Program-made: the position numbers and the translations under genes
Shown: positions 1 through 64,000 of the stretch, in pieces
How the letters are laid out: each line of letters begins with the position of its first letter
Position numbering within the stretch: position 1 is the stretch's first letter
The notes under the pieces: generated by a model
Seen by the model: only the letters and a program-made list of their open reading frames with translations
The model's database searches: none
What the model was told of the DNA's origin: nothing
Source: Escherichia phage OES_C-1
Direction: 5' to 3' (one strand)
Sequence record: PQ553088
DNA: 64,000 nt

Positions 1-434
1 CAAGATTTGGTGGCGATTGGAATAATCCTGGCGTTCCTGATATGCGGGGTCTTTTCGTCAGAGGAGCTGGCACAGGCGGTCATATTTTAAATCAACGAGG
101 ACAAGATGGTTATGGAAAGGATAGACTTGGCGTAGGATGTGACGGAATGCATGTTGGTGGTGTTCAAGCACAACAAATGTCATACCATAAACACGCCGGT
201 GGTTGGGGGGAACATAACAGAAGTGAAGGCCCATTTGGCGCGTCTGTTTATCAAGGATATCTTGGAACTAGAAAATATGCCGACTGGGATAATGCTTCAT
301 ACTTCACTAATGATGGATTTGAATTAGGCGGACCGAGAGATGCCCTTGGTACACTTAATCGTGAAGGATTAATTGGTTATGAAACTAGACCATGGAATAT
401 ATCATTAAACTATATTATTAAAGTTCATTACTAA
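1..434 (+). CDS. 12: short tail fiber protein gp12, C-terminal part (5' end lies outside window)
   Basis: Open frame runs in from window edge (frame of pos 3) to stop at 434; lies immediately upstream of wac as in T4 late operon. Confidence 0.75.
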   Translation, partial: RFGGDWNNPGVPDMRGLFVRGAGTGGHILNQRGQDGYGKDRLGVGCDGMHVGGVQAQQMSYHKHAGGWGEHNRSEGPFGASVYQGYLGTRKYADWDNASYFTNDGFELGGPRDALGTLNREGLIGYETRPWNISLNYIIKVHY

Positions 435-443
435 GGATTACAA

Positions 444-1901
444 ATGATTGAATTAAAAGATTTACCTTTTGTTGATAGCGTTCCTGATGAAGGTCAGGAA
501 CGTATTTCATGGATTAAAAATGGTGAAGAAATATTAGGAGCTAGTACTAAGTATGGAAATGATGGATCAATGAATAGACCAATTGTTTCCGTGTTTAAAA
601 ACGTCGAGGTTCTTGATGAAAATGTGGGAATTCTTAAAACTGCCATTGAAACATCACAGAAAGATATTAAAACAATTCAAGGAGTTTTAGATGTATCAGG
701 AGATATAGAAGCACTATCGCAGATCAGTGTTAATAAAAATGACATATCGAATTTAAAGACACTTACTAATGAACACACTGACATATTAACTGGAACTAAT
801 AATACAGTTGACAAAATTATTGCTGATATAGGTCCATTTAATGATGAAGAAAACTCTGTTTATAGAACAATTAGAAATGATTTATTGTGGATTAAACAGG
901 AATTAGGACAATATTCTGGCCAAGACATTAACGGTCTTCCTGTTGTTGGTAATGCTAGCACAGGAATGAAACACAGAATAATAACAAATAGTACATTATT
1001 ATCTTCACAAGGCATTCGTTTAAGTGAATTAGAAAATAAATTTACTGAATCTGACGTAGGATCATTAACTGTTGAAGTTGGTAAATTACGTGATGAACTT
1101 GGTAATAAACCAGTAGATTTTGGGCCAAATATTTATAATAGATTAAACACCATAGATGATAAACAAACTTTAATAATTTCTGATATAGCAGAAATTAAAT
1201 CTTCTATTGGATACCCAGAAAATGTTTCTATAATAACAGAAATTAATAATAACAAAAGTAGCATTGAAGCTATTAATAATGAATTAAATCAGAGTGAAGG
1301 TGTTAAACAGCGCTTAACGGCTATTGAAACTTCTATAGGTTCAGATGATATTCCTTCTAGTATTAAAGGAAAAATTAAAAATCACACAACTTCTATTGAG
1401 TCTTTAAACGGAATTGTTGGTGAAAACACTTCGTCTGGTTTAAGAGCGAATGTTTCGTGGTTAAATCAAATTGTTGGAACTGACTCCAGCGGAGGACAAC
1501 CGTCTCCTTCTGGATCTCTATTAAATAAAGTTTCAGTGCTTGAAGGAGAAGTTTCAGTTTTAAACAATAATGTTCAAAATATACAAGTTGAAATAGGAAA
1601 TAATAGAACAGGAATTAAAGGTCAAGTTATTGAACTTACTTCACTTATAAATGGAAATAATCCTGACGGATCAACTGTTGAAGAACGAGGATTAACTAAT
1701 TCTATAAAAACGAATGAAACTAACATTGCGGCAGTCACACATGAAGTAAATACAGCTAAAGACAATATATCCTCTTTACAGAGCAGCGTTCAAGCTCTAC
1801 AAGAAGCAGGTTATATTCCTGAAGCTCCAAAAGATGGCCAAGCTTACGTTCGTAAAGACGGCGAATGGGTACTACTTTCTACCTTTTTATCACCAGCATA
1901 A
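444..1901 (+). CDS. wac: fibritin (whisker/neck fiber)
   Basis: 485 aa; C-terminal foldon [27 protein letters not shown]; coiled-coil body; followed by GC hairpin. Confidence 0.95.
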
Positions 1902-1904
1902 CAT

Positions 1905-1931
1905 GGGGCCGCAAGGCCCCAAAGGATTTTT
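1905..1931 (+). terminator. intrinsic terminator-like hairpin after wac
   Basis: GGGGCC-GCAA-GGCCCC then AAAGGATTTTT. Confidence 0.5.
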
Positions 1932-1933
1932 AA

Positions 1934-3635
<1,702 letters not shown>

Positions 3636-3676
3636 TAAATATTATAAACTAATTAAAGCCCAGATTAGGAGAAATC

Positions 3677-6817
<3,141 letters not shown>

Positions 6818-6845
6818 TATTAAAGCATATTAAAGAGGATTAAAA

Positions 6846-8825
6846 ATGACTTTATTATCTCCGGGCATTGAGCTCAAAGAAACTACGGTTCAAAGCACCG
6901 TGGTTAATAACTCTACTGGTACAGCAGCTTTGGCCGGTAAATTCCAGTGGGGTCCTGCTTTTCAGATTAAACAGGTTACAAATGAAGTAGATTTAGTTAA
7001 TACTTTTGGTCAACCTACAGCTGAAACTGCTGATTATTTTATGTCTGCAATGAATTTCTTACAATATGGAAATGATTTGCGAGTTGTGCGTGCTGTCGAT
7101 AGAGATACCGCTAAAAACTCATCTCCGATTGCTGGTAATATTGAATACACTATTTCTACCCCAGGTAGTAACTACGCGGTTGGAGATAAAATCACAGTTA
7201 AGTATGTTTCAGAAGATGTTGAAACAGAGGGTAAAATTACCGAAGTAGATGCTGATGGAAAAATTAAGAAAATTAATATTCCTACCGCAAAAATTATCGC
7301 TAAAGCGAAAGAAGTCGGTGAATATCCAGAACTAGGTTCTAACTGGACCGCGGAAATTTCTTCGTCTTCATCTGGCTTAGCTGCAGTAATAACTCTCGGA
7401 AAAATTATTACTGATTCCGGTATTTTATTAGCTGAAATTGAAAATGCTGAAGCTGCTATGACAGCGGTTGACTTTCAAGCAAATCTCGAAAAATATGGAA
7501 TTCCAGGAGTAGTAGCTCTTTATCCAGGCGAGTTGGGCGATAAAATCGAAATTGAAATCGTATCTAAAGCTGACTACGCAAAAGGTGCTTCTGCATTACT
7601 CCCAATTTATCCAGGTGGCGGAACACGCGCATCTACTGCTAAGGCAGTGTTTGGATATGGACCACAAACTGATTCACAATACGCTATTATAGTTCGTCGT
7701 AATGATGCTATTGTTCAAAGCGTTGTTCTTTCAACAAAGCGTGGTGAAAAAGACATTTATGATAGTAACATCTATATTGATGACTTTTTCGCAAAAGGCG
7801 GTTCAGAATATATTTTCGCAACTGCACAAAACTGGCCAGAAGGCTTCTCTGGAATTTTAACTCTGTCTGGTGGATTATCATCAAATTCTGAGGTCACAGC
7901 AGGAGATTTGATGGAAGCTTGGGACTTCTTTGCTGACCGTGAATCTGTTGACGTTCAGTTGTTTATTGCGGGTTCTTGCGCCGGTGAATCTTTAGAAACA
8001 GCATCTACTGTCCAAAAACACGTCGTTTCAATTGGGGATGCACGCCAAGATTGCTTAGTATTGTGCTCACCACCGCGTGAAACTGTAGTTGGAATTCCTG
8101 TAACTCGTGCTGTTGATAACTTAGTCAATTGGAGAACCGCAGCAGGTTCATACACTGATAATAACTTTAATATCAGTTCAACCTATGCAGCAATTGATGG
8201 TAACTACAAATATCAGTATGACAAATATAATGATGTAAATCGCTGGGTTCCATTAGCAGCTGATATTGCCGGTTTATGTGCAAGAACCGATAACGTTTCT
8301 CAGACTTGGATGTCTCCAGCTGGTTATAATCGCGGTCAGATTCTTAACGTTATTAAACTTGCTATTGAAACTCGCCAAGCTCAGCGCGACCGTTTATACC
8401 AAGAAGCTATCAACCCAGTAACTGGTACAGGTGGTGATGGTTACGTATTATATGGTGATAAAACAGCTACTTCTGTTCCTTCTCCATTTGATCGTATTAA
8501 CGTTCGTCGTCTGTTTAATATGTTGAAAACGAATATCGGACGTAGTTCAAAATATCGTTTGTTCGAATTAAACAACGCGTTTACTCGTTCATCATTCCGC
8601 ACAGAAACTGCCCAATACTTACAGGGAATTAAAGCTCTCGGTGGAATTTATGAATATCGTGTAGTTTGCGATACAACAAATAACACTCCGTCAGTAATTG
8701 ATAGAAATGAGTTTGTTGCAACATTCTACATCCAACCGGCGCGCAGTATAAATTATATCCAACTTAATTTCGTCGCAACTGCTACTGGTGCAGATTTCGA
8801 TGAGTTAACTGGTCTTGCAGGTTAA
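6846..8825 (+). CDS. 18: tail sheath protein gp18
   Basis: 659 aa; TATAAATA late promoter at 6810-6817. Confidence 0.95.
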   Translation: MTLLSPGIELKETTVQSTVVNNSTGTAALAGKFQWGPAFQIKQVTNEVDLVNTFGQPTAETADYFMSAMNFLQYGNDLRVVRAVDRDTAKNSSPIAGNIEYTISTPGSNYAVGDKITVKYVSEDVETEGKITEVDADGKIKKINIPTAKIIAKAKEVGEYPELGSNWTAEISSSSSGLAAVITLGKIITDSGILLAEIENAEAAMTAVDFQANLEKYGIPGVVALYPGELGDKIEIEIVSKADYAKGASALLPIYPGGGTRASTAKAVFGYGPQTDSQYAIIVRRNDAIVQSVVLSTKRGEKDIYDSNIYIDDFFAKGGSEYIFATAQNWPEGFSGILTLSGGLSSNSEVTAGDLMEAWDFFADRESVDVQLFIAGSCAGESLETASTVQKHVVSIGDARQDCLVLCSPPRETVVGIPVTRAVDNLVNWRTAAGSYTDNNFNISSTYAAIDGNYKYQYDKYNDVNRWVPLAADIAGLCARTDNVSQTWMSPAGYNRGQILNVIKLAIETRQAQRDRLYQEAINPVTGTGGDGYVLYGDKTATSVPSPFDRINVRRLFNMLKTNIGRSSKYRLFELNNAFTRSSFRTETAQYLQGIKALGGIYEYRVVCDTTNNTPSVIDRNEFVATFYIQPARSINYIQLNFVATATGADFDELTGLAG

Positions 8826-8860
8826 TACGGTGCATTCTAAAGGCCTGTTTCGGCAGGCCA

Positions 8861-8868
8861 TATAAATA
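8861..8868 (+). promoter_or_regulatory. late promoter TATAAATA (gene 19, distal)
   Basis: Exact TATAAATA in 18-19 intergenic region. Confidence 0.5.
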
Positions 8869-8919
8869 CACTATATCCTTAATTCTTTAATTCTATATGC
8901 CCTAGGTTAAACATAGGGA

Positions 8920-8927
8920 TATAAATA
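8920..8927 (+). promoter_or_regulatory. late promoter TATAAATA (gene 19, proximal)
   Basis: Exact TATAAATA 15 nt before gene 19 ATG. Confidence 0.55.
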
Positions 8928-8941
8928 CTACAGAGGCTAAT

Positions 8942-9433
8942 ATGTTTGTAGATGATGTAACACGAGCGTTTGAATCTGGTGATTTTGCTCGACCTAACTT
9001 ATTCCAAGTAGAAATTTCTTATCTTGGACAAAATTTTACGTTTCAATGTAAAGCCACTGCTTTACCAGCTGGTATTGTAGAAAAAATTCCAGTCGGATTT
9101 ATGAACCGTAAAATTAACGTAGCAGGCGATCGTACATTCGATGACTGGACTGTTACAGTAATGAACGATGAAGCTCATGATGCTCGCCAGAAGTTCGTTG
9201 ATTGGCAAAGCATTGCTGCGGGGCAAGGAAACGAAATTACTGGTGGAAAACCTGCAGAGTATAAAAAGAGCGCTATCGTTCGTCAATATGCTCGTGACGC
9301 TAAAACAGTAACAAAAGAAATTGAAATTAAAGGTCTGTGGCCTACTAACGTGGGTGAACTTCAGTTAGATTGGGATTCAAACAATGAAATCCAAACATTT
9401 GAAGTAACTCTTGCTCTCGATTATTGGGAATAA
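8942..9433 (+). CDS. 19: tail tube protein gp19
   Basis: 163 aa; two upstream TATAAATA boxes. Confidence 0.95.
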   Translation: MFVDDVTRAFESGDFARPNLFQVEISYLGQNFTFQCKATALPAGIVEKIPVGFMNRKINVAGDRTFDDWTVTVMNDEAHDARQKFVDWQSIAAGQGNEITGGKPAEYKKSAIVRQYARDAKTVTKEIEIKGLWPTNVGELQLDWDSNNEIQTFEVTLALDYWE

Positions 9434-9438
9434 AATGA

Positions 9439-11090
<1,652 letters not shown>

Positions 11091-11091
<1 letters not shown>

Positions 11092-11336
11092 TGGAAGGTT
11101 TAATTGAAGCTATTAAATCAAACGACCTCGTAGCCGCTCGTAAATTATTTGCTGAAGCCATGGCTGCAAGAACGATTGATTTAATTAAAGAAGAAAAAAT
11201 CGCTATCGCTCGTAATTTCTTAATCGAAGGTGAAGAACCTGAAGACGAGGATGATGAAGACGAAGATAGTGATGATAAAGACGACAAAAAAGACAAAGAC
11301 TCTGACGAAGATGACGAAGACGAGGATGATGAATAA
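11091..11336 (+). CDS. 67: prohead core protein gp67
   Basis: 81 aa, poly-acidic C-terminus; start overlaps gene 20 stop. Confidence 0.85.
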
Positions 11337-11761
11337 TGCTTCTGATCCCTGAAACTCATGAATTAGTTCTCAAGAATGTCGAAGCACTTATTCCTGAAGC
11401 ACAGGGTCGCTTTGACGAATTGTCTTCTGCTTTAAATAAAGACGATATAAATACAATTGTCGAGAATATGCTTGATGATGAAACTGATTTAGCGGTTGCA
11501 TTAGCTTCTATTAATGAAAATATGCCGTTAAATGAATTTATCGTTAAACATGTTTCTGCCCGTGGTGAAATTACTCGCACTAAAGATCGCAAAACACGCG
11601 AACGTAATGCATTTCAAACCACTGGGCTGTCTAAAGCAAAACGTAGACAAATTGCTCGCAAAGCTACCAAAACGAAGATTGCCAATCCAGCAGGTCAATC
11701 TCGTGCTCAGCGTAAGCGTAAAAAAGCTCTTAAACGCCGTAAAGCATTAGGATTAAGCTAA
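11336..11761 (+). CDS. 68: prohead core protein gp68
   Basis: 141 aa, basic C-terminus; T4 order. Confidence 0.85.
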
Positions 11762-12399
11762 TGAATGAACCCCAATTACTAATTGAAACTTGGGGTCAAC
11801 CTGGCGAAATTATTGATGGTGTGCCAATGCTTGAATCCCACGATGGAAAAGACTTAGGGTTAAAACCTGGTTTATACATCGAAGGAATATTCATGCAAGC
11901 AGAAGTCGTCAATAGAAATAAACGTCTTTATCCAAAACGCATATTAGAAAAAGCGGTAAAAGACTATATTAATGAGCAAGTTTTAACTAAACAAGCTCTC
12001 GGAGAATTAAATCATCCTCCACGCGCTAATGTTGACCCGATGCAAGCCGCTATCATTATAGAAGATATGTGGTGGAAAGGAAATGACGTATACGGACGAG
12101 CTCGTGTTATTGAAGGTGACCACGGTCCTGGAGATAAATTAGCAGCTAATATTCGTGCCGGATGGATTCCAGGAGTTTCTTCTCGTGGATTAGGTTCATT
12201 GACTGACACAAATAAAGGTTATCGTATCGTAAACGAAGGATTCAAATTAACTGTAGGTGTTGATGCAGTATGGGGTCCAAGTGCTCCAGATGCATGGGTA
12301 ACTCCTAAGGAAATTACAGAATCACAGACGGCGGAAGCCGATACAAGTGCCGATGACGCCTATATGGCTCTCGCAGAGGCCATGAAAAAAGCGTTATAA
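11761..12399 (+). CDS. 21: prohead core protease gp21
   Basis: 212 aa, T4 order/length. Confidence 0.9.
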   Translation: MNEPQLLIETWGQPGEIIDGVPMLESHDGKDLGLKPGLYIEGIFMQAEVVNRNKRLYPKRILEKAVKDYINEQVLTKQALGELNHPPRANVDPMQAAIIIEDMWWKGNDVYGRARVIEGDHGPGDKLAANIRAGWIPGVSSRGLGSLTDTNKGYRIVNEGFKLTVGVDAVWGPSAPDAWVTPKEITESQTAEADTSADDAYMALAEAMKKAL

Positions 12400-12402
12400 A
12401 TA
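12395..12402 (+). promoter_or_regulatory. late promoter TATAAATA (gene 22)
   Basis: Exact TATAAATA overlapping gene 21 stop. Confidence 0.6.
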
Positions 12403-12429
12403 TTATTATCTAAACAACAGGACTACAAA

Positions 12430-13239
12430 ATGCTTAAAGAACAACTGATTGCCGAAGCGCAGAAAATTGATGCTTCCGTTGCTCTTGATAGTATTTTCGA
12501 ATCAGTTAATATTTCTCCGGAAGCAAAAGAAACTTTCGGCACTGTATTCGAAGCTACCGTCAAGCAGCACGCCGTTAAATTAGCTGAATCTCATATCGCT
12601 AAAATTGCTGAAAAAGCAGAAGAAGAAGTAGAAAAAAATAAAGAAGAAGCAGAAGAAAAAGCTGAGAAGAAAATCGCTGAGCAAGCTTCTAAATTCCTTG
12701 ACCATCTTGCAAAAGAATGGCTCACTGAAAATAAATTAGCAGTAGATAAAGGTATCAAAGCCGAACTGTTTGAATCCATGCTTGGTGGATTGAAAGAGCT
12801 CTTCGTTGAACACAACGTTGTTGTTCCAGAAGAATCAGTTGATGTTGTAGCTGAAATGGAAGAAGAACTGCAAGAACATAAAGAAGAATCAGCTCGTCTG
12901 TTCGAAGAACTCAATAAGCGTGACGCATATATCAATTATGTGCAGCGTGAAGTGGCATTGAGCGAAAGTACTAAAGATCTGACTGAGTCTCAAAAAGAAA
13001 AAGTCTCTGCTCTGGTCGAAGGTATGGATTATTCAGATGCATTCTCAAGTAAATTGAGTGCAATCGTAGAAATGGTGAAGAAATCTAATAAAGATGAAAG
13101 CACTATTACTGAGAGTATAAATACTCCTGATACTGAAGCAGCCGGACTGAATTTCGTCACTGAAGCTGTAGAAGATAAATCTGCACAAGGTGCAGAAGAT
13201 ATTGTAAGTGTATATGCGAAAGTCGCATCTCGTTTCTAA
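12430..13239 (+). CDS. 22: prohead core scaffold protein gp22
   Basis: 269 aa, charged/helical; late promoter 12395-12402. Confidence 0.9.
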   Translation: MLKEQLIAEAQKIDASVALDSIFESVNISPEAKETFGTVFEATVKQHAVKLAESHIAKIAEKAEEEVEKNKEEAEEKAEKKIAEQASKFLDHLAKEWLTENKLAVDKGIKAELFESMLGGLKELFVEHNVVVPEESVDVVAEMEEELQEHKEESARLFEELNKRDAYINYVQREVALSESTKDLTESQKEKVSALVEGMDYSDAFSSKLSAIVEMVKKSNKDESTITESINTPDTEAAGLNFVTEAVEDKSAQGAEDIVSVYAKVASRF

Positions 13240-13257
13240 TTTTAAAGGTTAACACAA

Positions 13258-14823
13258 ATGACTATCAAAACTAAAGCTGAACTTTTGAACAAATGGAAGC
13301 CATTACTGGAAGGTGAAGGTTTACCGGAAATTGCTAATAGCAAACAAGCGATTATCGCTAAAATCTTTGAAAACCAGGAAAAAGATTTCCAGACAGCTCC
13401 AGAGTACAAAGACGAAAAAATCGCTCAGGCGTTCGGTTCTTTCTTAACAGAAGCTGAAATCGGTGGTGACCACGGTTACAATGCTACTAACATCGCTGCA
13501 GGTCAGACTTCTGGCGCAGTAACTCAGATTGGCCCAGCTGTTATGGGTATGGTACGTCGTGCTATTCCTAACCTGATTGCTTTCGATATTTGTGGTGTTC
13601 AGCCGATGAACAGCCCGACTGGTCAGGTATTCGCACTGCGTGCTGTATACGGTAAAGACCCAATCGCTGCCGATGCTAAAGAAGCATTCCACCCAATGTA
13701 TGGTCCAGATGCAATGTTCTCTGGTCAGGGTGCTGCTAAGAAATTCCCAGCTCTGGCTGTTAGCACACAAACTACAGTAGGTGATATCTATACTCACTTC
13801 TTCCAGGACACTGGTACTGTATATCTGCAGGCTTCTGTTCAAGTAACAATCGATGCTGGCGCGACTGATGCAACTAAATTAGATGCTGAAATTAAAAAAC
13901 AAATGGAAGCTGGTGCACTGGTAGAAATCGCTGAAGGTATGGCTACTTCTATCGCTGAACTTCAGGAAGGTTTCAACGGTTCTACCGATAACCCATGGAA
14001 TGAAATGGGCTTCCGTATCGATAAACAAGTTATCGAAGCTAAATCTCGCCAGCTGAAAGCTGCTTACTCTATTGAATTAGCACAAGACCTCCGCGCTGTT
14101 CACGGTATGGATGCTGATGCTGAACTGTCTGGTATTCTGGCTACCGAAATCATGCTGGAAATCAACCGTGAAGTTGTTGATTGGATTAACTACTCAGCTC
14201 AGGTTGGTAAATCTGGTATGACCCTGACTCCGGGTTCTAAAGCTGGTGTATTTGACTTCCAGGACCCAATCGATATTCGTGGTGCTCGCTGGGCAGGTGA
14301 ATCCTTTAAAGCTCTGTTGTTCCAGATTGACAAAGAAGCAGTTGAAATTGCTCGTCAGACTGGTCGCGGCGAAGGTAACTTCATTATCGCTTCCCGTAAC
14401 GTAGTTAACGTTCTGGCTTCAGTTGATACCGGCATTTCTTATGCTGCACAGGGTCTGGCTACCGGCTTTAACACTGATACTACCAAGTCAGTATTTGCTG
14501 GTGTTCTGGGTGGTAAATACCGTGTATATATCGACCAGTATGCTAAACAGGATTATTTCACTGTAGGTTATAAAGGTCCGAACGAAATGGATGCTGGTAT
14601 TTACTACGCTCCATATGTAGCTCTGACTCCGCTGCGTGGTTCCGATCCGAAGAACTTCCAACCGGTAATGGGATTCAAAACTCGTTACGGTATCGGTATC
14701 AACCCATTTGCAGAATCCGCTGCTCAGGCTCCGGCTTCTCGCATCCAGAGCGGTATGCCTTCTATTCTGAATAGCCTTGGTAAAAACGCTTACTTTAGAC
14801 GTGTATATGTTAAAGGTATCTAA
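13258..14823 (+). CDS. 23: major capsid protein gp23
   Basis: 521 aa; strong terminator downstream. Confidence 0.97.
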   Translation: MTIKTKAELLNKWKPLLEGEGLPEIANSKQAIIAKIFENQEKDFQTAPEYKDEKIAQAFGSFLTEAEIGGDHGYNATNIAAGQTSGAVTQIGPAVMGMVRRAIPNLIAFDICGVQPMNSPTGQVFALRAVYGKDPIAADAKEAFHPMYGPDAMFSGQGAAKKFPALAVSTQTTVGDIYTHFFQDTGTVYLQASVQVTIDAGATDATKLDAEIKKQMEAGALVEIAEGMATSIAELQEGFNGSTDNPWNEMGFRIDKQVIEAKSRQLKAAYSIELAQDLRAVHGMDADAELSGILATEIMLEINREVVDWINYSAQVGKSGMTLTPGSKAGVFDFQDPIDIRGARWAGESFKALLFQIDKEAVEIARQTGRGEGNFIIASRNVVNVLASVDTGISYAAQGLATGFNTDTTKSVFAGVLGGKYRVYIDQYAKQDYFTVGYKGPNEMDAGIYYAPYVALTPLRGSDPKNFQPVMGFKTRYGIGINPFAESAAQAPASRIQSGMPSILNSLGKNAYFRRVYVKGI

Positions 14824-14849
14824 TCTCTAACGATAGAAACACAATTTTA

Positions 14850-14872
14850 GGGAACCTTCGGGTTCCCTTTTT
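14850..14872 (+). terminator. intrinsic terminator after gene 23
   Basis: GGGAACC-TTCG-GGTTCCC followed by TTTTT. Confidence 0.7.
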
Positions 14873-15574
14873 CTATTTTATACGATAGCAATCAGGCATA
14901 TCATCCGCATTTATCCAATTGCGAATAGTTTTAGGACTAACTTTAAAATGCTCCGCTGCGTAATCAGGATTATCAAATTTGACACCCTTTATACATATTG
15001 GAATAAATTTTTTAATACCGCTAAGTTTTTCAGAAATAGCTTTACGATGTGAAATCGATATAGGTTTATTTTTTCGTGGATGAACATGTGTTTTATAATA
15101 TTCATTGCGCCCTTTAACTCGCTTCGCGATAGTTTCATCAGATTGCTTAACGCCTGTTTTTGCCTTTGATATTTTTCGTTTAGCTTCCACAGTCATTCCT
15201 TCTTTTGTTCGCATTGATAACATATTACGATATGAAGGATCTTGCAAATGAACTATAACTGGATTTCCTCTACCACCAATAGCAGCATTATAAGTATCAG
15301 TTCTCATAACGAATTCCTCATTGACTAGTAAAGCTTCCATTTTATACATCTCCTCAGATGAGGAGAAAGAATAAAGAATTTCTTTTTTAAAGTTATGAAT
15401 ACCATATTTTTTGATGGATTTTTTGATGTTTACGCCAGAACCCATATAACCATCGTTTTCGTCAAGAGTAGCATGAGCTCCGATGTAAATTTTTCCATTG
15501 ATGATATTAGTAATTTGATATATTAAATATTTCATTTTAACCACCACTCCATTTGTATATGAATATAATATCAT
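14873..15574 (-). CDS. segD: GIY-YIG homing endonuclease-like protein (SegD position)
   Basis: 233 aa; N-terminal GIY-YIG (LIYQITN...GKIYIGAH); opposite strand between genes 23 and 24. Confidence 0.8.
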   Translation of the reverse strand: MILYSYTNGVVVKMKYLIYQITNIINGKIYIGAHATLDENDGYMGSGVNIKKSIKKYGIHNFKKEILYSFSSSEEMYKMEALLVNEEFVMRTDTYNAAIGGRGNPVIVHLQDPSYRNMLSMRTKEGMTVEAKRKISKAKTGVKQSDETIAKRVKGRNEYYKTHVHPRKNKPISISHRKAISEKLSGIKKFIPICIKGVKFDNPDYAAEHFKVSPKTIRNWINADDMPDCYRIK

Positions 15575-15599
15575 ATTACTTTGGTCTTGTAAATAACTT

Positions 15600-15607
15600 T
15601 ATAAATA
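15600..15607 (+). promoter_or_regulatory. late promoter TATAAATA (gene 24)
   Basis: Exact TATAAATA 28 nt before gene 24 ATG. Confidence 0.6.
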
Positions 15608-15634
15608 GTATTATATTTCAACAAGGAAAATACA

Positions 15635-16918
15635 ATGGCTAAAATCAACGAACTTCTGCGCGAATCAACCACAACGAATAGCAACTCAATCGGTCGCCCA
15701 AATCTCGTTGCTTTGACTCGCGCTACCACTAAATTAATATATTCTGACATTGTAGCAACGCAAAGAACTAATCAACCTGTTGCTGCTTTTTACGGTATCA
15801 AATACCTTAACCCAGATAACGAATTTACATTTAAAACTGGTGCTACTTACGCTGGCGAAGCTGGATATGTAGACCGAGAACAAATCACAGAATTAACAGA
15901 AGAGTCTAAATTAACTCTCAATAAAGGCGATTTATTCAAATATAATAATATCGTTTATAAAGTATTAGAAGATACACCATTTGCTACCATTGAAGAAAGC
16001 GATTTAGAATTAGCTCTTCAGATTGCAATTGTTCTTTTAAAGGTTCGTCTATTTTCTGATGCAGCGTCAACGAGCAAATTTGAAAGCTCTGATAGCGAAA
16101 TTGCTGATGCTAGATTCCAGATTAATAAATGGCAAACCGCGGTTAAATCTCGTAAACTTAAAACTGGCATCACAGTTGAATTAGCACAAGATTTAGAAGC
16201 AAATGGATTCGATGCTCCTAATTTCTTGGAAGATTTGCTTGCAACTGAAATGGCGGATGAAATCAATAAAGATATTCTACAGTCTTTGATTACAGTGTCA
16301 AAACGCTATAAAGTTACAGGAATTACTGATACTGGATTCATTGATTTGAGTTATGCATCTGCACCTGAAGCTGGTCGTTCATTATACCGAATGGTATGTG
16401 AAATGGTTTCACATATCCAAAAAGAATCAACTTATACAGCAACGTTCTGTGTTGCTTCAGCTCGTGCCGCTGCGATTCTTGCTGCATCAGGTTGGTTAAA
16501 ACATAAACCAGAAGATGATAAATATCTTTCACAAAATGCCTATGGGTTCTTAGCTAATGGTTTACCGCTTTATTGCGATACTAACAGCCCATTAGATTAT
16601 GTAATCGTTGGCGTAGTAGAAAATATTGGTGAAAAAGAAATTGTCGGATCAATTTTCTATGCTCCGTATACAGAAGGTCTTGACTTAGATGACCCTGAAC
16701 ATGTAGGTGCATTTAAAGTTGTAGTTGATCCAGAAAGCTTGCAACCATCTATCGGTTTATTAGTTAGATATGCTTTATCTGCAAATCCTTACACTGTAGC
16801 AAAAGATGAAAAAGAAGCAAGAATAATTGATGGTGGAGACATGGATAAAATGGCGGGTCGTTCAGATTTGTCTGTTTTATTAGGTGTTAAGCTACCAAAA
16901 ATTATCGTTGATGAATAA
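15635..16918 (+). CDS. 24: capsid vertex protein gp24
   Basis: 427 aa, gp23 paralog; late promoter 15600-15607. Confidence 0.95.
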   Translation: MAKINELLRESTTTNSNSIGRPNLVALTRATTKLIYSDIVATQRTNQPVAAFYGIKYLNPDNEFTFKTGATYAGEAGYVDREQITELTEESKLTLNKGDLFKYNNIVYKVLEDTPFATIEESDLELALQIAIVLLKVRLFSDAASTSKFESSDSEIADARFQINKWQTAVKSRKLKTGITVELAQDLEANGFDAPNFLEDLLATEMADEINKDILQSLITVSKRYKVTGITDTGFIDLSYASAPEAGRSLYRMVCEMVSHIQKESTYTATFCVASARAAAILAASGWLKHKPEDDKYLSQNAYGFLANGLPLYCDTNSPLDYVIVGVVENIGEKEIVGSIFYAPYTEGLDLDDPEHVGAFKVVVDPESLQPSIGLLVRYALSANPYTVAKDEKEARIIDGGDMDKMAGRSDLSVLLGVKLPKIIVDE

Positions 16919-16919
16919 A

Positions 16920-16945
16920 ACAAAGGGACCGAAAGGTCCCTTTTT
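16920..16945. terminator. bidirectional terminator between gene 24 and rnlB
   Basis: GGGACC-GAAA-GGTCCC flanked by A-run and T-run between convergent genes. Confidence 0.7.
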
Positions 16946-16947
16946 AT

Positions 16948-17952
16948 TTAACTTACCAATTCAATCCAAGCCGGACGAAGTACATCTTGTACCATTTTAA
17001 CTAATTCCTTTTTAATCAAAGAAGGATTATCCGCTTGAGTTAGAGTAATACCTTCACGAGAAGTTTCTTCCAAAATATCTTGAACAGTTAGTCCCATCAC
17101 CTTTCCAAAATCCTTCGGACCAATTTCACCAATTTTAGAAATAACATTATTTACTCGGTTCAGTGTAACGTAGCAAGCTAAAATTCCCACCAATTTGTTA
17201 TCAGCTTCTGATAGTTCAACTTTAGCTTTAATAGGCTTATCAGACTTTTTCTTTTCACTAAATTTGGAATTCTTGCATTTGATGGCTACACGATTTCCAT
17301 TATGAAGCCAAGAAGGATAACAAGGTTTCAATACATATCCTTCAGCGGTAAATACTTCGCCTTTGGCTTCAGCTTTCCAAACACATTTGTTAGCGTCAAC
17401 TAATCCAGCATGGTCTACTGTAAAATTATAATCTTGGACGACAGAATCTAAATCATTTGGCAATTTAATAAGTTCTTCAAATTTACCACGACCTAAAAGT
17501 GGAGCCATTTTAAATTTAAATGTATTACAGAATGATTCCATCATATAATCATCGACATAAGTTACATCACCACTTTCTGTAGTGACAATAATGTCAAATA
17601 CATAAAAATCTTTATCGCCATAATCGACATTCTTCTGAATGCCAGGTCCAGCGAATTCGCCAAAGACTTGATAAGATACAACCGCTGAGGTTTCCATAAT
17701 ATCTTGTACTGCTTTAATAGAATCTTCGTAATTCTTTAGAATAATTTCATACCCAAAGAAATCTTCAGCAGGAAGAATCGGTCCAGTACGTTTAGCGCAA
17801 GTTACTTTATCACGCTCAATAATCAATGAGAAATTTGTGCCGTGAATCTTTTCACGAGCTACCCACTCCCCACCAGTCAATCCCAAGCTATAAAGTTTTT
17901 CAATAAATTTAGAGTTGTAATGATTTTCAAGACTGCTATACTTTTTAAACAT
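16948..17952 (-). CDS. rnlB: RNA ligase 2
   Basis: 334 aa; nucleotidyltransferase motif I KIHGTN. Confidence 0.9.
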
Positions 17953-17961
17953 AATTAATCC

Positions 17962-18240
17962 TCAAAATGTAATTTCTAACCAATCACCATCACGCTGATC
18001 ACTATTGACTTTAAAGCTGAATCCTTCTTTTCTCAGCCAATCACCAATTTCTTCAGTAATCAATTTATCACGAGCAATACAATAATAACTAAAATGTGTT
18101 TTACCTTGTTCAGCTGCTTTATTAGCAAGTTCCGAAAAATCTTTAATAAAACACTCTAGCTTAAACTGTTTACTTTTAAGTGCTTTTTCGCGCAATTGAT
18201 TAGCAAAAGATTCATTTTCATAAAGATCATACTGTTCCAT
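17962..18240 (-). CDS. hypothetical protein (T4 24.2 position)
   Basis: 92-aa ORF, tight packing after rnlB. Confidence 0.55.
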   Translation of the reverse strand: MEQYDLYENESFANQLREKALKSKQFKLECFIKDFSELANKAAEQGKTHFSYYCIARDKLITEEIGDWLRKEGFSFKVNSDQRDGDWLEITF

Positions 18241-18442
18241 TTTTCACCTTTTTATTGATATGTCTTTTTCTATAGACGACTTTTTCTCGAGTTTCAAATT
18301 TATTTTTAGCAGTCATAGCTCGAGCCCATAATACAGCCACTTCTTTTGCCTGTAAGTTTAATTCACGAGCAATTTCAATGAATGACTTTCCAGACTCATG
18401 AAGAGTAAACACCACAACCTCAGTTCTCATAATCAATCTCAT
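18227..18442 (-). CDS. hypothetical protein (T4 24.3 position)
   Basis: 71-aa ORF overlapping the previous by 14 nt. Confidence 0.55.
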   Translation of the reverse strand: MRLIMRTEVVVFTLHESGKSFIEIARELNLQAKEVAVLWARAMTAKNKFETREKVVYRKRHINKKVKNGTV

Positions 18443-18494
18443 GTTATCGAGTTGATGCCATTATATACATCATTTTCTGAGTATGTTTTGTGTG

Positions 18495-18526
18495 CTTTCA
18501 AAATGAAGAAAGGGGCCGAAGCCCCT
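18495..18526 (-). terminator. terminator-like hairpin after hoc
   Basis: AGGGGC-CGAA-GCCCCT with U-rich tract on the minus strand. Confidence 0.5.
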
Positions 18527-18537
18527 TATGATTATGA

Positions 18538-19956
18538 TTATGGATAGGTATAGATGATACCAGTTTCTAAAGCAGTTTTATGAATGATGTATCCATTACG
18601 CGATTCTTGAACATCAACTTCTGGATAGTCTTTCATCATCTTCTGAAGAGTGTAACGATGTAGGTAATATTTACTATCTGGGTCGTCAGTTTTCCAATCT
18701 TTACCTTCTTCGGTCATTTTTTGGATTTCATCCATAACCCACCAACCGCACCAGATATAAGCTGAAGTACGATGTGGAAGAGGATGAACATAAGGTAGTT
18801 CACCTTCTGGTTCCGGAGCAACTTTATCAGTCACTTGAACTTGACCTGTGGCTTTAACTGTTTTACTATCATAGTCAGTTGCTGTAACGACAGCAGTAAC
18901 TTCAATAGTTTGACTTCCAATAGATGAGGTATCAACAGTATATACGTTAGTTGACCCTTCTACAGGAGAAGAATCTTTCTTCCATGAGTAAGTAATTTGT
19001 GCTGCTTCAGGTGCGCCAGTAACATTAGCAGTAAATGTAGCCGAAGCATCTTGCTGAACATTAATAGAAGGAGGAGTCAATGTAACCTGTGGATTCATTG
19101 TCTTCTTATTAACTGTCAATGATACTTCATTAGAAGTAACTGTTTTTGCGTCGTAATCCGTTGCTGTTACTTGGGCTATACATTTAATTTTTTTAACTCC
19201 AGCCACAGTTGGAGTATAGTTAAATGTAGAGTTAGTTTCTCCACCAACTTGTGAATCATCTACATACCACTGATACGTAGCAGACGCTCCATCAGGTTGA
19301 GAAGCTAATGCAGCAGTAAATTGAACCGGGGTTCCAATTACTCCAGCAGCAGGACTAGCAGGAGTTACTGCCAAGGTAGTTGTCTGCGTCTTTTTATTAA
19401 CAGTCAGTGACACTTCATTAGAAGTAACTTCCTTTGTATCATAATCTGCCGCGGTTACTTGAGCTACACACTTAATTGTTTTAACTCCGCTTGTAGTAGG
19501 AGTATAATTGAATGTAGCAGAAGTTGCTTCGCTCACAGGAGAACCGTCAACGTACCATTGATACGTAGCAGATGCGCCCGATGGCTGTGAAGCTAAGGCA
19601 GCAGTAAATTCAACAGCTGTTCCGATTACTCCTTCTGGAGGACTATTAGGAGTTACAGCTAAGGTAGTTGTCTGTGTCTTATTTTGAACTGTGATAGTTG
19701 TACTAATTTCAGCTGTTTCAGCATCAGTATCTGGAACTGGGTTTGTTGCAACTACTTTAATAGTTTTTTGACCGGCAGGTCCTTTTAGTACATAACTAAA
19801 AGTTGCAGATGTTTCTTCCTGTGGAACATCATCTACAGTCCAAGCATATGTAATAGGTCCATCTCCAGTTTCACCACTGGGTGTAGCAGTAAACTGCTGA
19901 GTCTGATCTATAACTCCAGTAGGTGTTTTAGGAGTTATATCAACTGTAAAAGCCAT
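18538..19956 (-). CDS. hoc: highly immunogenic outer capsid protein Hoc, with an extra Ig-like domain
   Basis: 472 aa; N-terminal Ig-like domains and C-terminal capsid-binding region as in T4 Hoc; contains a 96-aa tandem duplication. Confidence 0.9.
   Translation of the reverse strand: MAFTVDITPKTPTGVIDQTQQFTATPSGETGDGPITYAWTVDDVPQEETSATFSYVLKGPAGQKTIKVVATNPVPDTDAETAEISTTITVQNKTQTTTLAVTPNSPPEGVIGTAVEFTAALASQPSGASATYQWYVDGSPVSEATSATFNYTPTTSGVKTIKCVAQVTAADYDTKEVTSNEVSLTVNKKTQTTTLAVTPASPAAGVIGTPVQFTAALASQPDGASATYQWYVDDSQVGGETNSTFNYTPTVAGVKKIKCIAQVTATDYDAKTVTSNEVSLTVNKKTMNPQVTLTPPSINVQQDASATFTANVTGAPEAAQITYSWKKDSSPVEGSTNVYTVDTSSIGSQTIEVTAVVTATDYDSKTVKATGQVQVTDKVAPEPEGELPYVHPLPHRTSAYIWCGWWVMDEIQKMTEEGKDWKTDDPDSKYYLHRYTLQKMMKDYPEVDVQESRNGYIIHKTALETGIIYTYP
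19102..19677 (-). repeat. intragenic tandem duplication (2 x 288 bp) encoding two Ig-like domains of Hoc
   Basis: Protein residues 94-189 and 190-285 are near-identical (TQTTTLAVTP...SLTVNKK); the DNA copies are clearly related. Confidence 0.85.
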
Positions 19957-19965
19957 AAGTTATCC

Positions 19966-20646
19966 TTATTTTAATGTTACGAAAGAAGAATTACGTGTTT
20001 CACGAATTAGAACTGATCCGTCACGATTAATGTAGTAAATTAAGCTAAATAAAGTTTGATGTGCCGACGCGTGTTCAAAACTAGTTGGGTGAGATTTCCA
20101 ATCCGGAGTTTCAGCGATCCATTGATAAATCCACCAAGGAACCGTACAGAATCCTGGATTTTTTCCAATCAGCTGAAGATTCGGACTAAAGTTTTCCGGA
20201 AGAGTAAATACAGACGGCTTTTCAGATTCAATAATCTCAGCTACAGCCTGTTCGAATTTTTCTTCAACAAAAGGAGTATCTTCAATCAAAACATCGGTAT
20301 TTTCAGGAATTTTATCCGTTTCTACTACTTCAATTTTAATGTCAGATTTAACCGGAGAATCAATCAGAAGCGCTGCTTCTGGATTGACTTCTTCATCGTC
20401 ATATTTTAATCCCTCTGCGGCATCAGCAGCATTGATTAAGTCTTTAATAGATAACCCATCAGTCTCTGGCATAGGTTCACTAGCGAGCTTCTGGAGGGCT
20501 TCTTCAATATCATTAACGATATTATCAAAAGATTTATTCTTTTTGACCTTTATACCAAACTGTTCAGCATATTCAGCTAATTTAGCTTTAGCTTCTTTAT
20601 TATCATCAAGAGCCTTCAGCTCTGCAATATAATCTTTATCTATCAT
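19966..20646 (-). CDS. inh: Inh, inhibitor of prohead protease
   Basis: 226 aa, T4 length and position downstream of hoc. Confidence 0.8.
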   Translation of the reverse strand: MIDKDYIAELKALDDNKEAKAKLAEYAEQFGIKVKKNKSFDNIVNDIEEALQKLASEPMPETDGLSIKDLINAADAAEGLKYDDEEVNPEAALLIDSPVKSDIKIEVVETDKIPENTDVLIEDTPFVEEKFEQAVAEIIESEKPSVFTLPENFSPNLQLIGKNPGFCTVPWWIYQWIAETPDWKSHPTSFEHASAHQTLFSLIYYINRDGSVLIRETRNSSFVTLK

Positions 20647-20659
20647 AATATTTCCTCAG

Positions 20660-20667
20660 TATAAATA
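20660..20667 (+). promoter_or_regulatory. late promoter TATAAATA (uvsW)
   Basis: Exact TATAAATA 30 nt before uvsW ATG. Confidence 0.55.
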
Positions 20668-20696
20668 TAGATATATTTATTACATGGTATTTAGAC

Positions 20697-22208
20697 ATGA
20701 CTGACATTAAAGTACATTTTTATGATTTTAGTCACGTGAGAATTGATTGTGAAGAAAGTACATTTCATGAACTCCGTGATTTCTTTAGCTTCGAAGCTGA
20801 CGGGTATCGGTTTAATCCTCGCTTCAGATATGGCAACTGGGATGGACGAATCCGTCTTTTAGATTATAATCGCCTTCTTCCATTCGGCTTAGTTGGGCAA
20901 ATTAAAAAGTTCTGCGATAACTTTGGCTATAAAGCTTGGATTGACCCGCAAATTAACGAAAAAGAAGAATTATCAAGAAAAGATTTTGATGAATGGCTTT
21001 CTAAATTAGAAATCTATTCAGGAAATAAAAGAATTGAACCGCATTGGTATCAAAAAGATGCAGTGTTCGAAGGGTTAGTTAATCGTCGTAGAATTCTTAA
21101 TCTTCCAACATCCGCAGGTAAATCTTTAATTCAAGCTTTGCTTGCACGTTATTATTTGGAAAATTATGAAGGTAAAATTCTTATCATTGTTCCAACAACT
21201 GCTCTGACAACTCAGATGGCTGATGACTTTGTTGACTATCGTTTATTCAGTCATGCAATGATAAAGAAAATCGGTGGTGGAGCATCAAAAGATGATAAAT
21301 ATAAAAATGATGCACCGGTAATTGTTGGTACATGGCAAACTGTAGTAAAACAACCAAAAGAATGGTTCTCGCAGTTTGGAATGATGATGAATGATGAATG
21401 CCATCTTGCCACAGGAAAAAGTATTTCATCTATCATATCAGGTTTAAATAACTGCATGTTCAAATTCGGTTTGTCTGGTTCATTACGTGATGGCAAAGCC
21501 AATATCATGCAGTATGTTGGAATGTTTGGTGAAATATTTAAGCCAGTAACGACTTCTAAATTAATGGAAGATGGACAAGTAACTGAGTTAAAAATTAATA
21601 GTATTTTTCTTCGCTATCCCGATGAGTTCACTACTAAATTAAAGGGAAAAACTTACCAAGAAGAAATAAAAATTATTACTGGGCTCAGTAAAAGAAATAA
21701 ATGGATCGCTAAATTAGCTATTAAACTTGCGCAAAAAGATGAAAACGCTTTTGTCATGTTTAAGCATGTATCACACGGTAAAGCTATTTTCGATTTAATT
21801 AAAAATGAATACGATAAAGTTTATTACGTATCAGGGGAAGTTGATACTGAAACACGCAACGTAATGAAAACCTTAGCTGAAAATGGTAAAGGAATAATTA
21901 TAGTAGCTAGTTATGGTGTATTTTCTACTGGTATTTCAGTTAAAAATCTGCATCACGTTGTTTTAGCGCACGGTGTTAAATCAAAAATCATTGTATTACA
22001 AACAATCGGTCGTGTATTACGTAAGCATGGTTCTAAAACAATCGCAACGGTCTGGGACCTCATTGATGACGCGGGCGTAGTTTCTAAATCAAAAACATCT
22101 TCTAAAAAATACTCGCATTTGAACTATCTTTTAAAACACGGCATTGATCGTATTCAGCGCTACGCAGATGAAAAATTTAATTACGTAATGAAAACAGTTA
22201 ATTTATAA
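20697..22208 (+). CDS. uvsW: UvsW DNA/RNA helicase
   Basis: 503 aa; helicase motifs LPTSAGKS and DECH. Confidence 0.9.
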   Translation: MTDIKVHFYDFSHVRIDCEESTFHELRDFFSFEADGYRFNPRFRYGNWDGRIRLLDYNRLLPFGLVGQIKKFCDNFGYKAWIDPQINEKEELSRKDFDEWLSKLEIYSGNKRIEPHWYQKDAVFEGLVNRRRILNLPTSAGKSLIQALLARYYLENYEGKILIIVPTTALTTQMADDFVDYRLFSHAMIKKIGGGASKDDKYKNDAPVIVGTWQTVVKQPKEWFSQFGMMMNDECHLATGKSISSIISGLNNCMFKFGLSGSLRDGKANIMQYVGMFGEIFKPVTTSKLMEDGQVTELKINSIFLRYPDEFTTKLKGKTYQEEIKIITGLSKRNKWIAKLAIKLAQKDENAFVMFKHVSHGKAIFDLIKNEYDKVYYVSGEVDTETRNVMKTLAENGKGIIIVASYGVFSTGISVKNLHHVVLAHGVKSKIIVLQTIGRVLRKHGSKTIATVWDLIDDAGVVSKSKTSSKKYSHLNYLLKHGIDRIQRYADEKFNYVMKTVNL

Positions 22209-22233
22209 GGGCTTCGGCCCTTTGGAGAAAAAG

Positions 22234-22464
22234 ATGTTACTAGAATTTAAACAATTTCTTTATGAAGCTTCTATTGATGAATTTATGGGTAAAATTGCCT
22301 CTTGCCAAACATTAGAAGGTCTAGAAGAACTTGAAGCTTATTATAAGAAAAGAGTTAAAGAAACTGAATTAAAAGATACTGATGACATCTCTGTGAGAGA
22401 TGCTTTGGCAGGAAAAAGAGCTGAATTAGAAGATTCAGACGATGAAGTAGAAGAAAACTTTTAA
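22234..22464 (+). CDS. uvsW.1: UvsW.1 small acidic protein
   Basis: 76 aa from ATG 22234 with GGAG RBS; the track start at 22222 is a TTG. Confidence 0.7.
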   Translation: MLLEFKQFLYEASIDEFMGKIASCQTLEGLEELEAYYKKRVKETELKDTDDISVRDALAGKRAELEDSDDEVEENF

Positions 22465-22520
22465 ATTAAAAAAGGCCCAACCAAAAAAGGAAGGGCCAAA
22501 ACTATAGACTAAAGGTCACA

Positions 22521-22688
22521 CTATAGCAAAAGTTGTGTTTCATTTAATTGTTCTTCAGAACTTTCTGAAACTGGTAGTTCTTTAATGTAATTATAGCAAG
22601 GCCCAGGATGTACAGGACCTTTGTCTGTTTCAACAACCAATGCAGAATCGATTGGAGTTTTACAGACAACACAAATCTTATCTGACAT
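22521..22688 (-). CDS. small hypothetical protein (uvsY.-2 position), CxxC-containing
   Basis: 55-aa ORF MSDKICVVCKTP... found by manual translation; below the track length cut-off. Confidence 0.45.
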   Translation of the reverse strand: MSDKICVVCKTPIDSALVVETDKGPVHPGPCYNYIKELPVSESSEEQLNETQLLL

Positions 22689-22716
22689 GATTGTCTCCTC
22701 TAAATTATATATCTAT

Positions 22717-22941
22717 TTATATAACTCTCATATGCATATCAATGCCCATATCTTTAGAATAAAAATATTCATCAAGATATCCGGCAAATTTTCCTTTAAT
22801 ATAAAGTACATCTTCACCGCATGGGTGGTCGGCCAGGATACGAATATCCTGACGCTTGAGATTATACTTTTTCATTAAGAATTGAATTTCCGTTTCGAAT
22901 TCTTCTTCATAATTAAAAGCATCATCAATGCTATATTTCAT
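22717..22941 (-). CDS. hypothetical protein (uvsY.-1 position)
   Basis: 74-aa ORF; start overlaps uvsY stop. Confidence 0.6.
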   Translation of the reverse strand: MKYSIDDAFNYEEEFETEIQFLMKKYNLKRQDIRILADHPCGEDVLYIKGKFAGYLDEYFYSKDMGIDMHMRVI

Positions 22942-23354
22942 TATTTTCCAGCCTCAAATGCTCGCATGTCTTGAATATGCTTAATAGCAAATCCACGTGA
23001 TTTAATAGCATCAAGAGCTCCGCTACAGAAATCCAATAAAATTCCCCAATATTGTAATGAAGTATCAACTTTTAAAACATCCTTATCAGCTGATAGAACT
23101 GTCTTCATTTCTGATTTCTCATAACGATCCATACTAAATTCATCGCCATCTCCTCGTCCCGAGTAGTAGTCTAATTTAGCTTTAAGAGCAACTTTTTTCT
23201 GTGCTTCAATTCTAAGCATTTCCTTTTTAATACTTGAATGCTTATTAAGCCATTTACTATATAACATCACATTATTAGCTGCTTCATACTGTAATTTAGT
23301 CGAATCTATAAACACATCTTTCTTCAATTCTTCTTGAAGATCTTCTAATCTCAT
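22941..23354 (-). CDS. uvsY: UvsY recombination mediator
   Basis: 137 aa; MotA-box middle promoter upstream. Confidence 0.9.
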   Translation of the reverse strand: MRLEDLQEELKKDVFIDSTKLQYEAANNVMLYSKWLNKHSSIKKEMLRIEAQKKVALKAKLDYYSGRGDGDEFSMDRYEKSEMKTVLSADKDVLKVDTSLQYWGILLDFCSGALDAIKSRGFAIKHIQDMRAFEAGK

Positions 23355-23394
23355 ATTGTTCTCTATTCAATTGTTATTGGATGGACTTAGATTC

Positions 23395-23422
23395 ATTATA
23401 CCACGTTTATACGTGAAGCATT
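23395..23422 (-). promoter_or_regulatory. MotA-dependent middle promoter for uvsY
   Basis: Minus strand AATGCTTCA MotA box (23414-23422), 13-nt spacer, TATAAT (23395-23400). Confidence 0.65.
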
Positions 23423-23819
23423 ATACTCTGTTACTGGAAGCTAGTTGTAGTTTTATCTGCTCAATATCATCAGGGTTATCGATGACCGAAAAGCGTATTT
23501 CTACTATCAGAGTATAATCATCATAAACTGGTATTACATTAACTGCTAATTTATCAATACGCGGCTCGTAGTTTCTTACTGCGCTTTCGATGTTACGTTC
23601 AACTGTATCAGCAGTAAGAGGAGTCATATTCTCAAAAAGTTGATCAGATAAATCGCATCCAAATTCTGGGTCAAACGGTCTCGACCCTTTCCTGGTTGTA
23701 ATAATTCCTAAAAGACTGTTTTTAATTGACCTTAATCCAAGAGATCTAGAAACATCTTTGTCCCAATCCATTTTCATTTCTGGGTCAATGTCAGAATAAA
23801 GCTTATTAATATTTGCCAT
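23421..23819 (-). CDS. 25: baseplate wedge protein gp25
   Basis: 132 aa, T4 order/length. Confidence 0.9.
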   Translation of the reverse strand: MANINKLYSDIDPEMKMDWDKDVSRSLGLRSIKNSLLGIITTRKGSRPFDPEFGCDLSDQLFENMTPLTADTVERNIESAVRNYEPRIDKLAVNVIPVYDDYTLIVEIRFSVIDNPDDIEQIKLQLASSNRV

Positions 23820-24445
23820 TACAATAGCTCAAAGAATTCTTTGAGCCCTCTTATTACATGAGCATGAGTTTTTCCACACTCTGGACACTTAATTGGAACA
23901 GCCAAATAAACAGTAGGTTTTAAAAGCATATCTTTTATAGCTACAATATCTGACTCTGTGATGATAGAATATAAATCTTCCAATTCTTTTTCATTTAAGT
24001 CTTCAACTGGAATGCTTTCCCCGTTAGCATGAATCGTTTCTATGCATGATACTATCATGTGGGCTATATTTTTATCATCAAAAATTTTAGGGTAATGGAA
24101 CTTAATTTTAATGTCACCCAGTGTATACCAGAGGTCTTCTGGTGCATCTATTTGCGTATGTAATAGATTTATATGGGTTGGTATTTCAGTTCCACAGGTG
24201 CACTTCCAGGAGTTTTCGTGATTAACTTCCCCAAGAGAATGTGCCCATAAATGAATCAACAAGAGTTCTGATTCTTGGCGGTTTAAATCTTTTGCATTTG
24301 TACAATCTTTAATTAGCTTTTTAACGATCTCTTCTACTGAACCGTTCTTTTTAGCAGTAATAAGTTCTAGATATTCTTTAAGAGTAAATGCGCGACAGTT
24401 GATTATTTTAGAACCAACTCTCACATCAAATTTGTATTCATACAT
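23819..24445 (-). CDS. 26: baseplate hub protein gp26
   Basis: 208 aa; late promoter upstream. Confidence 0.9.
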
Positions 24446-24466
24446 ATTTAGCTCCTTTATTTATCA

Positions 24467-24474
24467 TATTTATA
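24467..24474 (-). promoter_or_regulatory. late promoter TATAAATA (genes 26-25)
   Basis: Plus TATTTATA reads TATAAATA on the minus strand, 22 nt before gene 26 ATG. Confidence 0.55.
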
Positions 24475-24478
24475 AATA
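24471..24478 (+). promoter_or_regulatory. late promoter TATAAATA (gene 51 operon)
   Basis: Exact TATAAATA 18 nt before gene 51 ATG; overlaps the divergent minus-strand box. Confidence 0.55.
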
Positions 24479-24495
24479 GAATAAAAGGAGCATCT

Positions 24496-25245
24496 ATGGC
24501 AAACATTATTCGTTGTAAATTACCAGATGGTGTTCATCGTTTTAAACCATTTACGGTAGAAGATTATCGAGATTTTTTGTTAGTTCGAAACGATATAGAA
24601 CATCGGTCACCACAAGAACAAAAAGAAATAATTGCTGATTTAATTGCCGATTATTTTGGAGACTATCCGAAGACTTGGCAACCATTTATATTTTTGCAGG
24701 TATTTGTAGGGTCAATAGGTAAAACTAAAGTACCGGTCACATTTGTATGTCCAAAATGTAAAAAGGAAAAGACAGTTCCATTTGAAATATATCAAAAAGA
24801 ATTAAAGGAACCTGTTTTTGATGTAGCTAATGTTAAAATTAAATTAAAGTTTCCTTCTGAGTTTTATGAAAATAAAGCAAAGATGATTACTGAAAATATT
24901 CATTCTGTTCAAGTAGATGAAACATGGTATGATTGGAAGGAAATTAGTGAATCAAGTCAAATAGAACTTGTTGATGCCATCGAGATAGAAACATTAGAAA
25001 AAATTCTCGATGCAATGAATCCTATTAATTTAACGCTACACATGTCCTGCTGCGACAAGTACGTAAAAAAATACACTGATATAGTAGATGTGTTTAAGCT
25101 ATTAGTTAACCCAGATGAAATATTTACTTTTTATCAAATTAATCACACACTCGTAAAAAGTAATTATAGCTTAAATTCAATAATGAAAATGATTCCTGCC
25201 GAGCGCGGATTCGTATTAAAACTGATTGAGAAGGATAAACAATAA
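24496..25245 (+). CDS. 51: baseplate hub assembly protein gp51
   Basis: 249 aa; late promoter 24471-24478. Confidence 0.9.
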
Positions 25246-26420
25246 TGAGTATGTTGCAACGCCCAGGATATCCAAATCTCAGCGTTAAATTATTTGATAG
25301 CTACGACGCTTGGAGTAATAATAGATTTGTTGAATTAGCTGCTACTATTACCACATTAACTATGCGGGATTCTCTTTATGGCCGAAATGAAGGAATGCTG
25401 CAGTTTTATGATTCTAAAAATATCCATACAAAAATGGATGGAAATGAAATAATTCAGATTTCTGTAGCTAATGCAAACGATATTAATAATGTTAAAACAA
25501 GAATTTATGGATGTAAGCATTTTTCCGTGTCAGTAGATTCAAAGGGTGATAACATCATTGCTATTGAATTGGGAACTATTCATTCTATAGAAAATCTTAA
25601 ATTTGGTAGACCGTTTTTCCCTGATGCAGGTGAATCTATAAAGGAAATGCTTGGCGTCATTTATCAAGATCGCACATTATTAACTCCAGCAATAAATGCT
25701 ATAAATGCTTATGTTCCTGATATTCCGTGGACTAGCACATTTGAAAACTATTTGTCATATGTCAGAGAAGTTGCTCTAGCTGTAGGAAGTGACAAATTTG
25801 TATTTGTATGGCAAGACATCATGGGAGTTAATATGATGGACTATGATATGATGATAAATCAAGAACCGTATCCAATGATTGTCGGTGAGCCATCTTTAAT
25901 AGGTCAATTCATCCAAGAATTAAAATATCCATTGGCATATGATTTCGTTTGGTTGACTAAATCGAATCCTCACAAACGTGACCCAATGAAAAACGCTACT
26001 ATCTATGCTCATTCATTTTTAGATTCTTCATTGCCAATGATTACTACAGGAAAGGGCGAAAACTCTATTGTCGTGTCAAGGTCAGGTGCTTATTCTGAAA
26101 TGACTTATAGGAATGGATATGAAGAAGCTATTCGTCTTCAAACTATGGCGCAATACGATGGCTATGCTAAATGTTCTACTGTCGGTAATTTTAACTTGAC
26201 ACCTGGCGTTAAAATTATTTTTAATGATAGTAAAAACCAATTTAAAACAGAATTTTACGTTGATGAAGTTATCCACGAATTATCCAATAATAATTCAGTA
26301 ACTCATCTATATATGTTCACTAATGCAACGAAACTGGAAACAATAGACCCAGTTAAGGTTAAAAATGAATTTAAATCTGATACTACCACTGAAGAAAGTA
26401 GTTCTTCCAATAAGCAATAA
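25245..26420 (+). CDS. 27: baseplate hub protein gp27
   Basis: 391 aa. Confidence 0.9.
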
Positions 26421-26898
26421 AGAAGTTTCTATTCCTAAAATGGGTCTTAAACATTATAACATTTTAAAAGATGTTAAAGGTCCTGATGAAAATTTAAAAC
26501 TTCTTATTGATTCTATTTGTCCGAATTTATCACCGGCAGAAGTTGATTTCGTTTCTATTCATTTATTGGAATTTAATGGAAAGATTAAATCTCGCAAAGA
26601 AATAGATGGTTATACTTATGACATTAATGATGTTTATGTATGCCAAAGATTGGAATTTCAATACCAAGGAAATACATTTTATTTTAGACCGCCTGGAAAA
26701 TTTGAACAATTTTTAACTGTGAGCGATATGTTATCCAAATGCTTGCTTAAGGTCAATGATGAAGTTAAAGAAATTAATTTTCTTGAGATGCCAGCATTCG
26801 TTTTAAAATGGGCAAATGATATTTTTACAACTTTAGCAATTCCTGGCCCTAATGGTCCAATAACCGGAATTGGCAATATTATTGGATTATTTGAATGA
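26365..26898 (+). CDS. 28: baseplate hub distal subunit gp28
   Basis: 177 aa; overlaps gene 27 by 56 nt. Confidence 0.85.
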
Positions 26899-28667
26899 AA
26901 AAGCCACAAGAAATGCAAACGATGCGTAGAAAAGTTATTTCAGATAATAAACCAACACAGGAAGCGGCTAAATCCGCTTCTAATACTTTATCTGGACTTA
27001 ATGATATATCTACGAAATTGGATGATGCTCAAGCTGCTTCTGAATTAATTGCTCAAACTGTCGAAGAAAAATCGAATGAAATAATTGGAGCAATTGACAA
27101 CGTAGAAAACGCAGTGAGTGATACCACTGCTGGTTCTGAGTTAATTGCTGAAACTGTTGAAATTGGCAACAATATTAATAAAGAAATTGGTGAATCACTC
27201 GGGAGCAAATTAGATAAATTAACAAGTTTACTAGAGCAAAAAATTCAGACAGCCGGAATTCAACAAACAGGAACCAGTTTAGCCACAGTTGAAAGCGCTA
27301 TTCCTGTTAAAGTTGTTGAGGATGATACAGCTGAATCTGTGGGTCCTTTATTACCAGCTCCTGAAGCAGTTAATAATGATCCTGATGCTGATTTTTTCCC
27401 CACCCCTCAGCCAGTTGAACCCAAACAAGAATCACCAGAAGAAAAACAGAAAAAAGACGCATTTAACTTAAAATTATCTCAAGCTTTAGATAAATTAACG
27501 AAGACTGTTGATTTTGGATTTAAGAAATCCATTTCAATTACTGATAAAATATCAAGCATGTTATTTAAGTACACCGTCAGTGCTGCTATTGAAGCTGCTA
27601 AAATGACTGCAATGATATTGGCTGTTGTTGTTGGAATAGACCTGTTGATGGTTCATTTCAAATATTGGTCAGATAAATTTTCACAGGCTTGGGATTTGTT
27701 TAGTACAGACTTTACTAAATTCTCTAGCGAAACCGGAACATGGGGTCCTTTATTACAGAGCATCTTTAGTTCTATTGATGAAATTAAAAAATTCTGGGAA
27801 GCGGGAGATTGGGGCGGTTTGACTGTAGCTATTGTAGAAGGGCTTGGAAAAGTTCTTTATAATTTAGGAGAACTTATTCAGCTTGGAATGGCTAAATTAT
27901 CTGCTGCAATTCTTCGAGTCATTCCTGGCATGAAGGATACTGCTGATGAAGTAGAAGGAAGAGCACTAGAAAATTTCCAAAATTCTACTGGAGCATCTCT
28001 CAATAAAGAAGACCAGGAAAAAGTTGCAAATTATCAAGATAAACGAATGAATGGAGACCTCGGTCCAATAGCAGAAGGACTAGATAAAATTGCGAACTGG
28101 AAAACTCGTGCATCTAACTGGATTCGTGGCGTTGATAATAAAGAAGCACTAACTACCGACGAAGAACGTGCAGCAGAAGAAGAAAAATTAAAGCAACTTT
28201 CACCTGAAGAAAGAAAAAATGCTTTAATGAAGGCTAATGAAGCCCGTGCCGCAATGATTCGCTTTGAAAAATATGCTGATTCAGCTGATATGAGTAAAGA
28301 CTCAACAGTTAAATCAGTTGAAGCTGCCTATGAAGACCTTAAAAAACGGATGGATGACCCGGATTTAAATAATTCACCGGCAGTTAAAAAAGAACTTGCT
28401 GCTAGATTTTCTAAAATTGATGCTACTTATCAAGAGCTCAAGAAAAATCAGCCTAATGCCAAACCTGAAACTTCTGCTAAATCGCCAGAAGCAAAACAAG
28501 TCCAGGTAATAGAAAAGAACAAAGCACAGCAAGCTCCTGTTCAACAAGCATCTCCTTCAATCAATAATACTAATAATGTTATTAAGAAAAATACTGTCGT
28601 TCATAATATGACACCCGTAACGAGCACGACTGCTCCTGGTGTATTTGATGCGACTGGAGTTAATTAA
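26895..28667 (+). CDS. 29: baseplate hub / tail length determinator gp29
   Basis: 590 aa. Confidence 0.9.
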   Translation: MKKPQEMQTMRRKVISDNKPTQEAAKSASNTLSGLNDISTKLDDAQAASELIAQTVEEKSNEIIGAIDNVENAVSDTTAGSELIAETVEIGNNINKEIGESLGSKLDKLTSLLEQKIQTAGIQQTGTSLATVESAIPVKVVEDDTAESVGPLLPAPEAVNNDPDADFFPTPQPVEPKQESPEEKQKKDAFNLKLSQALDKLTKTVDFGFKKSISITDKISSMLFKYTVSAAIEAAKMTAMILAVVVGIDLLMVHFKYWSDKFSQAWDLFSTDFTKFSSETGTWGPLLQSIFSSIDEIKKFWEAGDWGGLTVAIVEGLGKVLYNLGELIQLGMAKLSAAILRVIPGMKDTADEVEGRALENFQNSTGASLNKEDQEKVANYQDKRMNGDLGPIAEGLDKIANWKTRASNWIRGVDNKEALTTDEERAAEEEKLKQLSPEERKNALMKANEARAAMIRFEKYADSADMSKDSTVKSVEAAYEDLKKRMDDPDLNNSPAVKKELAARFSKIDATYQELKKNQPNAKPETSAKSPEAKQVQVIEKNKAQQAPVQQASPSINNTNNVIKKNTVVHNMTPVTSTTAPGVFDATGVN

Positions 28668-28675
28668 GGAATAAT

Positions 28676-29770
28676 ATGGCAATTGTTAAAGAAATAACTG
28701 CTGATTTAATTAAAAAGTCCGGTGAGAAAATTTCAGCCGGACAGAGTACTAAATCAGAAGTAGGAACTAAAACATACACAGCCCAGTTTCCAACTGGGCG
28801 TGCTAGTGGGAATGACACTACAGGGGACTTCCAGGTAACAGATCTATATAAGAATGGATTATTATTTACTGCATACAATATGTCATCTAGGGATTCTGGA
28901 AGTCTCAGAACGATGAGATCTAACTACTCTTCTTCATCTTCTAGTATTTTACGTACAGCCAGAAACACTATTAGTAGTACAGTATCAAAACTATCAAATG
29001 GATTAATATCAGATAATAATTCAGGAACAATAAGTAAAGTTCCTGTTGCAAATATTCTTTTACCGAGATCTAAATCCGATGTTGATACATCATCACATAG
29101 ATTTAACGATGTTCAAGAAAGTCTTATCAGCAGAGGCGGAGGTACTGCTACTGGTGTGCTAAGTAATATTGCTTCAACTGCAGTATTTGGAGCACTGGAA
29201 AGTATAACACAAGGTATAATGGCTGATAATAATGAACAGATTTATACGACAGCCAGAAGTATGTATGGTGGTGCTGAGAATAGAACTAAAGTGTTTACAT
29301 GGGATTTGACTCCACGTTCAACAGAAGATTTAATGGCTATTATTAATATCTATCAATATTTTAACTATTTTTCTTATGGTGAAACGGGCAAATCTCAATA
29401 TGCTGCTGAAATAAAGGGGTATTTAGATGATTGGTATCGTTCTACGTTAATTGAACCTTTATCTCCGGAAGACGCAGCTAAAAATAAAACACTATTTGAG
29501 AAAATGACATCGAGTTTAACTAACGTTCTAGTAGTTTCAAACCCGACAATTTGGATGGTGAAAAACTTTGGTGCAACATCTAAGTTTGATGGAAAAACGG
29601 AAATATTTGGCCCATGCCAAATACAAAGCATCAGATTTGATAAAACGCCTAATGGTAACTTTAACGGATTAGCTATTGCTCCAAACCTCCCTAGTACATT
29701 TACTCTTGAGATTACTATGAGAGAAATTATCACGTTAAACCGTGCTTCTTTATATGCGGGGACTTTTTAA
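28676..29770 (+). CDS. 48: baseplate tail tube cap gp48
   Basis: 364 aa. Confidence 0.9.
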   Translation: MAIVKEITADLIKKSGEKISAGQSTKSEVGTKTYTAQFPTGRASGNDTTGDFQVTDLYKNGLLFTAYNMSSRDSGSLRTMRSNYSSSSSSILRTARNTISSTVSKLSNGLISDNNSGTISKVPVANILLPRSKSDVDTSSHRFNDVQESLISRGGGTATGVLSNIASTAVFGALESITQGIMADNNEQIYTTARSMYGGAENRTKVFTWDLTPRSTEDLMAIINIYQYFNYFSYGETGKSQYAAEIKGYLDDWYRSTLIEPLSPEDAAKNKTLFEKMTSSLTNVLVVSNPTIWMVKNFGATSKFDGKTEIFGPCQIQSIRFDKTPNGNFNGLAIAPNLPSTFTLEITMREIITLNRASLYAGTF

Positions 29771-30735
29771 TGTATTCTTTAGAGGAATTTAATAATCAAG
29801 CAATAAACGCAGATTTCCAACGTAATAATATGTTTAGCTGCGTTTTTGCGACAACTCCATCAACTAAAAGCTCTTCGTTGATAAGTTCAATTAGCAACTT
29901 TTCTTATAATAACTTGGGTCTAAATTCAGATTGGTTAGGATTGACTCAAGGCGATATTAATCAGGGAATTACCACGCTAATTACTGCTGGCACACAAAAA
30001 CTGATAAGAAAATCAGGGGTTAGTAAATATCTTATTGGTGCCATGAGTCAACGTACAGTTCAAAGTTTATTGGGCTCATTTACAGTTGGTACATATTTAA
30101 TTGACTTCTTTAACATGGCATATAACTCATCTGGATTGATGATATATTCTGTAAAAATGCCAGAGAATAGATTATCCTATGAAACTGACTGGAACTATAA
30201 TTCTCCTAATATTCGTATAACTGGGAGAGAATTAGACCCTTTGGTTATTTCATTTAGAATGGATTCAGAAGCATGTAATTATCGTGCAATGCAAGACTGG
30301 GTTAACGCTGTTCAAGACCCAGTAACTGGACTGCGTGCTTTGCCACAAGATGTCGAGGCAGACATTCAGGTTAATCTTCATGCTCGTAATGGATTACCTC
30401 ATACTGCTGTGATGTTCACCGGATGCATTCCAGTGTCAGTGAGCGCTCCTGAGTTATCATATGATGGAGATAATCAAATAACTACATTTGATGTTACTTT
30501 TGCGTATAGAGTCATGCAGGCTGGAGCAGTTGATAGACAAGCTGCGCTTGAATGGCTTGAATCTGCTGCTATAAATGGCATTCAAAGCGTTCTCGGAAAT
30601 AGTGGAGGTGTTACTGGACTATCTAATTCGCTTTCACGACTTAGTAGATTAGGAGGAACTGCTGGAAGCATTTCAAACATTAATACTATGACGGGAATTG
30701 TCAACTCGCAAAGTAAAATATTAGGAGCAATATAA
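29770..30735 (+). CDS. 54: baseplate tail tube initiator gp54
   Basis: 321 aa; terminator hairpin downstream. Confidence 0.9.
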   Translation: MYSLEEFNNQAINADFQRNNMFSCVFATTPSTKSSSLISSISNFSYNNLGLNSDWLGLTQGDINQGITTLITAGTQKLIRKSGVSKYLIGAMSQRTVQSLLGSFTVGTYLIDFFNMAYNSSGLMIYSVKMPENRLSYETDWNYNSPNIRITGRELDPLVISFRMDSEACNYRAMQDWVNAVQDPVTGLRALPQDVEADIQVNLHARNGLPHTAVMFTGCIPVSVSAPELSYDGDNQITTFDVTFAYRVMQAGAVDRQAALEWLESAAINGIQSVLGNSGGVTGLSNSLSRLSRLGGTAGSISNINTMTGIVNSQSKILGAI

Positions 30736-30737
30736 CA

Positions 30738-30765
30738 ATGGGGACCGAAAGGTCCCCATGTTTTT
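30738..30765 (+). terminator. intrinsic terminator after gene 54
   Basis: ATGGGGACC-GAAA-GGTCCCCAT followed by GTTTTTATTT. Confidence 0.7.
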
Positions 30766-31054
30766 ATTTACGGAATGAAATAAAAGCAGCAACTGAAGCA
30801 ACTAAACTGTCTTCAATATAAACTTCAATTTTTACCGGAGTTTCTGACTCAAATTTACCTGTTACTACACCCTGGAAAATGCTTTCAGTCTGTTCTGGCT
30901 TTGAGAAATTTTCAGAAGGAAAAATTCCGAACTTTTTATCTGTTCCAAAAATTTTGATAAATTCGTCGTAAACCGCTTCATTAAAAGCGTTATCAGCAGG
31001 AATAACGCCTTCAACTATGAGTTCTTGACCTAAAAAGCGCAAAGAAGATTTCAT
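30764..31054 (-). CDS. hypothetical protein (gene 54-alt intergenic ORF)
   Basis: 96-aa ORF with early promoter and GAGG RBS upstream. Confidence 0.55.
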   Translation of the reverse strand: MKSSLRFLGQELIVEGVIPADNAFNEAVYDEFIKIFGTDKKFGIFPSENFSKPEQTESIFQGVVTGKFESETPVKIEVYIEDSLVASVAAFISFRK

Positions 31055-31085
31055 TTTGTGTTCCTCATGTTATGTCAGTAAGATT

Positions 31086-31115
31086 ATTATAACACAACAC
31101 GAGTGACTTGTAAAC
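31086..31115 (-). promoter_or_regulatory. early (sigma70-type) promoter GTTTAC-N18-TATAAT
   Basis: Minus strand GTTTAC (31110-31115) and TATAAT (31086-31091); drives the 96-aa ORF. Confidence 0.55.
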
Positions 31116-33172
31116 TACATCTTGAACTTTTTAGACATTCCATTGATGTTAACCAAAGAAGCCAAGATTTGAGAAACTTCATTTTCCTCTTCTTTTGATT
31201 CTTCTACAAGGAATTGGTTAAATCCAGTCATTGGACGAACTTCACCAGTTTCCATCAGATGGTCACCATCATATACCGATTCTTCTAATTGTTCAGAAGG
31301 AGGAACGATTGTGCCTTCGATTAGATACTTGTTATAAGCAGTTTCTTTCATCATGTACGTACTCACTTTATTAATCTTCAGCAAAATTCCACGCGGTAGA
31401 ATAACTTCAGCTTCTGATGGAAATCCTGATAAATGACCTGGAACGATAACTTTGATTCGCTCAGCTCCTTTAATTACCATACCCACGCTAGTTTCAGCAT
31501 CTTCATTGGCATACGCAGAATGACTGCCCATATGCATTAAATCTTCAGCATCAACGGAACCTTCTCCTTCACCAGAAAATACTGCACTGGAATCATCTAG
31601 GGCCATATAGTTTTTACCATACTCACCGAAGATATTTGGTTTAAGTGATGTGGATACGAAGTTCTTGAAATAGAACATTTTATTTTCAATATTATGACGT
31701 AAAGTTTTAAAGGTAACTTCTTGGCCACGGTAAAGCGTAGTTCCTGGAGGAAGAACTGATCCTTTGGCAAAGGCAGAATCCATTGTCTCGATGTGTTTAA
31801 TAGCTCGTTCCATGTATTCTTCACGTGTAGAATCTGGTTTACCTAAAAGGAACGAGTTCATTTCAACATATGAATCTGCACAATAATCTTCAATTACATC
31901 AGACTCAGCTTGAGTTAATCCTTTTGGAGTTACTTCAGTACTTGCATATTCATACGCTTGAGAAGCAGACTCATTAATCAATTTATAAACGCCATTCATG
32001 ACAAATTGAACAATAGCTACCTTTTCATCTGGCGTGGCTTTAGAACCTTTAACTAAATCATTGATAATTTTCTTAATAACATCAAAGCTATTAGAAATAT
32101 TAATGTCAGCAAGATCGCTTAAAATTTTATCAGTTTTATAATCAAAAAATTCTTTATTCTTTAAATATTCCTGAGAACCTTGATATGTTATATCGCTCTG
32201 TAACTTGATAGATGGATCACGTAAACGTGCATGAGCCAATGCAATATGATTTCGGAAGCTTTCGAGTTCATAATCACTAGATTTAAAACGAGAAGCACTT
32301 CTCATACCACCGATAGCTCCTTTGCTGAAGTTTGAACCAACCTGAATAACGCCGGAGTTCATTGGTCCTTCTGCTTTATATACCGGAACTTTAGATTCAA
32401 ACTCTTGATATTTCTTAGCAGCGAAGCTATCACCCTGAAGTGAAGCATCGACAGTAGAGTATTGAGCTTGTGCTGCTAATCGACGACTAATTTTAGTTTT
32501 CTGAATAACAGCTTGATCTGTGCGCTTATCATTTTCTAAAGCAATAGAAGCAGCAACAGCGACAGCTTTAGGAACAGCATTACCTGTTTTAACATCTACA
32601 TAAACATCACCAACCTTTGATTCAACTTTTGTGAATAACTCAGTTGAAATAGGAGGTACACCTGGAATGTCTTCTAAATTGGCATTTTTACGGTAAACCA
32701 TAATATATGCATATTTCTTATCATAGTCCCAGATTTCCTTTAAAAGAACATATCGACCTGCTCCTTTAGTACGTACTAAACGGTCGGCAATAACTTGCAT
32801 TTGACGAGCAGCGCCATTTGTTTTACTTTTTAGTACGCGGAATAGGCATGCGTCAATTTTATACTGTTTCATTGTTTGAAGAGCAGTATCAAAAACCGCA
32901 TTAATGACACCAATTGGATTTCCACCCAAGTTTTTAAGTTTAACTAATGATAGTTTTTCATTGACACCTATCATTACGATATGCATCATTTTATCGCCTG
33001 GCTTAACGTTTTTATTTGTATCACCGCCAGAGGTGTATGTACAAAATCTAAATCCAGGAAGCACACTTTCTTCACCTGCTTGAATAGCAAAAATTTGAGG
33101 TATTTTATGCTTAGGATTTAAGTTAACAACCGGCGCCGAAGCGCCGTCAAATAATTCTGTAATAAGTTCCAT
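31115..33172 (-). CDS. Alt-family ADP-ribosyltransferase paralog (685 aa)
   Basis: N-terminal ~230 aa about 65% identical to the adjacent Alt; ART R-S-EXE motifs (YRGQ, FVSTSL, EAEVILPRG). Confidence 0.8.
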   Translation of the reverse strand: MELITELFDGASAPVVNLNPKHKIPQIFAIQAGEESVLPGFRFCTYTSGGDTNKNVKPGDKMMHIVMIGVNEKLSLVKLKNLGGNPIGVINAVFDTALQTMKQYKIDACLFRVLKSKTNGAARQMQVIADRLVRTKGAGRYVLLKEIWDYDKKYAYIMVYRKNANLEDIPGVPPISTELFTKVESKVGDVYVDVKTGNAVPKAVAVAASIALENDKRTDQAVIQKTKISRRLAAQAQYSTVDASLQGDSFAAKKYQEFESKVPVYKAEGPMNSGVIQVGSNFSKGAIGGMRSASRFKSSDYELESFRNHIALAHARLRDPSIKLQSDITYQGSQEYLKNKEFFDYKTDKILSDLADINISNSFDVIKKIINDLVKGSKATPDEKVAIVQFVMNGVYKLINESASQAYEYASTEVTPKGLTQAESDVIEDYCADSYVEMNSFLLGKPDSTREEYMERAIKHIETMDSAFAKGSVLPPGTTLYRGQEVTFKTLRHNIENKMFYFKNFVSTSLKPNIFGEYGKNYMALDDSSAVFSGEGEGSVDAEDLMHMGSHSAYANEDAETSVGMVIKGAERIKVIVPGHLSGFPSEAEVILPRGILLKINKVSTYMMKETAYNKYLIEGTIVPPSEQLEESVYDGDHLMETGEVRPMTGFNQFLVEESKEEENEVSQILASLVNINGMSKKFKM

Positions 33173-33175
33173 GAT

Positions 33176-35272
33176 TTATCCTTGAACGAACTTGTAAGGC
33201 ATGTTTGTAATATCTATGCAAGACGCAATAATTCCAAGAGATGATTCTACTTTCTGTTTAACATTTGATGAAACAAATGATGCAAAGTCAACTCTGTCTT
33301 CTATTTCAATATCACCTGTCATTGCAACTACTTCACCAGTTTCCATTAGACGGTCACCGTCATAAATTACTGATTCGGTGAGTTCTTCCGTAGTCATAAC
33401 TTCAGCTTGAATGAGTTTTGTATTATTAGATGTTGTTCCGTCATTATTAGAAGCATCAGTTATTTTATTAACTTTGACCATCAATCCGCGTGGTAGAATT
33501 ACTTCAGCTTCTGTTGCTATTCCGAGACTTCCTGGATATACAACATTAACTTTATGAGCTCCATCAATTGCCCATCCTATTTGAACTTTAACGTATTCAG
33601 GATTTTCTTTATACGCTCTTATTTCGTTTGGATTAATAGTTATTCCTTCTTCATTTTTATCAACTGTTAATTCATTGCGAGCTTCTGGTTCTAAAAGACC
33701 GATACCAGCATGTGTAATTCCAAAACGTCCAAAAATGATAGGAGTTAAAGAAGTAGATACAAAATTTCTGAAATAGAACACTTTATTTTTAACTAGTGCT
33801 TCGTATATAGGAGCAGTCATACTTTGAGCACGATAAACTGTAATGCCTTCTGGTATACGGTCACCATTTTCAAAAGCTGAATCTAAGTTATTTATAGCAG
33901 ATTCAATTTCTTTTTCACTCATTACATCATATCGTTCTGGATTGTAGCGGCCTAAAAGAAGATTATTGATGTCAGTATATCCTGATCCACAATACTCTCT
34001 AATGCCGCGCTTTTGCGATGGAGTATATTTAGAACCATCACGTGCAATGGTAATATCAATCATTGGACCTGCACCAATTCCAGAAAAGCTATAAATCATT
34101 CGTTTGAGGAATTTAGTTTTTGCTGCGTTCCAGGAATTTTTAGTTATTTCTTCCCAGACTTCATCTGGCTGCCCTTTACGAGTTTTATTATGTTTATCAA
34201 GCCAATTATCTTTATATTCTTCAAAGAGTTGATTAATAGCTGCTGCGTATTTCTCTAAACATTTTATTGAAGTAGTTGGTTCATTTTTAATCGCATTAAG
34301 AATTACATCTTTAATTTTTTCAGAAACTTCATCAACCTCACTTTTTGAAAAGAATTTATAGTCATAGTGAAGTTCATTTGCAGTTCCTTCGGCAATAATT
34401 TTTGCTGCCTTAGTTTTAGAAGCTAATGAATTAATTCCAAGCTTCATTTCTTCTGCTTCGGGAATTAAAGGAGCGGTAGCAGGTTTATTAAAATTAGCTG
34501 CGGTAGATTCATACTTCTGGAATAATTCACTTTCAAATCTAGAAGATTCTAATGACTGACTTTGCGCAATTGCTCTACGGGAAATTTTAACTTTAACAAT
34601 AACAGCTTGGTCAGAACGTTTATCATTTTCTTGTGCAATAGATGCTGCAATTGCCTCATTTTTAGTTACTTGAGCTCCGGTATCTTTATTGATATAAACA
34701 TCGCCGACCTTCGATTCAACTTTAGTAAAGAGCTCGGTACTAATTTCCGGAACTCCTGGAATGTCTTCTAGTGATACATTTTTGCGATGTATAAGAATAT
34801 ATGCATACTTTTTATCATAATCCCAGAGTTCCTTAAGAAGGACGTATCTGCCACCTGAACGACTACGGATAAGTCTATCAGCAATAACTTGAATTTGTCG
34901 AGCTTGACCAGCAGTTTTAGACTTAAGAATACGAAGCATACAGGCATCAATTTTATACTGACGCATTGTTTGCATTGCAACAGTAAAAACTGAATTGATG
35001 TAATTAATTGGGCTTGGACCGAGACCTTTTAATTTAGCAATTGAACCTTTAGCAGTTAGTGTAAAAGGAACAATGTGCATCATTTTATCGCCCATCTTTA
35101 AATCACGGTTAGTATCACCTCCAGATGTATATGTACATAAACGAAAGCCTGGTTGCTCAATTGCGTCATCAACATGAACTGAAAAAATTTGCGGTATTTT
35201 CTTCTTTGGATTTAAGTTTGTAATCGGAAGAGTAGTATCTTCGTCAAATAATTCTGTAATAAGTTCCATCAT
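33176..35272 (-). CDS. alt: Alt ADP-ribosyltransferase (packaged internal head protein), 698 aa
   Basis: MELITELFD N-terminus; ART motifs YRAQ, FVSTSL, EAEVILPRG; minus-strand late promoter at 35293-35300. Confidence 0.85.
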   Translation of the reverse strand: MMELITELFDEDTTLPITNLNPKKKIPQIFSVHVDDAIEQPGFRLCTYTSGGDTNRDLKMGDKMMHIVPFTLTAKGSIAKLKGLGPSPINYINSVFTVAMQTMRQYKIDACMLRILKSKTAGQARQIQVIADRLIRSRSGGRYVLLKELWDYDKKYAYILIHRKNVSLEDIPGVPEISTELFTKVESKVGDVYINKDTGAQVTKNEAIAASIAQENDKRSDQAVIVKVKISRRAIAQSQSLESSRFESELFQKYESTAANFNKPATAPLIPEAEEMKLGINSLASKTKAAKIIAEGTANELHYDYKFFSKSEVDEVSEKIKDVILNAIKNEPTTSIKCLEKYAAAINQLFEEYKDNWLDKHNKTRKGQPDEVWEEITKNSWNAAKTKFLKRMIYSFSGIGAGPMIDITIARDGSKYTPSQKRGIREYCGSGYTDINNLLLGRYNPERYDVMSEKEIESAINNLDSAFENGDRIPEGITVYRAQSMTAPIYEALVKNKVFYFRNFVSTSLTPIIFGRFGITHAGIGLLEPEARNELTVDKNEEGITINPNEIRAYKENPEYVKVQIGWAIDGAHKVNVVYPGSLGIATEAEVILPRGLMVKVNKITDASNNDGTTSNNTKLIQAEVMTTEELTESVIYDGDRLMETGEVVAMTGDIEIEDRVDFASFVSSNVKQKVESSLGIIASCIDITNMPYKFVQG

Positions 35273-35292
35273 ATCCTCTCTAGTGTTTATTC

Positions 35293-35300
35293 TATTTATA
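35293..35300 (-). promoter_or_regulatory. late promoter TATAAATA (alt)
   Basis: Plus TATTTATA, 21 nt upstream of the 698-aa Alt start. Confidence 0.55.
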
Positions 35301-35321
35301 AAATTAAAGGCCCGAAGGCCT

Positions 35322-35510
35322 TTAATAATCTAGTGGTAAGAGAGTACGGTATATTTCAAACTTTGGACCTTTTTCGTAGGCATCAAATGTTTCTGTAAAT
35401 TTATTATAAGCATACGCATCTACAAATTCGAGAATGACTTGCGATACCGAAGTAGAAACATCTCCACCTTCTTTTTGAGCAACGACAATTGTTTCTAAGT
35501 AAGCTTTCAT
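35322..35510 (-). CDS. hypothetical protein (alt.1 position)
   Basis: 62-aa ORF overlapping gene 30 stop by 4 nt. Confidence 0.5.
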   Translation of the reverse strand: MKAYLETIVVAQKEGGDVSTSVSQVILEFVDAYAYNKFTETFDAYEKGPKFEIYRTLLPLDY

Positions 35511-36967
35511 AGACCAGTTACCTCATGAAAATCACCAAATACATCCTCGAATGTATTAGCTTTAGTTTTATCTTCACGTAAACGAATCGCAATTGGAAGA
35601 AATAATTTAACGTAATCAGTGCGGCCATCAGATTTTAACCAACCGTTGCATTCGCACTCTAAAATTTTTCCAATATAATAATTTTGGTTTTCCATAATGC
35701 GAGTACGGTCAAGTTCATGTGATTTTACACCAGCTTTATCTTTTAAGCCCGAACCAGCATTTACCTTAATTTTTCCACACTCTGATTCAAGAATAAATCC
35801 ACCTGCTTTAGTAGGGTCTTTACGGTGAGGATAAATTCCTACAATTTTTAAATCAACATCAATTACTTCTTTAAATTTATAGAGATTTTTTGAACGAGCA
35901 TTTTCCCACAATCCATCGGTATTTTTGAGAATAATACCTTCAAGACCTTGGTCAATATATTTTTTATAAATTACCTTAGCTTCATCTAGGTTATTTACTA
36001 CCTGGTTTTCAATTAAAATTACTTTATCATATCCTGATGTCATTTGTTCTAGTTTAGAAAAACGTACATCATATTTTAAACGAAACGTCGGAAGACCGTA
36101 TATTTCTACTAACGGAACATAATCCCAGACCTGAAACTTCATGCATTTGGCTTCTTTTTCTGAAATAGTTCCCTTTAAAGATTTATTGGCGATTCCATTA
36201 GAAGCAGTACGAGATTCAGCTACTTCGGCAAACTCTTTAGCTTTACTATTTTCAGGAGCATCAAAAAGAAAATCTAGGCCTTCTGGTTCCTTTTCAACTT
36301 GCTCATGGTATACCAATTCGCCATCAATTAACACACCTTCTGGATGAATCTGGCGGGCTTCAGCGGTCATTTTGATTAACTCTTCCTTAAGAAGATCTAA
36401 TCCTAGATATTCATTACCAGCTCGTGATAAAAGACGAACATCATCTAATTCATCTCCTCTGACTTCAGCAAAACACCGAGCTCCATCTGCTTTTAACTGC
36501 GCAAAAGCTGGAAATTTTATATTCTTACTAATGCCTTTTTCATCATAAGAACTTGCCAGCATTTGAGGTTGTTCAGGAATTAAACCTGGCCAAACTTTGT
36601 TTGCAATAGATACTGAAGCACCACATTCAAGGTCTCGCATCATAACTCGACGCAAAACTTCAACATCATCCTTTTTACCATCGGTGATATAACCAGTTAA
36701 TTCCTCAATTGCCGCGTTTCCAGTCAATTTCCGAGTAGCTAACGTGAATTCAATGAAGTCAAGCATATCGGTAATAGTCAGCATTCCAAAACTCTGGGTA
36801 GCAATACCAGGTTTAGGCCATTTCTTAATATAATACTGTAACCCGCGAGAATAAGTCAGACGATATACTCGTTTAAGCAATTCATTATCTTTATTCTTTT
36901 CAAGAATTGCTTGCTTCTGCTTAGTTGATCCAATAGATGCTATTTCATTCAGAATTTTAAGAATCAT
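35507..36967 (-). CDS. 30: ATP-dependent DNA ligase gp30
   Basis: 486 aa; adenylation motif KADGARCF. Confidence 0.95.
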   Translation of the reverse strand: MILKILNEIASIGSTKQKQAILEKNKDNELLKRVYRLTYSRGLQYYIKKWPKPGIATQSFGMLTITDMLDFIEFTLATRKLTGNAAIEELTGYITDGKKDDVEVLRRVMMRDLECGASVSIANKVWPGLIPEQPQMLASSYDEKGISKNIKFPAFAQLKADGARCFAEVRGDELDDVRLLSRAGNEYLGLDLLKEELIKMTAEARQIHPEGVLIDGELVYHEQVEKEPEGLDFLFDAPENSKAKEFAEVAESRTASNGIANKSLKGTISEKEAKCMKFQVWDYVPLVEIYGLPTFRLKYDVRFSKLEQMTSGYDKVILIENQVVNNLDEAKVIYKKYIDQGLEGIILKNTDGLWENARSKNLYKFKEVIDVDLKIVGIYPHRKDPTKAGGFILESECGKIKVNAGSGLKDKAGVKSHELDRTRIMENQNYYIGKILECECNGWLKSDGRTDYVKLFLPIAIRLREDKTKANTFEDVFGDFHEVTGL

Positions 36968-37233
36968 TGCTCATCCTTCAAGGTTTGGTTTACAGCTCTA
37001 TTATAAATCAATTCATCATTAAGCTCAGGCAAAGACTTATGATATGTAGTTCTAACTTTATTTCCTTGCATCCAGTGCTTGACGTAAATGAAACCTTGCT
37101 CTACACATTTTTTAAAAATTCGTTCGTCTTTTTGAGCTCGGAATTCTGGATTGCATCTAAAAAATTGATTTACGTGACCGTAATCACGTGTAGTATTACC
37201 TTCATTTTCATAAATAGTATGAACAACAAACAT
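36964..37233 (-). CDS. hypothetical protein (30.1 position)
   Basis: 89-aa ORF. Confidence 0.55.
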   Translation of the reverse strand: MFVVHTIYENEGNTTRDYGHVNQFFRCNPEFRAQKDERIFKKCVEQGFIYVKHWMQGNKVRTTYHKSLPELNDELIYNRAVNQTLKDEQ

Positions 37234-38072
37234 TAGAATGCTCCTTGAAAAATATTATCACCACTAGTAGGTCTATTATACAAATACTCTATGCCACCAG
37301 GTTTAATATAGTTCCATGTCTGAAACGGATGTGTCTGATATGGATGATATAGATGATTATAAGGATTTAATCCAGGCGTTCTCCAGGTAGTGTTCCAAGG
37401 AAAAGAATCGTTTTTAACCATCTTCTCAATTACATCTTTTATAGCTTTTTCACTATCAAAACTTTCTTTATTTTCCTTTGGTGAAAAAAGCTTATTTTCT
37501 ACATCATTCCATGTATAAACTCGCTGGGCAGTTTTTGGAATATTGTCACGCTCTCCTCGAGCCATCCAATAAACTGGAACATTTAATATTTCACTCGCAT
37601 GATCGCAGTGGTGAGCGAGATCGTCAATATAACAAATTACGTTATATTTCTCTTTTGCCTTTTTGAACAACTCTTCTTTTGAAGAATCATGACCGCACAT
37701 CATTACTTCTGAGAAGGCACCAGGAAAAAGAGCATTCAAATTAAATTGACGATTCAACAGAGCGTCAATAGAATCACCCAATGCTGTAACAGCTACAAAA
37801 TTATAATCTTCTTTTAATTTGTTAATTACACACAGAGCATCTTTATATGGAGACAAGTAACGAATAAAATCTGAACGATTATATTTTTCAATTAACTTGA
37901 CGCCAAGTTCTTCATCACAATTAAAGAGTTTACCTGGAGAAATAAATTTCTCATCTTGGATCATTTTTAAAATATGTTCTAACGGAAGATTATATTTCTG
38001 AGCAAAATAAGGAAGGCCTGATTGCCAGCTTAAACATACTCCATCAATATCAGTTAAAATAGTTGGCTTCAT
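37233..38072 (-). CDS. HAD-superfamily phosphatase-like protein (30.2 position)
   Basis: 279 aa; HAD motif I DIDGV at residues 8-12 and DD motif (YIDDLAHH). Confidence 0.6.
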   Translation of the reverse strand: MKPTILTDIDGVCLSWQSGLPYFAQKYNLPLEHILKMIQDEKFISPGKLFNCDEELGVKLIEKYNRSDFIRYLSPYKDALCVINKLKEDYNFVAVTALGDSIDALLNRQFNLNALFPGAFSEVMMCGHDSSKEELFKKAKEKYNVICYIDDLAHHCDHASEILNVPVYWMARGERDNIPKTAQRVYTWNDVENKLFSPKENKESFDSEKAIKDVIEKMVKNDSFPWNTTWRTPGLNPYNHLYHPYQTHPFQTWNYIKPGGIEYLYNRPTSGDNIFQGAF

Positions 38073-38533
38073 AGAGAGTCTCTTAATAGGTTTAACACAT
38101 CAATAAATTCAGCTTCGGTTAGTATTGTATCATCTTTTGTTAGACCACTAGCCATGCTGTGCTTCAAAACTTTTCCTTTCGAGGCTTGTAATGCATCACG
38201 AAAGCCCCTGTTTTGGATCGCTGCTTCAAAATATGCATTTGTGTATAATTCTTTCCACGCCGGGGAGTATCTTGAAAACGGAACTCCAAGCCAAAAGAGG
38301 GTCCCACGGTCCTGAGCTCTAGCATAAGACCTTCCAGCTTGTTGGGCGGCAAGCCCGGATAACCCAAATATACGTCTTTGCTGTTCAACATTTTTCACCT
38401 TACATCCTTGGAGGAATCCTTCGAGACCTCCAAATTGGATACCATCCATAGCGAAAGGCCATTGGGCGAAATTGCTTAATGCACATGATGGCCATCTAAA
38501 ATTGCTTCTTATTTCTAGCTCAGACATTTTCAA
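38069..38533 (-). CDS. NADAR/YbiA-like domain protein (30.3 position)
   Basis: 154 aa; ALSNFAQWPFAMDGIQFGGLEGFLQGCK resembles the YbiA/NADAR core SNFAAWP..DG....SEHYFQAQK. Confidence 0.6.
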   Translation of the reverse strand: MKMSELEIRSNFRWPSCALSNFAQWPFAMDGIQFGGLEGFLQGCKVKNVEQQRRIFGLSGLAAQQAGRSYARAQDRGTLFWLGVPFSRYSPAWKELYTNAYFEAAIQNRGFRDALQASKGKVLKHSMASGLTKDDTILTEAEFIDVLNLLRDSL

Positions 38534-38726
38534 TACTTATAATTTCAACATCAGCCCAATGACCATAGCAAGGAAGACGAAATTCAACTGGCCAGTTAGG
38601 GTCCTTTTCTAATATAATAGACTTAACTTGTGGTTCTTCATGTTCATCGGTATACGGACCTTTATACGTTACTTTATATGTGACCTTAATGTACTGAATT
38701 CCAAAAATCTTATTAATTATATTCAT
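38520..38726 (-). CDS. hypothetical protein
   Basis: 68-aa ORF in the 30.x cluster. Confidence 0.5.
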   Translation of the reverse strand: MNIINKIFGIQYIKVTYKVTYKGPYTDEHEEPQVKSIILEKDPNWPVEFRLPCYGHWADVEIISIENV

Positions 38727-38920
38727 ACTAATTCCTTTAATCCATAGATAGGAGATAATTCATCACCCATACGAAGGTCTTCATTTCCATCTACCCAGGA
38801 AACAATATAAGCCTCTTTTATTTGAATACCACTCCATTTAAATGGAGGTAGAACCTTAGAAATTAATCCAGGTATACCGACTCCCTTTAATTCAACAGTT
38901 TGACCCAAAAAGAATTTCAT
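38723..38920 (-). CDS. hypothetical protein
   Basis: 65-aa ORF in the 30.x cluster. Confidence 0.5.
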   Translation of the reverse strand: MKFFLGQTVELKGVGIPGLISKVLPPFKWSGIQIKEAYIVSWVDGNEDLRMGDELSPIYGLKELV

Positions 38921-39207
38921 TAGAACCTCATCTGAAAACCATGCGATTTAACATTACCGCCGTCAATATCAGAAATGTTAATTTCACGCGCAATTGAAGG
39001 GTCAATGTCAATTTCACGATTGAGTTTAGCGATAGCTAGAGTATCACGCCCATTTACAGTACGGAACTCTAAAGGGCAGACTGCATTAACATAGTTTTTA
39101 ATCGATTCACTGGTAGGCTGCAAATGAGCAGGAAGGTCTTTAGGCGCCTTAGAGAAAACTACTTCGCAAAAATTTTTACGGGTATCAAAATAAGTAGTCA
39201 TAAACAT
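38920..39207 (-). CDS. hypothetical protein
   Basis: 95-aa ORF; GAGGAAAA RBS; hairpin immediately upstream. Confidence 0.5.
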   Translation of the reverse strand: MFMTTYFDTRKNFCEVVFSKAPKDLPAHLQPTSESIKNYVNAVCPLEFRTVNGRDTLAIAKLNREIDIDPSIAREINISDIDGGNVKSHGFQMRF

Positions 39208-39248
39208 AGTATTTTCCTCAGTAAGGGGCCGAAGCCCCTTATTTTATT

Positions 39249-39626
39249 TTAAATATCAAATTCGTTAAGAACTACATCAAAGATCGCTTCAAGATGCTCA
39301 GGTTTAGCTCTGTTACTCAGAATATGACGAATCCAAGTTTTAACCAGAAGCTTACGATTGACGCCATTCCAGCAAGGATGAGTACCTAAATCGCGTTGAC
39401 GGAAATCATCATCTAATGCGATTTTAAAAGAAGAACCTTCTTTCGTGATTGAAACCGTGATGCCATTTTCAAATCGCATATAAACGTAGTTAGGAGTCAT
39501 ATATTGTTCAATTTCGCATACTGATCCATTTTGATGTTTCCAAAGGCAGATAGTATCAATAGAACCTGCAATACCGTTAGAAACATATTTACGTTCAAAG
39601 TTGATGTAGTTCATTTTATTCTCCAA
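39249..39626 (-). CDS. hypothetical protein (30.7 position)
   Basis: 125-aa ORF. Confidence 0.5.
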   Translation of the reverse strand: MENKMNYINFERKYVSNGIAGSIDTICLWKHQNGSVCEIEQYMTPNYVYMRFENGITVSITKEGSSFKIALDDDFRQRDLGTHPCWNGVNRKLLVKTWIRHILSNRAKPEHLEAIFDVVLNEFDI

Positions 39627-39681
39627 GGTGTTTAATTGCGGTACAGGTATATAATATCATATCCTGTACCAAAGTAAACAA

Positions 39682-40014
39682 TTATTTTACTACTTTCCAA
39701 TGTTGCATGTCAAGTTTACCAACTTTTTTCATCTTCTCAATTAAGCGTTCGGCACGTTGGCGAGCTGTAACATAGTACCATTCGCCTAATTCATTTTGTT
39801 CAATTTTTCCAACGATTACTGTATTCAATTCATAAATCCAACCAGTAAAGAAATTATGAACTTGAATTGTAAAGGTGAAATCTGTTCCCATACCTTCTGT
39901 TGTTTCTACTTCAACAATATCACCTTTAACTGCCATTAAGAACCACATAGTTTCATCATATTTACCATTGAAGCATTTAGTTTTAACCGCAGCGTTCAGA
40001 TTAATCGTTTTCAT
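39682..40014 (-). CDS. hypothetical protein (30.8 position)
   Basis: 110-aa ORF. Confidence 0.5.
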   Translation of the reverse strand: MKTINLNAAVKTKCFNGKYDETMWFLMAVKGDIVEVETTEGMGTDFTFTIQVHNFFTGWIYELNTVIVGKIEQNELGEWYYVTARQRAERLIEKMKKVGKLDMQHWKVVK

Positions 40015-40084
40015 TTTATTCTCCTTTGTTTGTGTAAGATAATACTATCACAAAGGAACCATACTGTAAACAACTTTGTGCAAT

Positions 40085-40120
40085 CTTTTGAAAATAAAAA
40101 AGGACTCCCGAAGGAGTCCT
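40085..40120 (-). terminator. intrinsic terminator after the 30.9 ORF
   Basis: AGGACTCC-CGAA-GGAGTCCT followed on minus strand by UUUUUAUUUUC. Confidence 0.75.
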
Positions 40121-40124
40121 CAAC

Positions 40125-40301
40125 TTATGCTTTCTGCTTACCAAAACGAGAAGCATCATCTCGAAGAACCGCACGTGCTCGGCGCATGATCTTCTCAACA
40201 GTTTGATTGATACGAGAGTTCGACCCACGCTTGTAACCAGCGCGTTTAGAATCACCAACTTTCTTTTCAACTGCTTTCTTTGCTTTAGCTTGTTTTGCCA
40301 T
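40125..40301 (-). CDS. small basic protein (30.9 position)
   Basis: 58 aa from ATG 40301 (MAKQAKAKK...); terminator downstream. Confidence 0.5.
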   Translation of the reverse strand: MAKQAKAKKAVEKKVGDSKRAGYKRGSNSRINQTVEKIMRRARAVLRDDASRFGKQKA

Positions 40302-40420
40302 TATAAATTCTCTTTTAAATGAAAATGCAGGACTTATTGGCATTGCCTGCGAAAGCCCTCAAAGGGTACTTAGGTTTTGAATATTTACCGACAGGATAAC
40401 CATAAACCTCGTCAACATAA

Positions 40421-40669
40421 TTACTTCAGTGTTACCACAAAGTGACGAACTGCTTTTCGTGCAGCAGAAGCCAGAGGCTTAGCATACTTAAGTTCATCTT
40501 TTTCCTGAAGCTCAGCAGCTAATGCAGTTTGAGCAGGATTCAGATGTTTGAAATAACGCAGGATTTCAAGAGCTTCGGCTTCAACATCAATAGATGCGCC
40601 ATAGTTTTCGTGACCATTATTCCATGCGTTTCGTTGCAGTTCAAGAGCGTGTTGTAATTGTTTAATCAT
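40421..40669 (-). CDS. rIII: rIII lysis-inhibition accessory protein
   Basis: 82 aa, T4 length/position next to gene 31. Confidence 0.8.
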   Translation of the reverse strand: MIKQLQHALELQRNAWNNGHENYGASIDVEAEALEILRYFKHLNPAQTALAAELQEKDELKYAKPLASAARKAVRHFVVTLK

Positions 40670-40808
40670 TTAAAAATTCTCGTTAGAGATTAAAACTCGG
40701 TAGTCACGTTCTTCTGAATTTCATCTTCTTTCGACAGATCTCTCAGTTGTAGACTACCACGTAGAATTGTTCGGTTAACTTATTATTCCGACACCCAATT
40801 CATATTAT

Positions 40809-40816
40809 TATTTATA
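40809..40816 (-). promoter_or_regulatory. late-type promoter TATAAATA (rIII leader)
   Basis: Plus TATTTATA immediately downstream of gene 31 stop. Confidence 0.4.
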
Positions 40817-41152
40817 TCACTTATAAAGACATGGAATAGCTTTATAATGACATGTTACGAATTTTTGTTTAATTTCTTTTGGCTGCTTAAGACCCAGAGC
40901 TACAAAAGGATGCGGAACATTTCGAATTTGACCAACTGGAAGAGAAGTCAAATCACCAACTTCGCAGAAACCTTCAGGAACATCAGGACCAACAGAGTGA
41001 ACTACACACAGTTCAGGAACTTCACCTTGAACACGTTTACCGATAATGAGTCCTGATTCTGTAACTTCTTCATCACCAGCTTGCGCAGGTTCAGAAACTA
41101 AAATAACAAATTCACCGACAGCACGAATTGGTAGCTGTTGTACTTCAGACAT
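40817..41152 (-). CDS. 31: co-chaperonin gp31 (GroES analogue)
   Basis: 111 aa, [14 protein letters not shown]... recognised. Confidence 0.9.
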
Positions 41153-41208
41153 TGTTTTTCCTTTTTGTTAACAGATGAATTAATAATAACAAATAATTCT
41201 TAAAGCAT

Positions 41209-41517
41209 TTATTTACCAATAAATTGAAGCAAATGCTCAACTTTCATACCATTAACGGAAATCAATTTGTCAATAGAAAAACCTCGCCATGCACCAAGCT
41301 CAACATCAAATACTGGAATCATATCAGTAGATTCTTTCCGAGTAGATTCAGTCAATTTACCGGTTTGCATGGTTGGCATAAAGTCTGCATCACGAGTGCC
41401 TTTCATAGTACGAATAGTACCGTCAGACTTTTCAAAAACTACATTTGAAATACCCATGGACAATTTAGTTTTCAAAATTTCACGAATTGCTATTTTTTGT
41501 TCAGTCGTCAGTTTCAT
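41209..41517 (-). CDS. hypothetical protein (31.1 position)
   Basis: 102-aa ORF. Confidence 0.55.
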   Translation of the reverse strand: MKLTTEQKIAIREILKTKLSMGISNVVFEKSDGTIRTMKGTRDADFMPTMQTGKLTESTRKESTDMIPVFDVELGAWRGFSIDKLISVNGMKVEHLLQFIGK

Positions 41518-41754
41518 TTATTTACCTATCACAGTTTTAATATGAGTTGTTCCACGTTCTTTAAGAGTGGAAAGCAATTTTTGGCATTTTTCTAAATCAG
41601 ATTTCCAACTATGCGGTCTATCAATACAAACCCAGTTTGACTTATAATACTTCTTCCATTTAGAGAAAAAATACTTCTTATACTCTACAGCAAATGAAAT
41701 ATTCTCGTTGGAATAAGAACTAATTGCTGTGAGCTTTACCAAACGAAATTTCAT
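41518..41754 (-). CDS. hypothetical protein (31.2 position)
   Basis: 78-aa ORF. Confidence 0.55.
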   Translation of the reverse strand: MKFRLVKLTAISSYSNENISFAVEYKKYFFSKWKKYYKSNWVCIDRPHSWKSDLEKCQKLLSTLKERGTTHIKTVIGK

Positions 41755-42335
41755 TATTCACCACAGAATTCGTTGATATTTTCCCAATTTAACTTATTCA
41801 AGTTTTTCTTAGGAACATTAAACACTTCAATACCCGCATTTCGCAGAATATCATCCCAACCAGGTTTATTTTTATCGTATGTTTCGCAATAAACCAGCTT
41901 TTTAATTCCAGATTGAGCTATCGCTTTTGCACAATCCGGGCAAGGAGAAAGTGTTACATACATAGTAGCACCTTCAATTGAAGAACCGTTTCGTGCAGCA
42001 AACAAAATTGCATTTAGTTCAGCATGAATTTCATTTTTAGACGACCATTCAGAGTGAGCGCTACGGTGTTCTTTCGCCAAGACAAAACGATCAGTTGAAC
42101 CAAATGATACGCATTCAGGCTTATGACCTTGAATGATAGTATGTTTAGGCTTATTCAGCAACCAACCTTGCTCGGCAGCATAATCACAGCAATTCACACC
42201 ACCTGCCGGAGAACCGTTATATCCAGTAGAAATAATACGTCCATTCTTTTCAATTACTGCTCCTACCTTCCAGGAGCAACATTTTGATTCTTGTGATACT
42301 AAATATGCAATTTGAAGTACTGTACTCGCTTTCAT
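41754..42335 (-). CDS. cd: dCMP deaminase
   Basis: 193 aa; zinc-binding HAE...PCPDC motifs. Confidence 0.9.
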   Translation of the reverse strand: MKASTVLQIAYLVSQESKCCSWKVGAVIEKNGRIISTGYNGSPAGGVNCCDYAAEQGWLLNKPKHTIIQGHKPECVSFGSTDRFVLAKEHRSAHSEWSSKNEIHAELNAILFAARNGSSIEGATMYVTLSPCPDCAKAIAQSGIKKLVYCETYDKNKPGWDDILRNAGIEVFNVPKKNLNKLNWENINEFCGE

Positions 42336-42670
42336 TTCATAATCACCAGATAAGCAGATTTAGCAGTTTCAACACGATAAATTTCATGACGAAGTTTAGT
42401 TATACTTTTAATAACAGAACTAATTATATTCTGCCCGTCTTTAAAGCGGTTTTTCTTATCAATAAAAATTGCACCAGCCATCTTTTTGTGAAGCTCAACT
42501 GGATACTTCGTCACAATAATAGCATCATACACAGAAGGATGAATACTGTTCACCAGAGTATCATTCATTAAAGTTATTCTAATGAACTGTGCTGTTTCAG
42601 AGTCAAGCGCTCTATGATCGCCAGTATCATTTTCAAGACAATTATCAATTATATCAGTTAAATTCATCAT
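42332..42670 (-). CDS. hypothetical protein (cd.1 position)
   Basis: 112-aa ORF. Confidence 0.5.
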   Translation of the reverse strand: MMNLTDIIDNCLENDTGDHRALDSETAQFIRITLMNDTLVNSIHPSVYDAIIVTKYPVELHKKMAGAIFIDKKNRFKDGQNIISSVIKSITKLRHEIYRVETAKSAYLVIMK

Positions 42671-42903
42671 AGTACGCCATACACCCTTTGTGCTTCAACT
42701 AATCCATCAAAATCCAATTTGAGATGTGTTATTTGGTCACCATCACCTGGATTCACAATTACTAATACTGAACGAGGAGTTTCGGTAATAACACGAACCG
42801 ATGTTTCAGGAAATCGTTCAGAAACCTTATTTACCAATTCCTGAGCAAATAGTTTAACTTTTTCTTGGAATTCTTTAACAGTAATTGGTTTTTCACTTAG
42901 CAT
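42667..42903 (-). CDS. hypothetical protein (cd.2 position)
   Basis: 78-aa ORF. Confidence 0.5.
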   Translation of the reverse strand: MLSEKPITVKEFQEKVKLFAQELVNKVSERFPETSVRVITETPRSVLVIVNPGDGDQITHLKLDFDGLVEAQRVYGVL

Positions 42904-43424
42904 GTTGATCCAAGCTCCTTACTTTCAACGTTTTTAACTAATTTGACAGAAACTAATTCAGCATCTTGAGTAATCATTACCGGACCTTCTTCATACTCTT
43001 CAAGATATTCTAGAGCTTTCTTTTTAGCTTCTTCCTTCGTATCAGTTTGAGCATAGATATAAAACATACAACCAGTAATACCTACTACTTTCCACTTAAT
43101 TTCTTTATCAGCTTTAATTTCAAATTTACTGACAGAATCATCTTTTTGAACTTCTTCGAAAAAAGAATATTCTAACATATAAGCAATTGAAAATAACGGG
43201 CTAACTTTATAGGATTCGCCCATTACATCAACAGCTTTATACCAGCAGTCATCAATTTCTCGTTTAATGCTAATAACATTTTTCGCAGGATCTATTTTTA
43301 CTTTAAATGAATTTTCCCCAATAAACTGGGCAATTCGTTTATTAGCCCCGCAAGTTTCATTAAAAATATCTTTATATCCAGCTTTAAAGCGATAAACCTT
43401 ATCTTCTTCAAACCATTCGCTCAT
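42897..43424 (-). CDS. hypothetical protein (cd.3 position)
   Basis: 175-aa ORF with early promoter-like motif and hairpin upstream. Confidence 0.5.
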   Translation of the reverse strand: MSEWFEEDKVYRFKAGYKDIFNETCGANKRIAQFIGENSFKVKIDPAKNVISIKREIDDCWYKAVDVMGESYKVSPLFSIAYMLEYSFFEEVQKDDSVSKFEIKADKEIKWKVVGITGCMFYIYAQTDTKEEAKKKALEYLEEYEEGPVMITQDAELVSVKLVKNVESKELGSTC

Positions 43425-43456
43425 TTCAATTTCCTCATTTGTTTTTGGTAGAGCTA

Positions 43457-43485
43457 TAATATCACAACTCTACCGTAAAGTAAAC
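43457..43485 (-). promoter_or_regulatory. early promoter-like GTTTAC-N18-TATTAT upstream of cd.3 ORF
   Basis: Minus strand GTTTAC at 43480-43485; weaker -10; overlaps an inverted repeat GGTAGAG/CTCTACC. Confidence 0.4.
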
Positions 43486-43487
43486 TA

Positions 43488-43763
43488 TTAAATTGCTTTG
43501 AATTCTGATGTCTGTGATTCAAAACGAATATCGCCTTTGATAACTAACTCAGCATCAAGACCGAATACGACAATGATATGCGCGGAACCTGGATACAGCG
43601 TAATTGCAATAGAATCCACTTGGTCTGGAAGCAAAGTGTTCAATACATGAGTCACTTGAGCATGAATTCGAAGCTCAGCTGCGTTATCAAGCTTTTCAAA
43701 CATATTATTAGCGATAATTTGGCTAAACACTACTTCTACGATTTTAGAATAAGTCGGAAACAT
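43488..43763 (-). CDS. hypothetical protein
   Basis: 91-aa ORF. Confidence 0.5.
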   Translation of the reverse strand: MFPTYSKIVEVVFSQIIANNMFEKLDNAAELRIHAQVTHVLNTLLPDQVDSIAITLYPGSAHIIVVFGLDAELVIKGDIRFESQTSEFKAI

Positions 43764-43765
43764 AT

Positions 43766-43958
43766 TTACCTCACATAATTTTCTTCAAGCCAATCAATAA
43801 CATCCAACGCATTATCAAAAATTGAACCATCTACTTTGTCTTCTGTTTCATAATCAAGAACATCTAAGCCTACTCTTCCGTCAACAATAGGCCATAGACA
43901 AAATAGATATTTCTTTTCTTTTTCAATCTTATCGCAAAGACGATAAATCTTTTCTATG

Positions 43959-43966
<8 letters not shown>
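43766..43966 (-). CDS. hypothetical protein
   Basis: 66-aa acidic ORF. Confidence 0.5.
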
Positions 43967-45377
<1,411 letters not shown>

Positions 45378-45381
<4 letters not shown>

Positions 45382-45608
45382 TTATTTTTCTCAACCAATG
45401 ATTGAATATAATCATGCAGGTCTTTAGATGCTTTACCCCACTTATTTTGGTATTCATTTTTAAGATTAGCACGTGATTGAGCTAATAAAACATCATTAGT
45501 TGGAGGTAAAGATTCTAATCGTTGAATCTGGCGTCCATAAATCATTGCAGCCATCTCGGATTCATAAATCAATCCTTTGAGATGTTCAAATTGATGCCAT
45601 GAAATCAT
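45378..45608 (-). CDS. hypothetical protein
   Basis: 76-aa ORF. Confidence 0.5.
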
Positions 45609-45904
45609 TTACATTTATCCTCTTTTAGCTCTTGACGATAATAACATATCATAGTTTTTTGGTCATGTACATATCGTTTTACATCATTAAGCCAAATACG
45701 AAATTCCTGGGAATCTTCAAATGGCATACCGACCCAAGCTTTACCATCAATAACTTTAACTTGCCAAGATAGTTTAGCTTCATCATATGACTTTATTTGT
45801 ACTGGCCAATTAGGATGAACTGTTTCTTTCTTTACTTCTAAAGGCTTTGTCGAACAACCAACTAGAAGACCAATAGATAATATTACTGCTGATAGTTTAA
45901 TCAT
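45605..45904 (-). CDS. o-spanin (outer-membrane lipoprotein, Rz1-like; pseT.2 position)
   Basis: 99 aa; signal peptide with lipobox LLVG-C (MIKLSAVILSIGLLVGCS). Confidence 0.7.
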   Translation of the reverse strand: MIKLSAVILSIGLLVGCSTKPLEVKKETVHPNWPVQIKSYDEAKLSWQVKVIDGKAWVGMPFEDSQEFRIWLNDVKRYVHDQKTMICYYRQELKEDKCK

Positions 45905-46254
45905 TTAGAAAGGTCCTGGATGTCTTCTGCGAACTTGTTGAAGGAGTTGTTGATTTGTTTTTCAACCAATCCTGGCTTATGAGCCACCACATCCGCCTTC
46001 TTTGCGTCTTTGCGCAGTTTTTCATTTTCACGCTCAATAGCAGCAATTGCCTCACGATTTTTATTATTCATCGCATCAATATAATTATACTGAATTCGCA
46101 AATTATTTAATGCTAAAGCGTTTTCATTGGCCGTTTTTGTAATTTCTACAACAGACGTTTCTAATCTTTCAATTTTACTTTTTAAAATTAAAGAAGTTCC
46201 GCCCAATGCAATTACAATTAATAGCAAGCCTGCTGTCGTATTACTTAATTGCAT
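45901..46254 (-). CDS. i-spanin (inner-membrane, Rz-like; pseT.3 position)
   Basis: 117 aa; N-terminal TM helix then charged coiled-coil region; directly upstream of the lipoprotein. Confidence 0.7.
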   Translation of the reverse strand: MQLSNTTAGLLLIVIALGGTSLILKSKIERLETSVVEITKTANENALALNNLRIQYNYIDAMNNKNREAIAAIERENEKLRKDAKKADVVAHKPGLVEKQINNSFNKFAEDIQDLSK

Positions 46255-46751
46255 AAAGTTTTAATAACCTCTATAATATCGTCTTGAGAAAGACCGTTAA
46301 TTAAAATATGATGTTCAGCCGGAGATTTAGAAATTTTAAAGCATGCCTCAACATCTTCTGCCATATCTGATGCGCTACGATTTGGATTGCTAATTCCAAG
46401 ACGATGTTTTCCCGTCAAAGGATTAACGATGATATAGCATTTACAGTTGTTAATATGAACATTAGGTTGAGTCTGATTAATGAACACATCACAATCATAT
46501 TTCGCAAGCTGATTTTCTAAAAAGACTTTCATCTCCTCAACCGCATCAGGAAGCATATCACGGGCTTGCTCAAGACGACGATTTCGATATTCTTTAATGG
46601 TCGTTTTCCGCTTGACTTGCTTAGCTAAATCTTTCTTAAGATCGGTGATATATCCAACTCGACGATTTCCTTTAAATACAGAAATCCCATCTGTAGTATC
46701 ACCATATGCTTCAACGACCATTTCAGTAGTAATAAGCTGCAAATCCATCAT
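46245..46751 (-). CDS. alc: Alc, host transcription-shutoff protein
   Basis: 168 aa, T4 length and position between the spanins and rnlA; early promoter upstream. Confidence 0.8.
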   Translation of the reverse strand: MMDLQLITTEMVVEAYGDTTDGISVFKGNRRVGYITDLKKDLAKQVKRKTTIKEYRNRRLEQARDMLPDAVEEMKVFLENQLAKYDCDVFINQTQPNVHINNCKCYIIVNPLTGKHRLGISNPNRSASDMAEDVEACFKISKSPAEHHILINGLSQDDIIEVIKTLCN

Positions 46752-46779
46752 AAAGTCCTCATGTTATGTCAGTAAGACT

Positions 46780-46809
46780 ACTGTAACACAACACGAGGGA
46801 CTTGTAAAC
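46780..46809 (-). promoter_or_regulatory. early promoter GTTTAC-N18-TACAGT (alc)
   Basis: Minus strand GTTTAC (46804-46809) and TACAGT (46780-46785); ~92% identical to the 31062-31114 cassette. Confidence 0.55.
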
Positions 46810-46812
46810 AGC

Positions 46813-48400
<1,588 letters not shown>

Positions 48401-48427
48401 AATAAAATGGGCCTTGCGGCCCACTCC

Positions 48428-49606
48428 TTAAAAATATTTTTTAAAACTCATCATAACTTTATCATCAACATCATTATCAATCTGTGCTACAAGGTAAGAT
48501 GACAGTTCTACTTCTTGTGGCGCGGATTGAACATTATCAGAATTAAGGTATTCACGAATCCAAGGATATGGATGTTTAACCGGAGCATCGGTAATTGGGC
48601 ATGGAAGACCGCACTGTTTCATACGAGATACAGTTAAGTAATCAATAAAGCTCCACATGCTATTTGTATTTAATCCAGGAACATCGCCATCTTTAAATAA
48701 ATGAACTGCCCAGTCTTTTTCTTGACGGTTAACTTCCATGAAAATATCAACTGCTTCTTGTTCACACTCTTGAGCAATTTTAACCCATTCATCGCCATCA
48801 GTACCGGATTGAAGTTGACGAATAATATATTGGGTGCCTTTAAGGTGAAGCTGCTCATCACGTGCAATGAACTTCATAATCTTGGCATTACCTTCCATGA
48901 TTTCCATGTTCTTATGGAAGTTAAAGGTACATGCAAAAGATACATAAAAACGAATAGCTTCTAAGGCATTAATAACGTGCAAACAGAGGTAAAGAGATTT
49001 CATTAGTGCTCGTTTAGCTTCGGCTTCTTGTTTAATAGCTCGATTTAAACGAAAAACAGCATCAGGAGATTCTTTAGCTAGTTCTGTAAATTCTTTAGCA
49101 TTTTCCCATTCACGGGTTTTAGTCAGAACATCATCATAATAGCGACCGATAGATTCAGCACGTTTCATGATAGCTTCATCTAGTACAATCTCATCAAATA
49201 CCTTCGATGGATCAGTATAAAGATTTCGCATGATATGAGTATATGAACGACTGTGAATAGTTTCACTAAAAGTCCATGTAGCAACCCATGTATCAAGACT
49301 TGGGTCTGAAATTAATGACATAAGTACAGCAGATGGCGCACGACCCTGAATGCTATCTAGAAGTGATTGATACTTCAGATTATTAGTAAAAATATCTTGC
49401 TGATATTGAGGAAGCTTGTTAAATTGTGCAGCATCCATCATTAAGTTTACTTCTTCAGGACGCCAGAAAAATGACAACTGCTTTTCGGTTAAATCTTCAA
49501 AAACTTTATGACGTTGAATATCATAACGCGCAATACCAAGACCTGAACCGAAGAACATAGGTTCTTTTAAAACATCAACTGGATTTGTATTAAAAACTGT
49601 GCTCAT
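48428..49606 (-). CDS. nrdB: aerobic ribonucleotide reductase small subunit, uninterrupted
   Basis: 392-aa continuous ORF; both EXXH iron-ligand motifs present; no intron. Confidence 0.9.
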   Translation of the reverse strand: MSTVFNTNPVDVLKEPMFFGSGLGIARYDIQRHKVFEDLTEKQLSFFWRPEEVNLMMDAAQFNKLPQYQQDIFTNNLKYQSLLDSIQGRAPSAVLMSLISDPSLDTWVATWTFSETIHSRSYTHIMRNLYTDPSKVFDEIVLDEAIMKRAESIGRYYDDVLTKTREWENAKEFTELAKESPDAVFRLNRAIKQEAEAKRALMKSLYLCLHVINALEAIRFYVSFACTFNFHKNMEIMEGNAKIMKFIARDEQLHLKGTQYIIRQLQSGTDGDEWVKIAQECEQEAVDIFMEVNRQEKDWAVHLFKDGDVPGLNTNSMWSFIDYLTVSRMKQCGLPCPITDAPVKHPYPWIREYLNSDNVQSAPQEVELSSYLVAQIDNDVDDKVMMSFKKYF

Positions 49607-49657
49607 AAATTTTCCGCTTAGTTAATAGATAGTGACTCGTCCGTGAGTCAAATTATA

Positions 49658-51922
49658 TCATAATTTACAGGATGAACAATCTTCAGCTTTTGGAGTTTCT
49701 ATTTCGTAATCATCAGTACCGGAACCATCACGAGTATTATGATAATAGAAGTTTTTAATGCCATAATACCATCCGTATAGCATGTCATCAATCATTACAG
49801 ACATTGGAACCTTTCCTTTTGGAAAAATCTGCGGGTCATAATATGTATTCGCTGAAGCTGATTGACATACCCATTTCAGCATAATAGCTACCTGCGTAAG
49901 ATAAGGTTTATTGCCTTTCTTAGCTAATTTCCATGTATAATCATAGAGGTCTATGTTATGCTCAATATTGGGCACGACTTGATTAAAGGAACCCTCTTTT
50001 GATTCTTTAACAGAGACTGGTCCACGTGGAGGCTCGATACCGTTTGTACTGTTAGAAACTTGGGAAGATGACTCACATGGCATAAGTGCTGATAATGTGC
50101 TATTACGGATGCCAAAGAGCTTAAGGTCTTCCCGCAGCGACGACCAGTCACAAACGTATTTTGGAGCTGCGATTTGGTCAATCTTTTTATTGTACCAGTC
50201 GATAGGTAATTCGCCTCGAGACCAACGAGTGTCTGAATAATATTCGCAAGGTCCTTTTTCTTTGGCGAGCTTAATGGATGCTTTAATGAGTCCATACTGT
50301 AGTCTCTCAAATAGTTCATGTGTTAAATCGTTAGCATCTTCATAAGAAGCAAAGTTACTTGCCAGCCAAGCTGCATAGTTAGTAACACCTACGCCAAGGT
50401 TTCGACGCTTTTTAGCTTTTTCTGCTTCAGGAACTGGATATCCTTGGTAATCCAAAAGATTATCAAGAGCGCGAACTTGGACTTCTGCCAATTCATTAAT
50501 TTTATCTTGGTCTTGCCAATCGAAGTTATCCAACACAAATGCAGATAACGTACACAATCCAATTTCAGCATCAGGACTATTCACATCATTTGTTGGAATA
50601 GCAATTTCACAGCACAAGTTACTCTGACGAATAGGTGCCTTTTCACGAATAAACGGAGTATAGTTATTCGTATTATCAATGAACTGTACATAAATCCTTG
50701 CTGTTCCTGAGCGTTCAGTCATGAGCAATTCAAATAATTCACGAGCTTTAATACGCTTTTTACGAATATTAGGATCTTTTTCTGCTGCTTCGTATAATTC
50801 ACGGAAACGGTCTTGGTCTTTAAAATAAGAATAATAAAGCTCGCCACCCATTTCATGCGGACTGAACAAAGTAATGTAGTCGTTCTTTCCAAACCGTTCC
50901 ATCATCAAATCATTCAGCTGGACGCCATAATCCATATGACGGATACGGTTTTCTTCTACACCTTTGTTATTTTTCAAAACGAGAAGATTTTCAACTTCCA
51001 AATGCCAAATAGGATAATAAGCAGTAGCAGCGCCGCCACGAATTCCGCCCTGTGAACATGATTTAACAGCAGTCTGAAAATGTTTCCAAAAAGGAATAAC
51101 ACCAGTATGACGCACTTCACCTGTGCCAATCTTAGAACCTTCGGCACGAATCATACCAACGTTAATGCCGATTCCAGCTCGTTTAGAAATATACTCAACA
51201 ATTGAAGCAGAAGCCTTATTGATAGACTTCAGCGAATCACCTGCTTCAATAACAACGCATGAACTAAACTGTCGAGTTGGAGTACGACATCCAGCCATAA
51301 TAGGAGTTGGCAGTGAAATCTGTCGAGTAGATACTGCTTCATAAAAACGAATAACATGTTTTAATCTGTCAACAGGTTCATCTTGATGCAATGCCATTCC
51401 AATAGTCATAAATGCAAACTGTGGAGTTTCATAAATTTGACCAGTGGTTTTATCTTTAACGAGATATTTTTCTTTTAATTGCATCGCTCCGGAATAAGTA
51501 AATTCCATATCCCGCTCATGCTTAATTTTTGATTCTAAAAATGTAATTTCTTCTGCTGAATATTTTGACAACAGTTCAGGGTCGTATTTACCTTCATTTA
51601 CACAGTAAGAAATATGGTCAATAAATGAACGGGGCTCATATTGTCCGTAAACATGCTTACGAAGAGCAAACATTAAACAGCGTGCAGCTACGTATTGATA
51701 ATCAGGCTCTTCAACTGAAATAGAATTTGCAGCAGCCTTAATTACAATGGTTTGAATATCATCAGTGGTCATTCCATCACGGAGATATGATTTAATATTT
51801 TCATATAATTCATAAGGATCTACGGATGTTCCTTCAGCTGCCCAAGATAAAACTTTAATAATTTTTTGCGGGTCAAAGCTCTGAGAAACACCACTACTTT
51901 TGATAACATTAATTAATTGCAT
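49658..51922 (-). CDS. nrdA: aerobic ribonucleotide reductase large subunit
   Basis: 754 aa, T4 length. Confidence 0.95.
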   Translation of the reverse strand: MQLINVIKSSGVSQSFDPQKIIKVLSWAAEGTSVDPYELYENIKSYLRDGMTTDDIQTIVIKAAANSISVEEPDYQYVAARCLMFALRKHVYGQYEPRSFIDHISYCVNEGKYDPELLSKYSAEEITFLESKIKHERDMEFTYSGAMQLKEKYLVKDKTTGQIYETPQFAFMTIGMALHQDEPVDRLKHVIRFYEAVSTRQISLPTPIMAGCRTPTRQFSSCVVIEAGDSLKSINKASASIVEYISKRAGIGINVGMIRAEGSKIGTGEVRHTGVIPFWKHFQTAVKSCSQGGIRGGAATAYYPIWHLEVENLLVLKNNKGVEENRIRHMDYGVQLNDLMMERFGKNDYITLFSPHEMGGELYYSYFKDQDRFRELYEAAEKDPNIRKKRIKARELFELLMTERSGTARIYVQFIDNTNNYTPFIREKAPIRQSNLCCEIAIPTNDVNSPDAEIGLCTLSAFVLDNFDWQDQDKINELAEVQVRALDNLLDYQGYPVPEAEKAKKRRNLGVGVTNYAAWLASNFASYEDANDLTHELFERLQYGLIKASIKLAKEKGPCEYYSDTRWSRGELPIDWYNKKIDQIAAPKYVCDWSSLREDLKLFGIRNSTLSALMPCESSSQVSNSTNGIEPPRGPVSVKESKEGSFNQVVPNIEHNIDLYDYTWKLAKKGNKPYLTQVAIMLKWVCQSASANTYYDPQIFPKGKVPMSVMIDDMLYGWYYGIKNFYYHNTRDGSGTDDYEIETPKAEDCSSCKL

Positions 51923-52239
51923 AAGTCCTCAACTTGAAAATCGTCTTTAAACAATCGGTTAACTATATGAGCTATTATATCACCATGACACGGCTTTGGT
52001 TTACATGTGCATCCTAGCCTCATTCCACGTAAAGGCTCTAAATGTGCTTTAGTTATTTCTCCGGATTTAATTCGACGTATAAAATCTTTTTTGAATAATT
52101 CAATGGCAGCCTCCCGGCTGCCAGCATCTTTACCGACGTAATTTCCCCAAAATGTACCACGGTGAATATTAACATCAAAGTCGGATTTATATTTATTCAC
52201 TACCTGGCATAGACGGCCCGCGCGGTGATAATTCGTCAT
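51913..52239 (-). CDS. hypothetical protein (nrdA.1 position)
   Basis: 108-aa ORF; C-terminal Cys/His cluster [11 protein letters not shown]. Confidence 0.55.
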
Positions 52240-52456
52240 ATTGTTTTTCCGTTAAAACAGTAATATCATAGTAACAATCAGAAGAAGTTTTAACTGTAGA
52301 AATTTTATTATCAAAATACTCACGAGTCATTTTATGAGTATAATATTTTTTGCCATAAATGACAATAGGTTGATTTGGTCCTGGAACTTCTAACTCGCTT
52401 GGGTTAGGAAGTGTAAAAAGAACTACACCAGAAGTATCTTTAAATCGTAAAATCAT
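52193..52456 (-). CDS. hypothetical protein (nrdA.2 position)
   Basis: 87-aa ORF. Confidence 0.5.
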
Positions 52457-52479
52457 ATATCCTCACAATTAATAATTAA

Positions 52480-52791
52480 TTACACCGCCATTTTTCCTTT
52501 AATAGGAGGGTGTGATTCGTAACCTTTAAGAACGAAATCTTTAGGCCTGAGTTTAAGAACATATTCCAATTGTTCTTTAGTAGAAAGATAGCGGAATTTA
52601 TAAGGCAATCCGCCTATTACCAGTTCACAAAGCTCTTTAGGTTCACGACGCAAAATTTCTTTACATTGTTCTACGTGATTCATATAGATATGAGTATTAC
52701 CGCCAGAAAATATCAAATCTCCAGGAATAAGATTACACATCTTAGCTACAATATGAACTAACGCAGCATATGATGCAATATTAAATGGAAG
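52480..52791 (-). CDS. td: thymidylate synthase, exon 2
   Basis: Exon 2 begins LPFNIASY...; joined to exon 1 gives 286 aa. Confidence 0.9.
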   Translation of the reverse strand, partial: LPFNIASYAALVHIVAKMCNLIPGDLIFSGGNTHIYMNHVEQCKEILRREPKELCELVIGGLPYKFRYLSTKEQLEYVLKLRPKDFVLKGYESHPPIKGKMAV

Positions 52792-53807
52792 CATTATGTT
52801 CAGATAAGGTCGTTAATCTTACCCCGGAATTATATCCAGCTGCATGTCACCATGCAGATCAGACTATATCTCCAACTTGTTAAAGCAAGTTGTCTATCGT
52901 TTCGAGTCACTTGACCCTACTCCCCAAAGGGATAGTCGTTAGGCATTTATGTAGAACCAATTCCATTTATCAGATTTTACACGATAAGTAACTAATCCAG
53001 ACGAAATTTTAAAATGTCTAGCTGCATCTGCTGCACAATCAAAAATAACCCCATCACATGAAATCTTTTTAATATTACTAGGCTTTTTACCTTTCATCTT
53101 TTCTGATATTTTAGATTTAGTTATGTCTGAATGCTTATGATTAAAGAATGAATTATTTTCACCTGAACGATTTCTGCATTTACTACAAGTATAAGCAGAA
53201 GTTTGTATGCGAACACCGCACTTACAAAACTTATGGGTTTCTGGATTCCAACGCCCGTTTTTACTTCCGGGTTTACTGTAAAGAGCTTTCCGACCATCAG
53301 GTCCAAGTTTAAGCATCTTAGCTTTAACAGTTTCAGAACGTTTCTTAATAATTTCTTCTTTTAATGGATGCGTAGAACATGTATCACCAAACGTTGCATC
53401 AGCAATATTGTATCCATTAATTTTAGAATTAAGCTCTTTAATCCAAAAATTTTCTCGTTCAATAATCAAATCTTTCTCATATGGAATTTCTTCCAAAATA
53501 GAACATTCAAACACATTACCATGTTTGTTAAAAGACCTCTGAAGCTTTATAGAAGAATGGCATCCTTTTTCTAAATCTTTAAAATGCCTCTTCCATCTCT
53601 TTTCAAAATCTTTAGCACTTCCTACATATACTTTATTGTTTAAAGTATTTTTAATCTGATAAATTCCGCTTTTCATAAATACCTCTTTAAATATAGAAGT
53701 ATTTATTAAAGGGCAGTCCTACAATTTAGCACGGGATTGTCTACTAGAGAGGTTCCCCGTTTAGATAGATTACAAGTATAAGTCACCTTATACTCAGGCC
53801 TCAATTA
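52792..53807 (-). mobile_element. group I self-splicing intron in td (1016 nt) carrying the I-TevI ORF
   Basis: Intron 5' end UAAUUGAGGCCUGAGUAUAAGGUGACUUAUACUUG... recognised; exon 1 ends ...UUGGGU; length 1016 nt. Confidence 0.9.
52939..53676 (-). CDS. intron-encoded GIY-YIG homing endonuclease I-TevI
   Basis: 245 aa; N-terminal GIYQIKN...YVGSA GIY-YIG module and C-terminal DNA-binding region. Confidence 0.9.
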   Translation of the reverse strand: MKSGIYQIKNTLNNKVYVGSAKDFEKRWKRHFKDLEKGCHSSIKLQRSFNKHGNVFECSILEEIPYEKDLIIERENFWIKELNSKINGYNIADATFGDTCSTHPLKEEIIKKRSETVKAKMLKLGPDGRKALYSKPGSKNGRWNPETHKFCKCGVRIQTSAYTCSKCRNRSGENNSFFNHKHSDITKSKISEKMKGKKPSNIKKISCDGVIFDCAADAARHFKISSGLVTYRVKSDKWNWFYINA

Positions 53808-54356
53808 ACCCAAGAAAACATCTACTGATCGTTGATACCACTGCAAATCCAAATAGCCATTACGCACATTAAACTGATAGAACATATGACAAGGTGGTAA
53901 TGCCATTTGCTTGAGTTCAGCTGGATTCCATGCTGAAACAACTTGACGTCTATCATTTGGCTGTTTTTTAATACGATCAATAACTTCTACAATTTGGTCT
54001 ACACCGCCAAAATCACGCCATTGTTTTCCATAAATTGGACCAAGTTCACCACTATGATATCCTAAATCTTTTGCTTGATTTTCGTAATTTTCATCCCAGA
54101 CTGTTTTGCCTTGAATTAATGAATCGTGTTGAATTAATCGTAAATCATTGACATTTGTGCTTCCTGATAAAAACCAAAGTAGCTCAGCAATGCAAGCTTT
54201 CCAGGCGAGCTTCTTAGTTGTTACTGCAGGAAAACCTTTACTTAAATCCCAGCGTAATTTAGTACCGAACAAAGCAATTGTTCCTGTGCCTGTTCGGTCA
54301 TCAGTTTCATAGCCATTTTCAAAAATGTCTTTAATTAAATCTTGGTATTGTTTCAT
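53808..54356 (-). CDS. td: thymidylate synthase, exon 1
   Basis: 183 codons ending ...QRSVDVFLG; active-site PCH motif (LPPCHMFYQFNV). Confidence 0.9.
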
Positions 54357-54401
54357 TTAGTACCTTATATAAATTATAATACATTTTATGAAGCTAAATA
54401 A

Positions 54402-54761
54402 TCAATACGGTTTAGCGTCAAATTTTCTTTCAATTTCAGGCGTGAAATATAATTCTTTACCACGTTTGGAAAAGCGACCAATAATATGATAATTATTCTC
54501 ATCAAACGTGATATTGCCAATATCCATAGCTTTCAACCAAATATCGATATTTCTGTCAAGCTTTATATCAAAATTCCAATACGGAGAACTATTACCGAAA
54601 ATACTGCAAGCGGATTCAGTGAAACAACTACTATAAATCTTGTCTTTAGGAACTACTAATTGATAGACGCCTTTAATAAACTGAGGACCTTTCCATTTTG
54701 GCTGTTTCGCGTCTTTTTCTAATAGAATAGGGTAATAATTAAAGCTCATATTTTCCGCCAC
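54402..54761 (-). CDS. hypothetical protein inserted between frd and td
   Basis: 119-aa ORF from GTG 54761 (115 aa from ATG 54749); no recognisable motif. Confidence 0.5.
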   Translation of the reverse strand: MAENMSFNYYPILLEKDAKQPKWKGPQFIKGVYQLVVPKDKIYSSCFTESACSIFGNSSPYWNFDIKLDRNIDIWLKAMDIGNITFDENNYHIIGRFSKRGKELYFTPEIERKFDAKPY

Positions 54762-54769
54762 GTGTTATT

Positions 54770-55360
<591 letters not shown>

Positions 55361-55603
55361 TCAAACAGACTTTTTCACAATTTTCCAATCAGCTTTAAAC
55401 TGTTCAACGTCAGAATGATAAATCCAGAATCCTGCGCTTTCTCCATCCTCATAAAGAGGGCATCCATCGCATTCATCTTCCCATCCCATATCACGTAAAA
55501 GATGTTCAGCTTTTTCAACAAGTTCAGAATCTTTACCGATGATATTAAAATACCATTTACCTTTAACTTCTGAATCTTTGATGCTTTGGCGTTGTAATCT
55601 CAT
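55361..55603 (-). CDS. hypothetical protein (frd.1 position)
   Basis: 80-aa ORF; early promoter-like motif upstream. Confidence 0.5.
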   Translation of the reverse strand: MRLQRQSIKDSEVKGKWYFNIIGKDSELVEKAEHLLRDMGWEDECDGCPLYEDGESAGFWIYHSDVEQFKADWKIVKKSV

Positions 55604-55712
55604 TTTATTCTCCTTAGCAAGCTTTAATCAAAAGGTATAAGCAAACTAACATAACTGCTACCATAATATAAGGTGCGAACATTTTCTTTTCTCCATTAGT
55701 TTTGATAGGGTA

Positions 55713-55742
55713 ATAGTATCACACTACTACCCTTCTGTAAAC
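55713..55742 (-). promoter_or_regulatory. early promoter-like GTTTAC-N18-TACTAT upstream of frd.1 ORF
   Basis: Minus strand GTTTAC at 55737-55742 overlapping frd.2 stop; TACTAT at 55713-55718. Confidence 0.45.
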
Positions 55743-56143
55743 TACTTTTTGAAAGTTTTTCGCAAAAGTTCAATGATTTCATCTACATTGTTTTCGTCAA
55801 CAATGCAGTGAATTTTTGTTACACCAGAAACCTTGTCTTCGACTTCATCTTCTTCAGAAGTCGGTTCTTTATACTCGCGGAAACAATAAAACTCTTCTTC
55901 ACTAAGTTCAAAATAATCATCACCCATACCATCATCATTATAGATTTCGCCATTAGCACAAATGATTTCAGTTACATAATCAAAGCCATCTAAACTTGAT
56001 ATTGATTTAACTTCAAACCAACCACCATTTTCTTGAATGATGCCGACCATATTAGCATTTGATGAACTAATATCAATGAAAGATTTAATACGATGTGGAT
56101 TTAACTCATATTTTTTGCCGATTTCCATTTTGATTTTCCTCAT
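55742..56143 (-). CDS. hypothetical protein (frd.2 position)
   Basis: 133-aa acidic ORF. Confidence 0.5.
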   Translation of the reverse strand: MRKIKMEIGKKYELNPHRIKSFIDISSSNANMVGIIQENGGWFEVKSISSLDGFDYVTEIICANGEIYNDDGMGDDYFELSEEEFYCFREYKEPTSEEDEVEDKVSGVTKIHCIVDENNVDEIIELLRKTFKK

Positions 56144-56173
56144 TTTAACGGGACTGTAATAGCCCCTTGATAA

Positions 56174-56422
56174 TTATTGTTCAATCAGTCCCATATAAAA
56201 TTCTGCGTCTTCAGCATCCATGCCATCGCAATATTCATTAGCCATAAAGCGGGTGAGGTCTTCAAGAGGACCTTCAATAACGATTTGAATACTCCAAAAC
56301 TTAGAATCTTGTACGCTTGTGATACTAAGTTCAGGATAACGATTACGAATAATTTCTTCAATATATTCAAAATCAACGATGTCAATATCAACTTTAGCCA
56401 TATTATTTTCCTCTTTAATCAT
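56174..56422 (-). CDS. hypothetical protein (frd.3 position)
   Basis: 82-aa ORF. Confidence 0.5.
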
Positions 56423-56490
56423 CAGCAGTATTGCCGATAGTTGTATAGTACCATAGAAGAACAGAGATGTAAACAGTTTTGTGAAAAATT

Positions 56491-56523
56491 TTTGAAATAA
56501 AAAAGGGGACCTCTAGGGTCCCC
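56491..56523 (-). terminator. intrinsic terminator after gene 32
   Basis: GGGGACC-loop-GGTCCCC followed on minus strand by UUUUUUAUUU. Confidence 0.75.
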
Positions 56524-56545
56524 AATTAATTAGTAATATAATCTA

Positions 56546-57454
56546 TTAAAGGTCATTCAAAAGGTCATCCAGATCCGTGTCATCAGCACTAGATGAACTG
56601 CCAGAGCTTGAGCTCATAAAATCATCTTCAGTTTTTGTTTTGAAGTCATCAACATTGAATGCATCCAAATCATCAGCAACTTTATCAGCTTTCTTAGCGG
56701 CAGTTGCTGCGGCACCGCCCATAGCAGCAGTTCCCATAACTTGACTGAACTTAGTGCTCAGTTCTTCAAACGATTTGAATTTATCTTTAGAAGTCATTTC
56801 AGAAAGGTCAACCATCTGTTCGAACAGTTCTTTCTGGAAAGATTCATCATCAATGTTTGGAATCGCAGATTGATTCAGGAATTTAGATTCGTCGTAGTTA
56901 CTAAAACCAGAAACTTGTTTAACTTTCAGTACAAAGTTAGCACCTTCCCACGGACAAGTTACATCAACCGGAGTTTCACCCATTTCAACATCAACTGCAA
57001 TCATTGCATTGATTTTATCCCAGATTTTCTTACCGAAACGGTATTTAAATACTTTACCTTCATTTTCTGGAGCAGCTGGGTCTTTTACTACAAGAATGTT
57101 AGCCCAGTAAGAAGTTTTGCGTTTAACAAGACCGTACTCTTTATTGTCAGTGTTATACAAATCATTTTTACTGATGTACTGACATACTGGACAAGAATCG
57201 TAATCACCGTAGGTAGATGAGCATGTTTCAATATACCATTTACCATTTTTCTTGAAACCGTGATTTACAAGAATTGCGAATGGTGCTTGTTCATCATTTT
57301 TAGACGGAAGAAAACGAATTACTGCTTGACCGTTACCCGCATTGTCGAGTTTCAGTTTCCACTCGCCTTTATCTTCAGAAGAAAAACCACCTTTATTTCC
57401 AGCCAGTTTAGCCATTTGTGCAGCGAGTTCAGCAGTAGATTTACGTTTAAACAT
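56546..57454 (-). CDS. 32: single-stranded DNA-binding protein gp32
   Basis: 302 aa; acidic Ser/Asp-rich C-terminus; pseudoknot operator in leader. Confidence 0.95.
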
Positions 57455-57520
57455 TTTTATTTCCTTTTTAATTTAATTAACAGTTGGTGCTATGACGATG
57501 TATGACCTCATAGCTGGTCA
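57455..57520 (-). promoter_or_regulatory. gene 32 translational operator (pseudoknot plus AU-rich leader)
   Basis: Leader reads UGACC-AGCUAUGA-GGUCA-UACAUCG-UCAUAGC (H-type pseudoknot) then UUAAUUAAAUUAAAAAGGAAAUAAAA-AUG. Confidence 0.7.
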
Positions 57521-57528
57521 GTGAGATA

Positions 57529-57554
57529 ATTATAATCTATTTATAATAAGCAAT
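57529..57554 (-). promoter_or_regulatory. gene 32 promoter cluster (MotA-box-like TTGCTTAT, TATAAATA, TATAAT)
   Basis: Overlapping middle-type and late-type elements just downstream of gene 59 stop. Confidence 0.45.
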
Positions 57555-58207
57555 TAATACTTGCAAGATTTCACAGTTTCAATGAAAACACTTTTGGCTT
57601 TCTGCGAATCAATATTTAAAATTTTTCTATAAGCCTTTAACTTTATAGAATAATTATTCCAGACTAAATTATCAGTCTGTTCATCATGTTTATCAATTAT
57701 ATTTAAAAACGAATCAAGCAAGATAAACGTCTCAAACGAAATTATATTCGATTGAAGTAGTTTAAAAATATAACTTGATTGAACTTTTGGATTATACTCA
57801 AAGATTTCTTTAAAAGCAGAAACTTCAACTTTTTTACTAAAATAATAAATGTTGCGAATATCTTCTTCAAACTTAAATTTAATTTGCTTTAAGCGTCCGA
57901 TATATTCACGATAAAACACAAGTGCATCAGCATCAGAGATGTCACCAATCCAAGCATCCTGGTTAGCAACCAGATTGCTTATAAAGATTAAAGCAAGTTC
58001 CTTTAATTTATATTTTTCTGATAACTTCTGGAAAAAATACTTATCCCTTCGCTTTTGATAAGCGGCATCAGACACCCGCATGCACCAATTATACTTAATT
58101 ACATCATACTTTCCATTCATATGTTGTTTTATCATTAAGTATAATTTATAAACTGATTTACCATCAATGTATCTTTCACCACCAGCAGGCATGCGGAGTT
58201 TAATCAT
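57554..58207 (-). CDS. 59: helicase loader gp59
   Basis: 217 aa. Confidence 0.9.
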   Translation of the reverse strand: MIKLRMPAGGERYIDGKSVYKLYLMIKQHMNGKYDVIKYNWCMRVSDAAYQKRRDKYFFQKLSEKYKLKELALIFISNLVANQDAWIGDISDADALVFYREYIGRLKQIKFKFEEDIRNIYYFSKKVEVSAFKEIFEYNPKVQSSYIFKLLQSNIISFETFILLDSFLNIIDKHDEQTDNLVWNNYSIKLKAYRKILNIDSQKAKSVFIETVKSCKY

Positions 58208-58542
58208 AGTAGAAAATCTAATGTATTAGTTTTTTCACAACGAACTACAGAAGGACGTAAAAGATTTTCGTCAATAGCTTCTGACTGAATTTTTTCAATT
58301 ATACCCGAAGGAATAAATTTAGCAAATTGAGTTTCAGGAATAGAATTTTCTTCCAAGAATGCTGTTGTAGCTTCAAGATAACTCATTCCAAACTCTTCTA
58401 CCATTTTTTCAATAATAAATCCATTTTCTTGACGGTCAAGAAGCTTTGCAATTTCATCCTTTTCTTTCTTAATTGAAAGTTCTTTTTCTGAAAGACCGGT
58501 CTCATCGACCGGACGAATATCATTTAGAGAAAACTGTGTCAT
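58204..58542 (-). CDS. 33: late transcription co-activator gp33
   Basis: 112 aa from ATG 58542 (MTQFSLNDIR...). Confidence 0.85.
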   Translation of the reverse strand: MTQFSLNDIRPVDETGLSEKELSIKKEKDEIAKLLDRQENGFIIEKMVEEFGMSYLEATTAFLEENSIPETQFAKFIPSGIIEKIQSEAIDENLLRPSVVRCEKTNTLDFLL

Positions 58543-58789
58543 AAAGTTCAACTACCTCTTCAGTTTCAGCTTCAAACACATCACGGTTATCTTTATGATA
58601 CAAAGCTAATAGACGATTAAACATTTTACCATCAACACCAAGTTCATCTTTGGCGCGAATTCGAATATCTTTAATCAATTCATTATAACCAGAAATTTTC
58701 AGTTTATGATCAGATGCTTCTTTGATAAATTTGGCCAAGTCTTCGCCATGGATAGCTTCATCAAATTCAACCATTTCTTTTTTAGCCAT
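58520..58789 (-). CDS. dsbA: dsDNA-binding protein DsbA
   Basis: 89 aa; overlaps gene 33. Confidence 0.8.
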   Translation of the reverse strand: MAKKEMVEFDEAIHGEDLAKFIKEASDHKLKISGYNELIKDIRIRAKDELGVDGKMFNRLLALYHKDNRDVFEAETEEVVELYDTVFSK

Positions 58790-58797
58790 TATTCACC

Positions 58798-59715
58798 TCA
58801 AAATTCATTAATGCTATTAGTTAATTTAGAAAGACCCGCTTTTACAAAATATGAATAAATTTTGCCACGCGGTGGTAATTTATATGAATTATAGTAATTC
58901 ACAATGTTTGAAGCAATATTATCAGGAATATAATCAAAATCAATTAGAACTAAATTTTCTTTATATCGATTATATTCAGATTCAGTGAGAAGCACCTTAG
59001 CTTGCTCACGGTCATTAGCAATAGCTTCAACAACAGATGTTTTCATTGAAGGAGTTCGTTCACCTTCAACTCTGGTAAACCAAAAGTCAGATCGTACTTT
59101 AACTGAAGCAACGTTATCCTTTTTATCACCTTTAAGGATTTTAGTCATACAGTCAATTTCAGCAGAACCGCTTTTAATTTTAACCCATTTCTTGTGCATC
59201 GGTGACCACTGCTTAACATTTGGGTATTTGTGAAGTTGAGTAAAGTCACCATCCGATGAAATGATTAAAATCTTGTGTCCTTCTAAAGAGAACTTTTTAA
59301 CAAGAACAGCAATGTGGTCATCTGCTTCATACTTATCAATATCCATAACAATGTATGGCATATAAGCTTTCAATTCATCTATAACTTTATGACTGGATTC
59401 AAAATAACCTTCCCAGTCCCAAGTAGATTCTTCTCGTGCTTTTCCACGGTTTTTCTTATAGTAATAAGCGAAATCACGACGCCAGTATCCAGATTTCGCG
59501 TTATCGATACACAGTACAATTTTAGTGTATCCAAGAGTTTTTGCTTTTTTGACATTAAACTTAATTGAGTTCAATATCAAATGACGAACCATTGATAAAT
59601 TAATTTTTTCTTTATCTGGAAAGTTTACTAGAGCAGTCGAAAGTGCAATTTGACTAAAGTCAATTAAGCAAATTCCTTCTTTGTAATCTTCATCCAGCAT
59701 CATTTCTAAATCCAT
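58798..59715 (-). CDS. rnh: RNase H / 5'-3' exonuclease
   Basis: 305 aa from ATG 59715 (MDLEMMLDEDYKEG...). Confidence 0.9.
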   Translation of the reverse strand: MDLEMMLDEDYKEGICLIDFSQIALSTALVNFPDKEKINLSMVRHLILNSIKFNVKKAKTLGYTKIVLCIDNAKSGYWRRDFAYYYKKNRGKAREESTWDWEGYFESSHKVIDELKAYMPYIVMDIDKYEADDHIAVLVKKFSLEGHKILIISSDGDFTQLHKYPNVKQWSPMHKKWVKIKSGSAEIDCMTKILKGDKKDNVASVKVRSDFWFTRVEGERTPSMKTSVVEAIANDREQAKVLLTESEYNRYKENLVLIDFDYIPDNIASNIVNYYNSYKLPPRGKIYSYFVKAGLSKLTNSINEF

Positions 59716-59777
59716 ATGAACCTCGTTCAATTAGTGAGATTTCTATTATATACCATCCAAATCTTAAAGTAAACAAG

Positions 59778-59785
59778 TATAAATA
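59778..59785 (+). promoter_or_regulatory. late promoter TATAAATA (gene 34)
   Basis: Exact TATAAATA 35 nt before gene 34 ATG. Confidence 0.6.
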
Positions 59786-59819
59786 CTTATTATTGAAAAC
59801 ACAATAGGAGCCCGGGAGA

Positions 59820-62800
59820 ATGGCCGAGATTAAAAGAAAGTTCAGAGCAGAAGATGGTCTGGACGCAGGTGGCGATAAAATAATCAACGTAGCTTTAGCT
59901 GATCGTACCGTAGGAACTGACGGTGTTAACGTTGATTACTTAATTCAAGAAAACACAGTTCAACAATATGATCCAACTCGTGGATATTTAAAAGATTTTG
60001 TAATCATTTATAATAATCGTTTTTGGGCAGCAACGGATAATATTCCAAAACCTGCTGGAAGTTTTAATAGAATTCGTTGGAAAGCATTACGTACTGATGC
60101 AGTATATACAACCGTATCATCTGGACCATATCAATTAAAATCCGGAGAAGCAATTTCAGTAGATACATCAGTTGGTAATGACATTGAGTTTAATTTACCA
60201 CCTTCTCCGCTTGATGGAGAAACCGTAATAATTCAAGATATTGGTGGAAAACCTGGTATAAATCAGGTTAAAATAAATTCTTCAAATCAGAGTATTGTCA
60301 ATTTTAGAGGTGAACAAGTACGTTCAGTTCTAATGACTCATCCAAAGTCACAAATGATATTCATTTTTAATAATCGTTTGTGGCAAATGTATGTTGCTGA
60401 TTATAGCAGAGAAGCTGCGATTGTTACTCCATCGACTGCATATCAAGCACAATCTAATGATTTTATCGTGCGTAGATTTACTTCCGCTGCGCCGATTAAT
60501 ATTAAACTTCCGAGATTTGCTAATCATGGCGATATTATTAATTTCGTTGATTTAGATAAATTAAATCCACTTTATCATACAATTGTCACGACATATGATG
60601 AAACAACTTCAGTACAAGAAGTTGGAACTCATTCTATTGAAGGTCGTACATCGATTGATGGTTTCTTGATGTTTGATGATAATGAAAAATTGTGGAGATT
60701 GTTTAACGGGGATAGTAAAGCACGTTTACGCATTATAACAACTAATTCTAACATTCGTCCAAATGAAGAAGTTATGGTATTTGGTGCGAATAATGGAACA
60801 ACCCAAACAATTGAACTTCAGCTTCCGACTGATATTTCTGTTGGTGATACTGTTAAAATTTCCATGAATTACATGAGAAAAGGACAAACAGTTAAAATCA
60901 AAGCTGCCGGTGAAGATAAAATTGCTTCTTCAGTTCAATTGTTGCAATTCCCAAAACGTTCAGAGTATCCGCCTGAAGCTGAATGGGTGACTGTTCAAGA
61001 ATTAGTTTTTAACGGCGAAACTAATTATGTTCCAGTTTTAGAGCTTGCTTATATAGAAGATTCTGACGGAAAATACTGGGTTGTACAACAAAACGTTCCA
61101 ACAGTTGAAAGAGTTGATTCTTTAAATGATTCTACTAGAGCAAGATTAGGCGTAATTGCTTTAGCTACACAAGCTCAAGCAAATGCTGATTTAGAAAATT
61201 CTCCACAGAAAGAATTAGCAATTACTCCAGAAACATTAGCTAACCGTACTGCTACAGAAACTCGTAGAGGTATCGCAAGAATAGCAACCACTGCTCAAGT
61301 GAATCAGAACACCACATTCTCTTTTGCTGATGATATTATCATCACTCCTAAAAAGCTGAATGAAAGAACTGCCACAGAAACTCGTAGAGGCGTTGCTGAA
61401 ATTGCCACACAGCAAGAAACTAACGCAGGTACTGATGATACTACAATCATCACTCCTAAAAAGCTTCAAGCTCGTCAAGGTTCTGAATCATTATCTGGTA
61501 TTGTAACCTTTGTATCTACTGCAGGAGCTACTCCAGCTTCTAGTCGTGAATTAAATGGTACAAATGTTTATAATAAAAACACTAATAATTTAGTTGTTTC
61601 GCCTAAAGCTTTGGATCAGTATAAAGCTACTCCAACCCAACAAGGTGCAGTAATTTTAGCAGTTGAAAGTGAAGTAATTGCTGGACAGAGTCAAGAAGGA
61701 TGGGCAAATGCGGTTGTAACGCCAGAAACGTTACATAAAAAGACATCAACTGATGCAAGAATTGGTTTAATTGAAATTGCTACGCAAAGTGAAGTTAATA
61801 CAGGAACTGATTATACTCGTGCAGTCACTCCTAAAACTTTAAATGACCGTATAGCAACTGAAAGTTTAAGTGGTATAGCTGAAATTGCTACGCAAGTTGA
61901 ATTCGACGCAGGCGTCGACGATACTCGTATCTCTACACCATTAAAAATTAAAACCAGATTTAATAGTACTGATCGTACTTCTGTTGTTGCTCTGTCTGGA
62001 TTAGTTGAATCAGGAACTCTCTGGGACCATTATACCCTTAATATTCTTGAAGCAAATGAGACACAGCGTGGTACACTTCGTGTAGCTACACAAGTTGAAG
62101 CTGCTGCAGGAACATTGGATAATGTTCTAATAACTCCTAAAAAGCTTTTAGGTACTAAATCTACTGAAGCGCAGGAAGGCGTTATTAAAGTTGCAACTCG
62201 GTCTGAAACTGTAGCTGGAACGTCAGCAAATACTGCTGTATCTCCAAAAAATTTAAAATGGATTGTGCAGAGTGAACCTACTTGGGCAGCTACTACTGCG
62301 ATAAGAGGTTTTGTTAAAACCTCATCCGGTTCAATTACATTCGTTGGTAATGATACAGCTGGTTCTACGCAGGACTTAGAACTATATGAGAAAAATAACT
62401 ATGCAGTATCACCATATGAATTAAACCGCGTATTAGCAAATTATTTGCCGTTAAAAGCAAAAGCTGTAGATAGTAATTTATTAGATGGTTTAGATTCACT
62501 CCAGTTCATTCGTAGGGATATTGCGCAGACGGTTAATGGTTCACTAACCTTAACACAACAAACGAATCTGAGTGCCCCTCTTGTATCATCTAGTACTGCT
62601 ACGTTCGGTGGATCAGTTTCGGCAAATAGTACATTAACTATTTCTAATACTGGAACAGCAACTCGTCTGATTTTTGAGAAAGGACCTCAAACTGGGACGA
62701 ACCCAGCTCAAACGATGACAGTCAGAGTGTGGGGAAATCAATTCAGCGGTGAATCGGACACAACACGTTCTACTGTATTTGAAGTTAGTGATGAAACGTC

Positions 62801-63689
62801 TAGTCACTTTTATTCTCAGCGCAATAAAGCTGGTAATATAACATTTAATATAAACGGTACAGTAACGCCGATAAATGTGAATGCTTCAGGAACATTGAAT
62901 GCGAATGGCGTTGCAACATTCGGTAGTTCAGTTACTGCTAATGGCGAATTTATCAGTAAATCATCGAATGCTTTTAGAGCAATAAACGGTGATTATGGAT
63001 TCTTTATCAGGAATGGTGGCAGCATCACACATTTTATGCTCACTGAATCTGGCGACCAGACCGGTGGATTTAATGGATTACGTCCTTTATCTATTAATAA
63101 TGCATCTGGTCAAGTAACGATTGGTGAAAGCTTAATCATTGCCAAAGGTGCTACTATAAGTTCAGGTGGTTTAACTGTCAACTCGAGAATTCGTTCTCAG
63201 GGTACTAAAACCTCTGATTTATATACTCGTGCGCCAACATCTGATACTGTAGGATTCTGGTCAATCGATATTAATGATTCAGCCACTTATAACCAGTTCC
63301 CGGGTTATTTTAAAATGGTTGAAAAAACTAATGAAGTTACTGGACTTCCATACTTAGAACGTGGTGAAGAAGTTAAATCTCCTGGTACATTGACTCAGTT
63401 TGGTAACACACTTGATTCACTTTACCAAGATTGGATTACTTATCCAACGACCCCAGAAGCACGTACCACTCGCTGGACACGTACATGGCAGAAAACCAAA
63501 AACTCTTGGTCAAGTTTTGTTCAGGTATTTGACGGAGGTAACCCTCCTCAACCTTCAGATATAGGAGCGATCCCATCTGATAATGGAATAATAGGTAATC
63601 TTACTATTCGCGATTTCTTGCGAATTGGTAATGTTCGCATTATTCCTGACCCAGTGAATAAAACTGTTAAATTTGAGTGGATTGAATAA
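59820..63689 (+). CDS. 34: long tail fiber proximal subunit gp34
   Basis: 1289 aa; late promoter at 59778-59785; internal repeated motifs. Confidence 0.95.
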   Translation: MAEIKRKFRAEDGLDAGGDKIINVALADRTVGTDGVNVDYLIQENTVQQYDPTRGYLKDFVIIYNNRFWAATDNIPKPAGSFNRIRWKALRTDAVYTTVSSGPYQLKSGEAISVDTSVGNDIEFNLPPSPLDGETVIIQDIGGKPGINQVKINSSNQSIVNFRGEQVRSVLMTHPKSQMIFIFNNRLWQMYVADYSREAAIVTPSTAYQAQSNDFIVRRFTSAAPINIKLPRFANHGDIINFVDLDKLNPLYHTIVTTYDETTSVQEVGTHSIEGRTSIDGFLMFDDNEKLWRLFNGDSKARLRIITTNSNIRPNEEVMVFGANNGTTQTIELQLPTDISVGDTVKISMNYMRKGQTVKIKAAGEDKIASSVQLLQFPKRSEYPPEAEWVTVQELVFNGETNYVPVLELAYIEDSDGKYWVVQQNVPTVERVDSLNDSTRARLGVIALATQAQANADLENSPQKELAITPETLANRTATETRRGIARIATTAQVNQNTTFSFADDIIITPKKLNERTATETRRGVAEIATQQETNAGTDDTTIITPKKLQARQGSESLSGIVTFVSTAGATPASSRELNGTNVYNKNTNNLVVSPKALDQYKATPTQQGAVILAVESEVIAGQSQEGWANAVVTPETLHKKTSTDARIGLIEIATQSEVNTGTDYTRAVTPKTLNDRIATESLSGIAEIATQVEFDAGVDDTRISTPLKIKTRFNSTDRTSVVALSGLVESGTLWDHYTLNILEANETQRGTLRVATQVEAAAGTLDNVLITPKKLLGTKSTEAQEGVIKVATRSETVAGTSANTAVSPKNLKWIVQSEPTWAATTAIRGFVKTSSGSITFVGNDTAGSTQDLELYEKNNYAVSPYELNRVLANYLPLKAKAVDSNLLDGLDSLQFIRRDIAQTVNGSLTLTQQTNLSAPLVSSSTATFGGSVSANSTLTISNTGTATRLIFEKGPQTGTNPAQTMTVRVWGNQFSGESDTTRSTVFEVSDETSSHFYSQRNKAGNITFNINGTVTPINVNASGTLNANGVATFGSSVTANGEFISKSSNAFRAINGDYGFFIRNGGSITHFMLTESGDQTGGFNGLRPLSINNASGQVTIGESLIIAKGATISSGGLTVNSRIRSQGTKTSDLYTRAPTSDTVGFWSIDINDSATYNQFPGYFKMVEKTNEVTGLPYLERGEEVKSPGTLTQFGNTLDSLYQDWITYPTTPEARTTRWTRTWQKTKNSWSSFVQVFDGGNPPQPSDIGAIPSDNGIIGNLTIRDFLRIGNVRIIPDPVNKTVKFEWIE

Positions 63690-63697
63690 GAGGTATT

Positions 63698-64000
63698 ATG
63701 GAAAAATTTATGGCAGAGTTTGGACAAGGATATGTCCAAACGCCATTTTTATCGGAAAGTAATTCAGTAAGATACAAAATAAGCATAGCGGGTTCTTGCC
63801 CGCTTTCTACAGCAGGACCATATGTTAAATTTCAGGATAACCCTGTCGGAAATCAAACATTTAGCGCAGGTCTTCATTTAAGAGTTTTTGACCCTTCAAC
63901 AGGAGCATTAGTTGATAGTAAGTCATATGCTTTTTCTACTTCAAATAATACTACATCAGCTGCTTTTGTTAGTTTCATGAATTCTTTGTCAAACAATAGA
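63698..64000 (+). CDS. 35: long tail fiber hinge protein gp35 (3' end outside window)
   Basis: ATG 63698 after AGAGG RBS; open to window end. Confidence 0.85.
   Translation, partial: MEKFMAEFGQGYVQTPFLSESNSVRYKISIAGSCPLSTAGPYVKFQDNPVGNQTFSAGLHLRVFDPSTGALVDSKSYAFSTSNNTTSAAFVSFMNSLSNNR

Follow-up and report, generated by a model that had tools for sequence, protein, structure and literature searches.

The stretch of DNA analysed here (the window, 64,000 nt) shares 24 kb at 100% identity with Escherichia phage OES_C-2 (PQ642263.1, genus Tequatrovirus), in whose record each position equals the window coordinate plus 92017. On the minus strand, the genes frd, td, nrdA.2, nrdA.1, nrdA, nrdB and denA follow one another in the same order as in T4. 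In this array td, the gene for thymidylate synthase, is divided into two exons by an intervening sequence that carries an open reading frame for the homing endonuclease I-TevI (Table 1). The td intron with I-TevI is the founding model both for group I introns in bacteria and for the homing of introns. The intron begins with UAAUUGAGGCCUGAGUAUAAGG and ends with ...AACAUAAUG, and the frame of exon 1 stops at a TAA (53807..53805) that consists of intron bases 1–3. An earlier, sequence-only reading of this DNA had proposed the split, the boundaries of both exons, the length of 1016 nt and the stop in the first intron codon; all coordinates proved exact. The predicted spliced junction reads ...UUCUUGGGU|CUUCCAUUU..., i.e. 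GGU|CUU. In PQ642263.1 both td exons and I-TevI are annotated as hypothetical proteins, and many related GenBank records give td as two separate CDS (td-A/td-B, or thymidylate synthase twice).

Joining the exons yields a thymidylate synthase of 286 aa with the junction ...DVFLG|LPFNIASYA.... As the sequence-only reading had supposed, the thymidylate synthase frame is restored: the joined product matches Pfam PF00303 end to end (1–266/266, E 3.8e-97, 325 bits with the cut-off at 24.3) and aligns with the structure of T4 thymidylate synthase, 1TIS_A, without a gap across the junction (1–286 on 1–286, E 7e-194, 13 substitutions). The paired CDS in many records could be taken to mean that td is truly split and makes two separate polypeptides with no RNA splicing, and ORF finders indeed call for exon 2 an ORF of 104 aa (52794..52480) with an ATG start. 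However, this ATG is made of the final three bases of the intron (52794–52792), which is why so many GenBank records contain two thymidylate synthase genes. Moreover, the two pieces, once joined, cover a single Pfam domain and a single crystal-structure chain without a gap, a complete and covarying group I ribozyme lies between them (see below), and the RefSeq records of T4 and RB3 both annotate td as a joined CDS. We give the two-polypeptide alternative practically no chance of being right. With td read as a single spliced gene, PQ642263.1 is correctly annotated by joining the exons into one td CDS, with I-TevI nested inside.

Table 1. Features of the td locus and its intron, in window coordinates; paired strands are given 5' strand / 3' strand.
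Feature	Coordinates	Strand	Description
td exon 1	53808..54356	-	549 nt, 183 codons; 3' end ...UUC UUG GGU; from the ORF list and translation
td intron, group I (IA-type)	52792..53807	-	1016 nt; first base U1 of UAAUUGAGG, last base the terminal G (52792) of ...AUAAUG
td exon 2	52480..52791	-	312 nt including stop; 5' end CUU CCA UUU = LPF
I-TevI homing endonuclease ORF	52939..53676	-	245 aa, 738 nt; looped out of P6a
I-TevI cleavage motif CAACG (CNNNG)	53830..53834	-	exon 1, positions -27 to -23 relative to the insertion site
T4 late-promoter-like box	53700..53707	-	AATAAATA (= AAUAAAUA); intron 101–108, 5' of I-TevI
Predicted hairpin over I-TevI ribosome site	53669..53711	-	pairs GAGG (53685–53682) and AUG with the promoter region
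5' half of ribozyme core	53716..53799	-	P1 guide strand to P6a 5' strand; complementarity
3' half of ribozyme core	52803..52957	-	P6a 3' strand to P9.2; covariation and RF00028 alignment
P1	guide strand 53799–53794	-	UUGGGU (exon -6..-1) / GCCUGA (intron 9–14); U-1.G9 wobble
P2	53793–53776	-	GUAUAAG / CUUAUAC
P3	53769–53764 with 52898–52893	-	UCUAUC / GAUAGA
P4	P4/P5 53760–53731	-	ACGGGG / UCCCGU
P5	P4/P5 53760–53731	-	UCU / AGA
P6	53730–53729 with 52944–52943	-	GC / GC
P6a	53723–53716 with 52957–52950	-	UGUAGGAC / GUUCUACA
P7	52937–52933 with 52866–52862	-	GACUA / UAGUC
P7.1		-	UCCC / GGGA
P7.2		-	GGGUC / GACUC
P8		-	AACUUG / CAAGUU
P9		-	CUGCAUG / CAUGCAG
P9.1		-	GGA / UCC
P9.2		-	GGUAAG / CUUAUC

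The group IA core that the sequence-only reading had predicted for the intervening sequence is complete: all helices from P1 to P9.2 are present, those of the 3' half being 94.5% paired among relatives and P3–P6a complementary. The hallmark of IA introns in the Michel-Westhof classification is the presence of P7.1 and P7.2 between P7 and the 3' strand of P3, and both helices are found there in the td intron. The ribozyme and the endonuclease gene overlap, in that P6a and P6 have their 3' strands inside the last I-TevI codons and the stop codon (UGG UUC UAC AUA AAU GCC UAA). In T4, the 3' end of I-TevI likewise supplies the 3' strands of these two helices (PMC2988022).

The search with the Rfam model RF00028 that the sequence-only reading had suggested gave a divided answer. 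At the Rfam gathering threshold (50 bits) there was no match in the whole window. In E-value mode the model aligned to 53070..52840 with 42.5 bits (E 5.4e-9 in a 2-kb region), covering the 3' half only. This match (E 1.7e-7) is the sole one to any Rfam RNA family in the 64 kb at E<0.01, and no further group I introns were found in the window at that level. The score stays below 50 bits because the 738-nt I-TevI ORF in P6a splits the core; the td intron of Klebsiella phage EI, which naturally lacks the ORF, reaches 63.8 bits against the threshold of 50. Thus, threshold-level Rfam scans miss the td intron, and genome scans will likewise undercount group I introns that contain ORFs.

Comparative evidence for the helices comes from relatives gathered by similarity to the 3' core, namely, the td introns of T4, EI and Salmonella phage CGG4-1, the nrdB intron of T4, the nrdD intron of a Felix-O1-like phage, DNA polymerase introns of Yersinia phage Berlin and of an Acinetobacter phage, one Pectobacterium phage intron and two introns from a phiKZ-like phage. 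In the 11-intron alignment, P7, P7.1, P7.2, P8, P9, P9.1 and P9.2 are paired in 94.5% of cases, versus 31–42% (maximum 41.6%) in controls in which the partner was slid by 1–3 columns. Both sides have changed in 20 of the 36 pairs of the 3' half, and none of 500 shuffles reached the observed value. P7.2 is paired in 100% of the 11 introns, double changes included. For the 5' half, a MAFFT alignment of ORF-deleted full cores was left out of the pair counts, as it shifted the distant 5' halves by one column and scrambled P6–P7 of one phiKZ-like intron; P3–P6a were checked in each sequence instead. Examined singly, P3, P4, P5, P6 and P6a have complementary strands in the correct order in 10/10 introns, and P3 and P4 covary throughout, with two to five pair types per position. 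P1 of phage EI carries changes in both strands with the pairing kept. Unconstrained folding of the ORF-deleted RNA recovered P2–P6a, P7.1, P7.2, P8, P9 and P9.1 (z = -3.97); P1, P7 and P9.2 are absent from this minimum-energy fold, and the program cannot draw P7 crossing P3.

Among the closest known counterparts is the td intron of T4 (NC_000866, td 143235..145112), which shares the gene, the insertion site (GGU|CUN), the overall organization, the P1–P9.2 helix set, the late-promoter box and the hairpin. Alignment of the two introns, also proposed by the sequence-only reading, gave 3 differences in 1016 nt at the same insertion site, VFLG|LPFN. These are one extra T in the RefSeq copy of T4 at intron 92/93, which makes the latter 1017 nt long, one synonymous base in I-TevI and one base in the variable P7–P9 linker. 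None of the three falls in a helix, the change in the length of the T-run lying just past P6a. By contrast, the td exons differ from those of T4 at 54/861 positions (6.3%; exon 1 is 94.9% and exon 2 91.7% identical). In RB3 (NC_025419) the intron is 1016 nt long with a single difference, its last 169 bases being identical, and the exons differ at 45/861 positions. Phage KMB39 also has a td intron of 1016 nt, with 5 differences in the intron and 26/861 in the exons. The element is thus already known, as had been recognized from the sequence alone, ordinary for T4-like phages, and nearly identical to the copies of T4 and RB3: it sits at the td site of T4, differs from that intron at 3 positions and encodes an identical I-TevI protein.

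A different reading of the same locus is that the intron is a decayed relic that no longer splices, so that td is broken and the phage relies on the host ThyA. The RF00028 score below gathering in the window and the additional base of the RefSeq T4 intron at 92/93 could be cited for it. Yet, only 3 differences separate the intron from that of T4, which splices experimentally, and none of them is in a core helix; the introns of RB3 and KMB39 are 1016 nt long as well, and both exons retain a full-length conserved thymidylate synthase frame. A decayed relic is therefore highly improbable, and guanosine-dependent self-splicing, established for the T4 td intron (PMC2988022), can be expected of its near-identical counterpart in the window.

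More distant relatives retain the same core with other contents. The td intron of Klebsiella phage EI (MN106245) occupies the same site and is only 312 nt long, the I-TevI ORF being deleted except for the start region and the final bases (L003, 1857..2168); its 3' core is ~96% identical to that of the window, P1 and P8 show compensatory changes, and a G.U pair of P9.2 has become A-U. In Escherichia phages N2, MLP2, Shinka and BYEP01 the td pieces span 861 nt plus ~254–320 nt, which suggests short introns like that of EI. Salmonella phage CGG4-1 (Gelderlandvirus) has an intron with an I-TevI homologue at the same td site; its 5' core is 93% and its 3' core 84% identical, whereas the exons are only 67–72% and the ORF 75% identical, and double compensatory changes are found in P7.2, P8 and P9.2. 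The T4 nrdB intron, which encodes I-TevIII, has the same helix set, with covariation in P3, P4, P6a, P7.1, P8 and P9.2. Both this intron and the nrdD intron of T4 (I-TevII) also reside in nucleotide-synthesis genes, although the genes and endonucleases are different. Two td-like IA-core introns, ~250–600 nt apart, were observed in the phiKZ-like Pseudomonas phage PhiPizzaParty (L007, ~1380..1650 and ~1900..2250), in a region of the record where only short hypothetical proteins are annotated, on both strands.

The endonuclease claimed by the sequence-only reading, an intact GIY-YIG protein of 245 aa, is borne out by a whole ORF (53676..52939) and by its Pfam matches: PF01541 (E 2e-18), PF22635 (E 1e-20) and PF20987 (E 3e-32), corresponding to the GIY-YIG, I-TevI zinc-finger and I-TevI DNA-binding domains, respectively. 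The protein equals T4 NP_049849 at 245/245 residues, and PDB structures match residues 1–97 (1MK0/1LN0) and 130–245 (1I3J). Upstream of the ORF, the late-promoter-like box lies inside a stretch that resembles the reconstructed I-TevI homing site with 14/20 identity in an ungapped count; the published identity of the operator to the homing site is 15/20, and the operator and promoter functions of the T4 box region have been described (PMC2988022). Intron bases 85–140 fold with a minimum free energy of -13.0 kcal/mol into the hairpin over the ribosome site, whereas RNA beginning just 3' of the late-promoter box is predicted to be unstructured. In T4, such a hairpin restricts I-TevI translation to late transcripts, with autorepression in addition (PMC2988022), and the box and hairpin of the window match this scheme, so that a similar control may operate here. 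A sigma-70 promoter scan of 52000–55600, uninformative on T4 middle and late promoters, found no enrichment (18 sites versus 14.6 +/- 4.3 in shuffles). The sole terminator-like site in the same interval was rejected, being the complement of P8. In exon 1, the CAACG motif is positioned as expected from the cleavage distance of I-TevI, 23/25 nt upstream of the insertion site (PMC2988022), and the empty site of the intronless phage Killian likewise has CAACG at -27..-23. The allele that contains the intron should be immune to I-TevI, its binding site being split by the insertion.

The divergence of the intron and that of its exons do not agree. Closest to the window in the exons is the td of Killian, which is intronless: 19/861 positions differ, with only 3 differences in exon 2. 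The empty site of this type is found at >=99% identity in 23 records, and that of Shigella phage SH-2 equals the one in Killian at 80/80 positions; td is contiguous in 400 of the 607 collection records. At the rate at which the exons differ from T4, ~64 differences would be expected in the intron, for a binomial P(<=3) of 1e-24. Vertical inheritance from an ancestor shared with T4 could be reconciled with near-identity if purifying selection on the intron were strong, and ribozyme cores are indeed constrained, with the 5' and 3' core segments conserved anyway. However, the third codon positions of I-TevI, which should be nearly free to change, differ from T4 at 1/246 sites, versus 38/287 in the td exons. 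Furthermore, the closest relatives by exons (Killian and the 23 records at >=99% identity to its empty site) lack the intron, and the same pattern was published as evidence of recent intron transfer in T-even phages by Sandegren and Sjoberg (2004), as cited in PMC2993671. We consider vertical inheritance improbable. The intron goes back to a far more recent common ancestor with its RB3 and T4 counterparts than does the td gene around it. It looks horizontally acquired by homing, since the exons differ from those of T4 at 6.3% of positions and come nearest to those of intronless Killian, while the intron itself is near-identical.

The course of such an acquisition is less clear. At positions -6 and -4 of exon 1 the window has T and G, compatible with P1, as in all intron-containing alleles compared, versus C and C in Killian. 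At +3 of exon 2 it has the T (U) of the Killian type, where T4 has A. Somewhat less than even weight can be given to a scenario in which an intron like that of RB3 (1/1016 difference) entered a Killian-like intronless td in a single homing event whose conversion tract was very asymmetric. The bases around the site suggest a tract limited to the side of the cleavage site, with at most 2 nt converted downstream because +3 is already of the recipient type. The bases at -6 and -4 were rejected as proof of co-conversion, given that some intronless alleles have P1-type bases too. In intronless T2, which we take to have a T4-type junction, 2/80 positions differ from the Killian-type empty site. A conversion tract relative to T4 was also rejected: the 87 nt upstream of the intron hold 1 difference versus ~4.4 expected (Poisson P ~0.07, not significant), and they encode the conserved active site. 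A possible third pair of P10 was observed between intron nt 6 (53802) and exon 2 +3 (52789); it is G.U in the window and U-A in EI and CGG4-1, and in T4 and RB3 the two bases are a mismatched G and A. With its recipient-type U at +3, the window allele would thus gain a G6.U+3 pair in P10.

The other two intron sites of T4 are empty. nrdB is a single uninterrupted ORF of 392 aa (48428..49606), and its alignment with T4 skips exactly the 598-nt intron. The sequence-only reading was therefore right that the nrdB intron is absent; that this is notable did not hold up, absence being the usual state in T-even phages. RB3, which differs here from the window genome, carries the nrdB intron with an intact I-TevIII in addition to that of td, T6 and LZ2 each have one intron-encoded endonuclease, and most T-even relatives have none (PMC2993671, Table 5). 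Of the records in the phage collection, ~195–226 contain the td intron and <=118 the nrdB intron at >=80% coverage. In the OES_C-2 genome outside the window nrdD is uninterrupted (605 aa) and mobC is absent. With nrdB and nrdD both contiguous, td therefore holds the only intron of the genome among the three T4 sites.

Several further features of the genome were observed. mobE and nrdB.1 are missing, leaving a gap of only 55 bp between nrdB and nrdA (window 48428..49661), and in its 5' part (48933..49606) nrdB shows indels and only 86% identity to T4, compared to ~96% in the neighbouring genes. An ORF of 273 aa that is absent in T4 lies between nrdD and gene 49 (OES_C-2 record 44916..45737; L011, 6917..7738), with matches to homing-endonuclease families of phages (phrog_7504, E 8e-34). 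frd and td are separated by ~408 bp (54360..54767) containing an ORF of 119 aa (54402..54761, phrog_1928) with no Pfam match. ORFs of ~115 aa are annotated at this place in RB3, Killian and KMB39, whereas frd and td overlap in T4, which is the odd one out. Another ORF, of 106 aa (45061..45381, phrog_2364), is situated between pseT and pseT.1 and has no counterpart in T4. Finally, two near-identical intergenic copies of ~55 nt (31062..31115 and 46752..46812), one of which is in the alc-rnlA gap as in T4, resemble on the gene strand a T4 early promoter and leader (GTTTAC...TATAGT/TACAGT...ATGAGG).

Taken as a whole, the element is almost certainly a mobile td group I intron of the T4 type, in which a self-splicing ribozyme is combined with the gene of a homing endonuclease. 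The model that follows draws on the anatomy of the locus, its reading frames, the helices with their covariation and the identity with the T4 and RB3 copies, all observed here, and on experiments on T4, from which splicing, timing of expression, autorepression and homing are extrapolated. Transcription of frd-td-nrdA would pass through the intron, and on unspliced RNA the translation of exon 1 would halt at the UAA. Once the intron has folded into its group IA core, free guanosine would attack after U-1, held in a wobble pair with G9 of P1. The freed end of exon 1 would then attack after the terminal G at 52792, joining GGU to CUU and restoring the message for thymidylate synthase. In early read-through RNA the ribosome site of I-TevI would be hidden by the hairpin, whereas late transcripts would begin within its 5' arm and leave the site free; the I-TevI protein may also bind the operator over its own late promoter. 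During mixed infection with an intronless phage, I-TevI would bind the exon junction and cut 23/25 nt upstream, at CAAC|G, and double-strand-break repair would copy the intron into the cut td. The mismatch between intron and exon divergence at this locus would represent one more natural case of the recent horizontal spread of such introns among T-even phages that has been published.

Follow-up and report, generated by a model that had tools for sequence, protein, structure and literature searches.

A conserved PHROG 1928 gene between frd and td in Escherichia phage OES_C-1 and its probable loss from T4

Introduction

In phage T4, the gene of dihydrofolate reductase (frd) runs directly into the gene of thymidylate synthase (td). 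The annotation of NC_000866 gives the two coding sequences a 4-bp overlap with no open reading frame (ORF) between them, and no ortholog of the gene described here is found at this position. Relatives such as T2, T6, RB14, RB18 and RB27 carry one small gene at the junction, which is named RB32ORF229c in the T6 and RB14 records. About 360 Tequatrovirus records annotate this gene as a hypothetical protein, and a literature search returned nothing relevant on its function, on polymorphism of the frd/td junction or on the name RB32ORF229c itself.

The locus considered here is a segment of a Tequatrovirus genome, namely the frd-td region within a 64-kb window (the whole stretch of DNA analysed) of Escherichia phage OES_C-1. 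An earlier sequence-only reading of this window described the T4 overlap correctly and interpreted the extra ORF between frd and td as an insertion of a lineage-specific accessory gene. The comparison of the locus with other T4-like phages reverses this order of events. The conclusions that the ORF is a real gene, that it belongs to PHROG 1928, that it occupies an ancestral slot and that it was lost in T4 are held with good confidence. The ORF is an already-known, annotated hypothetical gene, and no member of PHROG 1928 has a function assigned by experiment or annotation.

The frd-td Region of the Window

All features of the locus lie on the minus strand, and the segment from 54200 to 54950 matches Escherichia phage OES_C-2 (PQ642263) at 100% identity. 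The upstream neighbour, frd, encodes 193 aa at 54770-55351, as given by the ORF list and the annotations of relatives. The downstream neighbour is td exon 1 at 53808-54356, the exon boundary being taken from the T4 and T6 annotation and from the intronless td of T2. The gap between them (54357-54769) measures 413 bp and contains one long ORF, which ends at 54402. This agrees with the first description of about 410 bp with a same-strand ORF of 115-119 aa, and both proposed start codons are present. Translation from the ATG at 54749 to the stop codon at 54402-54404 gives 115 aa (coding sequence 54402-54749, stop included; 13.6 kDa, pI 8.8), while the GTG at 54761 gives 119 aa. The coding sequence is supported by the ORF list, the match to PHROG 1928, the annotation of PQ642263 and T6, the dN/dS values and the AlphaFold2 (AF2) model.

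The ATG at 54749 is likely the better start codon. It is preferred because a predicted Shine-Dalgarno (SD)-like GGCGG (54755-54759) stands before it with a 5-nt spacer, because the annotated coding sequence of the identical record PQ642263 starts at the equivalent ATG, and because the N-termini of homologues read M-(S/N)-F-N-Y-Y, so that most close homologues fit this start. The possible 4-codon extension from the GTG (54750-54761) is not favoured, as no SD-like sequence precedes it; among close homologues, P0002 is the only one with a 4-residue extension.

The surroundings of the gene pair vary as well. The td gene of the window (52480-54356) is split by a group I intron, as in T4 and T6, which is expected at 52792-53807 by T4 homology and encodes I-TevI, a 245-aa GIY-YIG endonuclease (ORF 52939-53676). 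The Rfam search of 52300-55500 at the gathering score gave no family over the threshold, the td intron included. The td of T2 is intronless, yet the frd-td ORF is present, and thus the intron and the ORF vary independently. The region upstream of frd (55352-56450; loci L001, L014 and L031) also differs between phages. It holds one 80-aa ORF in the window (55361-55603), ending 9 bp before frd, one extra 80-aa ORF in Lutter and KMB39, two extra ORFs (RB32ORF231c and RB51ORF237) in T6, and a 255-bp gap in T2.

Family, Distribution and Earlier Annotation

The product of the frd-td ORF is a member of PHROG 1928, whose function is not assigned (E 9.3e-36, residues 8-115 aligned to positions 2-125 of the 126-position profile). 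The hallmarks of the family, a Q-x-K-W motif and a G-R-F-x-K-x-G hairpin, are both present (Q16, W19, G91, F93, K95, G97). The tblastn search with this protein found 576 phage records, 362 of them at 90% identity or above and 214 below 60%. The latter group (27-45% identity) comes mostly from phages of Klebsiella and other non-Escherichia enterobacterial hosts. The approximately 362 close copies, set against some 514-536 records with the frd-td region in Tequatrovirus, mean that about two thirds of this genus carry the gene. Such a distribution, together with the presence in other genera, does not fit the lineage-specific accessory gene of the sequence-only reading.

An exhaustive profile search across 1.84 billion representative proteins returned 40 matches in all, two of them artefactual; the family is therefore small and, as far as the genomic context can be checked, confined to T4-like phages. 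The two artefacts (P0033 and P0046) are HYR / PA14 repeat proteins with spurious additive matches. Paralogues of the ORF elsewhere were found neither in the 64-kb window nor in the 9-kb locus of T4.

Several GenBank records carry other labels for the ORF (PQ571308, MN580668, MZ501052, PV287714 and OQ466432), which name it an adenylyltransferase, a homing endonuclease or a dihydrofolate reductase; none of these labels is backed by Pfam or NCBIfam profile searches. The glucose-1-phosphate adenylyltransferase of PQ571308 and MN580668 can be rejected, as neither Pfam nor NCBIfam detects an NTP_transferase domain and 115 aa are too few. The 'putative homing endonuclease' of MZ501052 shows no GIY-YIG, HNH or LAGLIDADG motif and no Pfam match at E <= 10. 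A homing endonuclease or mobile cassette is further rejected by the lack of conserved catalytic-type residues and by the fixed slot across genera, rather than sporadic sites.

Two members of the collection deviate from the usual form. In PP434423 (Escherichia phage 236Ecol005PP, H78), the tblastn match spans residues 1-106 only and may represent a truncated or frameshifted copy. The 195-aa protein P0012, from a 100-kb contig of NCBI origin, is chimeric. Its last ~35 residues are nearly exact to the C-terminus of the Jiaodavirus-type P0008, and its N-terminal 160 residues are unrelated and have no Pfam match; in some Klebsiella phage, the gene may have been fused to another sequence or disrupted.

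Selection on the Gene

The strength of constraint was estimated by pairwise Nei-Gojobori dN/dS among the copies of the window, T2, Lutter, KMB39 and OLB35. The values for the frd-td ORF are 0.01-0.06 at dS of 0.18-1.05, and for frd and td exon 1 the same method gives 0.09-0.23 and 0.04-0.12, respectively. Purifying selection on the ORF is therefore stronger than on frd, so that the small gene is more tightly constrained than the gene of dihydrofolate reductase next to it. The doubt that the ORF might be without conservation is thus answered by both its 576 records and its low dN/dS.

Synteny in Other Genera and a Tandem Paralogue

The positions of frd, td and family members were mapped by a script over 32 loci, 29 of which hold the family. 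In 28 of these 29 loci, the family member follows frd directly and in the same orientation, and td comes after it in each of the 27 among them whose contig is long enough to include that gene. The slot after frd and before td is occupied by a homologue in PEi20 (Kanagawavirus), Mineola (Jiaodavirus), P545 (Marfavirus) and CHI14 (Winklervirus), in the metagenomic contigs L008, L009, L011 and L012, and in the IMG/VR loci L016-L030. The homologues in these other genera and contigs share 20-45% identity, and their junction sequences differ. The synteny thus extends over five or more genera and over metagenomic relatives. The homologues usually overlap the stop or the start of their neighbours, and overlaps with frd and td are present in PEi20, Mineola, P545 and CHI14. 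The sole member without an adjacent frd is the gene at 5001-5420 of a Logan contig (SRR22022328; L010), where no frd occurs within 5 kb upstream. The genes before it are NadR-like (CTP_transf_like + AAA_28) and PnuC-like (NMN_transporter), and the contig stops just behind it.

In part of these loci, the slot contains a second ORF of ~113-135 aa, arranged in tandem directly after the first. This ORF is related to the family (hhalign probability 99.4%, E 1.4e-21). The two forms can be told apart by an insertion of about 20 residues, 'WALVI.G..PTIDQYKRNP', after the QKxW motif; the form with the insertion is referred to as B-type and the form like the ORF of the window as A-type. The B-type and the distant family members also match PHROG 1928. 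The copy number of the slot varies accordingly. Two copies (A + B) are present in PEi20, P545, CHI14, L009, L011, L012 and several IMG/VR loci. A single A-type copy is present in the window, T2, T6 and Mineola, a single B-type copy in L008, and no copy in T4 and RB69. The ancestral arrangement probably consisted of two paralogues, of which the T2-type Tequatrovirus phages, including the window, and Jiaodavirus keep A only, and the T4-type phages and RB69 none.

Loss of the Gene in T4

The outgroup synteny in the frd-td slot indicates that the presence of the ORF is ancestral, and the ORF is regarded as an ordinary gene that T4-like phages inherit vertically. The junction sequences describe how it may have disappeared. 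On the coding strand, both the window and T2 hold two copies of the 9-mer TAAATGAAA, which stand 417 bp apart. By sequence comparison, the first copy lies across the stop codon of frd (54768-54776, minus strand) and the second across the start codon of td (54351-54359, minus strand). T4 keeps one copy of TAAATGAAA, flanked by frd-type sequence on the left and by td-type sequence on the right, and this arrangement results in the ATGA overlap. The same single-copy junction and 4-bp overlap of frd and td are found in RB69 (Mosigvirus), though the flanks have diverged, and the T4-type junction without the ORF is also present in HY03, SG1 and JEP6. Read at the level of these junctions, T4 and RB69 are exactly what a 417-bp deletion between the two TAAATGAAA copies would leave.

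The loss in T4, rather than a gain in the window, is supported by three lines of evidence: the frd-td synteny, the divergence of the ORF, whose dS matches that of its frd and td neighbours, and the repeat-deletion junction. The frd/td overlap of T4 is the derived scar of a gene loss and not the original state. An alignment of frd-td junctions had been proposed to date an insertion; the junctions of the window, T2, T4 and RB69 fit a deletion.

The opposite order, in which an accessory gene was recently inserted into an ancestral overlap and the 9-bp repeats are its target-site duplication, is very improbable. This explanation draws on the overlapped junction that T4 and RB69, members of two genera, have in common, on the direct repeats that bound the segment and on the variability of the region around frd. 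It is largely refuted by the homologues in the same slot of Kanagawavirus, Jiaodavirus, Marfavirus, Winklervirus and metagenomic T4-like contigs. An insertion is further contradicted by the equal dS of the ORF and its neighbours, by the presence of the gene in two thirds of Tequatrovirus records, and by the segment itself, which lacks genes of mobility such as a transposase or an endonuclease.

Under the deletion, the ORF-less allele may have arisen once and spread by recombination, or may have arisen repeatedly at the same microhomology, as the diverged flanks of RB69 hint. OLB35 (MH992122, L013), classed as Mosigvirus, carries a Tequatrovirus-like frd-ORF-td block with 92% amino acid identity in the ORF, whereas RB69 has no ORF; this block in a Mosigvirus suggests that the frd-td region is exchanged between genera. 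The frd of OLB35 contains a 2-nt indel, which adds 12 codons and produces an overlap with the start of the ORF.

The textbook overlap of T4 is derived, and T4 should not be taken as the ancestral form of the frd/td operon. The points that are possibly new are the polarity of this overlap, the proposed ancestral state with two paralogues, and how strongly the gene is constrained.

Expression Signals

Between the stop codon of the ORF and td, a consensus scan predicts a promoter-like TTGATT-18-TATTAT, and a search by regular expression a relaxed MotA-box-like AGCTTCA-12-TAATTT (54371-54405, minus strand); a strict MotA box was not found at this site. A predicted AAGG SD sequence for td follows, and all these elements are absent from T4. 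In phage Lutter, a promoter is annotated at the equivalent place. The deletion in T4 may therefore also have cost td its own ribosome-binding site and promoter-like sequence, insofar as these predicted signals are real.

The late-promoter consensus TATAAATA does not occur near the frd-td ORF. This, together with the overlaps of the family gene with frd and td in most genera, points to early expression and co-transcription with the two enzymes. The product would be made early, from a pre-replicative polycistronic message shared with dihydrofolate reductase and thymidylate synthase, and in similar amounts, and in most genera the family gene would be translationally coupled to frd and td.

Protein Features and Predicted Structure

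The ORF product is hydrophilic (GRAVY -0.53) and basic, and this composition agrees with the earlier statement that it has no transmembrane segment or signal peptide. It was also said to contain no recognisable motif; indeed, searches of Pfam, NCBIfam, PADLOC and PDB sequences, with both the single protein and profiles, gave no match. The PADLOC models describe defence systems and not counter-defence, which makes the null result there uninformative on anti-defence.

The AlphaFold2 prediction, made with a 44-sequence alignment, has a pLDDT of 91.7 and a pTM of 0.84. The predicted elements are, in order, strands 6-12, 27-34, 38-40, 48-50 and 62-64, a helix at 68-77, and strands 80-82, 86-96 and 99-104. 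In the alignment, W19, G91, K95 and G97 are invariant and Q16, Y29, G27, F93 and F102 nearly so, and no conserved Asp, Glu, His, Cys or Ser is found across the 44 sequences. The domain size within the family is 105-139 aa. From the model, the product is inferred to be a soluble, basic, single-domain and beta-rich protein, with an order of strands and helix compatible with an OB-like barrel.

Possible Function and Alternative Explanations

The absence of the gene from T4 and RB69 shows that it is dispensable. It is unlikely to be central to thymidylate synthesis, given that RB69 and one third of the Tequatrovirus phages live without it. The most economical reading, tentative as to the specific mechanism, is that the product would be a non-catalytic accessory protein of the nucleotide-synthesis/replication module, acting by binding and not by catalysis. 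Binding is preferred to enzymatic activity because of the lack of conserved residues of catalytic type, the small domain, and the aromatic and basic residues in the loop and hairpin. The candidate binding face would comprise Y29, the conserved loop with Q16 and W19, and the hairpin G91-R-F93-x-K95-x-G97. Possible partners are nucleic acids, nucleotides and proteins of the nucleotide-synthesis or replication machinery; binding of nucleic acid may use the OB-like face. The function modulated in this way would be dispensable under the laboratory conditions of T4.

A more far-reaching version, which is improbable, regards PHROG 1928 as an unrecognised non-catalytic part of the T-even thymidylate/dNTP machinery with a new or divergent OB-like fold. 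The protein might then link the two enzymes, dihydrofolate reductase and thymidylate synthase, with the replisome or with nucleic acid, or regulate the expression of td and frd, and the A and B paralogues might act as a pair. If this is true, T4 has hidden a component of dNTP synthesis from 60 years of genetics by deleting its gene.

The absence in T4-type phages agrees just as well with an accessory role, for instance in anti-defence or in interaction with the host. In the main rival explanation, which is possible but doubtful, the product is an anti-defence or host-takeover protein, that is, a small early protein that neutralises a host factor by binding. Such a role would account for the dispensability in some hosts and for copy numbers of 0, 1 and 2. 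It also suits a small, non-enzymatic-looking and probably early gene, which is polymorphic in presence and copy number and without which T4 grows. However, the dN/dS of 0.01-0.06 and the strict synteny with frd and td are unlike the fast-evolving, shuffled loci of anti-defence genes, and no characterised protein was matched.

The location between dihydrofolate reductase and thymidylate synthase, to which the gene would be translationally coupled in several genera, could also indicate an unrecognised folate or thymidylate enzyme. This is highly unlikely, as the conserved residues are only W, K, G, Q, Y and F, with no acidic residue, His, Cys or Ser among them, the domain of 105-139 aa is small and has no similarity to any enzyme fold, and T4 and RB69 run the same pathway without the gene. 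The explanation that the ORF is spurious and the AT-rich gap no more than a spacer, for which only the small size speaks, is refuted to near certainty by the profile matches, the dN/dS of 0.01-0.06 and the confident structure prediction.

The gene itself is a well-defined target: a small, confidently modelled family under very strong constraint, locked between dihydrofolate reductase and thymidylate synthase in T4-like genera, with natural variants of zero, one and two copies available for comparison. The gene had been singled out as the best candidate in the window for an uncharacterised function. It is indeed uncharacterised, but it is not set apart from many other conserved hypothetical genes of T-even phages, and the main value of the analysis is corrective.

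Comparison with Known Systems

At the level of the fold, the predicted product may be compared with nucleic-acid-binding OB-fold domains, such as S1, HIN, RPA/Teb1/Cdc13 and the N-terminal domain of RecO. The predicted order of strands and helix would be compatible with a barrel of this kind; no OB-family profile of Pfam (S1, tRNA_anti, SSB, CSD) matches the ORF product or any of the 44 family members.

At the level of the gene, the ORF is the same as the PHROG 1928 gene RB32ORF229c of T2, T6, RB14, RB32, AR1 and other phages, with the same position and length. The protein is 96-99% identical to the T2, T6 and RB copies, and the DNA is 100% identical to PQ642263.

At the level of the operon, the closest described arrangement is that of T4. 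Its flanking genes are shared with the window at 94-96% protein identity, and TAAATGAAA stands at the junction in both. T4 differs by the absence of the 417 bp that bear the ORF, the promoter-like sequence and the putative AAGG ribosome-binding site of td, and in T4, unlike the window, the start codon of td lies within the last bases of frd.
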